A stretch of 64,000 nt of DNA from an uncultured Gemmatimonadales bacterium (lineage in GTDB: Bacteria; Gemmatimonadota; Gemmatimonadetes; Gemmatimonadales; GWC2-71-9): NCBI GenBank assembly GCA_963730185.1, contig CAVSQW010000012.1, positions 370,978-434,977 of the forward strand, read 5' to 3'. Below, piece by piece: positions 1-64,000 of the stretch; the stretch's first letter is position 1; each line of letters begins with the position of its first letter. The position numbers were made by a program, and so were the translations under genes. A model generated the notes under the pieces. It ran no database searches, was not told where the DNA came from, and worked only from the letters and a program-made list of their open reading frames with translations.

Positions 1-1254
1 CCGATCCGCCCGCGCGGCCGGCGAGCTGGGCCCCATGCTGGTCCGCATGGCAGCCGGCGCAGGTCGCGAAGGCGGGCCGAACGATCACCCGCGAGGTACC
101 CCACTTCACGGCTCCCACCCCCGACTTGTCCTTTCGATGGCAGGCCGAGCACTTCACCGCTTCGTGCTTTCCGAGCAGTGGAAACCTGGTCTTCTGGTGT
201 CGCTCCAGCGGGAACGTCGACGGGCTGAAGCCGCGCTCGTCGTGGCAGCTGGCACAGTCCACGGGCCGGCCGGTCAGAGTGGCGTTGCCGCCGTGGGCGT
301 CGGCGTGGCAGGCGGTGCAGGTCCCGAACGCGGGACGCTTGTCCTGCTCGGTGGCGAAGCCGCGATGGCAGGCCGAGCAGGCCGTCGCGGCGTGGCGCCC
401 GCGGAGGGGAAACCTGGTAGCCGAGTGGTTGAAGCCTCCCCTCGCGATCTGCTTGAACGGGCGAGTGGTCGCGTGGCAGGTGGCGCATTCGGCCCCGAAC
501 TGCCCGTTGTGCGGATCGGCGTGGCAGGCGGCACAGCTGTTGTGCGGCACGGGGCGATACACCGGCACCGGGTGGCCGGCGGCGTCACGCCGAGGCGAGA
601 GGCGGGCTGCCAGGTGGCACTTGTTGCAGGTGACCGTGGCGTGCCGGCCGGTGAGTGGATAGTCGGTGGTGTCGTGCGCGAACCCCGGGGTGACCTTCCA
701 CTTGCCGGTGTCGTGACAGCTCGCGCATTGGCTGCCGAGCGCCCCCCGGTGCGCGTCCTCGTGGCAGCTGGCACAGGCGGTCTCGAGACCGGTCCAATGC
801 GAGGTGCCGTTCGGGGCGAGGGCCGCCGCCGGCGACTTCCGGCTGGCGGCCGTGTGACACTTCTCGCAGGTCAGCGCGGCGTGGCTCTTCTCCAGACGCC
901 AGCCGGTCCGGGCGTGATCGAACCGCTCCGCGCGGCCATCAGGCCACTTGACCAGCCGGAAGTCCACGCCGGCGTGATCCGGGTGGCAGGTGGCGCAGCG
1001 CTCCCCCGGACCGTCGGGCTCCCGTGATAGCCTCGGTTCCGCCCGGCCAACCAGCCGATGTCCTGGTGACAGGCGACGCACCGGGCCTGCATCGCCTCCT
1101 TGCCGCCCGCGTGGCACTTGGTGCACTTGAGGGTGCCCTCGAGCTCCCGATGCACCCGGGCCAGGGGCCCTGGTGAGACCTGCGCCGAAAGCCCCGCCAC
1201 CGGCGGGGCCAGCAACAGCAGCACCAACCCGACCAGTCGGCCGAGTCGCATCAC
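1..1254 (-). CDS. Exported multiheme cytochrome c (>=14 CxxCH), one frameshift near 1005, 3' end runs off the window
   Basis: Signal peptide MMRLGRLVGLVLLLLAPPVAGLSA, then CTKCH and CVACH. After a 1-nt shift in a G run (~1003-1007), manual translation gives CATCH, CEKCH, CASCH, CASCH, CNKCH, CAACH, CATCH, CSACH, CTACH, CASCH, CSACH, CAGCH, with recurring F.H..T.FPL.G.H modules. Confidence 0.92.
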
Positions 1255-2267
1255 CAGAACCAGGTCATTCCCATCGAGATCACGACGCCCACGTGAATCA
1301 GCACCGCCAGCAGCGCGGCCATCGCAAACGGCCGGTGCGCCACGTGCCAGAGGCGGAACACCCGCTGGGTGGCGGTCAGCATCCTGGCTTGCTGCGTCAG
1401 GGCCATCTCTCGGCCCGCCAGCTTCACCACCCGGCGGAGCGCCCCGCGGTCGAGCCGGTCACCTGTCTTCCGCGTCGCGCAGATCCGGCGGAGCGACCGG
1501 GCCGCCCGCCAGCGCGAAAGCTCGTCGGTCGCCATCCGGCGGACGGTCGCGAGCAACCCGAGACCATCACACGGAGAGGGATCGGAGCGGAGCAACGACT
1601 CGACTTGAGCCGCGGGCAGACCGGAAGTGCGCACGACGTCCTCCAGCAGCCCCCGACGTTCCGCCGCGATCTCTTCGGCGGTGAGCTCGAGACCGCTCGC
1701 GCTCCGCGGAATGTGCACGTAGAGATATCGCCCGGCCACGCCGCTCAGGCAGACCACCATCATCGACCAGAACCCCAGACCGATCACACCGTCGAACCGC
1801 CAGCTGGCGTGTACCGCGGCTAGGACCGGAAGGATCAACGCGGCCGCGACGTGGACATCCAGCCACTTGGACATCGCGCCGGTCCATCGGAGCCACCGGA
1901 ACTTCTTTCGAAGGGGGTAGAGCCAGAGAAAGACGAATATGGAAACCGCCAAGATCCCGGCAGTTTGCCCAACGTAGCCCGATGGTCGGAGCCAGACGTG
2001 CAAAGGATCGCGCACCCGCTCCGCGGGCGGCGCCAGGTAGTACGGGGCTCCGAGGACGGTCACGGCAAGCAGCAGGCTCACCGACGCGATGACCGGCGTC
2101 CAGGAAGGGCCCCTGCGGCGAGCGGGAGGGGCCGTCGCGGCCTTCGGCGAGGCCGGGGGCGCCGCCGCGCGCCCCCCAAGGCCTGGCCCCGGATGGAGCG
2201 GCGTCACCGGTCGGCCGAGGGCCGGCTGGCTGGGGCGAACGGTCGAATGCAGCTGCTTCGCGGACAT
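1251..2267 (-). CDS. Integral membrane protein, ferric-reductase/cytochrome b-like
   Basis: Several hydrophobic helices with His pairs WLDVH...AAVHAS and WHVAH...VLIHV; stop overlaps the cytochrome start (GTGATG). Confidence 0.7.
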   Translation of the reverse strand: MSAKQLHSTVRPSQPALGRPVTPLHPGPGLGGRAAAPPASPKAATAPPARRRGPSWTPVIASVSLLLAVTVLGAPYYLAPPAERVRDPLHVWLRPSGYVGQTAGILAVSIFVFLWLYPLRKKFRWLRWTGAMSKWLDVHVAAALILPVLAAVHASWRFDGVIGLGFWSMMVVCLSGVAGRYLYVHIPRSASGLELTAEEIAAERRGLLEDVVRTSGLPAAQVESLLRSDPSPCDGLGLLATVRRMATDELSRWRAARSLRRICATRKTGDRLDRGALRRVVKLAGREMALTQQARMLTATQRVFRLWHVAHRPFAMAALLAVLIHVGVVISMGMTWFW

Positions 2268-2354
2268 GGATTCCCTGGCTTCGAGCTACCCCACTCAAGG
2301 CACAAAGTGTGCGAGATGGAGACGCGCGGTCGTCATCTTGCTTGTACACCGTAA

Positions 2355-2407
2355 GTTGTTCCATGACAACGAGATGAACGACTGTTTTTCGCCTCGTTGT
2401 CATGAAA
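2355..2407. promoter_or_regulatory. Inverted repeats in divergent promoter region
   Basis: catgacaacgag (2362-2373) / ctcgttgtcatg (2393-2404) is a perfect 12-bp inverted repeat; nested gttgt-N6-acaac (2355-2370); locally lower GC. Confidence 0.5.
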
Positions 2408-2465
2408 TGACGTCACGAATCATTACAGTAGGAACGGCCCGTTACCTCTCGGCGGGAATTCGGCC

Positions 2466-3827
2466 ATGCTGATTGACGCGGTGTTCGCCGCCGTACTGCT
2501 CTTCGCCATCACCACTCACCTCCTGGGCCACCGCCGGAAGGAGCGGGCCGCCCGAGAAGCGGGCGTGAAGGTCGGCCTCGCCGGTGACGGGCCGCAGGGG
2601 CAGCACCCGCACATCGAGATCGACGATTGCATCGGCTGCGGCGCCTGCGTCACGGCGTGCCCCGAGGGCGACGTGCTGGCGGTCATCGGCGGCAAGGCCG
2701 GAATGGTCAACGGGCACAAGTGCATCGGTCACGGTCTCTGCGCGGAGGCCTGTCCGGTCGGCGCGATCGAGATCGTGATGGCGCCGCCTTCCATGTCGGC
2801 CGACCTGCCCGCGCTTACGCCGGAGTACGAGACGTCGGTCGAGAACCTCTTCGTCGTCGGCGAGCTGGGCGGGCTGGCACTGATCAAGAACGCGGTGAAT
2901 CAGGGCCGCGACGCGGTCGACACGATTCTCGAGCGGCTTCCCCGACTCCGGCATCGTCCGGACGTCGGCCCGCCGCCGCTCGACCTGGTGGTCGTCGGGG
3001 CTGGTCCGGGCGGCATCTCCGCCTCGCTCCGAGCCCAGGAGCAGGGCCTGAGCTACCTGTGCCTCGAGGCCGAAGACCTGGGCGGCACGGTGGCGAAGTA
3101 CCCCCGCCAGAAGCTGGTGATGACCAGCCCGGTCGAATTCCCGATGTACGGAAAGTTCAAGAAGCTGGAGATCACCAAGGAGAGTCTCTTGGCGCTCTGG
3201 ACCAGAGTGGCCGAGACCACGGGCGGACGGATCCATACCCAGGAGCGGGTCGAGGAGATTCGGCCCGAGGCGACCGGCCGGTTCACCGTGCGCACAGCCA
3301 AAGGCGAGTACCAGACGTTGGCGGTGGTCCTGGCCATCGGCCGCCGGGGCACGCCCCGGAAGCTGGGCGTTCCGGGCGAGGAGCTCCCTCACGTGATGTA
3401 CAGTCTGCTCGACGCCGAGGCCTACACCGGCCGGCGGATCCTGGTCGTGGGCGGCGGCGACAGTGCCGTCGAGGCGGCGATGGGCCTGGCGCACCAGAAG
3501 GGCAACCGGGTGGTCCTCTCCTACCGGAAGGGCGCCTTCAGCAGGCTCAAGGACCGGAACCAGAAGCGCCTCCAGGACGCGCTCAAGGCCCGACAGCTCG
3601 AGGTGGTCTTCGAGTCGGCCCCGGTCGAGATCCGCCCCGGCACCACCGTCCTCGACGTGGCCGGCGCGCGCCGTGAGGTCGCCGCCGACTACGTGTGGGT
3701 CTTCGCGGGCGGCTCGCCCCCCAAGCCGTTCCTCGAGAAGATCGGCATCCGGTTCGGCCGCCTGGAGCTGAGCGACGCCGCCCACGCTGAAGCCGAGGCC
3801 TCGGGCGGGCGGGTCGCGGCCGCCTGA
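2466..3827 (+). CDS. Membrane-anchored 2x[4Fe-4S] ferredoxin fused to FAD/NAD(P)H oxidoreductase (TrxB/YpdA-like)
   Basis: N-terminal TM helix; CIGCGACVTACP and CIGHGLCAEACP; VVVGAGPGG (FAD); VVGGGDSAVE (NAD(P)H). Confidence 0.88.
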   Translation: MLIDAVFAAVLLFAITTHLLGHRRKERAAREAGVKVGLAGDGPQGQHPHIEIDDCIGCGACVTACPEGDVLAVIGGKAGMVNGHKCIGHGLCAEACPVGAIEIVMAPPSMSADLPALTPEYETSVENLFVVGELGGLALIKNAVNQGRDAVDTILERLPRLRHRPDVGPPPLDLVVVGAGPGGISASLRAQEQGLSYLCLEAEDLGGTVAKYPRQKLVMTSPVEFPMYGKFKKLEITKESLLALWTRVAETTGGRIHTQERVEEIRPEATGRFTVRTAKGEYQTLAVVLAIGRRGTPRKLGVPGEELPHVMYSLLDAEAYTGRRILVVGGGDSAVEAAMGLAHQKGNRVVLSYRKGAFSRLKDRNQKRLQDALKARQLEVVFESAPVEIRPGTTVLDVAGARREVAADYVWVFAGGSPPKPFLEKIGIRFGRLELSDAAHAEAEASGGRVAAA

Positions 3828-3846
3828 GCCAGGGGGGCCCCCCGGC

Positions 3847-6800
3847 TCAGGGACGCTTGACGGGGTCCGGCACCGGCGGATAGAGGCCGGCGTCCGCCAG
3901 CCGCCGGTAGAACGCCTTCAGGTCCGCCAGGAACCCGTTGACGTCGTCCACCGCTCGGGGCACCTCCCGGCGCACCTGATCCACGGACTGGAGGTCCATC
4001 CGGGTCGGGGGCGCCATCGCCCCGCCGATGTTCCCGGCCACCATCCCGACCTTGAACGGCAGCACCTGTCGGAAGATCGCGAAATCGAACTCGAACGGCT
4101 CGTCGGGGTTCCGGACGCCGAACCGTTGGCGGAGCGAGTCGAGCCGGGTCACGAGCGAGTCGAGGCCGGCCCGGATCGGCCCGGGCACCTTGGTGGAGTC
4201 GGCCAGCTCCTTCTTGACGTCGCGGAGCTGAGTGTTGGCCTGGCGGACCGCGTCGCCGGCGTCCGCGGTGGCGGCCTGGAGCCGCTGGAGCTCCTCCAGG
4301 ATCCGTTGACGACTCTGCCGATCCGCTTCGGTGATCTGGATGTCCGGATCGCCGCGGACGTTCACCGGCTTGACCGCCACCTGGGTCCCGTTCACCACCA
4401 AAGCCACCTGGTAGGTGCCGGGCAGCACCACCGGGCCGGGCGTCCCTGGCTCGCCCCCACCGCCGCCGAACAGCGCGGCCAACCCACCCCCACCACCCCC
4501 ACTCCCCTTCCGGGCCGGTTCGATCGGGTTGCTTTGCAGGTTCCAGACCACCGTGTGGACGCCCGGGCTCAGCTTGTCGGCCACCGCCTTGCCCTTGATC
4601 GTCCGCACCTCCGCCCCGGAAGCGTCCCGGACCACCAGCCGGAGACTGTCCGCCTTGGACTTCAACGAATAGGCGATCACCGAGCCGACGGGAGGGTTCT
4701 CCCCGAGCCACTGCATGTCGCCCTCGAACACCCGCTCGCGGTCCTGGGCCGGTGACCGATAGACCGCGGCGGGCACGTCGAACAGGAAGGCGCCGGTGGC
4801 GGCCCCGGCGGCGGCGTACTGCTGGATCGGCGCCAGGTCGTCGAGGATCCAAAGCCCCCGCCCGTGGGTGGCCAGGATCATCGCGTTGTCGCGCGGGTGG
4901 AGCGTGATTTCGTAGACCGGCACGGTCGGGAGGTTGGCCCGAAGCCGGCCCCAGCTGGCCCCGCGGTTGGTGGTGACGTACACGCCGGTCTCGGTCCCGA
5001 GGTAGAGCACGTCGGGATTCTTGAGGTCCTCGGTGATGGTCCGCGCCACCTCCCCTTTCGGCAGGTTGGTCGCGAGCGAGGTCCAGGTGGTGCCGTAGTC
5101 CGGGCTCTGGTAGACGTAGGTGCCGTAGTCGCCCATCCGATGGCCGTCGAAGGTCGCGTACACGGTACCCTCGGCGAACTTCGAGGGCTCGACCTTGGAG
5201 ACGTAGGCCCATTTCGGAACCCCGGCAATCTTCGCCGTCACGTTGGCCCAGGTGGCCCCGCCGTCCCGGGAGACGTTGAGCTGCCCGTCGTCCGACCCCG
5301 TGTAATAGAGCCCGGCCTTGAGCTTCGACTCCGCGATCGTGAACAGGGTGGCGTAGGTCGAGACGCCGTCGTTCTTGGCGATCTTGATGTCCTTACCCTG
5401 CACGCCCATGATCTGGAGCGTGTCGCGGTCCACGCCGGTGGTCAGGTCGGGGCTGATCGCCGCCCAGCTCATGCCCCGGTCGGTCGACTTGAAGAGCTGG
5501 TTGGCGCCCACGTAGATCGTGCTCGGGTCGTGGGGCGAGAGCATCATCGGCGTGTCCCAGTTCCAGCGGTACGGCGCCTCGCCGTCGGCCGGCTCCGGGC
5601 GGATGCTCTGCCGCTCGTTCGTGACCCGGTCGATCCGGTTCATGAAGCCTTCCTGCGACTCGGCGTAGATGATCCGGTGGTTGGTCGGATCGATCAGGCC
5701 GACGAACCCGTCGCCGCCGTTCACCACGAACCACGCGTCGTTCCCGATCCCGTCGGCGGAGCGAACCTGGCTGGGCCCGCACCAGGCGTCGTTGTCCTGG
5801 AGCCCCCCACAGAGGTTGTAGGGCTCCTGCAGGTCGAAGCCGACGTGATAGAACTGCCCGACCGGCAGGTTCGGGAGCCACATCCACTTCTTGGCCTTGT
5901 CCCAGGTGATGCCGACGCCACCGTCGCCGCCGATCATCATGTGGTCGGGGTTGTTCGGGTCGATCCACATCGCGTGGAGGTCGACGTGGATCTTCTCGGC
6001 CCCGTCGAACCGGAACGTCTTGCCTCCATCGTCGGAGATCCCGAGCGGGGTCTGGGGCTGATAGACGCGGAGGTCGTTCTCGGGATCGACCCGGACGACC
6101 CCGAAGTACATCGGCCGCGAATTGGAGGAGCCCATCTTCCGCCAGGACATCCCGGCGTCGTCGGAGCGGTAGTAGCCGCCCTCCTTCTCGTGCTCGACCC
6201 GGGCGTAGATCACGCTCGGATTCTTGCGCCAGATGTCGAGCCCAATCCGGCCCATGGCGCCTTTCGGGAGCCCCTTTTCGAGCCGGGTCCAGGTCCGGCC
6301 GGCGTCGGCGGTCTTGTAGATCCCGCTCGCGGCGCCGCCGCCGTTCATGCCCCAGGTGGTTCGCCGCCGCTGGTAGACCGCCGCATAAAGCACCTTGTCG
6401 TTCATCGGGTCCATCACCAGCTCGGTCCCGCCGGCGTCGGGTCCGCCATCGAGCACCCGGGCCCAGGTGAGCCCGCCGTCCGTGGTTTTGTAGACGCCCC
6501 TGTCGCCGCCCGACCTCCAGAGATCGCCCAAGGCCGCGACGTAGACCACGTCGTGGTCGATCGGGTCGACCACGATCCGGGCCACCTGCTTCGAGTCCCG
6601 GAGCCCCATGTTCTTCCAGCTGAGCCCGCCGTCGGTCGACTTGTAGACCCCGTCGCCCCAGCTCGAGCTCTGCCGGTTGTTGTTCTCGCCGGTCCCGACC
6701 CAGACCAGGTTCGGATCGTTCTGTGCGATGGTCACCGTGCCGATCGAGGCCATCCCGGCCGAGTCGAACACGGAGGCGAAGGTGACCCCGCCGTTGGTGG

Positions 6801-7050
6801 TCTTCCAGAGGCCGCCGGTGGCAGCCGCGACGTAGAAGATCCGCGGATCTCGGTCCAGGACCGCGAAATCGTCGATCCGGCCGCTCATGATCGACGGGCC
6901 GACGTCGCGGAAATGGAGCCGGTCGAAGGGCCCACCCTTCCACTCGGCGGTGTCGGCCGGCGGAGCCGGGCGGGAGGGCGCCTGAGCGGCGGCCATCACG
7001 GGAACGGTCAGTACGGCACCCAGGAGCACCGGGAGGGAAAGCGTGCGCAC
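3847..7050 (-). CDS. Exported BNR/Asp-box repeat (VPS10/sortilin-like) beta-propeller protein, putative glycosyl hydrolase
   Basis: Signal peptide; many S/T-x-D-x-G-x-T/S-W repeats (STDGGLSW, TTDGGLTW, SDDAGMSW, SRDGGATW); 1067 aa. Confidence 0.85.
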   Translation of the reverse strand: MRTLSLPVLLGAVLTVPVMAAAQAPSRPAPPADTAEWKGGPFDRLHFRDVGPSIMSGRIDDFAVLDRDPRIFYVAAATGGLWKTTNGGVTFASVFDSAGMASIGTVTIAQNDPNLVWVGTGENNNRQSSSWGDGVYKSTDGGLSWKNMGLRDSKQVARIVVDPIDHDVVYVAALGDLWRSGGDRGVYKTTDGGLTWARVLDGGPDAGGTELVMDPMNDKVLYAAVYQRRRTTWGMNGGGAASGIYKTADAGRTWTRLEKGLPKGAMGRIGLDIWRKNPSVIYARVEHEKEGGYYRSDDAGMSWRKMGSSNSRPMYFGVVRVDPENDLRVYQPQTPLGISDDGGKTFRFDGAEKIHVDLHAMWIDPNNPDHMMIGGDGGVGITWDKAKKWMWLPNLPVGQFYHVGFDLQEPYNLCGGLQDNDAWCGPSQVRSADGIGNDAWFVVNGGDGFVGLIDPTNHRIIYAESQEGFMNRIDRVTNERQSIRPEPADGEAPYRWNWDTPMMLSPHDPSTIYVGANQLFKSTDRGMSWAAISPDLTTGVDRDTLQIMGVQGKDIKIAKNDGVSTYATLFTIAESKLKAGLYYTGSDDGQLNVSRDGGATWANVTAKIAGVPKWAYVSKVEPSKFAEGTVYATFDGHRMGDYGTYVYQSPDYGTTWTSLATNLPKGEVARTITEDLKNPDVLYLGTETGVYVTTNRGASWGRLRANLPTVPVYEITLHPRDNAMILATHGRGLWILDDLAPIQQYAAAGAATGAFLFDVPAAVYRSPAQDRERVFEGDMQWLGENPPVGSVIAYSLKSKADSLRLVVRDASGAEVRTIKGKAVADKLSPGVHTVVWNLQSNPIEPARKGSGGGGGGLAALFGGGGGEPGTPGPVVLPGTYQVALVVNGTQVAVKPVNVRGDPDIQITEADRQSRQRILEELQRLQAATADAGDAVRQANTQLRDVKKELADSTKVPGPIRAGLDSLVTRLDSLRQRFGVRNPDEPFEFDFAIFRQVLPFKVGMVAGNIGGAMAPPTRMDLQSVDQVRREVPRAVDDVNGFLADLKAFYRRLADAGLYPPVPDPVKRP

Positions 7051-7243
7051 GGAGGCCTCCGGCGAGTTCGGTCGTTCGGGGAAGTTGCCTGCGGCCCAAG
7101 GTTATCCCTGCCGGCGGCAACGGACAACTCGGACGGGATCAACTGGCCTGCCGGCGCGCCCCCCGCCCCAACGAGTTTGCGAAGCCCCGCCGGCCCCCGG
7201 TACGATTCACGAGACTCTCGTCCCCCACCGGAGCGCCTCGTCC

Positions 7244-8716
7244 ATGCCCCAGGTCCGGTCCATGGGGCCGGCGTTCCCGGCCCTGGCGATGCTCCTCGCG
7301 ATCGTGGCCTGCGGTGAACGGAACCGGGTCATCGCGCCACCACCGGACCGCTTCGCCGAAGCCGCCTTGCCCCCTCCGCCGGCCCTGGCGCCGTCCGTGG
7401 TCGACGCCCCGATCCGGCTCGATCTCGACACCGCGCTCGCGATCCTCGACTCACTCCTTCCCACCCGCTTCGGCAGCCTGAACCGACGGATCCGGATCGC
7501 GGCCAACTCCCGGGAGAGCTTCGCGTTCTCGGTACGGCGGGAGCGGTTCCGGGCCACCTTCCGCTCGGACGCGGTCCTCCTCTCGACGGTCCTTCACTAC
7601 GCCGGCCGGGGATGGTACGACCCCCCGCTGGCCCCGGAGATGACCGGGTCCTGCGGCACCGATCCGCCGATGCCGCGAGCCCGGATCGCGGTGAGGCTCC
7701 GCCCCGAGATCACCCCCGATTGGGCCCTTCGCCTCCATCCCCAGCTGGCCGGTCTCGCTCCGGTGAGCCGCGCGGCGCGAGACCGATGCGAGGTGACCTT
7801 CCTGCACCTCGACGTAACCCGTCACGTGCTGGCTGCGGCGCGCGACGCCCTCGTCGATCAGCTCGCGGCGCTCGACCGCCGGGTGGCCGGGCTCGACGTC
7901 CGGGGCGTCTTCGCCGACGTCTGGCGGGAGATGCAGCACCCGATCCGCCTCACCGACAGCGTGTGGCTGGTGCTCGATCCGGCCGGTGTCCGAGCCGGCC
8001 GGCTCCGGGGGTCAACCCACGACGTCGGTACCACGGTGGGAATCGTGGCTCGTCCCCGGATCGAGACCGGCCCCCGACCCACGCCCGGCACGACGCCCCT
8101 GCCGGCGCTCGAGCCGGTCGGGCCGACCCAAGGCCTCAGCCTGCTGGTCCACGGGCGGTTCGACTATTCCGTCGCCAGCCGGCTCCTCGACCGGGAGCTG
8201 GCCGGAACGACGGTCGACGTCCCGGGCGGCTCCGTGATCGTCGAGCAGGTTCGTCTCTTCGGCATCGGCGGCGGCCGGATCGCCCTCGGCCTCGAGTTCC
8301 GGGGTAGCGCGCAGGGCAGGATCTACTTCGTCGGCAGGCCGGCCTACGATCGGGCAACCGACCGGATCACGATGCCCGATCTGGAGATCGACGCCTCGAG
8401 CTCGGGGCTGCTCATCCGAGGACTGGCCTGGCTCCGAGCCGACGAGCTCCGCGACGAGCTCCGCGCCAAAGCGACGTTCAGCGCCGACGAGGTGTTGAGC
8501 GGCCTGACCCGGCTGGCCATGGACGGCATGAACCGCGAGCTCACCCGCGGGGTGCGGCTCCGAGCCGAGCTCACCGGCGCCGAGCTGCTCCGAATCGAGC
8601 CTCGCCTCGACGGTCTCTACCTCGAGGCGCGGGCCATGGGGAGCGCGGGTCTCGCGCTCTCCGCCAGCGCCTTCCAGGATCGATCGCCGAGCACCCCGAA
8701 CCCACGCCACGACTGA
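7244..8716 (+). CDS. DUF4403-like lipoprotein
   Basis: Lipobox-like LLAIVAC; SCG...PRA.I and W..MQHPIRLTDSVWLVLDP motifs; start chosen at ATG 7244. Confidence 0.65.
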   Translation: MPQVRSMGPAFPALAMLLAIVACGERNRVIAPPPDRFAEAALPPPPALAPSVVDAPIRLDLDTALAILDSLLPTRFGSLNRRIRIAANSRESFAFSVRRERFRATFRSDAVLLSTVLHYAGRGWYDPPLAPEMTGSCGTDPPMPRARIAVRLRPEITPDWALRLHPQLAGLAPVSRAARDRCEVTFLHLDVTRHVLAAARDALVDQLAALDRRVAGLDVRGVFADVWREMQHPIRLTDSVWLVLDPAGVRAGRLRGSTHDVGTTVGIVARPRIETGPRPTPGTTPLPALEPVGPTQGLSLLVHGRFDYSVASRLLDRELAGTTVDVPGGSVIVEQVRLFGIGGGRIALGLEFRGSAQGRIYFVGRPAYDRATDRITMPDLEIDASSSGLLIRGLAWLRADELRDELRAKATFSADEVLSGLTRLAMDGMNRELTRGVRLRAELTGAELLRIEPRLDGLYLEARAMGSAGLALSASAFQDRSPSTPNPRHD

Positions 8717-8847
8717 TCCCGACCCGGCCTCGGGACACCGAGCTGATCCGGTCCTTGCCTCACCCAACTTGCGATCCCGCAGGAGAGCGGTATCGTACGT
8801 TCGCGGCCGTTCATCGAAATTTCATCGATCCCGTTAGCGCCAGCATC

Positions 8848-9801
8848 GTGTCCTTCCGCCAAACGCACGTCTCGGGTCTCCCCGCCATTGCGCTCCGTTC
8901 CGCGGAGCTCGAGGTCGTCGTCGTGCCGGTCGCCGGCGGCAAAGTCACCAACCTGCGCCGGTTGACCGGCCGTGAGTGGCTCTGGCGGAGCCCGTCGATC
9001 CCGCTTCGTCCCTACCTGAGGGGAACGCCCTACCTCGACCGGGGCGATTCCGGCGGCTGGGACGAGTGCTTCCCGACCATCGCGCCCTGCACCGTGACGC
9101 TGCCCGGCGGCCGGACCGTGGCGCTCGACGACCACGGCGAGCTCTGGACGGCCCACGTGGCGTCCGCGGTCTACGAGGCCCAGGGTGAGCCGATCCTCGA
9201 CTCCAGCGTGGCCGGGGCCGCGTTCCCCTTCCAGTTCAGCCGGCGCATCAGGCTCGAGCGGAACCAGCCCGTCGTCCACTTCGAGTACCAGGTCCGGAAC
9301 GTCGGGGCCGACCCCTTTCCCTGGATCTGGGCGGCACATCCGCTGCTCACGATCCAACCGGGAACCCGGATCGAGCTGCCCACCGCCACCCGGCTCCGGG
9401 TGGGCCGGGCGTTCGGCCGGACCGACCTCGCCCCGGACCAGGAGCTGACCTGGCCCGACGACCTCCTGCCGGGCGGGGTGCTCGACGGTCGTCGGGGCTG
9501 GGCGGTCAAGGCGTTCGGCGACCTCGGCCCGTCGGGCCGGATGATCGTGGTCGATCCCCATCGCGGGGAACGCCTCGAGATCGAAGTCGACCCCTCGCTG
9601 GTGCCCCAGGTCGGAGTCTGGCTCAACCTCGAAGGCTGGGCCCTTCCCGGGACCCATCCGCACTTCGTCGCCGCGCTCGAGCCCTGCATCGGCGCGCCCG
9701 GCAGCCTGGCCCGCGCCATCGACGACTGGAAGACCGCCCAGACCCTGAACCCCGGTGAGGTTCGGACCTGGGCGGTGCGGGTTCGGCTGCCCGAACCGTA
9801 G
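8848..9801 (+). CDS. Galactose mutarotase/aldose 1-epimerase-like protein
   Basis: GGKVTNL, REWLW, GGWDECFPT, DHGELW, WAAHP and ALEP motifs; start uncertain (GTG 8848). Confidence 0.75.
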   Translation: MSFRQTHVSGLPAIALRSAELEVVVVPVAGGKVTNLRRLTGREWLWRSPSIPLRPYLRGTPYLDRGDSGGWDECFPTIAPCTVTLPGGRTVALDDHGELWTAHVASAVYEAQGEPILDSSVAGAAFPFQFSRRIRLERNQPVVHFEYQVRNVGADPFPWIWAAHPLLTIQPGTRIELPTATRLRVGRAFGRTDLAPDQELTWPDDLLPGGVLDGRRGWAVKAFGDLGPSGRMIVVDPHRGERLEIEVDPSLVPQVGVWLNLEGWALPGTHPHFVAALEPCIGAPGSLARAIDDWKTAQTLNPGEVRTWAVRVRLPEP

Positions 9802-9805
9802 GACG

Positions 9806-11233
9806 CTAGACCCGCTTGGTCGTCCAGCCTCCTCTCCGAAACACGATCGCGCTGACCACGGCGATGGCGGAGAAGGCCAGGGTGATCGCGACGAATACGC
9901 CCCGGGGGCCGAGCCCCAAGGGAATCGCGAGCGTGTAGGCCAGCGGGATCTCGAACAGCCAGAAGCAGCAGACGTTGATCGCCGTCGGCGTGGCCGTGTC
10001 GCCCGCGCCGTTGAACGCGTTCGAGAGCACCATCCCGAAGGCGTAGAACGGGAACCCCAGGCTCACGATCCGGAGGGCCTCGGTCGCGAACCGGGCGACC
10101 TTCACCTCGGTGGTGAATACCCCGGCGATCGCCGGCGCCAGGGCGACGAACAACACCGCCACGCTGCCCAGGAACACCAGGTTGTAGCGACCCGCCAGCC
10201 AGACCGACGCCGCGGCCCGCTCGGGTTTGCCCGCCCCGAGCGACTGCCCCACCATCGTGGCGGCCGCGTTGCTCATTCCCCACGACGGGAGCAGGGCGAA
10301 CAGGAGCACCCGGATGGCGACCGTGTAGCCGGCCAGCGCGTCGGCCCCGAACGTGGCCAAGACTCGAACCAGTCCGATCCAGCTGCTGGTGCTGATCAGG
10401 ATCTGGACGATTCCGGTCGACGAGAGCCGGAAGAGCCGCCGCATGACCCCGAGGTCGACCACCAGGTGCTCCCGCTCGATCACGAAGCGACGATCGCGCC
10501 GGGCCAGCCGATGGAACTGGTAGGCCACCCCCAGCCCTCGACCGACCGTGGTCGCCACCGCGGCTCCCATCACGCCGAGGCGGGGAAACGGTCCCACGCC
10601 AAAGATCAGCAGGGGATCGAGGACCAGATTGCCCAGATTCGCGATCCAGAGGCAGCGCATGGCGATGGCCGCGTCGCCGGAGCCCCGGAAGATCGCGTTG
10701 ATCAGGAACAGCAGCAGGACCACGAAGTTCCCGACGAACATCACTCGGGCAAAGCCGGCCCCGTTCGCCACGATCGACGGGCCGGCCCCCATCAGCCGGA
10801 GCAGATCGGGCGCGAAGATCCCGCCGCCCACGCTGATCGGCACCGCGACCAGGATGCCCAGCAGGATGGCTTGCACCGCCACCCGGGCGGCTTCGCCGGG
10901 TTGCTTCTCGCCGATCCGGCGGGCCACCATCGCGGTGGCGCCGATTCCGAGCCCCATGCCGAGGGCGTAGATGACGCTGAACATCGCCTCGGTCAGCCCG
11001 ACCACAGCCACCGACTCGGCCCCCAGCCGGTTCACCCAGAACACGTTCACCACGGCGAACACCGACTCGAGCGCCACCTCGAGCACCATCGGGATGGCGA
11101 GCAGGAGCAGCGCCCGGCCGATCGGGCCGGTCGTGAAGTCGCGCCCCTCGGCGCCGCGCAGGGCGAGGCGGGCCGTGGGCCAGAACCCCTCGGGCTCGTC
11201 GCCGGGGGGAAGCGGAATCGGTTCCGCCGTCAT
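9806..11233 (-). CDS. MATE family efflux transporter
   Basis: About 12 TM; LAIPMVLE, RGSGDA, NLVLDPLLIFG, NGAGDT. Confidence 0.92.
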   Translation of the reverse strand: MTAEPIPLPPGDEPEGFWPTARLALRGAEGRDFTTGPIGRALLLLAIPMVLEVALESVFAVVNVFWVNRLGAESVAVVGLTEAMFSVIYALGMGLGIGATAMVARRIGEKQPGEAARVAVQAILLGILVAVPISVGGGIFAPDLLRLMGAGPSIVANGAGFARVMFVGNFVVLLLFLINAIFRGSGDAAIAMRCLWIANLGNLVLDPLLIFGVGPFPRLGVMGAAVATTVGRGLGVAYQFHRLARRDRRFVIEREHLVVDLGVMRRLFRLSSTGIVQILISTSSWIGLVRVLATFGADALAGYTVAIRVLLFALLPSWGMSNAAATMVGQSLGAGKPERAAASVWLAGRYNLVFLGSVAVLFVALAPAIAGVFTTEVKVARFATEALRIVSLGFPFYAFGMVLSNAFNGAGDTATPTAINVCCFWLFEIPLAYTLAIPLGLGPRGVFVAITLAFSAIAVVSAIVFRRGGWTTKRV

Positions 11234-11661
11234 GGGAGTGCTGCTTTCCGTCCAGCAGTGGAACTGGATGAGGTGCCGGGCGGCCTGCTGGGACGGTGGA
11301 GCGCGCTCGGGGCACCTCGGGCCCGTTTCGAGTGGCGCGCTCCGGCGGGAAGACTAGGCCAGGTGCGCGCCGAGGATGGTGACCGGGGTGGCAAACATCG
11401 GCGGCTGACTCCGTCGGATGGTGGAGCTCCCCGCCAGGCGCGGGGGAGGATCGAGGAATATAGGGGTCGAAGGCCGGCGGGCCAGTGATCTAGCGCACAG
11501 GACGGCGGAGTCGGTATAGCACGACCGGTCCGGCCGCCTTCGTCCGCCCACCCGCGGCCACGATCACCAGCGCGCCGGTCCACCAGATAGCAACGCGGCC
11601 CATTGGCACCTCCGGCTCCGGCGAGGGCATCCCCGCGGCCGGATCGTGCCACCGCCCGCCG

Positions 11662-12138
11662 TTAGAAGGTCACGTCGAACGTGCCCTCCGTCACCACCTT
11701 GTTCCCGCTGGCGCCCGTGCCGGTTGCCGGCACGGCGGTGAATTGGAAGGTTCCCTGGGCTCCGGTGCTGGTGAGCGAGGTGATGGTGACCGACCCGCTG
11801 CCACCGGTGATCGCGGCGGACCAGGCCTGCCCGCCGATCGACACCGAGGCGTTGCCTGGCCCGCCGACCCCGATGGCGTAGGTGCCCGGCCCGCTCGCGA
11901 TCACGCCGACTCCGATCGTCCCCAGCTGGAGGTTGGCCCCGGCGAAAGCCAGGATGCCGTTGCCGTAGGACCCCGAGGCCGACGGGGCGGACCAGGCGGT
12001 CCCGTCGATCTTGGCCGTCATCGGAGCCGAGCCGTTGGCGGCAGGCCCGGTGGAGCTGCTTCCGCAAGCGGTGGCAAAGATGAGACCCGCGACCGCGAAG
12101 GCCCGAGACGCGATCGAACGGTGGAATATTGTGGTCAT
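11662..12138 (-). CDS. Hypothetical lipoprotein (DUF6252-like)
   Basis: GGAG RBS before ATG 12138; lipobox FATAC; MTAKIDGTAW ... GTFQFTA ... VTEGTFDVTF. Confidence 0.6.
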   Translation of the reverse strand: MTTIFHRSIASRAFAVAGLIFATACGSSSTGPAANGSAPMTAKIDGTAWSAPSASGSYGNGILAFAGANLQLGTIGVGVIASGPGTYAIGVGGPGNASVSIGGQAWSAAITGGSGSVTITSLTSTGAQGTFQFTAVPATGTGASGNKVVTEGTFDVTF

Positions 12139-12297
12139 GGTGATTCTCCGGTGTGAGGGGTGCCCCGGAGGGGCACGGTGGCACCGGATCACGTTGCGAA
12201 ATTCGGGGGCGTCAACCGTCATCGGTGAGACTTGGACTCGGTCGGAAACGAGCTCGGGGGCCGAAGCCAGGAGCGAGTCGACCATCCCATGCAGGGC

Positions 12298-13062
<765 letters not shown>

Positions 13063-13127
13063 GGGAATGTCGGCTCGTGAGAGAGAGGGGGAGAGGTGGG
13101 CGCGAGCCGAAGATAGCGCGCGGCGCG

Positions 13128-14939
13128 CTACCCGGGCACGAGCGATTTGAGCCGGGCCTCGAGATCCGCCTTCGCCTGGTCCAGCTGACCCTGGACCTGG
13201 TCCAGCCGGCCGGTGACCTCGGTCCGATAGGAGTCGAGCTTCGCCCGGGCGTCGGCGACCGGGCCGGCCACCCGTTGATCCACCTCCGCCTTGACTCGCG
13301 CCTCCGCTTTGGCAAATGCCTCGCCCAGGAGGCTCCGGAGCCGAGCCGCGACGGCGTCGTCGAGGTTGGAACGGACGTGGAGCGCGGGCTTCCGGATGTC
13401 GCCCTCGAGCTGGGCGGTGACCTGGAGATCCGAGAGACCAGACACCACCTCCCAGACGATCGTCTTGACCGGATCGGCCCGAAGGGTGGTCGCCGAGTCG
13501 CGGCTCCAGGTGGCGCCCGCGGCCCGGAGGGTCCACTGGGCGGAGATCTGGTCTCCTCTCCGGGAGAAGGCGAGTCCGGTCGTGCCGACCCCCGGGTCGA
13601 CCCGGAAGGGAAGCCCCGGAATCGACACCGCCGGAAGCCGGATCCCGACCACCGTGGCGGCGACGGAGTCGTGCACTGTCTGACCGGTATGGTCGAGCAG
13701 GCCGTTCACCGCCAGCCGGAGGGCGGTGCCGCCGACAGTGCCGGTGGCGTCGAACGTGGCCGGCCGCCCGTAGAGCACCGGCTCGGTGGTGAGACCCGCG
13801 ACGCTGGCCTCGAGGGTGTGGGTGGCCCCACCCACCTGCAGGGCGAGCGAGAGCTTGCCCTGGGAGAGGAGGAAGGTGGGGTATTCCTCCACTTTGGGGA
13901 ACAGCACCGTCGTCCCCGCTTCCCGGAGCCGCTTCGGTCCGCTGACCCGCCTCGGCTGCAGGCCGGGCGGCAGGTACTTCTGGGCCAGCTCCGACCAGTA
14001 GACCACCTGCTGGAAGCGGTCGATGCTGACCTTCCCGAACAGCGCCTCGCCGATGTGGGGCGCATCGAAGCTCGGCAGCTGGAGGAGCGAGCGGGCCAGA
14101 TCGTAGTCCCGCTGGCGGGCCTGGTCGAGCGACGCCACCCCCCGCTGCAAGCGCTCGAGCCCCGCCTGGCCGCTGGCCTGGAGCGCCGACACCCGCCGCT
14201 TGACGCTGTCGACCGCCGCGATGGTCCGGCGGACCGATTGCACCGTGTTACGAAGACCCAGGAGCCCCAGCGTGGCGGGGTTGGTGGCGGCCAGCCGCTC
14301 GGTCAGGGCCCTGGCCGAGTCGATCACCGGCCTCGGATCGAGGGCCTCGACGTCGGCCCGAAGGGAGCCGAGCAGGGAGTCGGCCGAGCCGGCCAGGGCC
14401 TTGGCTTCCTTGACCGTGCCGAGCTGGCTCGGGTCGAGCGCCAGCTGCTTGATCGTGTCGACCGTGGTGAGCGTCAGCGCCGGGACCTTGAACTGCTGCC
14501 GCCACTGGGCGACCTGACCGAGCAGATTCGAGGCAAAGCCGCTCTTCGCCGCGGGCCGGGCCGGCCGGTCGCGCTCGGTCCCGAACCGGACGTCGCCGAT
14601 GGTCAGCTGATCGATCACCAGCTTCTTCTCGAGGAGCGCCGCCGGCTCGACATCCACCACGATCCCGCCAGTCTCGATCAGGTTCCGGGTCGAGTCGAAC
14701 GGGTTGGCGATCTGGACCCGGTCCAGCGTCAGGGCGGCGTCGGTCTCGCGGATGTGGAGCCCGGCGAGGTCGACCTCCGTCCCCAGGAGCTCGCTCCCGG
14801 CCTCCTCACCGGTGTCCTGAACGATTCGGTCGCCGAAGATCACCCACAGCGTGATCAGCAGCGCCAGCAGCAGCAGCAGCGGTCCGATCCCCCGCCAGCG
14901 GAAGATCTTCGTTTTGGACGCCGCGGTCGGGGCGCTCAT
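13128..14939 (-). CDS. TIGR03545 family protein
   Basis: IFRWRG N-terminus with TM helix, ANPF...NL, coiled-coil middle, SNLD motif; coupled to a TIGR03546-like gene. Confidence 0.8.
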
Positions 14940-15457
14940 TCGGGCCGGAACCAGCGATAGAGGTTGTAAGCCTTCGACGCCTTGACCGCCTTCATGAAGC
15001 GGGAGGCCTCCACCCGCGCGCCCAAAGTGGCCCGATAGCGGACCACCCCGAACCGGGCCAGGAAGTAGATCGGGAGCGCGAGCGCCAGCCAGGCCACGAC
15101 GCTCCCCAGCACCACCGTGTTGTTGAAGTTCGTGTAGGGGAGCACCGGGGAGTTGTACAACGAGGTCCAGAGCGGCCGGAGTCCGGACGAGTCAATCAGC
15201 AGCCACCGGCCGATCTGATCGAACACCGGGTCGAGCAGAAACCCAAGCGGGGCGAACACCACCATCGCGAGCAGGCCACCCGCGAAGGAGACGTTGAGGA
15301 TGACGAGGAGGAAGAGGACGACCAGGTTGTGAACGTTGACCAGCGGGGTCAATCCGAGTGCGGCCCCGAGGGCCATCCCGGCGGCGATCTGGCCGGGCGT
15401 GCCCTCGGAGTGGAGCGTCTTGACGAACCGCTGGAGCAATTTGAGCAGGGTGAGCAT
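14936..15457 (-). CDS. TIGR03546 (DUF2062-like) membrane protein
   Basis: TPGQIAAG, GLTP, LDPVFDQIG, FNNTVVLGS. Confidence 0.85.
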   Translation of the reverse strand: MLTLLKLLQRFVKTLHSEGTPGQIAAGMALGAALGLTPLVNVHNLVVLFLLVILNVSFAGGLLAMVVFAPLGFLLDPVFDQIGRWLLIDSSGLRPLWTSLYNSPVLPYTNFNNTVVLGSVVAWLALALPIYFLARFGVVRYRATLGARVEASRFMKAVKASKAYNLYRWFRPE

Positions 15458-15535
15458 CGCGCCTTGCCCGGAATCGACCCTCGGACCATAACGCCGGTCC
15501 GGAGCCGCGTCACCTCCCTCCGACCAGCCCGGCCG

Positions 15536-16045
15536 TCAAACCGTGCGCCGGTCTCGCACCAGCCAGACGATGGGCGGCCCCACCACCGTCAGATGGGCGG
15601 CCAGCACCACCCAGAATCCCGAAGCCGAAAAGGCCATCGCCCTGCCACCGAGCGCGGGCACGACCAGCCGGTTCATGAGGAGCCAGATCGCGGCTCCGTA
15701 GACCAGCGCGACCGCCAGCGCTCCACCGCTGCCCTCGACCGTTCGGCGGAGCCCGGCCGACCCACGATAGAGCAGCGCGAAGACGGTCGTCCAGCCGAAG
15801 GCCACTCCGAAGTGCATCGCCAGGCCGACCAGCGCCGTCGGCACGCCCCCCTGAAAGGCGCTCGGTCCGAGCAGCCGCGAGGCGATGCCCTGGAAGATCC
15901 GAACGGCGGTGGAGACCGGCATGACGATGGTATAGGCGACGACCACGTATAGCCCGTCCAGCACGCCGACGACGCTCCCGGCAAGGAGGATCCGCCGGAC
16001 GACCATAGGGGCAGCGGGCGGAGGGGCGAGAGCTCCAGCGGTCAC
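15536..16045 (-). CDS. Hypothetical membrane protein (about 4 TM)
   Basis: FQGIAS.LLG..AF.GG, GLAMHF, YGAAIW. Confidence 0.6.
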   Translation of the reverse strand: MTAGALAPPPAAPMVVRRILLAGSVVGVLDGLYVVVAYTIVMPVSTAVRIFQGIASRLLGPSAFQGGVPTALVGLAMHFGVAFGWTTVFALLYRGSAGLRRTVEGSGGALAVALVYGAAIWLLMNRLVVPALGGRAMAFSASGFWVVLAAHLTVVGPPIVWLVRDRRTV

Positions 16046-16118
16046 GACAGGCTCCAGTGGATGGGGTGACAGACCCTACGACCCCGCTCGAGAGCGTGTT
16101 TCCGACGTCGGCAGTGGT

Positions 16119-17180
16119 CTATCGTCCCAACCCGGCCTCGATCGCCGCGTGGTCGGCCAGCACGGCGACCATCCGATCCATGGCCCTGAATCGCTCGTCG
16201 CGAGTGACACCTCGGACGTATCGGGCGTAGATCTGCTGGAGGATCACGGCCAGCTTGAAGAGGCCGAAGACCAGATAGAACGACGGGTCGTCGACGGCGA
16301 GATCCCTCCGGCGCGCGTACTCGTCGACGATCCGCCGGCGGGTCCACATCCCGGGCATCGCGGTGGGTCCCATCGCCACCGCCCGGAGGGGCTCGGGATC
16401 GGTCGCCTCGATCCAGTAGGCCAAGCTGCACCCCAGGTCCATGAGCGGGTCGCCCACGGTGGCCATCTCCCAGTCGAGCACGGCCACCAATCGGCCGGGA
16501 TCGTCCCCGGCCACCATCACGTTGTCGAACTTGAAGTCGTTGTGGACCACCGCCGCGCCCCGCTCCGGTGGCATTCGCTCGGCCAGCCAGGCCGCCACCT
16601 CGTTCAGGGCCCGGACCTCGCTGGTCGCGGCGGCCTGGTAGCGCCGGGTCCACCCTTCCACCTGCCGGCGGACGTAGCCGGCCGGCTTCCCGAAGTCCTC
16701 GAGACCGACGGCTCGGTAGTCGAGTCCGTGCAAGGCCACCAGCGTCTCGACCATCGCGGCCGACAGCCGGTCGGCCAGCTCGGGGCCGAGCACGAGGCCT
16801 TCGGGCAACGTCCGTCGGAGCACGAGCCCGTGCCGCCGTTCCATGAGGTAGAACGGGGCGCCGATGACCGACGGGTCGTCGCAGAGGACCAGGGGGGCGG
16901 GCGCCAACGGAAAGACCGGCGCGAGAGCGGAAAGGACCCGAAACTCGCGCCCCATGTCGTGCGCGGTCTTGACCAGGTTGCCGAACGGCGGCCGGCGGAG
17001 CACGTACTCGGCGTCGCCGATCCGGACCAGGTAGGTGAGGTTCGAGTGTCCCTTCCGGAACTGCCGCACCGCGATCGGCCCGCCGGGGGCCGGAAGGCGG
17101 GACCCGAGGTAGGCCACCAGCGCCCCCTGGTCGAGCGCCTCGCCCTCGCGGATGGCGCCGGGCTCGTCGAGCGCGGTCAT
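16119..17180 (-). CDS. APH-family phosphotransferase (LvaA / ACAD10-11 kinase-like)
   Basis: GHSNLTY, VLRRPP, AHDMGRE, HNDFKFDN, VLDWEM, GDPLMDLG. Confidence 0.9.
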   Translation of the reverse strand: MTALDEPGAIREGEALDQGALVAYLGSRLPAPGGPIAVRQFRKGHSNLTYLVRIGDAEYVLRRPPFGNLVKTAHDMGREFRVLSALAPVFPLAPAPLVLCDDPSVIGAPFYLMERRHGLVLRRTLPEGLVLGPELADRLSAAMVETLVALHGLDYRAVGLEDFGKPAGYVRRQVEGWTRRYQAAATSEVRALNEVAAWLAERMPPERGAAVVHNDFKFDNVMVAGDDPGRLVAVLDWEMATVGDPLMDLGCSLAYWIEATDPEPLRAVAMGPTAMPGMWTRRRIVDEYARRRDLAVDDPSFYLVFGLFKLAVILQQIYARYVRGVTRDERFRAMDRMVAVLADHAAIEAGLGR

Positions 17181-17956
17181 TCCGGATGGGCCCCGTCCAA
17201 CCGGCGTTGGAGGCGCTGCATCCCCCGAATCCAGCGGTCGGTGTCGTCCCACTTCCGGCGGACGTACTCGCGGACCAGGGGGTGAGGCAGGATCAGGAAC
17301 TCCTCCCGGGCCACACCGAGGGCCACGGCGTCGGCGACCGCTTCGGGTTCGATCGCCTCAGGACCGAGCAGGGCCGTGATCCGCTCGTCGCTCTGCTCGA
17401 GCATCGGCGTCCGGACGCCGAGCGGGCAGACGCAGGACACCCTGATCCCGTGCTCGCCGTAGGTCACCGCCAGCCACTCGGCGAAGGCCACGGCGGCGTG
17501 TTTGGATACGGCATATGGCGCCGACCCGATCTGGGTCACGAGCCCCGCGGCTGAGGCGACGTTGACGAGGTAGCCCTGACCGCGGCGGAGCATGTCGGGC
17601 ACCAGCACCCGGGCCGCCCGGACGTGGGCCATCAGGTTCACGTCCAGCACCCGGTACCACTCGGCGTCCGGCACTTCCGGTCCGCCGCCGACGGCGATCC
17701 CGGCGTTGGAGCAGAAGAGGTCGATCGGCCCGACCCGCTGCTCCACGTGGGCGACGAGCGAGATCAGCTGCCGATCCTCCCCGACGTCGACCCCGAAGGC
17801 AACCGCACCAAGCTCGGCCGCGACCCGCTCGGCTCCGTCGACGTCGACGTCGCTCACCACCACCACGGCGCCCTCCGCCGCGAACCGCCGGCAGATCGCC
17901 CGGCCGATCCCGCTCGCCGCCCCGGTGACGACGCACACCCGGTTCCGGAGCTCCAT
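17177..17956 (-). CDS. Short-chain dehydrogenase/reductase
   Basis: TGAASGIG, SNAGI, YAVSK. Confidence 0.9.
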   Translation of the reverse strand: MELRNRVCVVTGAASGIGRAICRRFAAEGAVVVVSDVDVDGAERVAAELGAVAFGVDVGEDRQLISLVAHVEQRVGPIDLFCSNAGIAVGGGPEVPDAEWYRVLDVNLMAHVRAARVLVPDMLRRGQGYLVNVASAAGLVTQIGSAPYAVSKHAAVAFAEWLAVTYGEHGIRVSCVCPLGVRTPMLEQSDERITALLGPEAIEPEAVADAVALGVAREEFLILPHPLVREYVRRKWDDTDRWIRGMQRLQRRLDGAHPE

Positions 17957-17986
17957 GGATTGCCGTCCCGTCTGGAAAGGGCAACG

Positions 17987-18021
17987 AAAAGCGCGGCCCG
18001 GGAGCCGCCCGGGGCCGCGCT
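17987..18021 (-). terminator. Probable intrinsic terminator
   Basis: agcgcggccc ... gggccgcgct stem followed by TTTT on the minus strand, downstream of 18065-18454. Confidence 0.5.
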
Positions 18022-18064
18022 GGATTGTAACCCCCCGCGAGCGAGGGGGGAGCCTAGACCGTCG

Positions 18065-18454
18065 TCACCAGACGAACACCCCGCTGGTGCTGAGCAGCGG
18101 CGAGATGGTGAAGGCCACCGTATCGCCGGCGCGGACATTCAGGAGCCCGGTGGACGCGTAGCCCCAACCGCCGATCGGCCGGGCCACGACCTGGAACAGG
18201 CCGTTCTTGAAGTTCATCGGGCGGATCGCGAAGGTACCCTTGGTCTCGCCGACCACCATGCCGATCCGGTAGAACACGCCGTTGTCGACGGCGTACAGAT
18301 CCATGTCCGCAAAGTTCTGGTTGTCGACCGTCAGGGTGACGATCCGTTCGGGAGCCTTCGCCTTCGCCTGTGGTTGCGTATCGGCGGAGGCGATTCCCGG
18401 CGTGGCCAGCGTGCCGGCCATCGCAAGCGACAGGTACAGCGCCAGGTGTCTCAT
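18065..18454 (-). CDS. Small secreted hypothetical protein
   Basis: GAGGAGG RBS; signal peptide; VDNQNFADMDLYAV...RIGMV. Confidence 0.7.
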   Translation of the reverse strand: MRHLALYLSLAMAGTLATPGIASADTQPQAKAKAPERIVTLTVDNQNFADMDLYAVDNGVFYRIGMVVGETKGTFAIRPMNFKNGLFQVVARPIGGWGYASTGLLNVRAGDTVAFTISPLLSTSGVFVW

Positions 18455-18571
18455 ACTACCTCCTCAGTGGGCCATTCTCGGATCGCGCTCATCGCGATCC
18501 CGCCACCCACTTACGCCAAGAAGGTAGTCCGGGCCCCCTGAACCCCCGATAAACGCCGAAAACCCACCCGG

Positions 18572-19792
18572 CTAGCCGTCCGCCCGTCCAGCCGCCTTGC
18601 GCAGCTCCAGCTTGGCCACGGCTTCCCGGTGCACCTCGTCCGGTCCGTCGGCCAGCCTGAGGGTGCGGGCCTGGGCCCAGGCGTAGGCGAGGAAGGTGTC
18701 CTGGCTGACCCCGGCCCCGCCGTGCACCTGAATGGCCCGGTCGATGGCCCGGAGGGCCACCCTGGGCGCCACCACCTTGATCATGGCGATCTCGGCTCGC
18801 GCCGCCTTGTTGCCGACGGTGTCCATCAGGTGCGCGGCCTGGAGCACCAGGAGCCGCGCCTGATCGATGTCGATTCGCGACTCGGCGATGTCGGCCCGCA
18901 CGGTCCCCTGGTCGGCCAGCGGCTTGCCGAAGGCCACCCGGCTCCGGGCCCGCCCGCACATCAGCTCGAGGGCTCGCTCGGCCAGCCCGATCAAGCGCAT
19001 GCAGTGGTGGATCCGGCCGGGACCCAGTCGCCCCTGGGCGATCTCGAACCCCCGGCCTTCACCGAGAAGGAGGTGGTCGGCCGGAACCCGGACGGCGGTG
19101 AACGAGACTTCGCCGTGGCCGTGGGGCGCGTCGTCGTAACCGAAGACGGTGAGCATCCGTTCGATCTTCACTCCTGGCGCGTCCATCGGCACCAGGATCA
19201 TCGACTGCTGGAGATGCCTGGGCGCATCCGGGTTCGACCGCCCCATCACGATCGCGATCTTGCAGCGGGGATCGCCGGCGCCGGAGGTCCACCACTTCCG
19301 CCCGTTGACGACGTACCCGTCTCCGTCACGGACGATCGACGCCCGGATGTTGGTCGCGTCGGAGCTGGCGACGTCGGGCTCGGTCATCGCGAAGCAGCTC
19401 CGGATCTCTCCGGCCAGGAGCGGCTCGAGCCAGGCGGTCTTTTGCGCCGCGGTGCCATAGCGGACCAGCACCTCCATGTTGCCGGTATCGGGCGCGGAGC
19501 AGTTGAAGACCTCGGGCGCCATGGGTGAGCGGCCCATGATCTCGCAGAGCCCGGCGTACTCGAGATTGGTGAGCCCCGCCCCGTATTCCGACTCCGGCAG
19601 GAACAGGTTCCAGAGACCGTCGGCCCGGGCACGGGCCTTGAGCGACTCCATGATCCGGGTGGGTTGCCAGCGATCCCTGGCGATCTCCGCGAACCAAGTG
19701 GCTTCGTTCGGCAAGACATGCTCGGCCATGAAGGCCCGAAGCCGGCCCGCCAGGTCGACGGCGCGGGAGGATGGGGTGAAGATCGAGGTCAC
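18572..19792 (-). CDS. Acyl-CoA dehydrogenase (LvaC / ACAD10-11-like)
   Basis: [66 protein letters not shown] start with GGAG RBS. Confidence 0.93.
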
Positions 19793-19916
19793 GGCCGATA
19801 TCTCCAGGGAGGACGGCGGGAACATACGAACCGCGGCACCCGGGCGCGATGCCTGGCTGGCGCCGCCGGGCCTCACCCTTGCCGAACCGGGTCGGGACAG
19901 GCATCGTAAGGCCCGC

Positions 19917-20852
19917 ATGCCATTTTCAACCTACACCAGCTTCAACCGGGTCGAGTGGGCGGCGCTCCGCTTCAACACGCCGCTCACGCTTTCCCAGGCC
20001 GACCTGGCCGAGCTCCAGGGCAGCAACGAGCGCCTGGAGATCCTCGAGGTGGAGGAGGTCTACCTCCCGCTTTCCCGGCTCCTCAATCTGCACGTCGGGG
20101 TGTCGCGCGAGCTGGGGCGGGTGGCCGACATCTTCCTCGGCAAGACCGCCGGCGAGCGTCCCTATGTGATGGGGATCGCCGGCAGCGTCGCGGTCGGCAA
20201 GAGCACCACCGCCCGAGTGATGCGCGCGCTGCTGGCCCGCTGGCCCGACCATCCCCGGGTCGACCTGGTCACCACGGACGGGTTCCTCCTTCCCAACCAG
20301 GAGCTCGAAGCCCGCGGCATCATGCATCGGAAGGGGTTCCCGGAGAGCTATGACACCAGGCGGCTGGTGCAGTTCGTCGCCGACCTCAAGTCGGGCGTGC
20401 CGAGGGTGGAGGCGCCCGTCTACTCTCACTTGGTCTACGACATCGTTCCGGGCCGGACCCAGGTGGTGGAGCGACCCGACGTCGTGATCATCGAGGGGCT
20501 CAACGTGCTCCAGGGCGCCGACCGCCGCTCAGGCGACGGCGACCGGCCGTTCGTGTCGGACTTCTTCGATTTTTCGATCTACGTCGACGCCGACGAGGAC
20601 CACATCCGGCACTGGTTCCTGGAGCGGTTCCGGCGGCTCCGGCAGACGGCGTTCCGGGACCCCAAGTCGTTCTTCCGCCGGTACGCGGACATGCCCGAGG
20701 ACGAGGCCGTGGCCTTCGCCAACCGGGTCTGGGACGAGATCAACGGGGTCAACCTCAAGGAAAACATCGAGCCGACCAAGGAACGGGCCCACCTGGTGCT
20801 GGAAAAGGGTCCCGGGCATGAGGTCCTCGGGGTTCGGCTCCGACGGCTCTGA
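19917..20852 (+). CDS. coaA: Type I pantothenate kinase
   Basis: [52 protein letters not shown]. Confidence 0.95.
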
Positions 20853-20931
20853 TCGTCCGGACCCGCGGGTCGAAACCTTCCGATCCCCGGGCCCGTTCTG
20901 CCATTCCACCCCTCCAATGCGGAGCCCCATC

Positions 20932-21357
20932 ATGTCGCGGTCCCGGCCTCTGTGGGCGGCATCCCTGGCCCTCCTCGTCTCCACGGCAGCCGCTTCCCCA
21001 GCCCTGGCGCAGGCCTCGGCCACCCCGACCCCCGGCTCGACCAAGCTGGTGGGCGAGTGGGTTGGGCCCTACACCACCGACGGCCCCTCGGGCACGATGT
21101 CGCTGAAGGTGCTTCAGGCCGCCGCGGCCTGGAAAGTCGACGTGGACCTTGGCGCCGAGGCCCCGGCGCCGGGGGCGCCCTCGGAGGTCAAGGCCGACGG
21201 CAACGTGCTGACCTGGCGGCAGCCGTTCGGGGAATACGACGTGCTGTTCAAGGCCACGCTGGACGAGACCGGCGCCAAACTGACCGGGACGATCGAGGCC
21301 AACCAGGGCGGGTCCTACGTGGGCGGGGGGTCGTTCACGCTCAGCAAGAAGACCTGA
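20932..21357 (+). CDS. Small secreted hypothetical protein
   Basis: Signal peptide ending ALA-Q; beta-rich body; GGAG RBS. Confidence 0.65.
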   Translation: MSRSRPLWAASLALLVSTAAASPALAQASATPTPGSTKLVGEWVGPYTTDGPSGTMSLKVLQAAAAWKVDVDLGAEAPAPGAPSEVKADGNVLTWRQPFGEYDVLFKATLDETGAKLTGTIEANQGGSYVGGGSFTLSKKT

Positions 21358-21378
21358 CGGTACCCCCACCGGAATTGC

Positions 21379-21416
21379 CGAAGGGGGCGGGGCCCGGTCG
21401 GGCCCCGCCCCCTTCG
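21379..21416. terminator. Hairpin between convergent genes (probable bidirectional terminator)
   Basis: cgaagggggcggggccc-ggtc-gggccccgcccccttcg: perfect 17-bp stem with a 4-nt loop. Confidence 0.75.
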
Positions 21417-21442
21417 TCACGATTGGCCGGAGCGCCGACCCG

Positions 21443-21994
21443 CTAGTGGATCGAGCGGGTGGTCGTGAGCAGAATGGCGCCGGCTTCGTGTCCCGCGCCG
21501 TACCGCCCAGACGCCATGGTGCCGTTCAGATATTCGATCTCGGCGATTTCCTCGACCCGGATGTTCCGGAGCTGCTCGATCCGGTCCTGCTTGACGTCGT
21601 CGATGTAGAGGACCGGCAACCCGCTGGCCTCTCCGGCGGCAGCGAACTCGTTGTCGCGGTTCTGAATCCCCGCCTGGGCGTTGGCGTCCTGGGTGGCACC
21701 TCCGGCCTCGCCGTCGCCTGGCTTGCTGGGCTTGGGACGGTACGGGCTCGAGGCGAAGGCGCCACCTCCGAGGGTTCCCTTGCCCCGGGCCGGCCTGAGC
21801 CATTGCGATCGAAGGAGCCTGACGGCGTCGTAGGCGTTGGTCAGATCCTGGCGCTCCTTGATCTCGTCGATGGTCAGGTGGTAGCGGTCCTTCTTGACGG
21901 TCCTTTCCTTGGTCTTCTGCGCCGCGGCCGGATGAACGCCCACGGACAACACCAGGCCGAGCGTCACGAGCCCGGCAAGCACCGAACGAGTCAT
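21443..21994 (-). CDS. Secreted hypothetical protein, TonB-plug-like domain
   Basis: Signal peptide; NAYDAVRLLR..WL, PVLYIDD, IAEIEYL, RYG.GH..GAI. Confidence 0.6.
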   Translation of the reverse strand: MTRSVLAGLVTLGLVLSVGVHPAAAQKTKERTVKKDRYHLTIDEIKERQDLTNAYDAVRLLRSQWLRPARGKGTLGGGAFASSPYRPKPSKPGDGEAGGATQDANAQAGIQNRDNEFAAAGEASGLPVLYIDDVKQDRIEQLRNIRVEEIAEIEYLNGTMASGRYGAGHEAGAILLTTTRSIH

Positions 21995-22093
21995 CTGTCC
22001 CTCCCGTGATGGGCCGACTTGGGCGCCCCTTGAAGCGCCCCGGCACTCCGGGCTCGGCCCCGAACCCGGCGTCCGCGGACGACCGCCCCTCGA

Positions 22094-24193
22094 TCAGCGG
22101 CCGTCGACTACCTCGACCCGGTCCATGACGTCTCCCTGGAGGATCGCGTCGACCACGTCGAGGCCGGAGACGACCCAGCCCCAGACGGTGTAGTTGAAGT
22201 CCAACCGGGGGTTGTCCACCAGGTTCACGAAGAACTGGGCGTCGCCGGTGTCCCGCCCCCGGGTGGAGATCCCCACGGTCCCGCGCTCGTGGGCCACCGG
22301 GCCGATCTCGTCGCGCAGGTACATCCGGTCGCCGGCGTATTCGTTGGCGCCGGGGCTCCCGCCCTGGATCACGAAGTTCGGGACCACCCGGTGGAAAGTC
22401 AGCCCGTCGTAGTAGCCGGCCTCCGCCCGCTCGGCCACCCGCCAGACCGTGGCCGGGGCGCGGTCCGGGTCGAGGGCAATCTCGAACACCCCACCGCCCG
22501 CGGTCGGGCTCATCGTAACCCGGATCCGCTTGCCCCGGAGCCGCTGGATCTCGTCCCAAGGGAGGTCGGGCTCCGCCAGCGGGTGCGGGGTCGGAGTCTG
22601 GAGCCGTCCGGTCCACAGGGAGAGCAGGGCCGCGGCCTTCTCGGCCACCACCGCGTCGTAGTCGGTCAGGTAGGGCTCGAGGGCGTCGGCTTGCGCCGGT
22701 CCGCCCAGGGCCTCGATCCGGCGGAGGAGCGCCATCCGGACGTCCCGCGAGGTCTCCTTCCGCTCCGCGGTGATCCGGCGGAGCGCCGCCACCAGGGCCG
22801 GCAGGGCCTCGTCGACCCGGGTGGTGCCGTCGAGGAGGTCGGCGGCGGTCATCACCAGCTGGTAGCCGGGCCGCTCCAGCTGACGGATCACCACGTCGTC
22901 GACGGCCCGCCCCTGCACCGTCACCAACCCGCGAATGGCGGCCTCGCGGACGTTGTCGTCCCGATCCCCCGCAATCACCAGCAGGCGCTCGTGATCGCCG
23001 AGGATGGCGCTGGCCTCGGCGGCGGCCGCCCGCACCTGCCAGGCGTTGTCGGTCGCCGCCCGGCTCAGCACGCCCCTGATCCGGCCGGGGGCGAGCCTGG
23101 CCACCCCCACCAGCGCCCGCGCCCCACGATGCCAGTTGGCCAGGGCCCGGATGTCGAGCCGGGTAGCGCCGGTCAGGCTGTCCACGAAGGGCCAGAGCAC
23201 CGGCACGGGATCGGTCCCGTCGGGGCAGCCATCGCCCAAGAGGGTGATGGCTTCGATGGACACGTGGTCGTTCGGGTCACCGACGGCATGCACCACCGGG
23301 CCGCACTGCCGACTCTGCACCCGACGACCCCAGACTCCGAGGGCCTCGTAGCGGACCAGGCTCGAGGGATCCTTGAGCGCCTGAGCCAGCAGCTCGTCAC
23401 GGGTCTCGAACTGATCCGGCAGGCCGACCGCTCGGACCACCAGCCGGCGGACTTGCTCGTCGGGATCGCCGAGGCCCTGTCGCGCCAGGTCCGGGGTGAC
23501 GGCCCTCAGGGTGGCGAGCGCAGCCCAAGCCACTCGGCGCACCTTGGCCCCATCGCTCCCGGCGGGACCGGCACTGGCGGCGAGCTTGGTCAACCGATCG
23601 ATGGTAGGGGCGTGGGGCGGGAGCCAGGGAGCGCTCAACCGGACCAGCGCCTCCAGGGCGCGGGCCGCGTCGAGCTGAAGGCCGGCCGACAGGTTGGCCC
23701 GGCCGAGGAGCTCGAGGAGGGTGCGGCGGGCGCCACCGGCGGTCGGGGCGTCACGGTAGGGGAGCCTTCCCAACGATCGGGCGGCCGCGCCGAGCACGAG
23801 CGGGTCGGAGTCGCGGCCGATCAAATCGGCCAACGCTCCGGCGATGGTCGCGACCTCGACGCCGGCGTCTCGCGCGGTCGAGTCGATCCCTTGAGCGGCC
23901 TGGGCGAGCGCGGTGGCCGTCTCGATCCGGACCAGCACGCGAGGGTCCTTGAGGCGGGGCATGATCCGGTCCACCAGGGCGGGCCGCTCGAGCCGACCCA
24001 GGCCCCGAATCGCCGCCGCTGCGGTGGCCGCGTCGCGGCTCTCCATTCCCTTGAGGAGGGGAGTGATCCCCTCCTCCCCGCCTCCCCGGCTGTCTTCGGC
24101 CGTCAACATCGCCTGCCGGAGCGCCGACCCGGTCTGGGCCGCCGCCGGGCCGGCCATCATCAGGCCGAGGAGCATCGCACTTCGTAACGTCAT
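22094..24193 (-). CDS. HEAT-repeat protein with C-terminal cyclophilin-type PPIase
   Basis: Signal peptide, HEAT-like repeats, then GYYDGLTFHRVVPNFVIQGG, RGTVG, GRDTGDAQFF, NPRLD. Confidence 0.88.
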   Translation of the reverse strand: MTLRSAMLLGLMMAGPAAAQTGSALRQAMLTAEDSRGGGEEGITPLLKGMESRDAATAAAAIRGLGRLERPALVDRIMPRLKDPRVLVRIETATALAQAAQGIDSTARDAGVEVATIAGALADLIGRDSDPLVLGAAARSLGRLPYRDAPTAGGARRTLLELLGRANLSAGLQLDAARALEALVRLSAPWLPPHAPTIDRLTKLAASAGPAGSDGAKVRRVAWAALATLRAVTPDLARQGLGDPDEQVRRLVVRAVGLPDQFETRDELLAQALKDPSSLVRYEALGVWGRRVQSRQCGPVVHAVGDPNDHVSIEAITLLGDGCPDGTDPVPVLWPFVDSLTGATRLDIRALANWHRGARALVGVARLAPGRIRGVLSRAATDNAWQVRAAAAEASAILGDHERLLVIAGDRDDNVREAAIRGLVTVQGRAVDDVVIRQLERPGYQLVMTAADLLDGTTRVDEALPALVAALRRITAERKETSRDVRMALLRRIEALGGPAQADALEPYLTDYDAVVAEKAAALLSLWTGRLQTPTPHPLAEPDLPWDEIQRLRGKRIRVTMSPTAGGGVFEIALDPDRAPATVWRVAERAEAGYYDGLTFHRVVPNFVIQGGSPGANEYAGDRMYLRDEIGPVAHERGTVGISTRGRDTGDAQFFVNLVDNPRLDFNYTVWGWVVSGLDVVDAILQGDVMDRVEVVDGR

Positions 24194-25608
24194 CGGACTC
24201 CCACCAGGCCTCGGACACTCGCCAGGAGCTTCGCTGGATCGTACCCCACGCCATCCTTGAACACCAGCGCCACCCGCCGAAGGTCGGATGGCCGGGCCAC
24301 GGGGTCCCCGTCTAGGACGACCAGATCGGCCCGCTTGCCCACACTCACCGTCCCGATCTCCCGATCCAGGCCCAGGACCATCGCCCCGTGGCCGGTCATG
24401 ATCTGGATGGCCTCGACGGGGGTGAACCCGGCCTCGACCAGGAGCTCGAAGTTCCGATGATCGCCGAATCCGGGCAAGCTGCCGTTCCCCCAAGGGTCGA
24501 CCCCTGCCGCCAGCAGGCCTCCCGCCCGGACGAACATCCGCTCGAACTGTTTCATCTTCTCGAACAGGACCGGCGGAACCCCGAAGCTCGCTCCCGAGTT
24601 CACGCCGGCCAGATCGCGCTCGGCGGCCGTCCGGGTCTCCGGTGAGAGCATCGACAGGGCGGCGTCGGGCAGCTTGGCCCGCCCCGGAACGAAGAGCTCG
24701 TAGACCGACAGGGTGGAGGTGAGGGGCACGTGATCGGCGACCAGGGTCCGGATCACGCTGTCGACGACCGGGCTGGCCAGGTCCACTTTGGCCTGGTAAC
24801 GCATGTTGTCGGCCGGGCACTTGTCCAACGCCTTGTTCGGCACGAAGTCGCTGTTGGTGATGAAGCCGTGCTCGAGGTTGTCGATCCCGAGCGCCGCGGC
24901 CTCCCGGAAGGTCACCGAGCAGAGATGGCCCGTAACCCTCATCCCGTGCCGGTGGGCTTCCTCGATGGCCGCGCCCATCACGTTCCGGGGCACGTTGCCG
25001 GAGAATTTGAGCCAAGTGGCGCCCTCGCTGGCCCAGTAGGCCACCACCCGGCGAGCCTCCTCTTCGTTGGCCAGCCGGCGTTCCCGACTGGGGCCGGCGG
25101 CTATTCCATCGAGATAGGGACCGGTAATCAGCATCCGGGGCCCCGGGGCCCGACCCTGGTCGATCTCCTGCTTCATGTTGAGCTCGGCGTAGGGGAACTG
25201 GGCCCCCGCCGTCCGAATCGTGGTCACCCCGCCCGCCAGGTACATCCGGGGCCCGCTCACGGTCATCTCGGTGAGTCCGGCGGACGAGTAGAAATAGGTG
25301 TGACCGTGGAGGTCGATCAGGCCGGGGATCAGGGTCTTGCCCGCCAGGTCGAGCTCGCGGGCGCCGGCGGGGACCGGCACGAGGGCGTCGTCGCCCACGG
25401 CCACGATCAGGCCGTCTTTCACGAGCACGGTCTGGCCGTCGCGGACCGGGGCGCCGGTGCCGTCGATCAGCCGGGCATGCCGGAGGGCCAGGACGGGCTC
25501 GTCGTAGACCACGAACTCGCGCACGGCGGGATCGAGGGGGGTGGGGCTCTGGGCCGCGAGGGGAAGCACGCCAGCCAGCAGGAGGCCCAACCCGGTCAGC
25601 CAACGCAT
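24190..25608 (-). CDS. Exported amidohydrolase family protein
   Basis: PGLIDLHGH, GVTTIR, VTGH, LEHG, GKRADLVVL. Confidence 0.9.
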   Translation of the reverse strand: MRWLTGLGLLLAGVLPLAAQSPTPLDPAVREFVVYDEPVLALRHARLIDGTGAPVRDGQTVLVKDGLIVAVGDDALVPVPAGARELDLAGKTLIPGLIDLHGHTYFYSSAGLTEMTVSGPRMYLAGGVTTIRTAGAQFPYAELNMKQEIDQGRAPGPRMLITGPYLDGIAAGPSRERRLANEEEARRVVAYWASEGATWLKFSGNVPRNVMGAAIEEAHRHGMRVTGHLCSVTFREAAALGIDNLEHGFITNSDFVPNKALDKCPADNMRYQAKVDLASPVVDSVIRTLVADHVPLTSTLSVYELFVPGRAKLPDAALSMLSPETRTAAERDLAGVNSGASFGVPPVLFEKMKQFERMFVRAGGLLAAGVDPWGNGSLPGFGDHRNFELLVEAGFTPVEAIQIMTGHGAMVLGLDREIGTVSVGKRADLVVLDGDPVARPSDLRRVALVFKDGVGYDPAKLLASVRGLVGVR

Positions 25609-25677
25609 CGTGTCACCTCGCTCCAGTATGGGCCGCGACGCCCCGATCCCGTCCCTCCCAACCCCCCACGTCCTTCC

Positions 25678-27414
25678 CTACTTCCCGGTCGTCGTCCCGT
25701 CCCAACCCGGACCCCGGAGCGCCCGCCCCGGCGTGGCACCGGTGTGCTTCCCGTCCTTCCAGACCGCGACGCCGTTCACGAACACCTCCCTGACGCCGAC
25801 CGAGACCTGGTGCGGCTGCTCGAAGGTCGCCTTGTCGATGACGGTGGCGGGGTCGAAGATCACCAGGTCGGCGAACATCCCCTCCTTGACCATGCCCCGC
25901 TCGCGGAGACCGAGGATCTGGGCGGTCGACCAGGTCATCTTCCGGACCGCGTCCTCCAGCCGGAGCACCTTGTCCTCGCGGACGTACTTGCCCAGCACCC
26001 GGGCGAAGGTGCCGTAGGACCGAGGGTGGACCAGCGCGGTGGTGGTATCGGGGTCGTAGCCGCCGGCGTCGCTCCCGATCACCACCCAGGGCTGGGAGAT
26101 CATGAAGGCCACGTTCTCGTCCGACATCCCGAAGCTGATCTTACCGAGCCGGTTGTTCTCGCCCAGGGTCAGCTCGATGATGGCGTCCATCCAGTCCAGT
26201 TTGAGCCCCTTGGCGATGGCGTCGAGCCGCTTGCCCTCGTACTGCTTCCACTCGGGCGTCTGGAACCCTGAGATCTGATAGGCGTCGGGCGGGTTATGCT
26301 GGCAGTAGACCGGCGCGCCCGGCGTGAGGTCGGACATCTCCCGTCGGATCCGGGCCCGGAGCGACTGGTCCTTGAGGCGCTCGAGCAGCTTGCCGTCGGC
26401 GTGGACCCAGTCCGGGATGCAGGAGGAGAGGTTGTTGCCCGACGCCGGATAGGAATACATCGTCGCCTTCACGTCCTGGCCGGCGGCCCGGGCGGAGTCG
26501 ATCTTGGCCACCGCCGGCTTGGCCAGCGGCCAGTTGATCCGGCCCGATGCCTTGAAGTGGTAGATCACCACCGGGACGCCGCCCTCGCTCCCAATCCGGA
26601 TGGCTTCGTCCATCGCCTCGAGCAGCTTGCTCTCCTCGGACCGGATGTGGGTGATGTAAGTCCCGTGAAGCGGGGCCATGGCCTTGGCCATCTCGATCAG
26701 CTCGTCGGTGCCGGCGTAGCTCCCGGGGGGGTAGATCAGCGCGCTGGAGATCCCGAAGGCCCCGTCGCGCATCGCGTCCTGGACCACCGCCCGCATGGTG
26801 TCGAGCGCCGCGGCGTCGGGCTTCCCCTCCTTCTGCCCCATCGCGTAGGCGCGGACCGTGGTCGCGCCGAGGTAGCTCCCGGCATTGACGGAGTTGGCGT
26901 GCTGGTCCATGGCGTCGAGCCAGGCGCCGAACCCATGGGAGCCCCGGAAGGTCCGCTCGTCTTGGGCCATCTTGGCGTCGTCGGGGTCGCCGCCCGTATA
27001 GAGCGAGTCGACGTTGCCGTTGGAGGGCCCCGGGGTCGTCGCCTCACCCAGAATCTCGGAAGTGACGCCCTGGGAGACCTTGCCGATCACCCGCCCGTCC
27101 GCGAACAGGAGCTGGTTCCAGGAGTGAGCCTGGATGTCGATGAAGCCGGGTGAGACGACCAGCCCCTGGGCGTCGACCTTCTCCTTGGCCTGGGCGTTCG
27201 CCAGCGCCCCCCGCGGTGCCACCCGAACGATCCGATCGCCTCGGACGCCGACGTCGCCGTAATACCAGGGGTTCCCGGTCCCGTCGACGATCTTGCCGTT
27301 GGTGATGACGAGGTCGTAGGCCCCGGTGTCACGATCAGCGGCCCCGGGTGCACAGCCGACGATCAGGGCGAGCGCGAGCGCGGCAGGGCACCGGAGCGAG
27401 GCGAAGTTCGGCAT
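25678..27414 (-). CDS. N-acyl-D-amino-acid deacylase (D-aminoacylase) family lipoprotein
   Basis: Lipobox IVGC; IVDGTG, PGFID, YITHIRSE, GSD, HPRSYGTFARVLG, ADLVIFDP. Confidence 0.9.
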   Translation of the reverse strand: MPNFASLRCPAALALALIVGCAPGAADRDTGAYDLVITNGKIVDGTGNPWYYGDVGVRGDRIVRVAPRGALANAQAKEKVDAQGLVVSPGFIDIQAHSWNQLLFADGRVIGKVSQGVTSEILGEATTPGPSNGNVDSLYTGGDPDDAKMAQDERTFRGSHGFGAWLDAMDQHANSVNAGSYLGATTVRAYAMGQKEGKPDAAALDTMRAVVQDAMRDGAFGISSALIYPPGSYAGTDELIEMAKAMAPLHGTYITHIRSEESKLLEAMDEAIRIGSEGGVPVVIYHFKASGRINWPLAKPAVAKIDSARAAGQDVKATMYSYPASGNNLSSCIPDWVHADGKLLERLKDQSLRARIRREMSDLTPGAPVYCQHNPPDAYQISGFQTPEWKQYEGKRLDAIAKGLKLDWMDAIIELTLGENNRLGKISFGMSDENVAFMISQPWVVIGSDAGGYDPDTTTALVHPRSYGTFARVLGKYVREDKVLRLEDAVRKMTWSTAQILGLRERGMVKEGMFADLVIFDPATVIDKATFEQPHQVSVGVREVFVNGVAVWKDGKHTGATPGRALRGPGWDGTTTGK

Positions 27415-27588
27415 AGTCAGCGGGGATTGGATGGTGACGGGACGCCGGCGCCGGCCGGCGAGCGAACGCGCATCCCAGAATCTCCACCCGCCGCCCGAAC
27501 CAGGCAACAGCAAGCCTCCTGGCCCACTTCCGGTAGCATCCGGCGACGAAATGGTACGGTCCCCGGCGGCTTCCCGCCCAACCTTCCG

Positions 27589-27736
27589 TTCTCGGTCAGT
27601 TCCTCGGCGTCCTCTCCGACCTCAGCGGTTGAATCCGTTGCATCGGGGTTCCGGGCGTCGATCGGCGTCCGGGCGGAGCGATGGTAACTGCAATAACCGC
27701 AGAGGTCGCGGAGTTCGCCGAGGACCTGACCGAGAA
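27589..27736. repeat. 42-bp imperfect inverted repeat upstream of GxxExxY gene
   Basis: Arms 27589-27630 and 27695-27736, 36/42 complementary by manual alignment, 64-bp spacer. Confidence 0.85.
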
Positions 27737-27782
27737 TAGTGGGGTGGTTGCCGAGGCACTGATCGAGAAAAGTGGGGTGGTT
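27717..27782 (+). repeat. 33-bp tandem direct repeat ending at the GxxExxY ATG
   Basis: gccgaggacctgaccgagaatagtggggtggtt / gccgaggcactgatcgagaaaagtggggtggtt, 29/33 identical. Confidence 0.85.
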
Positions 27783-28162
27783 ATGGAGGAACAGCTCACT
27801 CGGGAGATCATCGGGGCGGCGATCGAGGTGCACCGGGCGTTGGGGCCCGGGCTGCTCGAGTCGGCGTATCAGGCGTGTCTCGCCCAGGAGCTGGTGACCC
27901 GCGGGATGCGATCGAGTGCCAGAAGCCGCTTCGAGTGAGCTACGAGGGCGTGGAGCTCGGCTGTGCCTACCGCCTGGACGTCGTGGTGGAGGGTCGGGTC
28001 GTCGTGGAGGTCAAGACGGTCAGCCGGATCGAGCCCGTACACGAGGCCCAGATCATCTCCTACCTCAAGCTCTCGGGTTACCATCTCGGCCTGCTCATCA
28101 ACTTCCACGCTCCCCGCCTGATCCACGGCGTCCGGCGGTTCGTGAACCAGCTTCCGGAATAG
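27783..28162 (+). CDS. GxxExxY protein (PD-(D/E)XK nuclease-like), 1-nt frameshift near 27908
   Basis: [21 protein letters not shown], then in another frame [16 protein letters not shown]...[22 protein letters not shown]. Confidence 0.9.
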
Positions 28163-28199
28163 CACCTCCGAGTAACCAGCATCCCCCCTCCCAAACAGC

Positions 28200-28263
28200 T
28201 TAACCGCAGAGAACGCAGAGGTCGCAGAGACACCTCTGCGTTCCCTGCGACCTCTGCGGTTAA
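28200..28263. repeat. REP-like palindrome made of 9-bp CGCAGAGnn units
   Basis: ttaaccgcagagaacgcagaggtcgcagag-acac-ctctgcgttccctgcgacctctgcggttaa, 25/30 complementary. Confidence 0.88.
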
Positions 28264-28297
28264 TGTGTTGCTGTTGCTGTTTGCTGCCGCCGTCGCC

Positions 28298-30364
28298 CTA
28301 CTGGCCCGTAGCCGCCGACTGCTTGCCGCCCCACTTCTGGTACCAACTCTGCATGTAGAGCATCGTCCGGATGTAGTTCGACGGCTTGGAGCCGGTCCCG
28401 TGGTACTCGCCCGCGAACTGGAGCAGTTCGGCCGGGACGTGGTTCAGCTTGAGCGCCGCGTAGAACTCTTCGGTCTGCGGCATCGGGGTCCGCATGTCCA
28501 GTTGGCCGGTCATCAGCAGGGTCGGCGTCTTCACGTTCTGGACGTACATCAGCGACGACTGCTTGAGCCAGGGCATTGGATCTTCCCAGAACGGCTTGTC
28601 GAAGAAGTTCGCCGTGAAGAGCGGGATGTCGGTGTGGCCCATGAAGCTCAGCCAGTCGATCACCGGGCAGCGAACCGCGGCCGCCGCGAAGCGGGTGGTG
28701 TGACCGATCGTCCAGCTGGAGAGCACCCCGCCGCCGCTGCAGCCACCGACGTACATCCGGCTGCTGTCGATGTAGCCGCGGCCCACCACCGTGTCGACGC
28801 CTGCCATCAGGTCTTCGTAGTCCACGCCGGGATAGCGCCGCTCGATCGCGTTGCCGAAGGCGGTGCCGTAACCCGTACTGCCGCGAGGATTGAGGTAGAG
28901 CACCACGTCGCCGTCGGCGGCGAAGTTCTGGTACATATAGTTGAAGCCGACGTTGTACATCCCGTGAGGCCCGCCGTGGATCTCGAGTACCAGCGGATAG
29001 GTCTTCTTGGGATCGAAGTCGTGCGGCTTGACGATCCAGCCCTGGATCTTGGCCCCGCCGGTGGACGGGTACCAGATCTCCTCTACCGTGCCGAGCTTGA
29101 TGTTGGCCAGGACGTCGTCGTTGACGTGGGTCAGCTGGGTCACGTCGCCGGGTTTGGCGAGCGAGAAGGCCACCACGTCACCGGGCTCGAGGTAGGACGA
29201 CTGGGTGCCGACCGCGATCCCGGTCTTCGAGATCGAGCTCACCCCCAACATGTGGTTGCCCTGGGTGACCTGTCGATAGTTGCCCCGGATCGGCTGGAAA
29301 TAGAGGTTGGCGGTGCCCTGGTTCGCGGTGCCGAAGTAGAGCCCGCTCCCGTCGGTCGCCCAGATGAAGCCGCCCACGTCCCGGTCCAAGTTGCCCGAGA
29401 CCAAGTGCGGGTTGCTCCCGTCGATCCCCATCAGGTAGAGCTCGCTCGTCTTGTAGCTCTTCCGGGTGGAGTCGTAGCCCGCGTAGGCGATGGTCTTGCC
29501 GTCCGGCGAGATCGAGGGGTTGGTCCAGGTGCCGGTCGTCCGGGTCAGCTTTCGCATCTGACCGGTGGCCACGTCGACGATATGGAGATCGGAGTTCCGG
29601 TAGTTGAAGTCGGCGTTGGACTCGAGATAGCCGTCGAAGACGATCGACTTGCCGTCCGGCGTCCAGTCGTAATTCACGCCGATCCCGAGGTCGTCGAACC
29701 GGTAGCCGACGTTGAAGTCGCCGTGGGTGACCTGGCGCGCCGTGCCGCCCGTGGCCGGGACCACGAAGAGATGAGTGTAGGTCGGCTTGGTGTAACCCAC
29801 CCGGTCCTGCCGGTAGTGGTAGGTGTTCACCCGCCGGGGCGCCGGGGTCCACTTGGCGCCCGCCGGCGCGGCCGGCATGGCGATCTTCCAGGTGTTGTCG
29901 TACGGCACCGCCATGCTGAACGAGAGCCAATTCCCGTCCGGAGACCAGGCCAGGCTCCCCGGCGACTCGGTCAGCCGGGTGATCTGCGACGTCGCTCCCT
30001 CCGCGTCCATCCATCGGACGAAGATCTGAGCCTTGCCGTCGGCGGCCGCGATGTACGCCAGCCGGGTGCCGTCCGGCGACCAGCGCGGGCTCCCACCCCC
30101 CACCAGAAAGCGCTGCCTGCTGCCGTCGGCGTTCATGATCCAGAGCGCCGACTCCCACTTGTCCTCCATCTTGTTGATCCAACGGCGGGCGTAGACGACC
30201 TCCGCGCCGTTGGGTGAGATCTGGGGATCGCCCACCGTCTCCCAATCGAGATAGTGATCAGTCGTGAGCAGTGTGTCCGACGGCACTTCCTGGGCCCGAA
30301 GCCCCGCCGGAACGAGCGTGAGGGCGCCGAGAACCAGCCCGGCGAGGGCGAAACGAGGACGCAT
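28298..30364 (-). CDS. S9 family peptidase (acylaminoacyl/dipeptidyl peptidase)
   Basis: Signal peptide, PD40-like WSPDG repeats, IHGGPH, NPRGSTGYG, GCSGGG, D.RTP, EYHG. Confidence 0.93.
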   Translation of the reverse strand: MRPRFALAGLVLGALTLVPAGLRAQEVPSDTLLTTDHYLDWETVGDPQISPNGAEVVYARRWINKMEDKWESALWIMNADGSRQRFLVGGGSPRWSPDGTRLAYIAAADGKAQIFVRWMDAEGATSQITRLTESPGSLAWSPDGNWLSFSMAVPYDNTWKIAMPAAPAGAKWTPAPRRVNTYHYRQDRVGYTKPTYTHLFVVPATGGTARQVTHGDFNVGYRFDDLGIGVNYDWTPDGKSIVFDGYLESNADFNYRNSDLHIVDVATGQMRKLTRTTGTWTNPSISPDGKTIAYAGYDSTRKSYKTSELYLMGIDGSNPHLVSGNLDRDVGGFIWATDGSGLYFGTANQGTANLYFQPIRGNYRQVTQGNHMLGVSSISKTGIAVGTQSSYLEPGDVVAFSLAKPGDVTQLTHVNDDVLANIKLGTVEEIWYPSTGGAKIQGWIVKPHDFDPKKTYPLVLEIHGGPHGMYNVGFNYMYQNFAADGDVVLYLNPRGSTGYGTAFGNAIERRYPGVDYEDLMAGVDTVVGRGYIDSSRMYVGGCSGGGVLSSWTIGHTTRFAAAAVRCPVIDWLSFMGHTDIPLFTANFFDKPFWEDPMPWLKQSSLMYVQNVKTPTLLMTGQLDMRTPMPQTEEFYAALKLNHVPAELLQFAGEYHGTGSKPSNYIRTMLYMQSWYQKWGGKQSAATGQ

Positions 30365-30552
30365 CACGATCCTCCGAGTACGGTTGCAATTTACGGAAAC
30401 CAACATGCCTGAATCTCCACCCTTGCGCCCGTTCTGCAAGCGCCCGCCCCAAACGCGGCGCCAGGGCGAGCTCGCCTCGGTGGCGATCCGCCCGACTTCG
30501 GAGCTATCCTATGCCTTAGCCGGACCTCTCACTCAAAGACCGAAAGCCAGTC

Positions 30553-32736
30553 ATGAAGAAGCTCGCCTACGCGCTCGCGGCGCTTTCCCTTGCCTGCTCC
30601 CCCCGCCCGGCCCCGAACCCCGACGTGGGCCGCTGGGAGGCCCAGGCCCAGAACGTCACCATCGTCCGCGACGACTGGGGCATCGCCCACGTCCACGGAA
30701 AGACCGACGCCGACGCCGTGTTCGGGGTGGTCTACGCCCAGGCCGAGGACGATTTCAACCGGGTCGAGACCAACTACGTCAACGCCATGGGACGGCTCGC
30801 CGAGGCAGAGGGCGAGGGCGAGATCTGGCGTGACCTCCGGATGAAGCTGTTCATCGACCCCGACAGCATGCAGACCATCTACGCCGCGAGCCCCGACTCG
30901 CTCAAGGTGCTGATGAACGCCTTCGCCGACGGGCTCAACTACTACCTCTACACCCATCCTCAGGTGAAGCCGCGGGTGATCACCCACTTCGAGCCTTGGA
31001 TGGCCCTGACCTTCAGCGAGGGGAGCATCGGGGGCGACATCGAGCGGGTGAACCTCCGCGAGCTGGAGGCGTTCTACGGGAGGCACCCAGTTAGCAACCT
31101 GGCCCTGACCGACGCCGCCGAGGCTGACGGTCCCGCGGAGCCGACCGGCTCCAACGGGTTCGCCATCGCACCGAGCAACACCAAGGACGGCCACGCGCTG
31201 CTCTGGATCAATCCCCACACGTCTTTCTTCTTCCGGGCCGAGCTCCAGGCCACCAGCGACGAGGGGCTCGACGCCTACGGTGCCGTGACCTGGGGCCAGT
31301 TCTTCATCTATCAGGGCTTCAACGCCCACGCCGGCTGGATGCACACCTCGAGCGGGGTGGACAACATCGACGAGTACGCCGAGACCATCGTCAAGAAGGG
31401 CGACAGCCTGTTCTACAAGTACGGCACCGAGCTCCGGCCGGTGATCACGAGCACCATCGCCGTCCCCTTCACGACCGACACCGGGATGGCCACCCGGCGG
31501 TTCACGGTCTACCGGACCCATCACGGGCCGATCGTCCGCGCGGCCGACGGCAAGTGGATCAGCGTCCGGCTGATGGAGGAGCCGATGAAGGCGCTGACCC
31601 AGTCGTACTACCGGACCAAGACCACCGACTACCAGAGCTTCCGGCAGGTGATGGAGCTCCACACCAACTCGTCGAACAATACCGTGTTCGCGGACGGCCA
31701 GGGCAACATCGCCTACTTCCACTCGAACTTTATCCCGAAGCGCGACACCCGGTTCGACTGGACCAAGCCGGTGGACGGGAGCGACCCGGCGACCGAGTGG
31801 ATGGGCGTGCACTCGATCGACGAGACCCCGAACGCGCTGAACCCGCCCAACGGCTGGATCCAGAACACCAACAACTGGCCCTACTCGGTGGCCGGCGCCA
31901 ACAGCCCCAAGCAGAAGGACTATCCCGCCTACATGGAGACCGGCGGGGAGAACCCGCGCGGGGTCCACGCCATCCGGGTGCTCTCGGGCAAGAAGGACTT
32001 TACCATCGAGTCGCTCCGGGACGCGGCATTCGACAGCTATCTGACGGAGTTCGCGATCCTGGTGCCTCGGCTCCTGGACGCCTACCGAAAGACCCCGGCG
32101 ACGAATCCCCTCAAGAAGAAGCTGGCCGAGCCGATCGACTCGCTGGCAAAGTGGGACCTGCGGTGGGGCGTGGGCTCGGTGCCGACGGCGGTGGCCGTCT
32201 TCTGGGGACGGGAGCTCTTCCGGGGCGCCATGCCGGAGGTCCGGAAATCCGGCGGCTCGCCCTACGACTACATCGAGCACGCCTCGGCGGCCCAGCAGCT
32301 GGCGGCGCTGGACTCGGCGGTGACCAAGCTGACGGCGGACTTCGGGACCTGGAAGACGCCCTGGGGCGACATCAACCGGTTCCAGCGGATCACCGGCGAC
32401 ATCGAGCAGCCGTTCGACGACGCGAAGCCGAGCCTTCCGGTGGGCTTCACGTCGTCGCGGTGGGGGTCGCTGGCGTCGTTCGGGGCCAACCCGTACCAGG
32501 GCTCGAAGAAGCTCTACGGTACCAGCGGCAACAGCTTCGTGGCCGCGGTGGAGTTCGGCGACAGCGTCCGGGCCATCGCCATCACCGCGGGCGGCGAGAG
32601 CGGGCATCCGAGCTCGAAGCACTTCAACGACGAGGCCGAGCGATACGCGACGGGCAATCTCCGGCCGGTGTACTACTACCCGAACCAGCTGGTGGGCCAC
32701 ACCGAGCGGACGTATCACCCCGGTGGGGCCCAGTAG
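30553..32736 (+). CDS. Penicillin acylase family (S45) Ntn hydrolase, lipoprotein
   Basis: Lipobox SLAC; IVRDDWGIAHV, YAQAED, G|SNGFAIAP nucleophile, INPH, QNTN. Confidence 0.92.
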   Translation: MKKLAYALAALSLACSPRPAPNPDVGRWEAQAQNVTIVRDDWGIAHVHGKTDADAVFGVVYAQAEDDFNRVETNYVNAMGRLAEAEGEGEIWRDLRMKLFIDPDSMQTIYAASPDSLKVLMNAFADGLNYYLYTHPQVKPRVITHFEPWMALTFSEGSIGGDIERVNLRELEAFYGRHPVSNLALTDAAEADGPAEPTGSNGFAIAPSNTKDGHALLWINPHTSFFFRAELQATSDEGLDAYGAVTWGQFFIYQGFNAHAGWMHTSSGVDNIDEYAETIVKKGDSLFYKYGTELRPVITSTIAVPFTTDTGMATRRFTVYRTHHGPIVRAADGKWISVRLMEEPMKALTQSYYRTKTTDYQSFRQVMELHTNSSNNTVFADGQGNIAYFHSNFIPKRDTRFDWTKPVDGSDPATEWMGVHSIDETPNALNPPNGWIQNTNNWPYSVAGANSPKQKDYPAYMETGGENPRGVHAIRVLSGKKDFTIESLRDAAFDSYLTEFAILVPRLLDAYRKTPATNPLKKKLAEPIDSLAKWDLRWGVGSVPTAVAVFWGRELFRGAMPEVRKSGGSPYDYIEHASAAQQLAALDSAVTKLTADFGTWKTPWGDINRFQRITGDIEQPFDDAKPSLPVGFTSSRWGSLASFGANPYQGSKKLYGTSGNSFVAAVEFGDSVRAIAITAGGESGHPSSKHFNDEAERYATGNLRPVYYYPNQLVGHTERTYHPGGAQ

Positions 32737-32748
32737 CGGCCCGCCGGT

Positions 32749-35700
32749 CTACGGCTTCAAGAGCGTCTTGACCGCGGCCTCGATCTGCTGATCGCGGCCG
32801 GCGGTCAGGACCGCCGGCTCGTTGGGCACCCGGATGTCCGGCTCCAGCTGGGTCCCCTCGCCGAACTTTCCGTCCGGCATCCGCCACCCGCCCATCGGGA
32901 TCCCGAACACGATCGTGGGATCGATCTGCCGCTCCCACCAGACGAAGGTGCCCGTCCCCGGCACCGGCATCCCCAGCGTCTGGCCGATGCCCTTGAGCTT
33001 GTACGCCAGCGGGAAGAGGTGGGCATCGGAGTAGTCGCCCTCGTTGATCAGGACGATCGACGGCTTGGTCCACTTGTCGGAGGGTTCGAACCCGACCCGC
33101 TGGCCGTGCGGCACGATGTCGAAGTAAACCTTGCCGCTCAGGAAGTCGGAGAGCTGCTCGTGGATGTTGCCGCCCCCGTTGAACCGGGTGTCGACGATCA
33201 CCGCCTGCTTGCCCCATCCCCTTCCCAGGACCTCCTCGAACACGTCCCGCATGCTGGCATCGTTCATCGAGCGGACGTGGACGTACCCGATCTTCCCGCC
33301 CGAGAGCGAGTCGACCTCAACCCGGCGCTGGCGAACCCAGCGCTCGTAGAGGAGCTGGTTCTCCTCGCCCCCGCCGATCGCCGTGATCGACTCGTCCCAA
33401 CGCTGGTTGGTCGCGGGATCGAGCAGGGTGAGCAGCACCAGCTGGTCGTCCTTGCGGTTGAGGAGGGTGTAGAAGTCGAGGTCCGGTCCGATCGCCCGGC
33501 CATCGATCTTCTCGATCACGTCGCCGGCCTTGATCCGGGAGGCCGCTTTGTCGGCGGGCCCGCCGGTGACCACCTCCGCGATCTTGACGCCGTTCCCGGA
33601 GTAGGAAAAATCGTAGAGCAGGCCCAGCTCCGCGGTCTGATCCGTGTTCGGCCGGCCGGCGGCGAATCGGGCCCCCGTGTGGGAGGCGTTGACCTCGCCC
33701 AGCATCTCGCTCAGCATCTCGGCGAAGTCGTAGTTGTTGTCGATGTACGGCAGGAACCGCCGGTACTCCCGGTAGTAGTAGCCCCAATCGGCGCTGGTGA
33801 TCTCCGGGAGATAGAACTTCTCCTTGAACTGCCGCCAGGCGTGGTCGAAGATGTAGGCCCGCTCGTTCCCCGCCTTGAGCACCATCTCGCCCTTGGTATG
33901 GATCGGCGCCGCCTTCCCGTCGTCGGTCCCGATCTTCATCGCCTTCCCGTCCGCGAGCAGGAACAGGAACTTCCCGTCGGGCGAGAGCTCCATGCCGGCC
34001 CGGCGGGCGCCCAGCTTGGTGAAGAGCTTGGTTTCGCCGGTGCGGGGCTCGGTGACCCAGAGATCGGTGCCCTTGTCGAAGACCGTGAGGTAGAAGAGCT
34101 TCTCGCCGTCCTTGGAGAGCACCCAGTCGCGCACGGGTGAGGTGTGGGTGGTGAGCCGCTTCTTCCGCTCGTCCAGGTTGGCCCAGTCGATGGTGATCGC
34201 GGAGGCACCGGAGTCCGCGGCCGCGCCCTTGGCGTCCTTCTTCGCCTTGGCGGCCGAGTCCTCGGGCTCCTTCACCAGGGCCAGTTCGTCCTTGCTCAGC
34301 TGGAAGCGGTCCCATGCCGCCCGCGAGAAGAACATCGCATAGACGTCGCCGCTGAAGTTGCCGCCGCCCTGCTCGCGGGTGCCCTCGCGGTCGGAGCTCC
34401 AGATCATCGCCTTGCCGCCCAGGACCCACTTGGGCTGGGCGTTGTCGTAGCCGCTGTGGGTCAGATCGTGGAGCTCGCCCTTCCCGTCGGCCGAGACCAG
34501 CCCGACCTGGGACGTGAAGATCCGGTCGTGAAGCCCGAACTGCACCAGGAACCACTTCCCGTCCGGCGACCAGGTGTAGTACTGGTCGCCGTCGGCGTAG
34601 GAATAGTTGTGGTCGGCGGTGAGGATGGTGCGGGTCGCTTTGGTGGCCAGGTTGATGACCTTGAGGACGACCCGGTTTTCGAGATAGGCCACCTCCTTCC
34701 CGTCCGGCGAGAAGCTCGGCTGATACTCCTCGGCCGACGTGGCGACGACCGGCTGCTCCTCGAGCACGGTCGAGGCGTAGAAGTAGGGCTCTTCCTTCCG
34801 GGTGATCGACGTCCGGTACACGTTCCACGAGCTGTCCCGCTCGGCCGCGTAGACCAGAGAACGGCCGTCGGGGCTCCACTGGACGCTCCGCTCCTGCCAC
34901 GGCGTGTCGGTGATCCGCTTGGTGACGCTGCCGTCGAGGCTGCTGACGAAGATCTCGCCCCGGAACACGTAGGCGAACTCCTTGCCGTCGGGCGAGAGCG
35001 CCGCCTCGGTGAACCCGCCGTCGACCGGGACGATCTGGTCGATGGCCTGCCGGCCGTCCACCGCGATCCGGATCGCGACCTTCTTGGGTTCGGCGCCCGG
35101 CCTCATGGTGTAGATCTCGCCGTCGTACCCGAAGCAGAGGAGCCCGTCGTCGGCCCGGGTCAGGAAGCGGACCGGGTTCCGGGTGAAGTGGGTGACGGCG
35201 GTCGAGGCCGAAGGATCGGACAAGGAGCTCCGGTACACATTGAAGGAGCCGCTCTGCTCGGTCAGGTAGTAGAAGCCGTTGCCGTCGGCGTCGAAGACCG
35301 GATTCCGGTCCTCGCCCTTGAACTGGGAGACCTGGCGATACTGGTGAGTGCCCAGGTCGTAGGTCCAGATGTCGCGGGTGACGGACGAGGTGTGGTGCTT
35401 CCGCCATTCGCTCTCGTAACCCTTCACGTCCTCGTAGATCAGCCTGTCGCCCCGTTTGGAGACCGTGGCGTTCACCGCGGGCACCGGGAGGGTCATCGAG
35501 ACCTTGCCGCCAGTGACCGGCACCGAGTAAAGCTGGGTCAAGAGCCCACTCGGGAACTGGGCGTTGGTGGCCAGCTCCTGCCGGTAGGCGGAGAAGAGGA
35601 CGGCCTGGTCATCGGCGGTGAAGCTGCTCGGGATCTCGCGGGCGGAGTGGAACGTGAGCCTGGTCGCCTCGCCGCCGGTGGCCGGCATCACGAACACGTC

Positions 35701-35988
35701 GAAGTTGCCGTAGCGGTCCGACGCGAAGGCGATCGACTTCCCATCGTGGCTCCAGACCGGGGCGAACTCATACGACTCGCCCACGGTGAGCGGGACGGCC
35801 GAGCCACCGGCCGCGGGAACCGAATAGAGGTCGCCGCGATAGCCGAAGACGATGGTCTGTCCGTCGGGCGAGATGGCGGGGTACCGGAGCCAGAGCGGAT
35901 TCTGGGCGGCGCCACCGGCCGGCAGTAGGAAGACGAGCCCGGCCAGCAGGGCCAGGCGACGGGTATTTCGAAGGATGGTGAGCGCCAT
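32749..35988 (-). CDS. S41 family peptidase (tricorn protease-like)
   Basis: WLRYPAISPDG, propeller repeats, GEVNASH, PDZ-like segment, IGYVHV, DTRFNGGG, YSDAH, PVPGTG. Confidence 0.92.
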   Translation of the reverse strand: MALTILRNTRRLALLAGLVFLLPAGGAAQNPLWLRYPAISPDGQTIVFGYRGDLYSVPAAGGSAVPLTVGESYEFAPVWSHDGKSIAFASDRYGNFDVFVMPATGGEATRLTFHSAREIPSSFTADDQAVLFSAYRQELATNAQFPSGLLTQLYSVPVTGGKVSMTLPVPAVNATVSKRGDRLIYEDVKGYESEWRKHHTSSVTRDIWTYDLGTHQYRQVSQFKGEDRNPVFDADGNGFYYLTEQSGSFNVYRSSLSDPSASTAVTHFTRNPVRFLTRADDGLLCFGYDGEIYTMRPGAEPKKVAIRIAVDGRQAIDQIVPVDGGFTEAALSPDGKEFAYVFRGEIFVSSLDGSVTKRITDTPWQERSVQWSPDGRSLVYAAERDSSWNVYRTSITRKEEPYFYASTVLEEQPVVATSAEEYQPSFSPDGKEVAYLENRVVLKVINLATKATRTILTADHNYSYADGDQYYTWSPDGKWFLVQFGLHDRIFTSQVGLVSADGKGELHDLTHSGYDNAQPKWVLGGKAMIWSSDREGTREQGGGNFSGDVYAMFFSRAAWDRFQLSKDELALVKEPEDSAAKAKKDAKGAAADSGASAITIDWANLDERKKRLTTHTSPVRDWVLSKDGEKLFYLTVFDKGTDLWVTEPRTGETKLFTKLGARRAGMELSPDGKFLFLLADGKAMKIGTDDGKAAPIHTKGEMVLKAGNERAYIFDHAWRQFKEKFYLPEITSADWGYYYREYRRFLPYIDNNYDFAEMLSEMLGEVNASHTGARFAAGRPNTDQTAELGLLYDFSYSGNGVKIAEVVTGGPADKAASRIKAGDVIEKIDGRAIGPDLDFYTLLNRKDDQLVLLTLLDPATNQRWDESITAIGGGEENQLLYERWVRQRRVEVDSLSGGKIGYVHVRSMNDASMRDVFEEVLGRGWGKQAVIVDTRFNGGGNIHEQLSDFLSGKVYFDIVPHGQRVGFEPSDKWTKPSIVLINEGDYSDAHLFPLAYKLKGIGQTLGMPVPGTGTFVWWERQIDPTIVFGIPMGGWRMPDGKFGEGTQLEPDIRVPNEPAVLTAGRDQQIEAAVKTLLKP

Positions 35989-36228
35989 GAGCGGGTTCCC
36001 GAGCGGAAGCGACGAGGAAGCAACCGGCTTGCTGCACATACTACCGTTCCAACGATCGGGACGCGAGCCGGGGCCGGAGGACCGCGGGCCACTTGGTGCG
36101 ACGCCAGGCGGCCAGATCGGCCGGGACCGCCAACGACCCGAGCCCGCCGTCGCAGGATCGCTCGCCCGCGGACCGAACCGACGGGTAGCTTGTGATGAAG
36201 ATCCAGTACGTTCCCAGAGGAGACCGAC

Positions 36229-37152
36229 ATGAAGATCGCCGTGATCGGCGCGGGTGGGGTGGGAGGATACTTCGGCGCCCGGCTGGCCGCCGCCGGTGAG
36301 GACGTCACCTTCATTGCGCGCGGCGAGCATCTCGCCGGGATGCAACGCGACGGCCTGCAGGTTCTCTCCCCCCTCGGCGACCTGGCTCTTCGGCCGACCC
36401 GAGCCACCGGCGACCCTGGGTCGGTCGGCCCGGTCGACCTGGTCCTCATCGCCGTCAAGCTCTGGAGCACCGAGGAAGCCCTCGATGCGGCGACCGCCCT
36501 GGTGGGGCCCTCCACCGCGCTGGTCTCGTTCCAGAACGGGGTCGACGCGGTCGATCGCCTGACCCGGCGGTTCGGCGCCTCCCGAGTGATGGGCGGCGCC
36601 GCCCGGATCGCCGCGGTGATCGAACGGCCCGGCGTGATCCGCCACAACGGCACCATGGCCAAGCTCGTCTTCGGCGAGCTCGACGGCAGCCGGAGCCCCC
36701 GGGCGGAGGCGCTGCTCGAGGCCTGCCGGCGCGCGAACGTCGACGCCGAGCTCACCGACCAGATCCAGCGGGCCATCTGGGAGAAGTTCGTCTTCCTGGT
36801 CGGGATCTCCGGACTCACCGCCCTCACCCGCCAGCCGGTCGGACCGGTCCGGAGCCACCCCCTGACCCGCGCGATGCTCCATGACGTCATGGCGGAGGTC
36901 TGGTCCGTCGCCCGGGCGCGGGGAGTCGCGCTGGCCGACGACCTGGTCGACAGGCTGATGACGTTCGCCGACGGACTCCCGGCCGCCATGGTGTCGTCGC
37001 TCCTGGGCGACCTCCAGCGAGGGAACCGGCTCGAGGTCGAATGGCTCTCGGGCAGGGTGGCGCGGATGGGAGCCGAGCTGGGCGTGCCGGCCCCGCTCAA
37101 CCGGGCCATCCAGGCGGCGCTCGCCCTGTGCGCCGAAGGGGCGCCCGGCTGA
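36229..37152 (+). CDS. panE: 2-dehydropantoate 2-reductase (ketopantoate reductase family)
   Basis: GAGGVGG, AVK, QNG, WEK, SSL..DL..G..LE; GAGGAG RBS. Confidence 0.85.
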   Translation: MKIAVIGAGGVGGYFGARLAAAGEDVTFIARGEHLAGMQRDGLQVLSPLGDLALRPTRATGDPGSVGPVDLVLIAVKLWSTEEALDAATALVGPSTALVSFQNGVDAVDRLTRRFGASRVMGGAARIAAVIERPGVIRHNGTMAKLVFGELDGSRSPRAEALLEACRRANVDAELTDQIQRAIWEKFVFLVGISGLTALTRQPVGPVRSHPLTRAMLHDVMAEVWSVARARGVALADDLVDRLMTFADGLPAAMVSSLLGDLQRGNRLEVEWLSGRVARMGAELGVPAPLNRAIQAALALCAEGAPG

Positions 37153-37368
37153 GGGCACTCGCCGGTCCGGATACCGAATCGCGACAGATCCGGGCTCGAA
37201 CGGGGTTGCATCGCAACCGCCACCGGAAAGAGACTTCCGGTGCGCGACGTGTTCGCGCCGCGGCACGGCGATCAGGCGGGCGGATGGCGCCCGGATCGAG
37301 CCCGGGCCGTGAGGAGAGGTCAGGCCCGACGGCCAGACCAGCTGGAGCAGGGAGAGGAGGAAGTACCG

Positions 37369-37644
37369 ATGCCCAAGAAGACCACCGGAACGTCCAGCAC
37401 GGCCAAGAGCACCAACGGGAAGGCACCCAGGACCCGGGCCAAGGCCCGGAAGGCGCCGGAGCGGAACGAAGAGGCAATCCGAATCCGGGCGTACGAGCTG
37501 TTTCTGGCCCGGGACGGCGCGTCGGGCTCCCAGATGGACGACTGGCTTCAAGCCGAGCGGGAGCTGGTCGTGGAGGCCGTGGGGACCGGCGGGCGTTCGA
37601 CCCCGAAAAGGCGGACCCCGAAAAGGCGGACCCCGAAAGCATAG
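37369..37644 (+). CDS. DUF2934 domain protein with basic tails
   Basis: IRIRAYELFLARDG..G....DWLQAEREL; GAGGAGG RBS. Confidence 0.85.
   Translation: MPKKTTGTSSTAKSTNGKAPRTRAKARKAPERNEEAIRIRAYELFLARDGASGSQMDDWLQAERELVVEAVGTGGRSTPKRRTPKRRTPKA
37599..37638 (+). repeat. 15-bp tandem repeat (about 2.7 copies) encoding TPKRR
   Basis: gaccccgaaaaggcg twice plus gaccccgaaa. Confidence 0.85.
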
Positions 37645-37744
37645 CCGTAAGGTGTTTCGTGACAACTGGTTATGCGAACCAGCCATTTCACGCTCCAGCC
37701 TCGGCTAACGGCACCGATTATCTCGGCGTGATCGGGTTCGGCGT

Positions 37745-39628
37745 TCAGGTGGGCTGAGACGTGCCAGGAGCCCGGCTCGAGGGTTCGCTCCCGTCCGGGC
37801 TCCAGTCGCTGAACATCTCCATCCCTTCGCCCAGCGCCTCCGCCAGGTGCGCCATTGTGACGAGCCCGATCACCTTCGGGCCCGTCCCGGACGCGGCGGG
37901 TGGTGCCAGCACGACCGCGACCGAGGCGTGAGCCGCCTGAAGACCGGCCAGCAGCGTGAAGATCGTGGCGTCCGGGCCGATCGTCATCCACGGCTCGGGA
38001 CGGAGCTCCGCCGCTCGGCCGACCGTGCAAGCCGCGCCCAGCTCGGCCGCGTGCGCTTGGGCCCACTCCCGGGACAACACCCCGACGACCGCGTTCCGAT
38101 CACACACCACCACATGGGGCGACTCCACCGGACCGTCGCCGGCCGTGAGGTGTTGGAGCGGGGCGTCGGCCGGGAACACCGCGGCCGGAACGAGGTGCAT
38201 GTCGCTCACATGATGGACGAGCGAGGCGTTGGCATGGAGCGCCTTGGGCATGTAGTGGCCCCGCCGGGCGAGCTTCATCGTATAGATGCTCTCGGCCAGC
38301 AGCAATCGGCGGAGCCCGTAGCTCGCCGCGACCGTCAGCGTCATGGGGAGCACGACGGCGTAATCGAGCGTCATCTCGAAAATCATGACGATCGCGGTGA
38401 GCGCCGCGCCGGTCGCGCCCGCCACCATGCCGGCCATCCCCGCCAGGGCGAGCGCGACCGGATCGATCTGCCAGGCTGGAAAGAGGACTTGGAGAGCGAT
38501 CCCATAGGCGGCGCCGACGGTGGCCCCCACGAACAGCGACGGCGAGAAGATGCCACCCGAGGCACCCGATCCGAGGGTGAGGGAGGTCGCCGCCAGCTTG
38601 AGCACGGCGAGGACGAGGAGCAGCCCGATCGCCGTCTGGCGCCCCGACAGCACCTCGGCGATGGTGGCATAGCCGACCCCCTCCACGTGGTAATGTCCCG
38701 TGAAGTGCATCAGGAGGGCGGCGATGACGCCTACCCCGAGCATCCCCACGACGTGCCGGAGATAGTCCCGATCGGGGAGGATCCGCTCGAAGAGGTCCTC
38801 GGCACCGTAGAGCCCCCGAATCAGCGCGACCGACGCGAGCGCCATGAGGCCGCCCAGACCGAGGTACGCCGGGAGCAACGCCACCTCGGTGCCGGCGGGC
38901 ATGTGAACGTCGGGAACCGGGAAGGCCGGGTGGGTGCCGAAGAAAAACTGACCGACGTAGGTGGCCGTCGCGGTGGCCAGGGCGACCGGGACCAGGGTTC
39001 GGACGCTGATTTCTGGCATCAGCACTTCCGCCGCGAACAGCACGCCGCCGATCGGGGTGTTGAACGTCGCGGCGATGCCGGCCCCGCCGCCGGCCGCGAC
39101 CAGGGTGGCGAGCTCCCAGCGAGTGACCCGCCAGAGCCGTCCCGACCAGGAACCGAAGGCCGCCCCGATCTGGATGATGGGTCCTTCCCGCCCCACCGAC
39201 CCCCCGCTCCCGATCGACGTTGCCGAGGCCAACGACTTGATCAGGGCGACAATCGGACGGATGACCCCCTTCTGGTAGTAGATGGCGTCCATCACCTCGG
39301 GCACGCCGTGCCCCTTGGCCTCCGGCGCGAAGTGCTTGATCAGGAACACCACGACAATGGCGCCAACGGCCGGTACCAAAATGACGCCGAGGCCCCACGG
39401 CGACGGCGGGGTGTGGACGAGAGTGTCGTACCGAAAGGAGAACGAGCCGAGGAAGAAGAGATGGTGAAGGAACCCGATGAGCGCTCGGAAGGCGAAGGCA
39501 CCCAGCCCGACCACACCGCCCAAAGCCACGCTCAGGAGCGCGAACCCGAACGGACCGAGCCCACCACGCCGGGTGTCCACCCGAAGGCGACCGCGGACGG
39601 GGGCCGGTCGGTCCCGGTCTCGCCCCAT
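37745..39628 (-). CDS. CLC family chloride channel/transporter with degenerate CBS tail
   Basis: GHGVPE, GGSVGREGP, FNTPIGG, SGGIFSP, ESIYT. Confidence 0.92.
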   Translation of the reverse strand: MGRDRDRPAPVRGRLRVDTRRGGLGPFGFALLSVALGGVVGLGAFAFRALIGFLHHLFFLGSFSFRYDTLVHTPPSPWGLGVILVPAVGAIVVVFLIKHFAPEAKGHGVPEVMDAIYYQKGVIRPIVALIKSLASATSIGSGGSVGREGPIIQIGAAFGSWSGRLWRVTRWELATLVAAGGGAGIAATFNTPIGGVLFAAEVLMPEISVRTLVPVALATATATYVGQFFFGTHPAFPVPDVHMPAGTEVALLPAYLGLGGLMALASVALIRGLYGAEDLFERILPDRDYLRHVVGMLGVGVIAALLMHFTGHYHVEGVGYATIAEVLSGRQTAIGLLLVLAVLKLAATSLTLGSGASGGIFSPSLFVGATVGAAYGIALQVLFPAWQIDPVALALAGMAGMVAGATGAALTAIVMIFEMTLDYAVVLPMTLTVAASYGLRRLLLAESIYTMKLARRGHYMPKALHANASLVHHVSDMHLVPAAVFPADAPLQHLTAGDGPVESPHVVVCDRNAVVGVLSREWAQAHAAELGAACTVGRAAELRPEPWMTIGPDATIFTLLAGLQAAHASVAVVLAPPAASGTGPKVIGLVTMAHLAEALGEGMEMFSDWSPDGSEPSSRAPGTSQPT

Positions 39629-39633
39629 CGCGA

Positions 39634-41167
39634 TCAGCCCTCCCGGAGGCCGGGCCGTCCCCGCTCGAGCACGAACGATTTGACGGTCGAGATCGGCGCG
39701 TCCGGTCGACTCACGTAGGGAACCACCCGGTAGTCCGCCCGCCAGCGGTCCCGGTCGAGCTCGCAGCGAACGTACCCGCGCTTGCCGTTGTAGAACTTGA
39801 GGTGCGGGTTGGCGGCCAGGATGTCGGCTACGCCCTCGAAGGCCTCGTTCCCGTCGCCACCCGAGCTGATCGAGGTCCCGACCAGCTCCGACGCGACCGC
39901 CGGCGAGGATTCGGCCCAGTCGCGTTTGAGATCGTTCGCCCAATTGGAGTGTACGTCGCCGGTCAGCACCACGGTGTCGGCCCCGCCCCGTCCGGCCACG
40001 AAGTCGAGCAGCCGCTGCCGGGCCGCGGGGTAGCCGTTCCAGGAGTCCATGTTGTAAGCCTGGCCTCGGCCCCGGGTCGTGATCGGCCTGGGCCATGAAC
40101 ACCTGGTTCGCGATCACCTGCCAGCGGGTTCTCGACGCCGTCATGGCATCGAACAGCCAGCGTTCCTGCTCGGGCCCCATCATCGTGGCTTGGGGGTCGT
40201 CGCGCTCGGGACAGGGTGGCTTGATTCGATCGCCGCAGGGCTGGTCGGTCCGGTACTGCCGGGTGTCGAGCACGTAGAACCGGGCCAGGGCGCCGACGTC
40301 GATGGTGCGATAGAGGCGGGCGTCGGGGCCGTGCGGGCGGGCCGTAACCCGGAGCGGCTGGTGTTCGAAGTAGGCCTGATAGGCAGCGGCCCGCCGGAGG
40401 CGGAACCGGTCGACCGGGTCGTGGGTGGCCGAGAAGTCGCCGGCGTAGTTGTTGGAGACCTCGTGATCGTCCCAGGTCACGATCCAGGGTCGCTCGGCGT
40501 GGGCGGCCTGGAGGTCGGCATCGCACTTGTAGAGGGCGTAGCGGTTCCGGTAGTCCTCGAGGGTCATCACCTCGGGGCTGGTGTGGTGCCGGGTGGCGCC
40601 GGGCATGACCCCGCCTTCGTAGATGTAGTCGCCCAAGTGGGCGACCAGATCGAGGTCTTCGCCGGCGAGATGCCGGTACGCCGTGTAGTAGCCCTGCTCG
40701 TAGTGCTGACAGGAGACGAAGGCGAAGCGGAGCCGGTCGGGGGTAGTGCCGACGGCGGGCATGGTTCGGGCCCGTCCCACCGCGCTCGCTGCGCCGCCCA
40801 CGTGGAAGCGGTACCAGTACCACCGGTCGGGCGCGAGCCCCTCGACCTCCACGTGGACGCTGTGGGCGAGCTCGGCCGGGGCGACGGCCGACCCCTTCCT
40901 CACGATCTTCCGCATCGACTCGTCGGCGGCGATCTCCCAACCGACGGTGGCATCGTCGGCGGGCATGCCGCCGCCCCTGAGGGGATCGGGAGCCAGCCGG
41001 GTCCAGAGGACAAAGCCATGGGGGGCCGGGTCACCGGAGGCCACGCCGAGCGAGAAGGGGTAGGCCTCGAAGCGGGGTCGGAGCCAGCGGCGCGGGCTCG
41101 AGCCGGTCACGGCCAGCGCGCCAAGGGAGAGGGTACGAATGAAGGTCCGGCGATCGAAGTCGAGCAT
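39634..41167 (-). CDS. phoD: Alkaline phosphatase D family, Tat-exported, one frameshift near 40070
   Basis: DRRTFI Tat motif, LGVASGDP, HLGDYIYE, TWDDHEV, LDTRQYR; after the shift MDSWNGY, LTGDVH. Confidence 0.92.
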
Positions 41168-41245
41168 CGCGTCCCGTGGATCCTCGAGGATGGACGGAAG
41201 ATAGCGCGGCGTCCGGACGAGCCCATTCGGCCGGCTCCCGAGTTC

Positions 41246-41295
41246 GGGTTGACATTCTACCCGAGAGAGGTCACTGTTGGGTAGAATGTCAACCC
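41246..41295 (+). promoter_or_regulatory. Promoter with probable PadR operator (perfect 17-bp inverted repeat)
   Basis: gggttgacattctaccc-N16-gggtagaatgtcaaccc; contains TTGACA (41249-41254), a weak -10 (CACTGT) 17 bp downstream, and the padR ATG (41286). Confidence 0.8.
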
Positions 41296-41645
41296 AAAAG
41301 AGCTCCCGCGAACGCGAGGCCCTGCTCCAGGGCACCCTCGATCTCCTGATCCTTCGAACGCTCCTGCTTGGGCGGGAGCACGGACAGGGCATCGCCCGGG
41401 CCATTCAGACCAACTCGGGCGAGGCCCTGCTCGTGGACCACGGCTCGCTCTACCCGGCCCTCCAGCGGCTCGAAGACCGCGGATGGATCGAGGCCGAATG
41501 GGGGGTCTCGGCCAACAACCGCCGGGCGCGCTTCTATCGGCTGACCCGGGCCGGCCAGAAGCAGGTCCACGTCGAAGCCGGGCGCTGGCATCGCCTGGTG
41601 GAAGCGGTCGGCCGGGTGCTCGGACCCGAGCTGGCGCCGGAGTGA
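41286..41645 (+). CDS. PadR family regulator (acidobacterial TIGR03433-like)
   Basis: [40 protein letters not shown]. Confidence 0.92.
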
Positions 41646-41648
41646 CAG

Positions 41649-44276
41649 ATGCGTTGGCGCAAGCGGCGACGCGACGCTGACTTCGCGGAGGAGATCCGGG
41701 CCCACCTGGCGCTCGAGGAGGAGGCGCACCGGGCGCGCGGTCTCTCGTCGACCGAGGCGCGGGTGGCGGCCCGCCGCGCCTTCGGCAACCTGACTGCCGC
41801 GACGGAACGGTTCCACGAGGCTCGCCGCGGCGCTTGGCTCGAGACCGCCTGGCGGTCCATCCGCCAGGCGACCAGGAGCCTGACCCGGGTGCCGGGTGTC
41901 ACCGTCGCCGCCGTGGTGGCGCTGGCCTTTGGGATCGGCGTCAACTCCGCCCTTTTCACGGTGCTCTATTCGATCCTGGTCCGGCCGGTGCCGGGCATCG
42001 ACCCGTCGGGTCTGGTCGGCGTCGGCCGGCGGGTGGCCGAGGCGCCCGGGTACGGCCTCGAGGTGAACGGCCGGGCGTCGATGCTGTCCTACCCCGACTA
42101 CCTGGCCCTCCGCGACGGCACCCGAACGCTCGAGCAGCTGGCCGTCTACCGCCAGGAGCCGCTGACCCTCTCGGCGGGCGAGCGTTCCCGGGCGGTCCAG
42201 GGAGAGCTGGTCAGCTGCAACTACTTCGCGGCCGTGCGGGTCCCGATGTCGGCCGGCCGGGCGTTCGTCCCCGAGGACTGCTCGCAGCCGGGTCAGGGTC
42301 GGGTCGTGGTCCTCGCCAACCAGTATTGGCGGACGGAGTTCGGAGCCGACTCGACGCTCGTCGGGCGCTCGATCGTCCTCGACCGCATTTCGGTCCGGGT
42401 GATCGGCGTCGCCGGGCCGTCCTTCGGCGGCATGGGCTTCGACGAGACCGGCGCGTGGATGCCGGTCACGATGTACCCCGCGCTGCATCCGACCGATCCG
42501 ACCGCCCTGACCCGGGACCTGAGCTGGCTGGCGGCCGTCGGCCGCCTCCGGGAAGGGGCCGCCCCGGCCGGCGCCCAGTCGGAGCTGACCGCGCTCTCGC
42601 GAGCCCAAGACGCGAGGTGGCCGGGACGAACGTCGACCATCACCGTGACCAAGGGCACCCGCCTCACCGATCCGGAGGACCGAGCCGTCGTCACCGGGCT
42701 CGTTGCCGCGATGACGACCCTGGGCGGGCTGGTGCTGCTGATGACCTGCGCCAACGTGATGAGCCTCCTGCTGGGCCGTGCCGCGGCCCGGCGGCGGGAG
42801 ATCGCGATCCGGGTGTCGCTGGGGGCGTCGCGGTCGCGGCTCGTCGGGCAGCTGATGGTGGAGAGCGCGCTGCTGGCGGCGCTGGGGGGCGGCGCCGGTC
42901 TCGTGCTCGCCTACCTTCTTCCGCCGTTGATCCGGGTCGCCCTGCCGACCCAGGCGGCGAACCTGGTCTTCACCCCGAACGGTAGCGTCGTGGCGACCAC
43001 CGCCGTCATCGCGCTGGGCGCGGCGCTCCTCACCGGTCTGATCCCGGCCCTCCAGTCGACCGACCTCCAGCTGACCGGGGCGCTCAAGAACGAGGCGCCT
43101 GCGGGGCCCCGCGGGACCTGGCGCTGGCGGAACCGGGCGGTGGGCGTCCAGGTGGCCGCGAGCGGAATGTTGCTGATCGCCGCCGCCCTGGTGCTTCGCG
43201 GAGTCCAGCGATCGCTCGCGGTCGATCCGGGGTTCCGGATCGAGGGCGTGCATACGCTCACGCTCAACCTTCCACAGGTCGGGTACGACGGCGCTCGCGC
43301 GGCCGCTTTCGTCACCGAGCTCGAGGCGCGGCTCGAGGCGATGCCGGGCGTCGGCTCCGTCGGAGCCGCGATGCTGATCCCCCTTCGGGGCCGGGGCGAG
43401 ACCCAGGCGACGCTGGTCACGGGTGGCGCTGACGCCGCCGGCCGCACCATGCAGACCCTGTTCAATGCGGTGTCGGGCTCCTACTTCGGCACGGTCGGCA
43501 TCCGGCTGGTTCGAGGCCGCGCCTTCGACGATCACGAGGCGGCCGACGACCCGATGCCGGCGGTGGTCAGCTCGGCGTTCGCCCGGGCGGCGTGGGGCGC
43601 CGGCGACCCGATCGGGCGGCGGATCACCTCCGACGGCCGGCAGCTGGTCGTCGTGGGCGTGGCCGCCGACGTCCAGACCATCACGCTGGGCGTCCCGGAC
43701 GGACCCTACCTCTACCGGCCGATCCGGCCCGACGATCTCCTCGGCAAGCGACTGGTCGTCCGGGCCGACATCCCCACGGCCGCCTTACGCGAGCACGCCG
43801 AGCGGATCGTCCACGCTCTCGACCCGGCGGTGCTGGCCGAGGTGCGAAGCTTCGGCGAGGAACAGACCCGGGCGATCGCGCCGATCAGACTGGCCGGACT
43901 CTTCACCACCGGACTCGGCCTGATCGCGCTGCTGCTCGCCGCGATCGGGGTATCCGGCGTGGTCGCCTTCGCCGTGTCGCAACGGCAGCGGGAGATCGGC
44001 GTCCGGATGGCGCTCGGGGCGACCCGGCGGAGCGTGCAGGGACTCGTGTTCCGGCAGGGCGTTCGACCCGTCGCGATCGGCCTGGTGGTCGGAGTGGTGC
44101 TGGCCCTCGCCGTATCACGCGCGCTCCGCCATGTGCTGACGGCGCTCGGCGCCTTGGACGCGGCGATGATCGGCCTGGTCGTGCTCCTCCTCTTCGCGGT
44201 GGCCGGCCTGGCCGTCGCGGTCCCCGCGGCGCGGGCCGCGCGGGTGGACCCGACCACGACGCTCCGGGCGGACTGA
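41649..44276 (+). CDS. ADOP-type duplicated MacB/FtsX ABC permease
   Basis: EEIRAHL...A.RAFGN N-terminus, CANV, RRREIAIRVSLGA, QRQREIGVRMALGA, RAARVDP..LR. Confidence 0.9.
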   Translation: MRWRKRRRDADFAEEIRAHLALEEEAHRARGLSSTEARVAARRAFGNLTAATERFHEARRGAWLETAWRSIRQATRSLTRVPGVTVAAVVALAFGIGVNSALFTVLYSILVRPVPGIDPSGLVGVGRRVAEAPGYGLEVNGRASMLSYPDYLALRDGTRTLEQLAVYRQEPLTLSAGERSRAVQGELVSCNYFAAVRVPMSAGRAFVPEDCSQPGQGRVVVLANQYWRTEFGADSTLVGRSIVLDRISVRVIGVAGPSFGGMGFDETGAWMPVTMYPALHPTDPTALTRDLSWLAAVGRLREGAAPAGAQSELTALSRAQDARWPGRTSTITVTKGTRLTDPEDRAVVTGLVAAMTTLGGLVLLMTCANVMSLLLGRAAARRREIAIRVSLGASRSRLVGQLMVESALLAALGGGAGLVLAYLLPPLIRVALPTQAANLVFTPNGSVVATTAVIALGAALLTGLIPALQSTDLQLTGALKNEAPAGPRGTWRWRNRAVGVQVAASGMLLIAAALVLRGVQRSLAVDPGFRIEGVHTLTLNLPQVGYDGARAAAFVTELEARLEAMPGVGSVGAAMLIPLRGRGETQATLVTGGADAAGRTMQTLFNAVSGSYFGTVGIRLVRGRAFDDHEAADDPMPAVVSSAFARAAWGAGDPIGRRITSDGRQLVVVGVAADVQTITLGVPDGPYLYRPIRPDDLLGKRLVVRADIPTAALREHAERIVHALDPAVLAEVRSFGEEQTRAIAPIRLAGLFTTGLGLIALLLAAIGVSGVVAFAVSQRQREIGVRMALGATRRSVQGLVFRQGVRPVAIGLVVGVVLALAVSRALRHVLTALGALDAAMIGLVVLLLFAVAGLAVAVPAARAARVDPTTTLRAD

Positions 44277-44294
44277 CCGGGCCGGCCGGACCGC

Positions 44295-46757
44295 CTAACC
44301 CTCCCTGAGGACGATCGCCGGGTCGATCCGGGCCGCGCGCCGGGCCGGCAGCCAGCCCGCCGCCGCGCCGACGGCCGCTAAGACGAGGGCGGCGACCACC
44401 GTCGTCGTCAGGTCGCCGGGGGCGAGGCCGTAGAGGAGCGACGCGACGAGTCGGGACAGCCACCAGCTGACCCCGACCCCGATCGCGACGCCAAGCCCCA
44501 CCTGCACCGCCACCCGCCGGAGCACGAACCGGAGCACCCCGCCCGGCGCCGCGCCCAGCGCCATCCGGATCCCGATCTCGGCCTTCCGGCGATTGACCGA
44601 GTACGAGGTCACGCCGTAGAGGCCGAGGCCGGCCAGCAGGAGCGCCAGCCCGCCGAAGAAGGCCGAGAGCATCGCCACGACCCGCTCCTGGGTGAGCGAG
44701 TCGGCGATCTGATCGGTCAGCACCTTGAAGCTCAGATTGAGATCGGGATCGATGCCCACCACGACACCGGTCAGCGGGCGGGCCAGCAGGGCGGGCGAGC
44801 CGCCTTTGGCGCGGACGCTGAGGGCGACGTATGGTCCGATGTCGTCCTGGGTCAGAGGCAGGTACATGGTCGGTGGAATCGGGCTCCGGACCGAGTTGTA
44901 GACCGCGTCCTTCACCACGCCCACGATCTCCATGATCTTCGGTGCCTCGCCCGGACGGAATTCGCGCCGAACGGTTCGGCCCAGCGGGTTAGCGTTGCCC
45001 AGGAACTTCTTGACGAACGCCTCGTTGACCACTACCGCGCGCCGGCCGCCGGCCACGTCCCTCCGGCTCAGGTCCCGACCGGCCAGCACCGGCGTGCCCA
45101 AGGTCTCGAACCATCCTGGCGAGATCACGTTCATATAGGCGACCCGCTCTTCCTCGGGCCGCTCGATCCCACCCGGCACCTCGATCCGCTCGTTCCAGGT
45201 GGTGCCGCTCACGGGGGTCACGGCCGAGAGGGCGGCGCTCGACACCCCAGGCAGCGCGGCCGCGGCGTCCCGGAGCTGCTGGTAGAGCTCTACCCGCCGG
45301 TCGGCCGGGACCTGGCTCCGCTCGGCGCCGATGTTCGCCACCAGCACGCCGTCCTGCCGGAAGCCGAGATCCAGATCGGCGAGACCAGCGAAAGTGCGAA
45401 CGAAGAGCCCGGCGCCGATCACCAGGATGAGCGAGAGCGCGACCTGGGCCACGACCAGGCCGCCGGCGAGCCGCCCGCGTCCCTCGCCCGCGCTCCCCCG
45501 TCCCTGGTCCTTGATCGCCTCGATCGGCTGCGCGCCGGCGGCGCGGAGGGCGGGCGCGGTCCCGAAGAGGAGCGCCGTGCCGACCGCGATCGCCGCCGTG
45601 AAGCCGAGCAGCTGCCAGTCGAACCCCACCGCGAGAAAGACGGTGCTGTTGCCGGTCGCGAGCGCCTGGATCAGGAGCCGACTGCCCCAGAGGGCCAGGA
45701 GCGCTCCGAGCGCGCCGCCCGCCAGCGACAGGAGAACGCTCTCGGCCAGGAGCTGTCGGGTCAGCCGCCAGCGCGAGGCGCCGAGGGCCTGGCGGAGACT
45801 CATTTCGTGGCGGCGAGCCGTGGCCCGCGCCAGCAGCAGATTGGCGATGTTCCCGCAGGCGATCAGCAGCACCAGGGCGACGACGACCATGATCGCGGTG
45901 AGGGGGCAGCGGTAGCGATCGCGGAGGAACGAGGTGCCGGCGGCCGCGGAGTGGACCACCAGCGGATCCGTGAGGTATTGGGCCAGGTCCTGCGGGCGCC
46001 AGTGGTCGGGGAGGGTGGCCTCGCGAATCTGCGGTTGGACCGCGGCCAACGCGGACTGGGCCTGCGCCACGGTCTGTCCCGCCTTGAGCCGGACCATGAT
46101 CCGGAGCCACCAGGTGGACCGCCGGTCGAGCGAGCTGGCGTCGCCCCGGATGAGCGGCTCGGTGCCGATCGGGATCGCCACGTCGAAGCGCCGCCCGACT
46201 TCGGGCCCGAAGAACTCGGGCGGGGTGACGCCCACGATGGTAAAGGCCACCCGGTTCAGGGTGAGGGACCGGCCGATCACGTCGGCGGCGCCGCCGAACC
46301 GGCTCTGCCAGTACGGATACGAGATGACCGCGACCGCCCCCTCGGGTCCGCCCCCCCGCCGGTCGTCCGCGGGTCCGAAGGTCCGGCCCAGCGCCGCGGG
46401 CACCCGGAGCAGGTCGAAGAACCGCCCGCTCGCCCAGATCCCGTTGACGTAGTCGGCCTGACCCGAGCGGGCCAGGTTGAACCGGGTGAACGACCAGGCG
46501 AACGCTCCGCCGAACAGATCGGGGCGGTCGCGAATCTGCTCCCAGATGGGGTTGGTCCAGGTGGTGGAGCCCTCGCCGGTATCGATCAGGGCCAGGCGGT
46601 CGGCCTCGGGAACCGGCAGCGACCGGAGCAGGAGCCGGTCGACGATCGAGAACATCGCGGTGTTGGCGCCGATGCCGAGCGCCAGAGAGAGCACGGCCAC
46701 GAGGGTAACGAGGGGGGTAGCCCGGAGGGCGCGGAGGGCGTCGCGGAGGTCCTGCAT
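44295..46757 (-). CDS. ADOP-type duplicated MacB/FtsX ABC permease
   Basis: MQDLRDALRALR.TP, LALGIGANTAMFS, IACGNIANLLLAR, EIGIRMALGA, RAARIDP. Confidence 0.92.
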   Translation of the reverse strand: MQDLRDALRALRATPLVTLVAVLSLALGIGANTAMFSIVDRLLLRSLPVPEADRLALIDTGEGSTTWTNPIWEQIRDRPDLFGGAFAWSFTRFNLARSGQADYVNGIWASGRFFDLLRVPAALGRTFGPADDRRGGGPEGAVAVISYPYWQSRFGGAADVIGRSLTLNRVAFTIVGVTPPEFFGPEVGRRFDVAIPIGTEPLIRGDASSLDRRSTWWLRIMVRLKAGQTVAQAQSALAAVQPQIREATLPDHWRPQDLAQYLTDPLVVHSAAAGTSFLRDRYRCPLTAIMVVVALVLLIACGNIANLLLARATARRHEMSLRQALGASRWRLTRQLLAESVLLSLAGGALGALLALWGSRLLIQALATGNSTVFLAVGFDWQLLGFTAAIAVGTALLFGTAPALRAAGAQPIEAIKDQGRGSAGEGRGRLAGGLVVAQVALSLILVIGAGLFVRTFAGLADLDLGFRQDGVLVANIGAERSQVPADRRVELYQQLRDAAAALPGVSSAALSAVTPVSGTTWNERIEVPGGIERPEEERVAYMNVISPGWFETLGTPVLAGRDLSRRDVAGGRRAVVVNEAFVKKFLGNANPLGRTVRREFRPGEAPKIMEIVGVVKDAVYNSVRSPIPPTMYLPLTQDDIGPYVALSVRAKGGSPALLARPLTGVVVGIDPDLNLSFKVLTDQIADSLTQERVVAMLSAFFGGLALLLAGLGLYGVTSYSVNRRKAEIGIRMALGAAPGGVLRFVLRRVAVQVGLGVAIGVGVSWWLSRLVASLLYGLAPGDLTTTVVAALVLAAVGAAAGWLPARRAARIDPAIVLREG

Positions 46758-46843
46758 GGGGCCTCGAAGGCGGGGATCGGTAGTTCGACGCCCGGCCCGC
46801 CGGATTGGTTGCCTCGGCATCGGGAGCGCGATCGCGCCCCGAC

Positions 46844-48717
46844 TCAAGGCGAGATCGGCCGCGCGAGTCGAACAGCGTGGAACAGGTCGCCGTTGCCGGG
46901 GTGAAGATAGTCGAACCGCTCGCCGGTGAAGGCGACCACCGCGGCCGGGAGATCCCCGTCGACCACCAGCCAACGCACGCCCGCGTCGATCAAACGCTCG
47001 AGATCTTCCTTGTCGGGGTCCCGGCGCACGCTGGCCTCGCCATAAGGATCCCGGTAGTCGGCGCTCGCCGGGACGACGAGGATGTCCCGCTGGCCGACCG
47101 GCAGGGCGAGCACTCCACCCAGCAACGTCCCGTAGTCGGTGGCCCATCGGGTCCGGGCGATCCGCGGCTCGGCCAGCAGCGCGGCGAATCCCGGATTGTC
47201 CCGCATTCCCGGAAAATGAAGATCGAGGGCCGATCGATAGACGGGTGATGCGATGGGAGTGCGCTTCCACTCCTCTCCCAGCACCCGGCGGGTGTCACCG
47301 ACCCCCAACCCGATCACGAGGACTCCGAGAACGAGAGTCAGTCCGTGAGCCCGGCGGGTTGCCCAGCGGCTGGCGGCGTGATGGAGGACCGCACCCAGGG
47401 CCGGCAAGCCCAGCGCGATGAGCCAGATCGTCAGCCTCGATCGCCAGGGAATCGGCGAGAGCGCGAGGAGGAGGCCGACCGTCCCGGTGAGAAAGGCAAG
47501 CTCCCGCCGGGGGACGACCTGTCGGCGCCAGGCCAGCCACCAGGCGTAGCCGATCGCGGGGAGCCCACCCATCACCCAAAGCCGTCCCAGCCCCGCAGCG
47601 GAGAACATGTACTCGGCCGAGGGCGCGTCACTCCGCCACCACGCCAACCAGGGCCGGGCCCAGGCCGGCGACGATCGCATCCAAGCCGGCACTCCCAGCT
47701 CGCCGAAGTACGAGTAGTCCCAGCCCGGCAGGATCACTCGGCTACCGAGGGACACCCGGAACGGGTGGAGCGGATTCCCGGTGACCACGAGGTTCCGGAG
47801 GTACCAGTAGCCGCCGACCAGCACGGCGATGCCGGCCGCCAGCAGCAGGGGTCCGCCCCAGGTCCGCCATCGTCGCCACCCCACTCCCTGCGCCCGCCAC
47901 CCGACCGCGATCAGGCCGATCGCACCGGCGTACGGGAGACCGGTAACCTTGGCGCCCAGCGTCAGTCCCAGCGTCAAGCCGAACAGCACGGCGACCGACC
48001 AAGGCCGGGTTTGGGTCGGGCTCCCGAACCAGCAGCCGGCCGCGATCGCCGCCATCACCGCGCCTGCCAGGCCGGGGTCGAGATAGGCCGTTGCGCTCAG
48101 GCCGAGCCACACCGGACAGGTCGCCACCAGGGAACCCGCGACCCACGGCCACGGTCCCCGGGCGCCGAGGCGACCGGTGAGGGCCGCTACGGCGGCGATC
48201 GCGAGCGGCCAGAACCAGAGGTTCCCGGCGTCCACCAGGCGATCGATACCGAGCAGCCGATGGACGAAGAAGCTGGTGGCCTCGACCGCCATCGGGGTGT
48301 TGACGAAGGGCACGTCGGGGAGGGCGTCGATGAAGGCTACGCCGCCCCGCCGGGACCAGGCATGGATGGCCGGGACGTGGTACCAGAGACCATCCCATCC
48401 GATCGGATCGCGGGTCCAGGCGACGCCGAGGGCTGCGCCCAGGTCCAGACGGCAAACCCCACGGCGGCGAGGGCCAAGCCCACCGAGAGCACCCGACGGA
48501 GCCACCCCGACGGCTGGGACGGGGCCACGCCAACGGCCGGGGCCCGGCCAATTCGCCATCCGAACAGCGCCGCCCCGACAACGGCCACCCAGATCGTCTG
48601 GGCGGCGATCGGCGAGGTGAGAGGCAAACCCAGGATTCCCAGTGAGACGGTCAGGACCTGAATCGCCGCGAGCAGGGCCGCCCACGCCGCGAGCGCGGCG
48701 AAGGCCATTCCGTTCAT
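46844..48717 (-). CDS. Polytopic membrane protein, GT-C glycosyltransferase-like, frameshift near 48435
   Basis: N-terminal TMs in the 48337..49587 frame (MNGMAFAAL...), continuing in the 46844 frame with WDGLWYHVP, AYLD, GAK.TG, WYLRNL..TGNP. Confidence 0.65.
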
Positions 48718-49523
48718 CGGACGAAGGCCCAGCGATCGTCGGGCCGGACGAAGAGTCGGACCGCCCGGAATTCGGCCGTCCCGTTCTTGACGGCCACGTG
48801 CGGCTCGACGAAGACCGCGGGCGGGAGCACGCGCGGATCGGCGTCGACGCTGTCCATCCAGCCCCGGAGCCGCGGAGGCAGGGGGTCCGCGCGCGAGTCG
48901 AACACCGGGGTCCCGTCCACCTCGGCCCGGATCTGGCCATCGGCCGAGATGAACGTCATCCGGTACCACCGCCCATACTCGAGCGTGAACGGCAAGGGCC
49001 AACTGCCCAGGATGTAATCGACCCCGTCGGCCCGATAGCGGAGGATCGTCGATCGACGCCCGGCCACCAGCGCCAGCCCGGTCTCGGCCATGACCGCGTG
49101 GCTCTCGCGAATCAGGAGCTGCACTTCGGCCGATCGGTCGAGGGCACCGGCAAGGAGCCGCACCTCGGTCTCCATGACGAAGTCGCCGCCGTGCCGGAAC
49201 GGCGCGCAGGGCCGATCGGAATTGCCGATACCGTCGAAAATGGCCGTCGGCTCGGCCGAGCCGCCCCGGGAAGGCTGGCAGAAGAAGTAGACCGCGAAGG
49301 AATCGGCCGGGGCGGACCCGGTCAACCCGCTTCCGTCGCGGGTCCAGGCGCCCCAGCCCCAGCCGGCCGGACACCAGCCGGCGGTCAAGTCGCAGTCGAG
49401 CGTCCCCAGCCATGGGGTTCCGGCGATCTCTCGGGTGGGATAGCGCCGGTGGACGTAGACCGCGCCGGCGAGGAGGAGAATCAGGGTCAGGCTCACGAGG
49501 CTGGTTCGCCGGAGGCTCGTCAT
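48714..49523 (-). CDS. Hypothetical membrane-anchored protein, possible ConA/LamG-like beta sandwich
   Basis: N-terminal TM; GDFVME.EVR, GRWYRM, I.AEVDG.PV; ATGA overlaps at both ends. Confidence 0.55.
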   Translation of the reverse strand: MTSLRRTSLVSLTLILLLAGAVYVHRRYPTREIAGTPWLGTLDCDLTAGWCPAGWGWGAWTRDGSGLTGSAPADSFAVYFFCQPSRGGSAEPTAIFDGIGNSDRPCAPFRHGGDFVMETEVRLLAGALDRSAEVQLLIRESHAVMAETGLALVAGRRSTILRYRADGVDYILGSWPLPFTLEYGRWYRMTFISADGQIRAEVDGTPVFDSRADPLPPRLRGWMDSVDADPRVLPPAVFVEPHVAVKNGTAEFRAVRLFVRPDDRWAFVR

Positions 49524-49868
49524 GGTCGGGCTCCCAGGGTCGCGTCCCGATGGTTCGCCCCGCCGAGGGCCACGACGACAAAGTCATGGTCGCCGTAACG
49601 ATCGTAGCGATAGGTGGCGGTGGCGCACTCGAGCAGGGAGCCGGGAGGCTGGGCCCCGTCTTCGACCTCCCAGAACACCCAGCGAATACCCTCGGCCTCG
49701 AGTCGATGGAGTCGGTCTGGATCCGGCTCGGGGGGCAGGACGACGATCTTCCGGTTCAGGGGCAAGGCCAGAATCCCGGTCGCAAGGGTACCCTCGGTCG
49801 AGATCCAGGGACCTCGGGCCACCCGGTCGGCGGTGAACATCTCCCGGAATCCGGGGGCCTGACGGAGT
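49520..49868 (-). CDS. C-terminal fragment of a second GT-C-like paralog, truncated at the junction
   Basis: PGFREMFTADRVARGPWISTEGTLATGILALPLNRKIVVLP aligns with PGFAALLAEPRIARTRWATDYGTLLGGVLALPVGQRDILVVP of 46844-48717. Confidence 0.75.
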
Positions 49869-49880
49869 CTATAAGGATCT
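49860..49880. other. Abrupt high-GC / low-GC junction (probable chimera)
   Basis: Composition and codon usage switch within about 20 bp, inside ORF 49520..50659. Confidence 0.9.
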
Positions 49881-50647
49881 GCAAAGGGGTCGTTTTGAAT
49901 ACTTGGCTGCCAGGTATAATACATATAAGCGTCGCCGGTGGCGGTATCATTTACTTCGGAACCTTGACTTCCGCCAATATTAAATCCAATTACCGATTGA
50001 GAAGAAATACCTGGATTATAAATTGCCATTTCAATATTCCACACACCGGTAGCTTTGTCAATAGTAATACCCCACTTTGCATAATCAGCTGCATCAAAAA
50101 CCATGACAGTATCCGACATGTCGGAACATTTCAAATATTCATCGGGCAAATAAGTTGGTGCGCCATTATTTAAAGTAACTTGATCGCCTAAAATTAAATA
50201 ATGGTAAGGACCTTCAGGGGCTGCATAAACATTGCCATCATACCAGCCTTGCATGTTTCTTCCAAGACGGCTAGAAAGGCTTACAAATAATTGATCACCA
50301 AGCCACTGACCAGCCCAATATAACCCTGATGAATCATTTACTACTTCATCAATGTGAATAAATGCATAAAGAGTATCACGGCTCCATAATAAGCGGGCAT
50401 AATATTCATCATATTCAGGTTCAGTTACACCGTCACGATCATAATACAATGAGAAAATATTATATTCAGTACTTGTAACGAGATTAACTTCAGCCGCACT
50501 TCCCCAAGCAGCTTCATCCATAACGCCGTCAATTTTGATTGCGCCCGAATCAGCCATGGGAACATTAAGTTCTTTTCTGTCTTGTGCAAATAGAAATGCA
50601 CTAGTGCTAAGAATTAGTAAAAGAGTGAGCAGGTAATTCTTTTTCAT
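49870..50647 (-). CDS. N-terminal part of secreted CBM9/DOMON-like sugar-binding protein, truncated at the junction
   Basis: GGAGG RBS; signal peptide MKKNYLLTLLL...; IKIDGVMDEAAW, RLLWS.D.LY, WNIEMAI, IGFNIG. Confidence 0.7.
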
Positions 50648-50766
50648 ACTTACCTCCATAGTTAAAAATTTCTTGTTTACGATTATAGTTACAGAAACTC
50701 ATATAAAATCTTTTTATTAAATCCTCCTTTCATTTAGATTTTTTTAGTTGTTTTATTATTATTTAT

Positions 50767-52062
50767 TTAAAACTGATATCTAATTGTAATTGCGGGAATT
50801 AAAGTACTTGAACTGTATTCTCCCGTAAGGCTTGGATAGTTATTTATGATTTCTTTTTTTACGCCAATGCCATAAGTGATATTTAAATCAGCGGATATGT
50901 CTTCATTTACATAACCAACCCCAAAAGAAAACCAATGCTGATCTACCGTGGGGAAAAGCATATTATAAGTGGAAATAGAATTCGGGCTTGCTGAAAATTT
51001 ATAACCTAGTCTGTATGTAAGCTCTCCGCCTGGAATTATTTCAATGCCCACTCCGGCAGTTAAAGTGTTTTTATAATCAAGATTAAAACTCGCGGCATTA
51101 ATTCCTGAAACAGAATCGATATCTTTTAAGCCGGCTTGCCAAATACTATTACCGAAATTATAATTAATATTTTTTTGAAAGCTTCCCCAAAGGGAATATA
51201 AACCATCAACATTTACTTTTACGTTTTCGTTTAGAGAATAAATTATTCCCAGCCCAAATTCCCAAGGCATTTCAAATTGTGAATTAAGATCAACTTCGGA
51301 AGCGGTAGAATCCAAATCTGCAAACATTAGACTTTTTGCGTTACCGCTAAGGTCAGTTTTAAAGCCGCTTTTTACAGATGCGCCAATCTTCAGACTTGAA
51401 GAGACTTCTCCTATGACTCCAAGATTAAATCCGAAGGACCATCCATCAAGCATATAATTAAATTGATATGCAGCTTCACCGATATTTTGAAACCATTTGT
51501 TATTTGCCTGCGGAAATGCCGTCACTTGCTTAACTTGATAAACACTTCCACTTAAACCGACAGCAATTTTTCCAAACTTAACTGCAACAGCTGGTGAAAA
51601 AGCATTTATATACATGTGATTTGAAAATTCAAAAGCGGTAACTGCGGAAGAAGAATCTTGCTGACGGTACATAACGAAGGGCCATTTAATCAGATAGTCT
51701 AATAATTTATTATAACCTGCCGCAATTGTTATATTTTCGGATATAGACCAAAACGCTCCACCGTTAATATTAATATTATCATCTTTGAAGGAATGAAAAT
51801 CGCTTCGGGGCGGATTATTAAATTGCTGTTCGCCGGAATAGTCAACAATATTTAAATTGATTTCTCTTCCGGATAAAAATCCCAACCCGGCTGGATTGCT
51901 TATAATGTTCGAAACGCCCTCGCTTCCCCCAAAATATAATCCGCCAAGCGAAAGAGTTTTAGCTCCCTGCACATAAGAAAAATTTGAGCCTGCAGCAAGG
52001 CTTATCTGCGGGGAAAAGACTATAAGAAAAATTAATAAAACTGCTGACAGATTTAATTTCAT
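50767..52062 (-). CDS. OmpP1/FadL/TodX family outer membrane protein
   Basis: Signal peptide; GAKTLSLGG, NPAGL; alternating beta strands; C-terminal YQF. Confidence 0.85.
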   Translation of the reverse strand: MKLNLSAVLLIFLIVFSPQISLAAGSNFSYVQGAKTLSLGGLYFGGSEGVSNIISNPAGLGFLSGREINLNIVDYSGEQQFNNPPRSDFHSFKDDNININGGAFWSISENITIAAGYNKLLDYLIKWPFVMYRQQDSSSAVTAFEFSNHMYINAFSPAVAVKFGKIAVGLSGSVYQVKQVTAFPQANNKWFQNIGEAAYQFNYMLDGWSFGFNLGVIGEVSSSLKIGASVKSGFKTDLSGNAKSLMFADLDSTASEVDLNSQFEMPWEFGLGIIYSLNENVKVNVDGLYSLWGSFQKNINYNFGNSIWQAGLKDIDSVSGINAASFNLDYKNTLTAGVGIEIIPGGELTYRLGYKFSASPNSISTYNMLFPTVDQHWFSFGVGYVNEDISADLNITYGIGVKKEIINNYPSLTGEYSSSTLIPAITIRYQF

Positions 52063-52083
52063 TTAAAATCTCCGTGCATTTTT

Positions 52084-53053
52084 TTACCAGGTTTTAAAAG
52101 TTGCATAAGCATAATAATCAGTAAACCTTGCTCTACCTTCGTGGTCCCAATTTTTGTTAGCTATCCAAATTAAATAATCTTGATCCCGCTCTAATCCGCC
52201 TTCGGGGAGAGGCGTAAATACAAATGTACCGGGGATTTCCTGCCCCAGAACTAAAGGCGAACTAATATTATTTACCGTACCGTATTTAATTGTCCCTGCA
52301 CTGTCAACCACAGAATAAACTTCCCACACCTGATTTGTGGGATCGTAAGTTGATCCGGTTGCTAATCCAATTGCCGCAATTAAAGTATCTGTTACCCCCG
52401 CTTGAGTAATTTCCCAAGTAATAGTTGGCTTGTTGCTCATGGTAGGAATTTAATGATATCACTCCCAGCTTTCCAATTGCACGAAACTCTTTAATATTCA
52501 CATAAACATCATTTGCAACATTTAAATCAACATAATCAGCAGTGGATAATTGCACTGAGTCTGCTGTTATATTTAATTGAGTTGATTTCAGGGTGCTGTC
52601 AATAGAGAAGTATTTTCCCTTTTGTGAAGAGAGTTGATTCCAAACTTCTTCTTTTAGAACCCAAAATGTGTAAGTATCGTCTTCATTTAAGCTATCCGCT
52701 TTTGTTCCGCCATATTGCACAGTAATATCTTCAACGCCAGCCGGCAGCTGATTGAAAGTGACAGGGTAGTGAAGATTATTTCCATTAACATGAATGAGCC
52801 AAATTAAGGATGAATCAAGCGCGGCGGAGGATCCGTGATTAACACCCAACACTGAAGCGTATCCGCCTATCCAGGTAATTTTTGGTTTAAAGCTTCCTTT
52901 TTCAAGAGTAATATTTGAAAGATTAGTTTTACTTGTGTAGGGTGCTAGAGTGTTATCATCTTTATTACAGCCAAGAAATGATATTAGAATAATTGCCAAT
53001 AAGTATGAGCTAAGAAAAGAGATATTATTGCTTTTATGTTTGTGCATCTTCAT
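52084..53053 (-). CDS. Hypothetical lipoprotein, frameshift near 52445
   Basis: Lipobox FLGC; ORFs 52304..53053 and 52084..52440 read as one protein (KPKITW / KPTITW repeat). Confidence 0.6.
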
Positions 53054-53124
53054 ATCCTTTGAACAAATATTTGTATCAATATTATCAAGTAAATTTTATT
53101 AAGTGTAACTTTTGTAAATAAATT

Positions 53125-54526
53125 TTAAAATTGTTTAAGATCTTCCTGCCAATTGCTGTTATGCACTTCGCCTTCCATATTTGAATGAACCAAATCAAAT
53201 CTGCCGATCGATCTTAAATCAACAAAAACAAAAACGTAATTTCTACTAGTTTGATATTTCCAAATTTCAAAAGGAAGATTTTGGGGTATAATAATGGCGA
53301 TCAATATCATCGAGGCATGCCGTATTTAATTATTACTCTGCCTCTATCCGTTGACCAGCCTTCAACTCCTGCCGCAGCCGAAATTTTCATTTGCGTAATT
53401 ATATCTTTGCTTAATTTTATTAAGATATTCATTTTCAATTGTGTCTGGAGTAGGGTCTAAGATTTTTCCAAAAGTTGATTAGAAATTGTGCTTTAGCCTT
53501 TGCATTTAATTTTTCAAAAAAATTGATTATTCCGGATCATTTGTAGCACATATTTAATTAATTTTCCTGCCTCACTGAGCCTGCTCTTCGCTTAAATACC
53601 GTTTTTAGAAGCCAAATAATCCATCTGAATAACTTCAAAATTCTTGGCAAAGAAATTTTTTCTCCCCAGAAGTTTCGATTCAATATCGGCATTTAAATTC
53701 GTAAACTGTTCCGTTTTCAATTCTGTGATACATTTAAGCCATGAACAAAGCTGGCAGAACTGGGAATGTTTTTTTAAGAAGTTTCAGGAAAAGATTTTAA
53801 TTATTTTTCCTTCTATGGAACATATTGAATATGTATTTTAAATTCTCACGTGCCTGGAATATTATAAACTTCATAATAGAAATAGAGAATTGGATTTAAG
53901 ACTCCATATCGCCTGGAAGGGTTTGGAATTATAGAGTATTCGCCTTTATTAAATTGTCCTTTTTTATCTTCGGAAATTTGAGACGCTAATTGAAATTGGC
54001 TAGATGAGAAATTATTATTGAAAGAAGGTAATCTGAAGTGAATATTCTACATATGCAACCTTTTTGAACCTTAATGATCAATGATTTCACATAAGACTTT
54101 ATAATCGCCAGGAAATAGCGATTCATTGTACTGATCATAAATAACTAAAGATTTTAAACCGGATAAATCATCATTAATCTATGCATTCAGTTTCCATTTA
54201 GTATCAAAGTCATTTCAGAATTAGTGTTTTTTATTTTTAGATAAAAATTATAGAAGATAACTACTGTCATTTTTTACATCGAGTTTTAATTGATCAGCAT
54301 AAATCATAAAATAAAATTCCACGTTAGAGTAATTATCTTTTCCTGCAAAGCAAGTTTGGTCTACATAAAATTTAATTGATCCACTACTGCCTTTCCGGAA
54401 CATCTGATTGCGCGGTATATTAAGTTGGATAGCAAATAAAGAACTAAAGAAGTATTGAATATTAAAAAAACTATTATTCATTTCCAATAGATCTCCATCT
54501 TCCATCTTAAATTTTCCATCTTCCAT
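53125..54526 (-). CDS. GWxTD domain protein (multiple frameshifts)
   Basis: Manual translation near 53320-53375 gives AGVEGWSTDRGRVIIKYGMP; also FWK.LDPTPDT..NE and FEIWKY...FVFVD...F.LVHS...GE. Confidence 0.85.
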
Positions 54527-54534
54527 CTTCCATC
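54493..54534. repeat. Heptamer tandem repeat (TTCCATC)n, STRR-like
   Basis: ctccatc ttccatc ttaaatt ttccatc ttccatc ttccatc. Confidence 0.85.
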
Positions 54535-54538
54535 TAAC

Positions 54539-55372
54539 TTACTCTTTCAATCCACTTAAAGTTATACCTTTTATAAAGTATTTTTGTGCGAAGAAGAAAA
54601 CAACCAGTATTGGCAGAACAGCCGTTACAGAACCAGCCATCAGCAGATCCCACTGTGTTAAATATCTATCGCGGAAAATTGCCAGTCCAAGCTGAACGGT
54701 GCGCATATCTTCCGAGTTAAGTACAATCAACGCCCAGATGAAATCATTGAAAACGCCCATAAAAGTGAAGATTGCCAGAGTTGCCAATGCCGGTTTTGCA
54801 AGCGGAACGATAATTTTCCATAAAACCTGCATACTTACCGGCGCCGTCGATGTATGCAGCTTCTTCAAGTTCTTTGGGAATTGTCATAAAAAATTGGCGT
54901 AGTAAAAAGGTACCAAATGCTGATGCGAGACCGGGAACAATAATGCTTAATAAGTATCTACCCATCCTAGCCAATAAAAACCAGAAAACTCGGGATCATC
55001 GTAACATTATATGGAATCATCATTGTAGCAAGAAAAATGAAAAACAAAACATTTCTTCCCCGGAATTTAATCGGGCAAAAGCAAAAGCAGCCATAGAACA
55101 AGTAACAATTGCCCGAGAGTTACTGCTGCGGCAACAAAAATTGAATTAAAATAATATCTTCCAAAAGGCGCCGCTTCAAATGCTTTAACATAATTTTCGA
55201 AATGAAATTCGGAAGGAAGCAATTTGGGAGGATAAATAAAAATATCACCCAAATCTTTAACTGAAGTAAGCATCATCCAGATAAAAGGGATAGAGTAATA
55301 AAAGCTAATACATAAATTACAACATGCGTAAAGTCGATTTGAAATATTTTTAAGAGCTTTTCTTTTTTTCAT
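54539..55372 (-). CDS. Carbohydrate ABC transporter permease (MalG-type), frameshifted
   Basis: [34 protein letters not shown] (EAA motif), [16 protein letters not shown]. Confidence 0.9.
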
Positions 55373-56278
55373 CAGCGACCGTAAACTTTTGATTTCATAT
55401 ATTTTATTTGAATCATAGTTAAAACGAAGAGAATAAAAAAGAGAATATATGAAGCTGCCGATGCATATCCCATTTCAAAGAATTTAAATGCGTATTCATA
55501 AACATAAAATACGATAACTTTCGTCTGACCCAAGCGGACCGCCGGAAGTTAAAACGTAAACTAAGTCGAAAACTTGAAAAGAACTGATCATCGACATAAC
55601 AAGAATGAAAAAAGTGGTCGGACGCTAACATCGGAAGGGTAATACTCCAAAACTTTGCCCATCTTCCCGCGCCGTCAATTTCTGCAGCTTCGTAATAATT
55701 GTCCGGTATTCCCTGCAGCCCTGCAGAAAATAAAACCATATTTATTCCGAAAGTTTTCCAAACTCCCATAATTATTAAAGCAAACATTGCGGCAGTTGGG
55801 TCATTCAGCCAATTGATGGCGTTAATTCCAAAAAAACCAAGTGAATAATTTAATAGTCCAAAATTAGGATCGTAAATCCATCGCCAAATAACAGCTGCTG
55901 CAACTGGGGAAATAATTACCGGTGCAAAAAAAGCAGTCCTTAAAAATTTTTTCCCTTAATTTTTTTATGAAGAACATAAGCAATCAGAAGCGAAAGTCTC
56001 ATATTTAATGGAACTGTTCCCAAAGTAAAGATCGCAGTATTTTTTAGAACCTGCCAGAACTCTTCGCTTTTAACAGCCTTGAATAATTTTCCAAACCAAT
56101 ATAAGTAGTGTTCCCGCTGAACATATTCCATTGATGAAAACTTAAATAAAACGAGAAGATAACCGGGAAAAAAATAAAAGCCGAGAAAATAACTAACGTG
56201 GGAGAAAAGAAAAACAGAGCAATCCAATTGTCTTTATTCTTGCCAGCCTTAAATAGATTTTGTTTGGTCTTTTTTCAA
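55372..56278 (-). CDS. Carbohydrate ABC transporter permease (MalF/UgpA-type), frameshifted
   Basis: [39 protein letters not shown]. Confidence 0.88.
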
Positions 56279-56307
56279 AATGACTTTTTTGAACTTTTGA
56301 AATGAAA

Positions 56308-57648
56308 TTATTTTTTAGCAGATGTCAATACTTTATTTGATTTTTTTGCCGATTCATTTAATGCCTGCTCAACATCCAACGTTACCAATGCAAGCCTTTT
56401 CAATTGCTTCAGCAATGTGACGAGTAATTTCAAGTCCCCCGTAATCTATTTGTCTTTGCGCCTGTGCAAATTCCATTTGATCTACAAATGCTTTAAAGTT
56501 AGGATTTTCATCTAAGATAATCTTGAAACTCTTTAACATTATTTGCTGCATGCCTAATTGGTAAGTAGCCGGATTTCATCGCCCAGAAAGCTTGCACTTC
56601 GGGCTTATCATCCATTTGATAAATTCCCATGCTTCATCGGGATGTTTTCATTGTTTAAATATAGCAAGATATTCTCCGCCGACAATCGTTGCTCTCTTTT
56701 CAGGTCCAGCCGGCAGAGGCGCGTAAATCCCCAATCAAGATTTTTGAGAAGATCTTTATATCGGGTAAGATTCCATGGTCCATCCATAGCCATTGCCAAT
56801 CTTTTTGAAGCAAACGCAACATCATAATCAGTGGTGAATGCATTTAAGCTTTAATTCGTGTATAAATATCTTTCCAAAAAGTAATGCGCTTGAACTACCG
56901 GTTTGGTTATTATACAAAACTTCTTGTTTGTTCTTCAGTAATTAAGTAACCGCCGGCTTGCCATAAGATAAGGCATCCATTGCCAAACCATCCATGCGCC
57001 GAAAGGGCCCGCAGCCGGATAAATAGGAAGAAACAATCCAACCTGTTCAAAATTTCCGTCTTTGTCTTTATCAAAGGTAAGTTTTTTTGCATAATCATGA
57101 AACTCATCCCAATTCGTTGGAGGCTTTTCAGGATCCAAACCCGCTTTGCGAAACATATCTTTATTATAAAGTAGAGCAAGATTTGTAGCTTCCATCGGCA
57201 AGCTGTATAGCGTACCTTTCCAAGAAGCATATTGAATTAAAGGAGGATAAATATCATTTATATCTTCTTGTGAAATTCCGTCTTCGCCATTTATAAAATC
57301 TTCCATTTTATAGATTGCATCCGCGCCAACTAAGTCTTCCATAAAATCAGAATGCAGCCAAGAAATATCAGGCGCAGTTTCGCTCTGCACAGCAGTGATC
57401 AGCTTTTGTATTAAGGCGTCACCTGTAGGAATATATTGAGCTTCTATTTCAATGCCGGGATTTTCTTTTTCAAATTTGGCTAATAATTCTTTAAGCGATG
57501 GAATAGTTGATGAGACGAAGCTATGCCAAAATGTAATTACAACTTTTGAACTGCTTTCCTTTTTCTTTTCGCCGCAGCTTAGATTTAGCATCAACGAAAT
57601 TAATACTACCAAAAGAATATATAAGAATGTAAAAAATTTATGTTTCAA
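56308..57648 (-). CDS. Sugar ABC transporter substrate-binding lipoprotein, frameshifted
   Basis: Lipobox NLSC; ITFWHS, FEKENPGI, APDI, LLYNKDMFRKAGLDP..PPTNWDE, AMAMDGPW. Confidence 0.9.
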
Positions 57649-57739
57649 TTCTAATTCCTTTTATTTTTTAGATGATGGAAGGGCGCAGTTCCTGTTGGTC
57701 ACTCCCATTTTATAAGTTTATCCAACTAAAATAGAAGTT

Positions 57740-57757
57740 AATGCAATCGATTGTGCA
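57740..57757. promoter_or_regulatory. Putative LacI-family operator upstream of ABC operon
   Basis: Reverse complement TGCACAATCGATTGCATT; CG-centred palindrome. Confidence 0.7.
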
Positions 57758-57790
57758 AAAATTTTAGAAAATTCTATCAAACATTACTAA

Positions 57791-58840
57791 TTATACGATA
57801 GCTTTTACGTCTAAGTTATATCTCTTACTTACAGAATCGCGCATGATAATACGCGTAGGCAAAAAGATGCCCTTAGGTTCGATAGAGTTTTTATTTTCAA
57901 TTTGATCAATTAAAATTTTTGTCGCGAACTGTCCTATTTGCATACTTTGCTGTGCAACCGTTGTCATTGGCGTAGATAAAAATCTGGAATAAGGCTGCTC
58001 GTCAAATGAAATCATAGAAACATCTTCAGGTATTTTTAGACCTTCTTCAATAATTGCTCTAATAGCTCCTAATGAAATTAAATTGCTTACCGCAAAAATT
58101 GCCGTTGGAATATCTCTTTTTTTAAGAAGCAGCTTTGTTTCAAGGTATCCATTTTCTTCACCGAAGCTGTCTCCTACAATTAGCGATTCATCAATAGGCA
58201 AATCATTTTTTTTATGAGCATCAATATATCCTCGCAATCTATCATTGTTAGGTGAAGTTTTCCTTAAACCTTGAATACACGCAATTCGCCTATGACCATA
58301 TTCTATAAGCATATTAACCGCTTCAAAGGCGCCTTGATAGTTGTCAGAAGTTACAAATGGGAGATCAAGATTGGGGAAATATCTATCCAACAAAACTATC
58401 GGCATTTTTTTTACGGATAGATTTACCAAATGCGAAACTTCAATACCAACAGGAGAAATTATTAAACCATCAACTTTTCTATTTAACATTAATTGAATTA
58501 AAGAAATTTCTAATTCAGTATTTTCTTCGCTATCGCATAGCAAAATTGAATAACCAAATTTTCGTGCAGACTTTTCTACACTTTTTGCTATGCTGGAAAA
58601 AAAGGGATTTGAAGATATCTGGAATGATGTAACCAATCGTGTGAGATTTTTGTAGTCTTAAACCTCGCGCTAATTGATTTGGTGTGTAATTAAGTTCGGA
58701 AGCAGCGCTAAGGATTTTTTGCTGGGTGTCTTTGCTTATTCTATATGTTTCCGTTTTACCATTTAGTACACGCGAGACTGTCGTTACAGAAACATTAAGA
58801 TGGTCGGCAATATTTTTAAAGTAACATTCACATTTTTCAT
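57791..58840 (-). CDS. LacI family transcriptional regulator, frameshifted N-terminus
   Basis: VTLK.IADHLNVSVTTVSRVLN...LNYTPNQLARGL; VDGLII, DNYQGA, GHRRIA, IPEDVS.ISFD. Confidence 0.92.
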
Positions 58841-58861
58841 AATTACAAATTTACCTTAAAC

Positions 58862-58879
58862 TGCACAAACGTTTGTTCA
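58862..58879. promoter_or_regulatory. Putative LacI autoregulatory operator
   Basis: TGCACAAAC|GTTTGTTCA, 8/9 symmetric. Confidence 0.7.
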
Positions 58880-58967
58880 AAACATAGAAAAATTTTAGTG
58901 TTTTGTCAAATTATTTTTTTATTTATCGAATTTATGGTAAAAAAACCAATATTTACGAATATGAATT

Positions 58968-58985
58968 TGCACTAACGATTGTGTT
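58968..58985. promoter_or_regulatory. Putative auxiliary LacI operator
   Basis: TGCACTAACGATTGTGTT, same consensus. Confidence 0.55.
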
Positions 58986-59089
58986 AATTATGATAGATTA
59001 GCACCCTGATCTTATAAAACCCCAAAATATTAATTTGGACTTAAAGAAATAAATTGGTGTGCGCTCCTCCTTTTACTAATGCGCTATGC

Positions 59090-59350
59090 TTAATTTGGTA
59101 ATCGGTTACTTTTTTTATTAAGACAAGTTTTGTGTTTATCTGAAAAGTTTTTCTCAATAACTATCTCATCAACCAAACAATAATTTTTATTTAGTTGAAT
59201 TAATATTTTATTAAATGCTGGGGAACCTAATCTGTAGCTGTCTTCTGCGGGTGAAGCGGGATAAAAACCTAGCGCAAAAATAACACCATGCTGAAATAAT
59301 TCCGCCGTCATCATTTACCGGCAAGCAGTCAGCAGTCATTCCAAAATTGG
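59090..59350 (-). pseudogene. GH92 alpha-mannosidase C-terminal remnant
   Basis: ADCLPVNDDGGIISAW then, in a shifted frame, FALGFYPASP....Y.LGSPAF.KI.IQL; resembles GH92 DGLPGNDDxGxMSAW...ALGFYP...Y.IGSP.F. Confidence 0.7.
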
Positions 59351-59478
59351 ATGAACGAGTTTTGCAGTTGTATAGAGAGGAGAAAAGTACCTACTTTAAA
59401 TTCACTATAATCAGCGGGATTCTCAAAAAATCATTAAAGTATAAAGTGCCAATAATACCACTATTCTTATTATCTGAG

Positions 59479-59551
59479 TGCACCCAGCCGGGCTCGAACC
59501 GGCGACCTGCTGATTAAGAGTCAGATGCTCTACCAACTGAGCTATGGGTGC
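59479..59551 (-). tRNA. tRNA-Lys(CTT)
   Basis: GCACCCA/TGGGTGC acceptor stem, TAGCTCAGTTGGTAGAGC D arm, loop CTCTTAA, GGTTCGAGCC T arm; CCA not encoded. Confidence 0.95.
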
Positions 59552-59836
59552 GTTGCAAAATTAAAAATTTTACACGCTCTTTCAAAACTGATTTGATTAG
59601 ATTTTATTATTGCAAAAAAAATACTTCCCTTTACCAACAATTTTTACGTTAATAGAAAGGGATATGTAATTATCTGTTTGATAAAGTATAAATAATTTGG
59701 ATTAAAGCCTGGTGAAATGAAAATATAATTAACGCATATTATTAATTCTAATTTCTTGAATTTGGCTAGAAATATTAAATTTTAATTTTAAGAATAGTCG
59801 GTAGTATATTTTTTGTTTGATTAAGTTCGGGGTAAT

Positions 59837-59870
59837 AAAAAAAGCCGAAAAAATTAATTCTTCGGCTTTA
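59837..59870 (-). terminator. Intrinsic terminator after tRNA-fMet
   Basis: aaagccgaa...ttcggcttt stem followed by a T run on the minus strand. Confidence 0.8.
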
Positions 59871-59880
59871 TTTGAACTTG

Positions 59881-59953
<73 letters not shown>

Positions 59954-60049
59954 ATATTTGGACTCCAAATATAGTCAAATGATCCGGCTGATGTCAAACA
60001 ATTTAACTCTACATATATTTGAAAATATTCAATTAAACTTGTTCCGGTT

Positions 60050-60310
60050 TCAAAGCTTGAAATAATTCCATCTAATGACTTGTGAATGCGCATGAATTTC
60101 ATTCAGCTTTTGAATAATACGAAGAATAGCCTTTCGTTTTTCTTCAATCATTTCGTATAGAAAGACTGCTACTTCAGGAAAATTGCATTCCGCATAAACG
60201 CCTTCATAAAATCTCACAATTGCTGCTTCTTTTCTTAAAGCTTCGTTAAGCATTGCGCATGTATTTTTACATGCATGCATGACATTTATCATTTCTGTTT
60301 TCATATTCAC
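60050..60310 (-). CDS. Small ferritin-like hypothetical protein
   Basis: LNEALRKE....RFYE......C..PEV..FL.EMIEE helical pattern; 3' end uncertain. Confidence 0.5.
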   Translation of the reverse strand: MNMKTEMINVMHACKNTCAMLNEALRKEAAIVRFYEGVYAECNFPEVAVFLYEMIEEKRKAILRIIQKLNEIHAHSQVIRWNYFKL

Positions 60311-60348
60311 CTCAATCCTGCTGGTAGTTAATTAAATTTATCTCAAAT

Positions 60349-60893
60349 TCATTTTGCTAATTCCTTGCCTATTTCTAATGCTTGTTCATTCAACGGAATT
60401 AAATGATGATGTCTTTCAGGCAATACTTTCTTTAAAGCTTGAATAATATTTTCAATTTTTACAATGGGTCTTTTTTCTAAAAATGCTCCCACCAAAATCA
60501 TATTTGCAACTTGTTTTTTCTGTAGTTTTTGTGCTTCCTCATTAGCAGGAATACCTATTATTTCAATATCAGTCACGTGTCAGGCGGATTTATAATTGTT
60601 GATTCTTCATACATTAAAATCCGCCTGGCTTTATACACTGTTTTCAAATTTATCAAGTGAAGGCTGATTAAGAACTATAGCTGAATCAAATTTTGAAATT
60701 ATCGGAGAACTTATTCTATCTGGAGAAACAATGACAATACAGTTTGCAGTTCCGCCTCTCATTTCAGGTCCGTATGAAGGCATCCAGCTAACTTCTTTAT
60801 TTTCAATCATTGCAGCATAAGCAATAATTTGTCCCATTGAAAAAATGCCTTGTCCGCCAAATCCTGCAAAAATTATTTCATGTGTTTTTCCAT
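60349..60893 (-). CDS. 2-oxoacid:ferredoxin oxidoreductase gamma subunit, frameshifted
   Basis: IIFAGFGGQG, SWMPSYGPEMRGGTANC, NQPSLDKF, ANMILVGA, LNEQAL..G. Confidence 0.92.
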
Positions 60894-60928
60894 TTTAATT
60901 CCTTTTTATAATAATCTTTTCTATTTAT

Positions 60929-61683
60929 TCAATTAACTGTTATTACCGGGACTTTTAAATCACCAAGCGGATATAGAGGAAACATATTTTCTTCGAGCCA
61001 TTTATTAGTTTCACGGAGTCATTTTCCATCCCGAAGGACAATTGGAAACAACTTCAATAAATGATGTCCCTTTATTTAATTTTTGATATTCAAAAGATTT
61101 TTTAATTGCTTTTTTTAATTTTCTAACGGCATTAGCATGTATGAACTGCCTGACGTGTAACATAATAAGCTCCCGGTAAATTGAGAAATCAAATCGGTTA
61201 TTTTTAACGGATATCCGATTGCTTGATGATTCTCTTCCGTAAGGAGAAGTTGAAGTTACCTGCCCAATAAAGTAGTAGGAGCCATTTGCCCGCCGGTCAT
61301 TCCGTAAATAGCATTATTAATAAAAATCATTAAAATATTTTCGCCGCGATTAACAGTATGAATTGTTTCCGCAGTTCCAATAGCTGCAAGATCTCCGTCG
61401 CCTTGATAAGAGAAAACATATTTATCGGGCAAAACTCTTTTAATACCTGTAGCAACCGCACTTGCTCTTCCGTGAGCAGCTTCCTGCATATCAACATCCA
61501 TATAATGATAAGCAAATACCGAACAGCCACCGGGGCAACACCAATTGTTTTATCCTGAATTCCCATTTCTTCAACAACTTCCATTAGAACGCTGTGCACA
61601 ACACTGTGTCCGCAGCCGGGACAATAATGAAAAGGTGTATCAGTTAAAGTTGCAGGTTTTTTATAAACTAGCTTCAAATCCAT
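60929..61683 (-). CDS. 2-oxoacid:ferredoxin oxidoreductase beta (TPP-binding) subunit, frameshifted
   Basis: [40 protein letters not shown]. Confidence 0.93.
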
Positions 61684-61689
61684 TTGTTG

Positions 61690-62805
61690 TTAATTCACTT
61701 TCCATTCATTCACCTCTAAACTTCGCTTAATACTTTGTTTTTCGATTATTGTTTCAATCTCTTCAACTACTTCTTCAGGAGAAGGAATCATTCCGCCCAT
61801 TCTTCCTTTAAAATGAACCGGGCATTTCCCGTTAACCGCTAAGCGCTAACATCCTCAACCATCTGTCCGGCATTCATTTCTACAACAAGCATAAATTAAC
61901 TTTATCCGCTAAATCGAAATTATTTTTTTAGGAAAAGGATAGAAAGTGATTGGTCTTATTAATCCGACCTTAATACCTTTTTCCCTGGCAAGGTCAACAG
62001 CTTTCTGGCAGACTCTTGCAGAAAGTCCAAAAGCACTAAAACTATTTCGGCATCTTCTGTATTGAATTCTTCAAACCTAACTTCGTCTTGCATTCTTCTA
62101 TATTTTTCCTGAAGCTCAAAATTAATTTCTTCCATTTTTTCAGGTTCAATAAAAAGAGAAGTAATAATATTTCTTTCCCTGGATTTGGTTTGCCTACGGT
62201 TGCCCATGGTTTTTCGATTTAGGAAGAGACCTTCTTCAGGCAGAACAACTTTTTCCATCATTTGTCCGAAAGCACCGTCAGCTAAAATCATAGCCGGATT
62301 TCTATATTTTTCTGCAAGCCTGAAAGCATCAAAAACAAAATCGGCCATTTCCTGAACTGAAGCCGGAGCTAAAACAATTAAATGATAATCTCCATGTCCG
62401 CCTCCTTTAATTGCTTGAAAATAATCTCCTTGCGAAGGCTGAATTGTTCCCAACCCGGGACCTCCCCTGATTTACATTTACAATTAAGCATGGAACTGTG
62501 CGGATGCAATATAAGAAATTCCTTCCTGCATTAAACTGATACCCGGGCTTGAAGAAGAAGTCATTACTCTTCCTCCGGCACCGGCAGCGCCGTAGATCAT
62601 ATTTATCGCTGCCAACTTCGCTTTCGGCTTGTAAAACAATCACCGTGGCGTTTTGGCATTTCCTGTGTGAAATATTCAAGTATTTCTGACTGAGGAGTAA
62701 TCGGATAACCGAAGTATGCATCAATGTCTGCTCTAATTGCTGCTTCGGCAAGGCTTCGTTGCCTTTCATTAAACGGACATCATCTTTTTTGATTAAATTT
62801 TCCAT
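61690..62805 (-). CDS. vorB: 2-oxoacid:ferredoxin oxidoreductase alpha subunit (VorB-like), frameshifted
   Basis: [22 protein letters not shown]...[24 protein letters not shown]. Confidence 0.85.
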
Positions 62806-62862
62806 TTAAAATCTTTTTATTTAATTTTTTACAAAGAGCTTAGAGTATTATACTGCTCTTTT

Positions 62863-63085
62863 TTAATGCGATTTTGGCTGCCGGTAAACAGTAATAGCAA
62901 CATCAGGGCAAACAAGTGCACAATTAACACAGCCGGTACAATTATCCTGAATTAATTCGGCAAACCTATAGCCCTTAATATTAATTTTGACTTGATAAAC
63001 CGAGACTTCACTGAGGACATGCAACAATGCAAAGTTCACATCCTTTGCAAATATCCTTGTCGATAATTACTGTTCCTCTAATCAT
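62863..63085 (-). CDS. 2x[4Fe-4S] ferredoxin (delta subunit of the oxidoreductase)
   Basis: Manual translation MIRGTVIIDKDICKGCELCIVACP ... CTGCVNCALVCPDVAITVYR; absent from the ORF track. Confidence 0.9.
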
Positions 63086-63514
63086 AATGGTAAACTTTAT
63101 TTATTATTTAATATTATTTGGAGATAAAAAATCAACATATATGCCAGAAGAAATTAATGAAGTTTAAGTTTCATAATCGAATAAAAGTCTAATATTTCAA
63201 CACAATTAATTATCAGATGCAAGAATAATTTTAGCAGATTGCTTCCTAAGTTCGAGAAGAAATAATGGGGTATTTTGTTTGAAAAAATTGGAAAACACAA
63301 ACTAGCGAAATACATTTTTTAAGTTACATTCAACCTTAAAATATGTATGGGTAAGAGATTTAGGTATGTTTTTTTGGTGAAATGATAAATATTAAGGGTT
63401 ATTATTTTTGTTCTCCATTCATATTATCTATTGCAAATTGAATAACTTACAGTTATTTTATCGTAAACATCCATATGTACCTATTCATTATTAATCTAAT
63501 CTTAAAAATCTTTA

Positions 63515-63901
63515 ATGATAAATGATCCTGTCACTATTCAGAATAAAAGTGTAATAATTATTGAAGATAGCTTTCTGCCAATTCTCTTAAACAAACTTTC
63601 CAAGCATGAAAATTTAATTAAAGATTTCGAATCTGCATTTTATGTATACTTACATTCTTTAAATAGTAATAAAGACGAAAAATTTGTAGCCGAAAATTTC
63701 AAAGTATTTCACGCTAAAATATTATTTATAATTGAAAATTATTTTTCGGCAATTTCCACACATACTTTTAATAAAGAATTTGAATCCTTCATTCATGAAT
63801 ATGATAATTTTCTTCCCGAAATAGAATCCATTCATAAAGCAGATCAAGTTGAAGAAAGATTTATTCAACTAAAAGATGATTCAACTCATATAAACTTTTA
63901 A
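63515..63901 (+). CDS. Hypothetical protein
   Basis: 128-aa ORF in AT-rich DNA, divergent from the oxidoreductase operon; no recognisable motif. Confidence 0.45.
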   Translation: MINDPVTIQNKSVIIIEDSFLPILLNKLSKHENLIKDFESAFYVYLHSLNSNKDEKFVAENFKVFHAKILFIIENYFSAISTHTFNKEFESFIHEYDNFLPEIESIHKADQVEERFIQLKDDSTHINF

Positions 63902-64000
63902 AAAGTTTTAAGAAGTTTTTTTATAATATCTCGCAAATTCCTACCACCACAAATAATCTCTTTAAAAACTATTTAAAAACCTTTAAAACCGAAAAAAATT

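Follow-up and report, generated by a model that had tools for sequence, protein, structure and literature searches.

The window analyzed here is a 64 000-nucleotide stretch of contig CAVSQW010000012.1 from an uncultured Gemmatimonadales bacterium. At its left end, a gene for a flavoprotein with ferredoxin motifs stands divergently to the genes for an inner-membrane protein and an exported multiheme cytochrome c. The original prediction had placed these genes here, and all three were confirmed at the positions claimed. Extension of the contig leftwards, which it had proposed, brought in the remaining hemes of the cytochrome (23 CxxCH motifs in total) and a porin-like gene; the 37-heme cytochrome, barrel-like and zinc-ribbon genes lie 0.8–6.1 kb left of the window. 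The features are as follows, where C12 marks positions on the contig.

2466..3827, plus strand: membrane-anchored ferredoxin–flavoprotein, 453 amino acids (Pfam, PDB match, Foldseek, invariant columns and motif census)
2628..2753, plus strand: Fe–S ligand motifs of the flavoprotein, C55-C58-C61-C65 and C86-H89-C92-C96 (sequence)
3450..3527, plus strand: GGGDSA...SYR dinucleotide-binding fingerprint of the flavoprotein (pattern and aligned columns)
2268..2465, no strand: divergent intergenic region of 198 bp between the flavoprotein and membrane-protein genes
1251..2267, minus strand: PCC3-type inner-membrane protein, 338 amino acids (motifs, helices and homology)
1..1254, minus strand: 5' part of the exported 23-heme cytochrome c, 14 CxxCH
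1003..1007, plus strand: run of five C, frame change of the 23-heme cytochrome gene
C12:370214-372231: whole 23-heme cytochrome gene, reaching 763 bases beyond the left edge of the window
C12:369250-370200, plus strand: zinc-ribbon gene, outside the window
C12:367706-369346, plus strand: probable outer-membrane barrel, 546 amino acids, outside the window
C12:364845-367709, plus strand: 37-heme cytochrome c, 954 amino acids, outside the window

The intergenic region contains a 20-nucleotide inverted repeat (2359–2378 and 2388–2407), which is absent from the four relatives compared, and a short conserved element, GGCACAAAxxGTGC, near 2298–2315. Neither a sigma-70-like site nor a terminator was seen in a scan of its 198 bp. 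Among the sequencing runs listed as containing the sequence, none was of RNA, and the DNA runs had just a small share of it.

The flavoprotein begins with one hydrophobic helix (residues 2–20), and Pfam assigns to it both a ferredoxin dicluster domain and an FAD/NAD(P) domain of the Pyr_redox_3 family. Two [4Fe–4S] clusters had been predicted; the two cluster motifs are present, but they are not all-cysteine, holding seven Cys residues and one His (His89, in the second motif) instead. Of 65 orthologues from across the phyla, 64 conserve His89 and just 32 retain the second Cys of motif 1. The FAD/NAD(P)H domain is of the YpdA/TrxR type and circularly permuted, as is evident from its two-piece alignment with an unpermuted 805-residue relative. 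Its best PDB match is Bdr/YpdA (E = 1.4e-21), and the fold was also matched by Foldseek. The GGGDSA...SYR pattern, which we take to be of the NADPH type, occurs in 55 of the 65 orthologues, and G329–A334, Y353 and R354 are invariant across 55 aligned flavoproteins. Neither the window protein nor any of the 65 orthologues has a redox CxxC past its ferredoxin domain, so the flavoprotein is not a thioredoxin reductase, an assignment also rejected by the TIGR01292 score (76 bits against a cut-off of 343). Bacillithiol disulfide reductase (Bdr/YpdA) was likewise rejected (TIGR04018, 149.4 against 339.9 bits). The TrxR fold, the lack of CxxC and the NADP(H) fingerprint are those of TrxR-type ferredoxin–NADP+ reductases, which places the flavoprotein in this class with a predicted activity. 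It resembles these enzymes and Bdr/YpdA in fold, in FAD/NADP(H) motifs and in lacking a redox CxxC, whereas its circular permutation and its added ferredoxin domain and membrane anchor set it apart from both.

The inner-membrane protein has five predicted helices (model and hydropathy) and a helical insert of ∼120 residues that is predicted to be cytoplasmic. It carries the motifs W135-H139-x13-H153, S175GxxG179 and W307-H311-x13-H325. Conservation of its transmembrane histidines, on which the original prediction depended, was borne out: H139, H153, H311 and H325 are 100, 99, 100 and 100% conserved in a hand-picked alignment of 107 sequences (the query, 90 near-full-length representatives and 16 close matches), and both WX3HX13H motifs occur in 90 of 105 unselected representatives of 265–380 residues. 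The window protein itself has no Pfam match; weak b561 and ferric-reductase matches were obtained for 24 and 23 of the 107 members, respectively, those to PF01794 being counted at E values up to 0.1 (best 2.8e-5). Matches to di-heme cytochrome b folds (CybB, Z = 9.6; FdnI, Z = 8.4; STEAP4, Z = 8.0) are at the noise level for helical bundles, and Foldseek returned no match to the model at E ≤ 0.001. The hallmark of the ferric reductase-like domain (FRD; NOX, MsrQ and STEAP), two transmembrane bis-His pairs with HX13H spacing, is present, whereas the six transmembrane segments and PF01794 match of that class are replaced by five helices and no Pfam match. The protein is therefore not classed as an FRD protein, and the best reading of its sequence is that it would act like one. 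A profile of 18 Gallionellaceae-family membrane proteins, drawn from clusters with published heme ranges, matches it with E = 7.6e-18, and in the tree it belongs to a non-proteobacterial clade that is sister to the Gallionellaceae-family proteins. Co-folding of the membrane protein with the flavoprotein, heme and Fe–S included, scored 0.01, which was taken neither way.

The gene for the 23-heme cytochrome starts at 1254 or 1250, overlapping the stop of the membrane-protein gene. Its product has a signal peptide and about 29 residues per heme, and is 27–31% identical to its Gallionellaceae-family counterparts over 450–620 residues. An exported cytochrome with at least 14 CxxCH had been predicted, and there are indeed 14 in the window, two in the frame of the signal peptide and 12 past a frameshift, as well as 23 in the whole gene. 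The frameshift at the C run is probably an assembly error; a contig that is about 96% alike has one extra C behind 1002, and two same-genus relatives have one extra base at the site. Among 60 phylum loci, 39 encode 23 hemes in a single frame. A true pseudogene is less likely. The second cytochrome has 37 CxxCH (25.8 residues per heme), 16.8% Thr and a signal peptide, with no lipobox visible by eye, and in BLAST it is nearer to proteobacterial periplasmic than to extracellular cytochromes (for example, 341 versus 206 bits). Both cytochromes are built from similar repeats, and the heme number of the second ranges from about 10 to 80 among loci. The barrel protein ends in Phe and gives a weak profile match to Gallionellaceae-family PCC3 porins (P = 58%, E = 1e-4); it belongs to no Pfam family, and Atlas barrel families reached just 0.86. 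Barrel homologues occur in 47 of 60 phylum loci and zinc-ribbon homologues in 13 of 60. In most of the Gallionellaceae-family loci examined, the barrel-like gene comes after the second cytochrome.

The cluster had been described as matching neither Mtr/Mto nor Nrf or Act, with no characterized member known. With respect to Mtr/Mto this was correct: membership was rejected, as the cytochromes have 23 and 37 hemes rather than being decaheme. DmsE and OmcA/MtrC family profiles score far below their cut-offs (TIGR03508, 53 versus 192 bits; TIGR03507, 22 versus 209), and no CymA-type quinol dehydrogenase was seen in the cluster, although MtrCAB/MtoAB and the Geobacter porin–cytochrome conduits share the logic of a periplasmic cytochrome, a barrel and an outer cytochrome. 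However, a precedent does exist. The PCC3 signature on the membrane protein means that this conduit type had already been predicted computationally, as a porin–cytochrome cluster of four genes with a quinone-linked model and two b hemes proposed for its membrane protein (He et al., 2017; PMC5566968). PCC3 shares with the present cluster a five-helix membrane protein of ∼300 residues with SGxxG in helix 4 and WX3HX13H in helices 3 and 5, a cytochrome of about 21–24 hemes directly behind the membrane gene (22–39 residues per heme) and a second cytochrome with Thr/Ser/Ala/Gly-rich repeats and many hemes (median 34; 37 here), which in PCC3 is described as extracellular. The probable barrel gene would correspond to the porin gene of PCC3, but its product is shorter (546 versus 630–860 residues) and barely alignable. 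In the window's genus, the genes for this cytochrome and the barrel are inverted relative to published PCC3. Besides the four published genes, a fifth, that of the Fe–S flavoprotein, is conserved both here and in Gallionellaceae-family clusters.

The flavoprotein as a conserved PCC3 component is what is new here. In the literature searched, no earlier report of this link was found except for a near case, in the accessible part of which a ferredoxin–NADP+ reductase gene lies near seven of 11 clusters of a 'large decaheme' group (PMC13264449). An unnamed 'other redox protein' stands beside related membrane proteins in Supplementary Table 6 of PMC5566968, which in the portion available assigns it no NAD(P)H role. 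These porin-less clusters and PCC4 share with the present cluster a membrane protein with two HX13H motifs, a multiheme cytochrome and a further redox protein. Loci of matching sizes (805 residues, 308 residues and nine hemes) encode a flavoprotein domain that is 36% identical to that of the window. The redox protein of these clusters is unpermuted, carries two cNMP-binding domains but no membrane anchor at its N terminus, and is not accompanied by giant cytochromes.

Across 301 genomes of the window's phylum, the membrane protein occurs in 65, the flavoprotein in 68 and both in 64. The two genes lie within 10 kb of each other in 59 of 60 fetched phylum loci, in four gene orders, and the sole miss is located at a contig end. 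A degenerate motif scan across phyla gave at least 119 loci, of which 39 with too little DNA were omitted and 80 analyzed; among the matches listed, the flavoprotein is found by the membrane protein in 68 of these 80 and in 39 of the 43 loci with the full 20 kb. In the Gallionellaceae family, the flavoprotein is encoded in 70 of the 72 genomes that contain the membrane protein, and 68 of its 75 copies lie within 10 kb of a membrane gene, 67 head to head. Conversely, 27 of 95 membrane-protein copies in this family have no flavoprotein within 10 kb; in many of these cases the copy is the second in its genome, and the flavoprotein is found elsewhere in that genome. At locus L085, on a single 7.0-Mb chromosome, the cluster is accompanied by just a partial 147-bit YpdA-like match genome-wide, and at L064 a mere flavoprotein fragment lies beside it. 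Chance neighbourhood was rejected, as the association far exceeds chance. A search for co-occurrence or fusion had been proposed, and only the former was found: a weak search for fused forms among longer proteins and long representatives gave three matches, which read as frameshift or opposite-strand read-throughs, so that no true fusion was obtained. The co-occurrence (64/65, 68/80 among the loci listed and 70/72) identifies the flavoprotein as an overlooked fifth gene of canonical PCC3.

In one Acidobacteriota order (that of genome G305), the flavoprotein was found in none of 151 genomes. Its substitute is an unrelated FAD_binding_6/NAD_binding_1/Fer2 reductase (FAD, NAD(P)H and [2Fe–2S]), which stands immediately upstream of the membrane gene in all 20 fetched loci. 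A close orthologue of this reductase is present in all 23 genomes with the membrane protein, whereas the other 128 contain none, save for three weaker matches. The replacement forms one clade (96/84) and therefore represents a single evolutionary event rather than 23. Furthermore, a more distant membrane-protein paralogue adjoins a flavoprotein of ∼800 residues in both loci examined; the single one scanned has flavoprotein, cNMP and Fe–S domains.

To our knowledge, the characterized porin–cytochrome conduits of Gram-negative bacteria all draw on the quinone pool. In the reading that we consider on balance probable, the present cluster would instead encode a split NOX/MsrQ-like conduit that takes electrons from NAD(P)H in the cytoplasm and leads them through the inner and outer membranes, the quinone pool not being needed as a donor. 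A three-part conduit of this kind had been predicted, and its anatomy is supported by the co-occurrence, the conserved histidines, the leftward hemes, the porin-like gene and the reductase replacement; quinone independence, b-heme binding and direct contact between the flavoprotein and membrane protein we infer from sequence, and the gene linkage is also compatible with a quinone as an intermediate. Hydride from NADPH would be transferred to FAD, as the YpdA/FNR fold and the fingerprint suggest, and single electrons would then reach the two Fe–S clusters, the His-ligated one being the candidate exit. Two predicted b hemes of the five-helix protein, whose ligands are conserved, would carry the electrons across the inner membrane, and the 23-heme cytochrome would relay them across the periplasm. 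The 37-heme cytochrome, lying within the barrel or beyond it, would pass them to the exterior, where ferric complexes, humics and metal oxides are candidate acceptors. Electrons that leave NAD(P)H in the outward direction run downhill and would spend membrane potential rather than build it, so that the likely role would be to reduce an external acceptor or to discharge excess reductant and not to conserve energy.

The proposed conduit resembles MsrQ with Fre, bacterial NOX and STEAP in leading from a cytoplasmic NAD(P)H flavoenzyme through a heme-b membrane protein to the far side. As a precedent, Fre delivers electrons from NADH to MsrQ, for which ubiquinone cannot act as the donor (PMC12525009). 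However, the membrane protein here has five helices where FRD proteins have six, and MsrQ binds FMN together with a single heme. The present conduit would hand its electrons to multiheme c cytochromes, and the enzyme that usually feeds it has a TrxR rather than an FNR fold. Extended to PCC3-type clusters in more than ten phyla, including Gallionellaceae, this reading would make them NADPH-to-exterior circuits, each a split NADPH oxidase with a 30–100-heme cable and interchangeable flavin/Fe–S inputs, and not quinone-linked iron-oxidation conduits, a generalization that we put forward tentatively, at slightly less than an even chance.

The quinone-linked model of He et al. (PMC5566968) we consider unlikely here. 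The membrane protein would be a quinone-reactive cytochrome b; the flavoprotein would be co-regulated with it and act as an NAD(P)H:quinone or ferredoxin reductase, supplying or balancing the quinone pool with no need for contact between the two proteins. The nearest heme-protein folds, although weak, are quinone-reactive cytochromes b (CybB, FdnI and hydrogenase cytochrome b), and some clusters lack an adjacent flavoprotein, as in the 27 lone copies and L085. MsrQ also carries ubiquinone (PMC12525009). However, a quinone-fed protein would find a reductase of its own superfluous, and almost all genomes with the membrane protein do contain one; where the flavoprotein was lost an unrelated reductase took its place, and both reductases terminate in one-electron Fe–S carriers.

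Electrons might also flow inward through the same five parts, from Fe(II) minerals, electrodes or partner cells to NADP+ via the FNR-like flavoprotein, which we regard as improbable. The TrxR-type ferredoxin–NADP+ reductase fold would suit this direction, but the electrons would have to climb to about −0.32 V and against the membrane potential as well, a demand beyond the reach of common Fe(II) donors. In addition, the cluster is widespread, among the matches listed, in Bacteroidota, Gemmatimonadota and Acidobacteriota, which are mainly known as heterotrophs. It is nevertheless frequent in iron-oxidizing Gallionellaceae (see also PMC9900912). Expression points both ways: one PCC3 membrane gene of Sideroxydans CL21 is higher in iron-oxidizing cells (10.1101/2025.02.27.639646), whereas in Sideroxydans ES-1 expression of the two PCC3 clusters falls on Fe(II) (PMC8788666), which was counted in favour of the NAD(P)H conduit. 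Fully as improbable is an arrangement with no trans-envelope wire, in which the NAD(P)H-fed membrane protein would load the giant cytochromes as an electron reservoir or redox buffer in the periplasm, or would produce superoxide as NOX does, and the barrel would function in assembly or secretion. A capacitor role has been suggested (PMC9900912; PMC11495043), and the variable heme count, the shared repeats, the periplasmic-type likeness of the 37-heme protein and the weak barrel identity are in keeping with it; against this, the barrel-like gene lies inside the cluster in most phylum loci and follows the second cytochrome in most of the Gallionellaceae-family loci examined, as in known porin–cytochrome conduits. 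The up-regulation in CL21, the L085 and L064 loci, the 27 of 95 lone copies and the frameshifted cytochrome were counted against the NAD(P)H-conduit reading.

Direct feeding by NAD(P)H, if true, would constitute a different wiring for extracellular electron transfer, applicable to aerobic soil and sludge heterotrophs that are not considered electroactive, and would account for giant cytochromes reported without a function in surveys (PMC11495043). PCC3 should then not be used to diagnose iron oxidation, and the module might allow electrodes to be linked to NADPH metabolism. A simple readout for PCC3 function would be heme reduction that depends on NAD(P)H. The cluster is carried by a named isolate, Emticicia oligotrophica DSM 17448, whose membrane protein and flavoprotein are EMTOL_RS21090 and RS21095; the row on the E. 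oligotrophica plasmid consists of ccsA, the membrane protein, an NAD(P)-binding protein, two cytochromes with 23 and 40 hemes and a barrel-like gene.

The original prediction proposed an NAD(P)H flavoprotein, a cytochrome b-like membrane protein and a cytochrome c with at least 14 hemes as a transmembrane conduit, and its three genes are real and lie in the window sequence where it had placed them. Three further genes lie to the left on the same contig (C12, of which the window covers 370978-434977) of the source genome, which is 82% complete, and their transcription runs towards the gene of the cytochrome.

C12:364845-367709, left of the window: 37-heme repeat cytochrome
C12:367706-369346, left of the window: barrel-like gene, 546 aa
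C12:369250-370200, left of the window: zinc-ribbon gene
1251-2267, minus strand: membrane protein, predicted fold (pLDDT 88.6) with five membrane helices plus a long insert, also helical
2466-3827, plus strand: flavoprotein (N-terminal helix; ferredoxin dicluster domain; FAD/NAD(P) domain of YpdA-like type)

The 14 CxxCH motifs do lie inside the window, but in two frames rather than one, and leftward extension gave 23 in the whole cytochrome. The frame changes where five C stand in a row; the corresponding site has an extra C in a contig about 96% alike and an extra base in two genomes of the same genus, and 39 of 60 loci from the phylum encode 23 hemes in a single frame. The frameshift is likely to be an assembly error. 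The search for a porin in the same direction yielded the 546-aa barrel-like gene, although its match to Gallionellaceae-family porins is weak (P 58%).

The conduit type has already been published as a prediction, namely the porin–cytochrome cluster PCC3, whose membrane protein is, in the accessible text, supposed to bind two b hemes and exchange electrons with quinone (He et al., 2017; PMC5566968). All of the PCC3 membrane-protein motifs of that study are present in the window protein, which is matched at E 7.6e-18 by a profile of 18 Gallionellaceae-family proteins; most of the clusters of these 18 have the heme ranges given for PCC3 in the available part of PMC9900912. In a tree of 42 membrane proteins (the motif filter removed five candidates), one clade (100/100) unites the proteobacterial proteins with one from a planctomycete; the window protein belongs to the other, together with proteins from Bacteroidota, Acidobacteriota and further groups. 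We file the window cluster as PCC3-type, of a non-proteobacterial branch. The helical insert is predicted by the positive-inside rule to face the cytoplasm.

What appears to be new, judged from gene sequences and neighbourhoods, is the tie between an NAD(P)H flavoprotein and this predicted conduit. Co-occurrence, proposed as a check of the original prediction, was borne out: among 301 genomes of the phylum the membrane protein occurs in 65 and the flavoprotein in 68, both together in 64, the former alone in one (a weak match) and the latter alone in four. Loci were fetched from 60 of the 64 other positive genomes, and in 59 of these the flavoprotein gene lies within 10 kb of the membrane gene, the placements being divergent, upstream in line, between the membrane gene and the cytochrome, or behind the barrel gene; 47 of the 60 have a barrel homologue. 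At least 119 loci came from a motif scan across GTDB genomes; 80 of them had flanks and were used. Among the matches listed, all 80 encode membrane-protein homologues and 68 are accompanied by the flavoprotein (39 of the 43 full-length loci). They span Bacteroidota, Ignavibacteria, Calditrichota, Zixibacteria, Nitrospirota, Planctomycetota, Acidobacteriota and Pseudomonadota, the last including Sideroxydans sp., Gallionella sp., Thiodiazotropha and Bradyrhizobium, among others. On a 100 kb plasmid of the Bacteroidota isolate Emticicia oligotrophica (L063:8818-20616, NC_018749.1), all five genes follow a ccsA heme-attachment gene that belongs to the cluster, which offers a ready experimental model. 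The second cytochromes of loci L126, L135, L087 and L080 contain 80, 68, 67 and 58 CxxCH, respectively; L126, titled Bacteroidota, bears a proteobacterial-type membrane protein, perhaps through misbinning or transfer.

In 151 genomes of the Gallionellaceae family, 95 of 122 membrane-protein matches (27 weaker ones were dropped) and 75 of 77 flavoprotein matches (two partial ones were dropped) were counted. Both genes occur in 70 of 72 genomes; 68 of the 75 flavoprotein copies, which are 41–45% identical to that of the window, lie within 10 kb of a membrane gene, 67 of them in the head-to-head layout of the window, and for 68 of the 95 membrane-protein copies there is a flavoprotein nearby; these counts express conservation and not a significance level because kin are not independent. 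In the accessible parts of papers on Sideroxydans and Gallionellaceae, PCC3 consists of four genes and the flavoprotein is unmentioned (PMC9900912, PMC8788666, 10.1101/2025.02.27.639646). Mainly in the open literature, no paper linking PCC3 to an NAD(P)H flavoprotein was found; in the domain figure of PMC5566968, PCC4 may be drawn with flavoprotein domains. The nearest case, as far as the available text goes, is a ferredoxin-NADP+ reductase gene near seven of 11 porin–cytochrome clusters in a 'large decaheme' group (PMC13264449), which may or may not overlap the membrane-protein family studied here. The portions available of two further papers report giant cytochromes without flavoprotein context (PMC11495043) and apply the name PCC3 to something else (PMC13013709).

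Four full-length loci lack the flavoprotein; in one of them (L100, Acidobacteriota), the gene directly upstream of the membrane gene encodes an unrelated FAD_binding_6/NAD_binding_1/[2Fe–2S] reductase whose N-terminus is hydrophobic. Among 151 genomes of the order to which L100 belongs, the usual flavoprotein turned up in none and the membrane protein in 23. The substitute is upstream in all 20 loci fetched, and a close orthologue (E ≤ 5.1e-79) occurs in all 23 genomes and, three weaker matches aside, in none of the other 128; it was not found near the other earlier loci. The membrane proteins of this lineage form one clade, so this counts as a single replacement event.

The two partial flavoprotein matches dropped from the Gallionellaceae-family counts are 805- and 837-aa proteins adjoining distant paralogues of the membrane protein, with a 9-heme cytochrome on the other side; the 805-aa protein has flavoprotein, cNMP and Fe–S domains.

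L246:3785-8842: flavoprotein–cNMP–FeS protein, distant five-helix paralogue (two WX3HX13H motifs) and FHA-domain 9-heme cytochrome
L247:4233-10150: the same three genes

These loci hint at an electron gate under signal control, given the cyclic-nucleotide-binding domains of their NAD(P)H input enzyme. The sizes at these loci match rows of Supplementary Table 6 of He et al. (PMC5566968), which, in the part available, lists an unnamed 'other redox protein'. With the usual flavoprotein, the substitute and the cNMP form, there are thus three architectures in which an NAD(P)H/FAD/Fe–S enzyme stands beside the membrane family.

The flavoprotein itself is circularly permuted: a GELGG segment, terminal in enzymes of the TrxR fold, stands ahead of the first Rossmann motif in 59 of 65 orthologues, and an unpermuted relative aligns with the window protein in two swapped pieces. 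The anchor helix, ferredoxin dicluster and FAD/NAD(P) domain of the predicted 2×[4Fe–4S]/FAD/NAD(P)H protein were recovered, whereas the ligand set of its Fe–S motifs is seven Cys and one His. Of 65 orthologues, 64 retain this His, and 31 have Ser or Thr in place of the first motif's second Cys. In hydrogenases, the surface exit is a His-ligated cluster.

Electron flow outward from NAD(P)H goes downhill at the cost of membrane potential; for the inward route, a very strong donor is required to reduce NADP+. We lean slightly towards an outward path, in which NAD(P)H would donate electrons to the FAD of the flavoprotein, from which they would pass through its Fe–S clusters to two b hemes of the membrane protein and on through the 23-heme and 37-heme cytochromes to the cell exterior. 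Such a conduit would resemble MsrQ and its partner Fre, a soluble flavin reductase from which the membrane protein receives electrons; according to the text available, ubiquinone is unable to serve as the donor (PMC12525009). The path may nevertheless include a quinone step, as was supposed for PCC3, and the gene linkage is compatible with this. Counting against an NAD(P)H-fed conduit, some membrane-protein copies and at least one complete chromosome are without a recognizable flavoprotein, and the fold match of the membrane protein to di-heme cytochromes b is within noise. As to direction, both PCC3 clusters of Sideroxydans ES-1 are described as falling on Fe(II) (PMC8788666, in part), whereas one CL21 membrane gene is described as rising in iron-oxidizing cells, against the outward reading (10.1101/2025.02.27.639646, in part).

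Around the flavoprotein gene, a GGCACAAAxxGTGC element in the divergent intergenic region (2298-2315), a possible regulator site, is conserved in most of seven aligned sequences. Converging on the gene is a 1067-aa exported protein (3847-7050, minus strand) with repeated TxDGGxTW motifs, presumably BNR/VPS10-like, for which no sign of membership in the cluster was seen. In one subgroup of flavoproteins (L026, L042, L047, L055, L061), the membrane anchor is followed, ahead of the ferredoxin domain, by a zinc-ribbon-like Cys pattern, reminiscent of the zinc-ribbon protein that has a gene of its own in the cluster of the window. A second redox cluster of the source genome (C8:324755-338722) has 8-, 18- and 16-heme cytochromes and a zinc-ribbon paralogue, adjoined divergently by what we take from motifs to be a molybdopterin protein, an Fe–S protein and an NrfD-like membrane protein, with a 5-heme cytochrome; a similar 7–8/17–18/14–16-heme trio adjoins the PCC3-type cluster in eight of 60 relatives (L004, L005, L011, L012, L013, L023, L031, L039). 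At C8:448243-455892, a 5-heme cytochrome, a large molybdopterin/Fe–S-type protein and membrane proteins stand in a row that we take to resemble alternative complex III.
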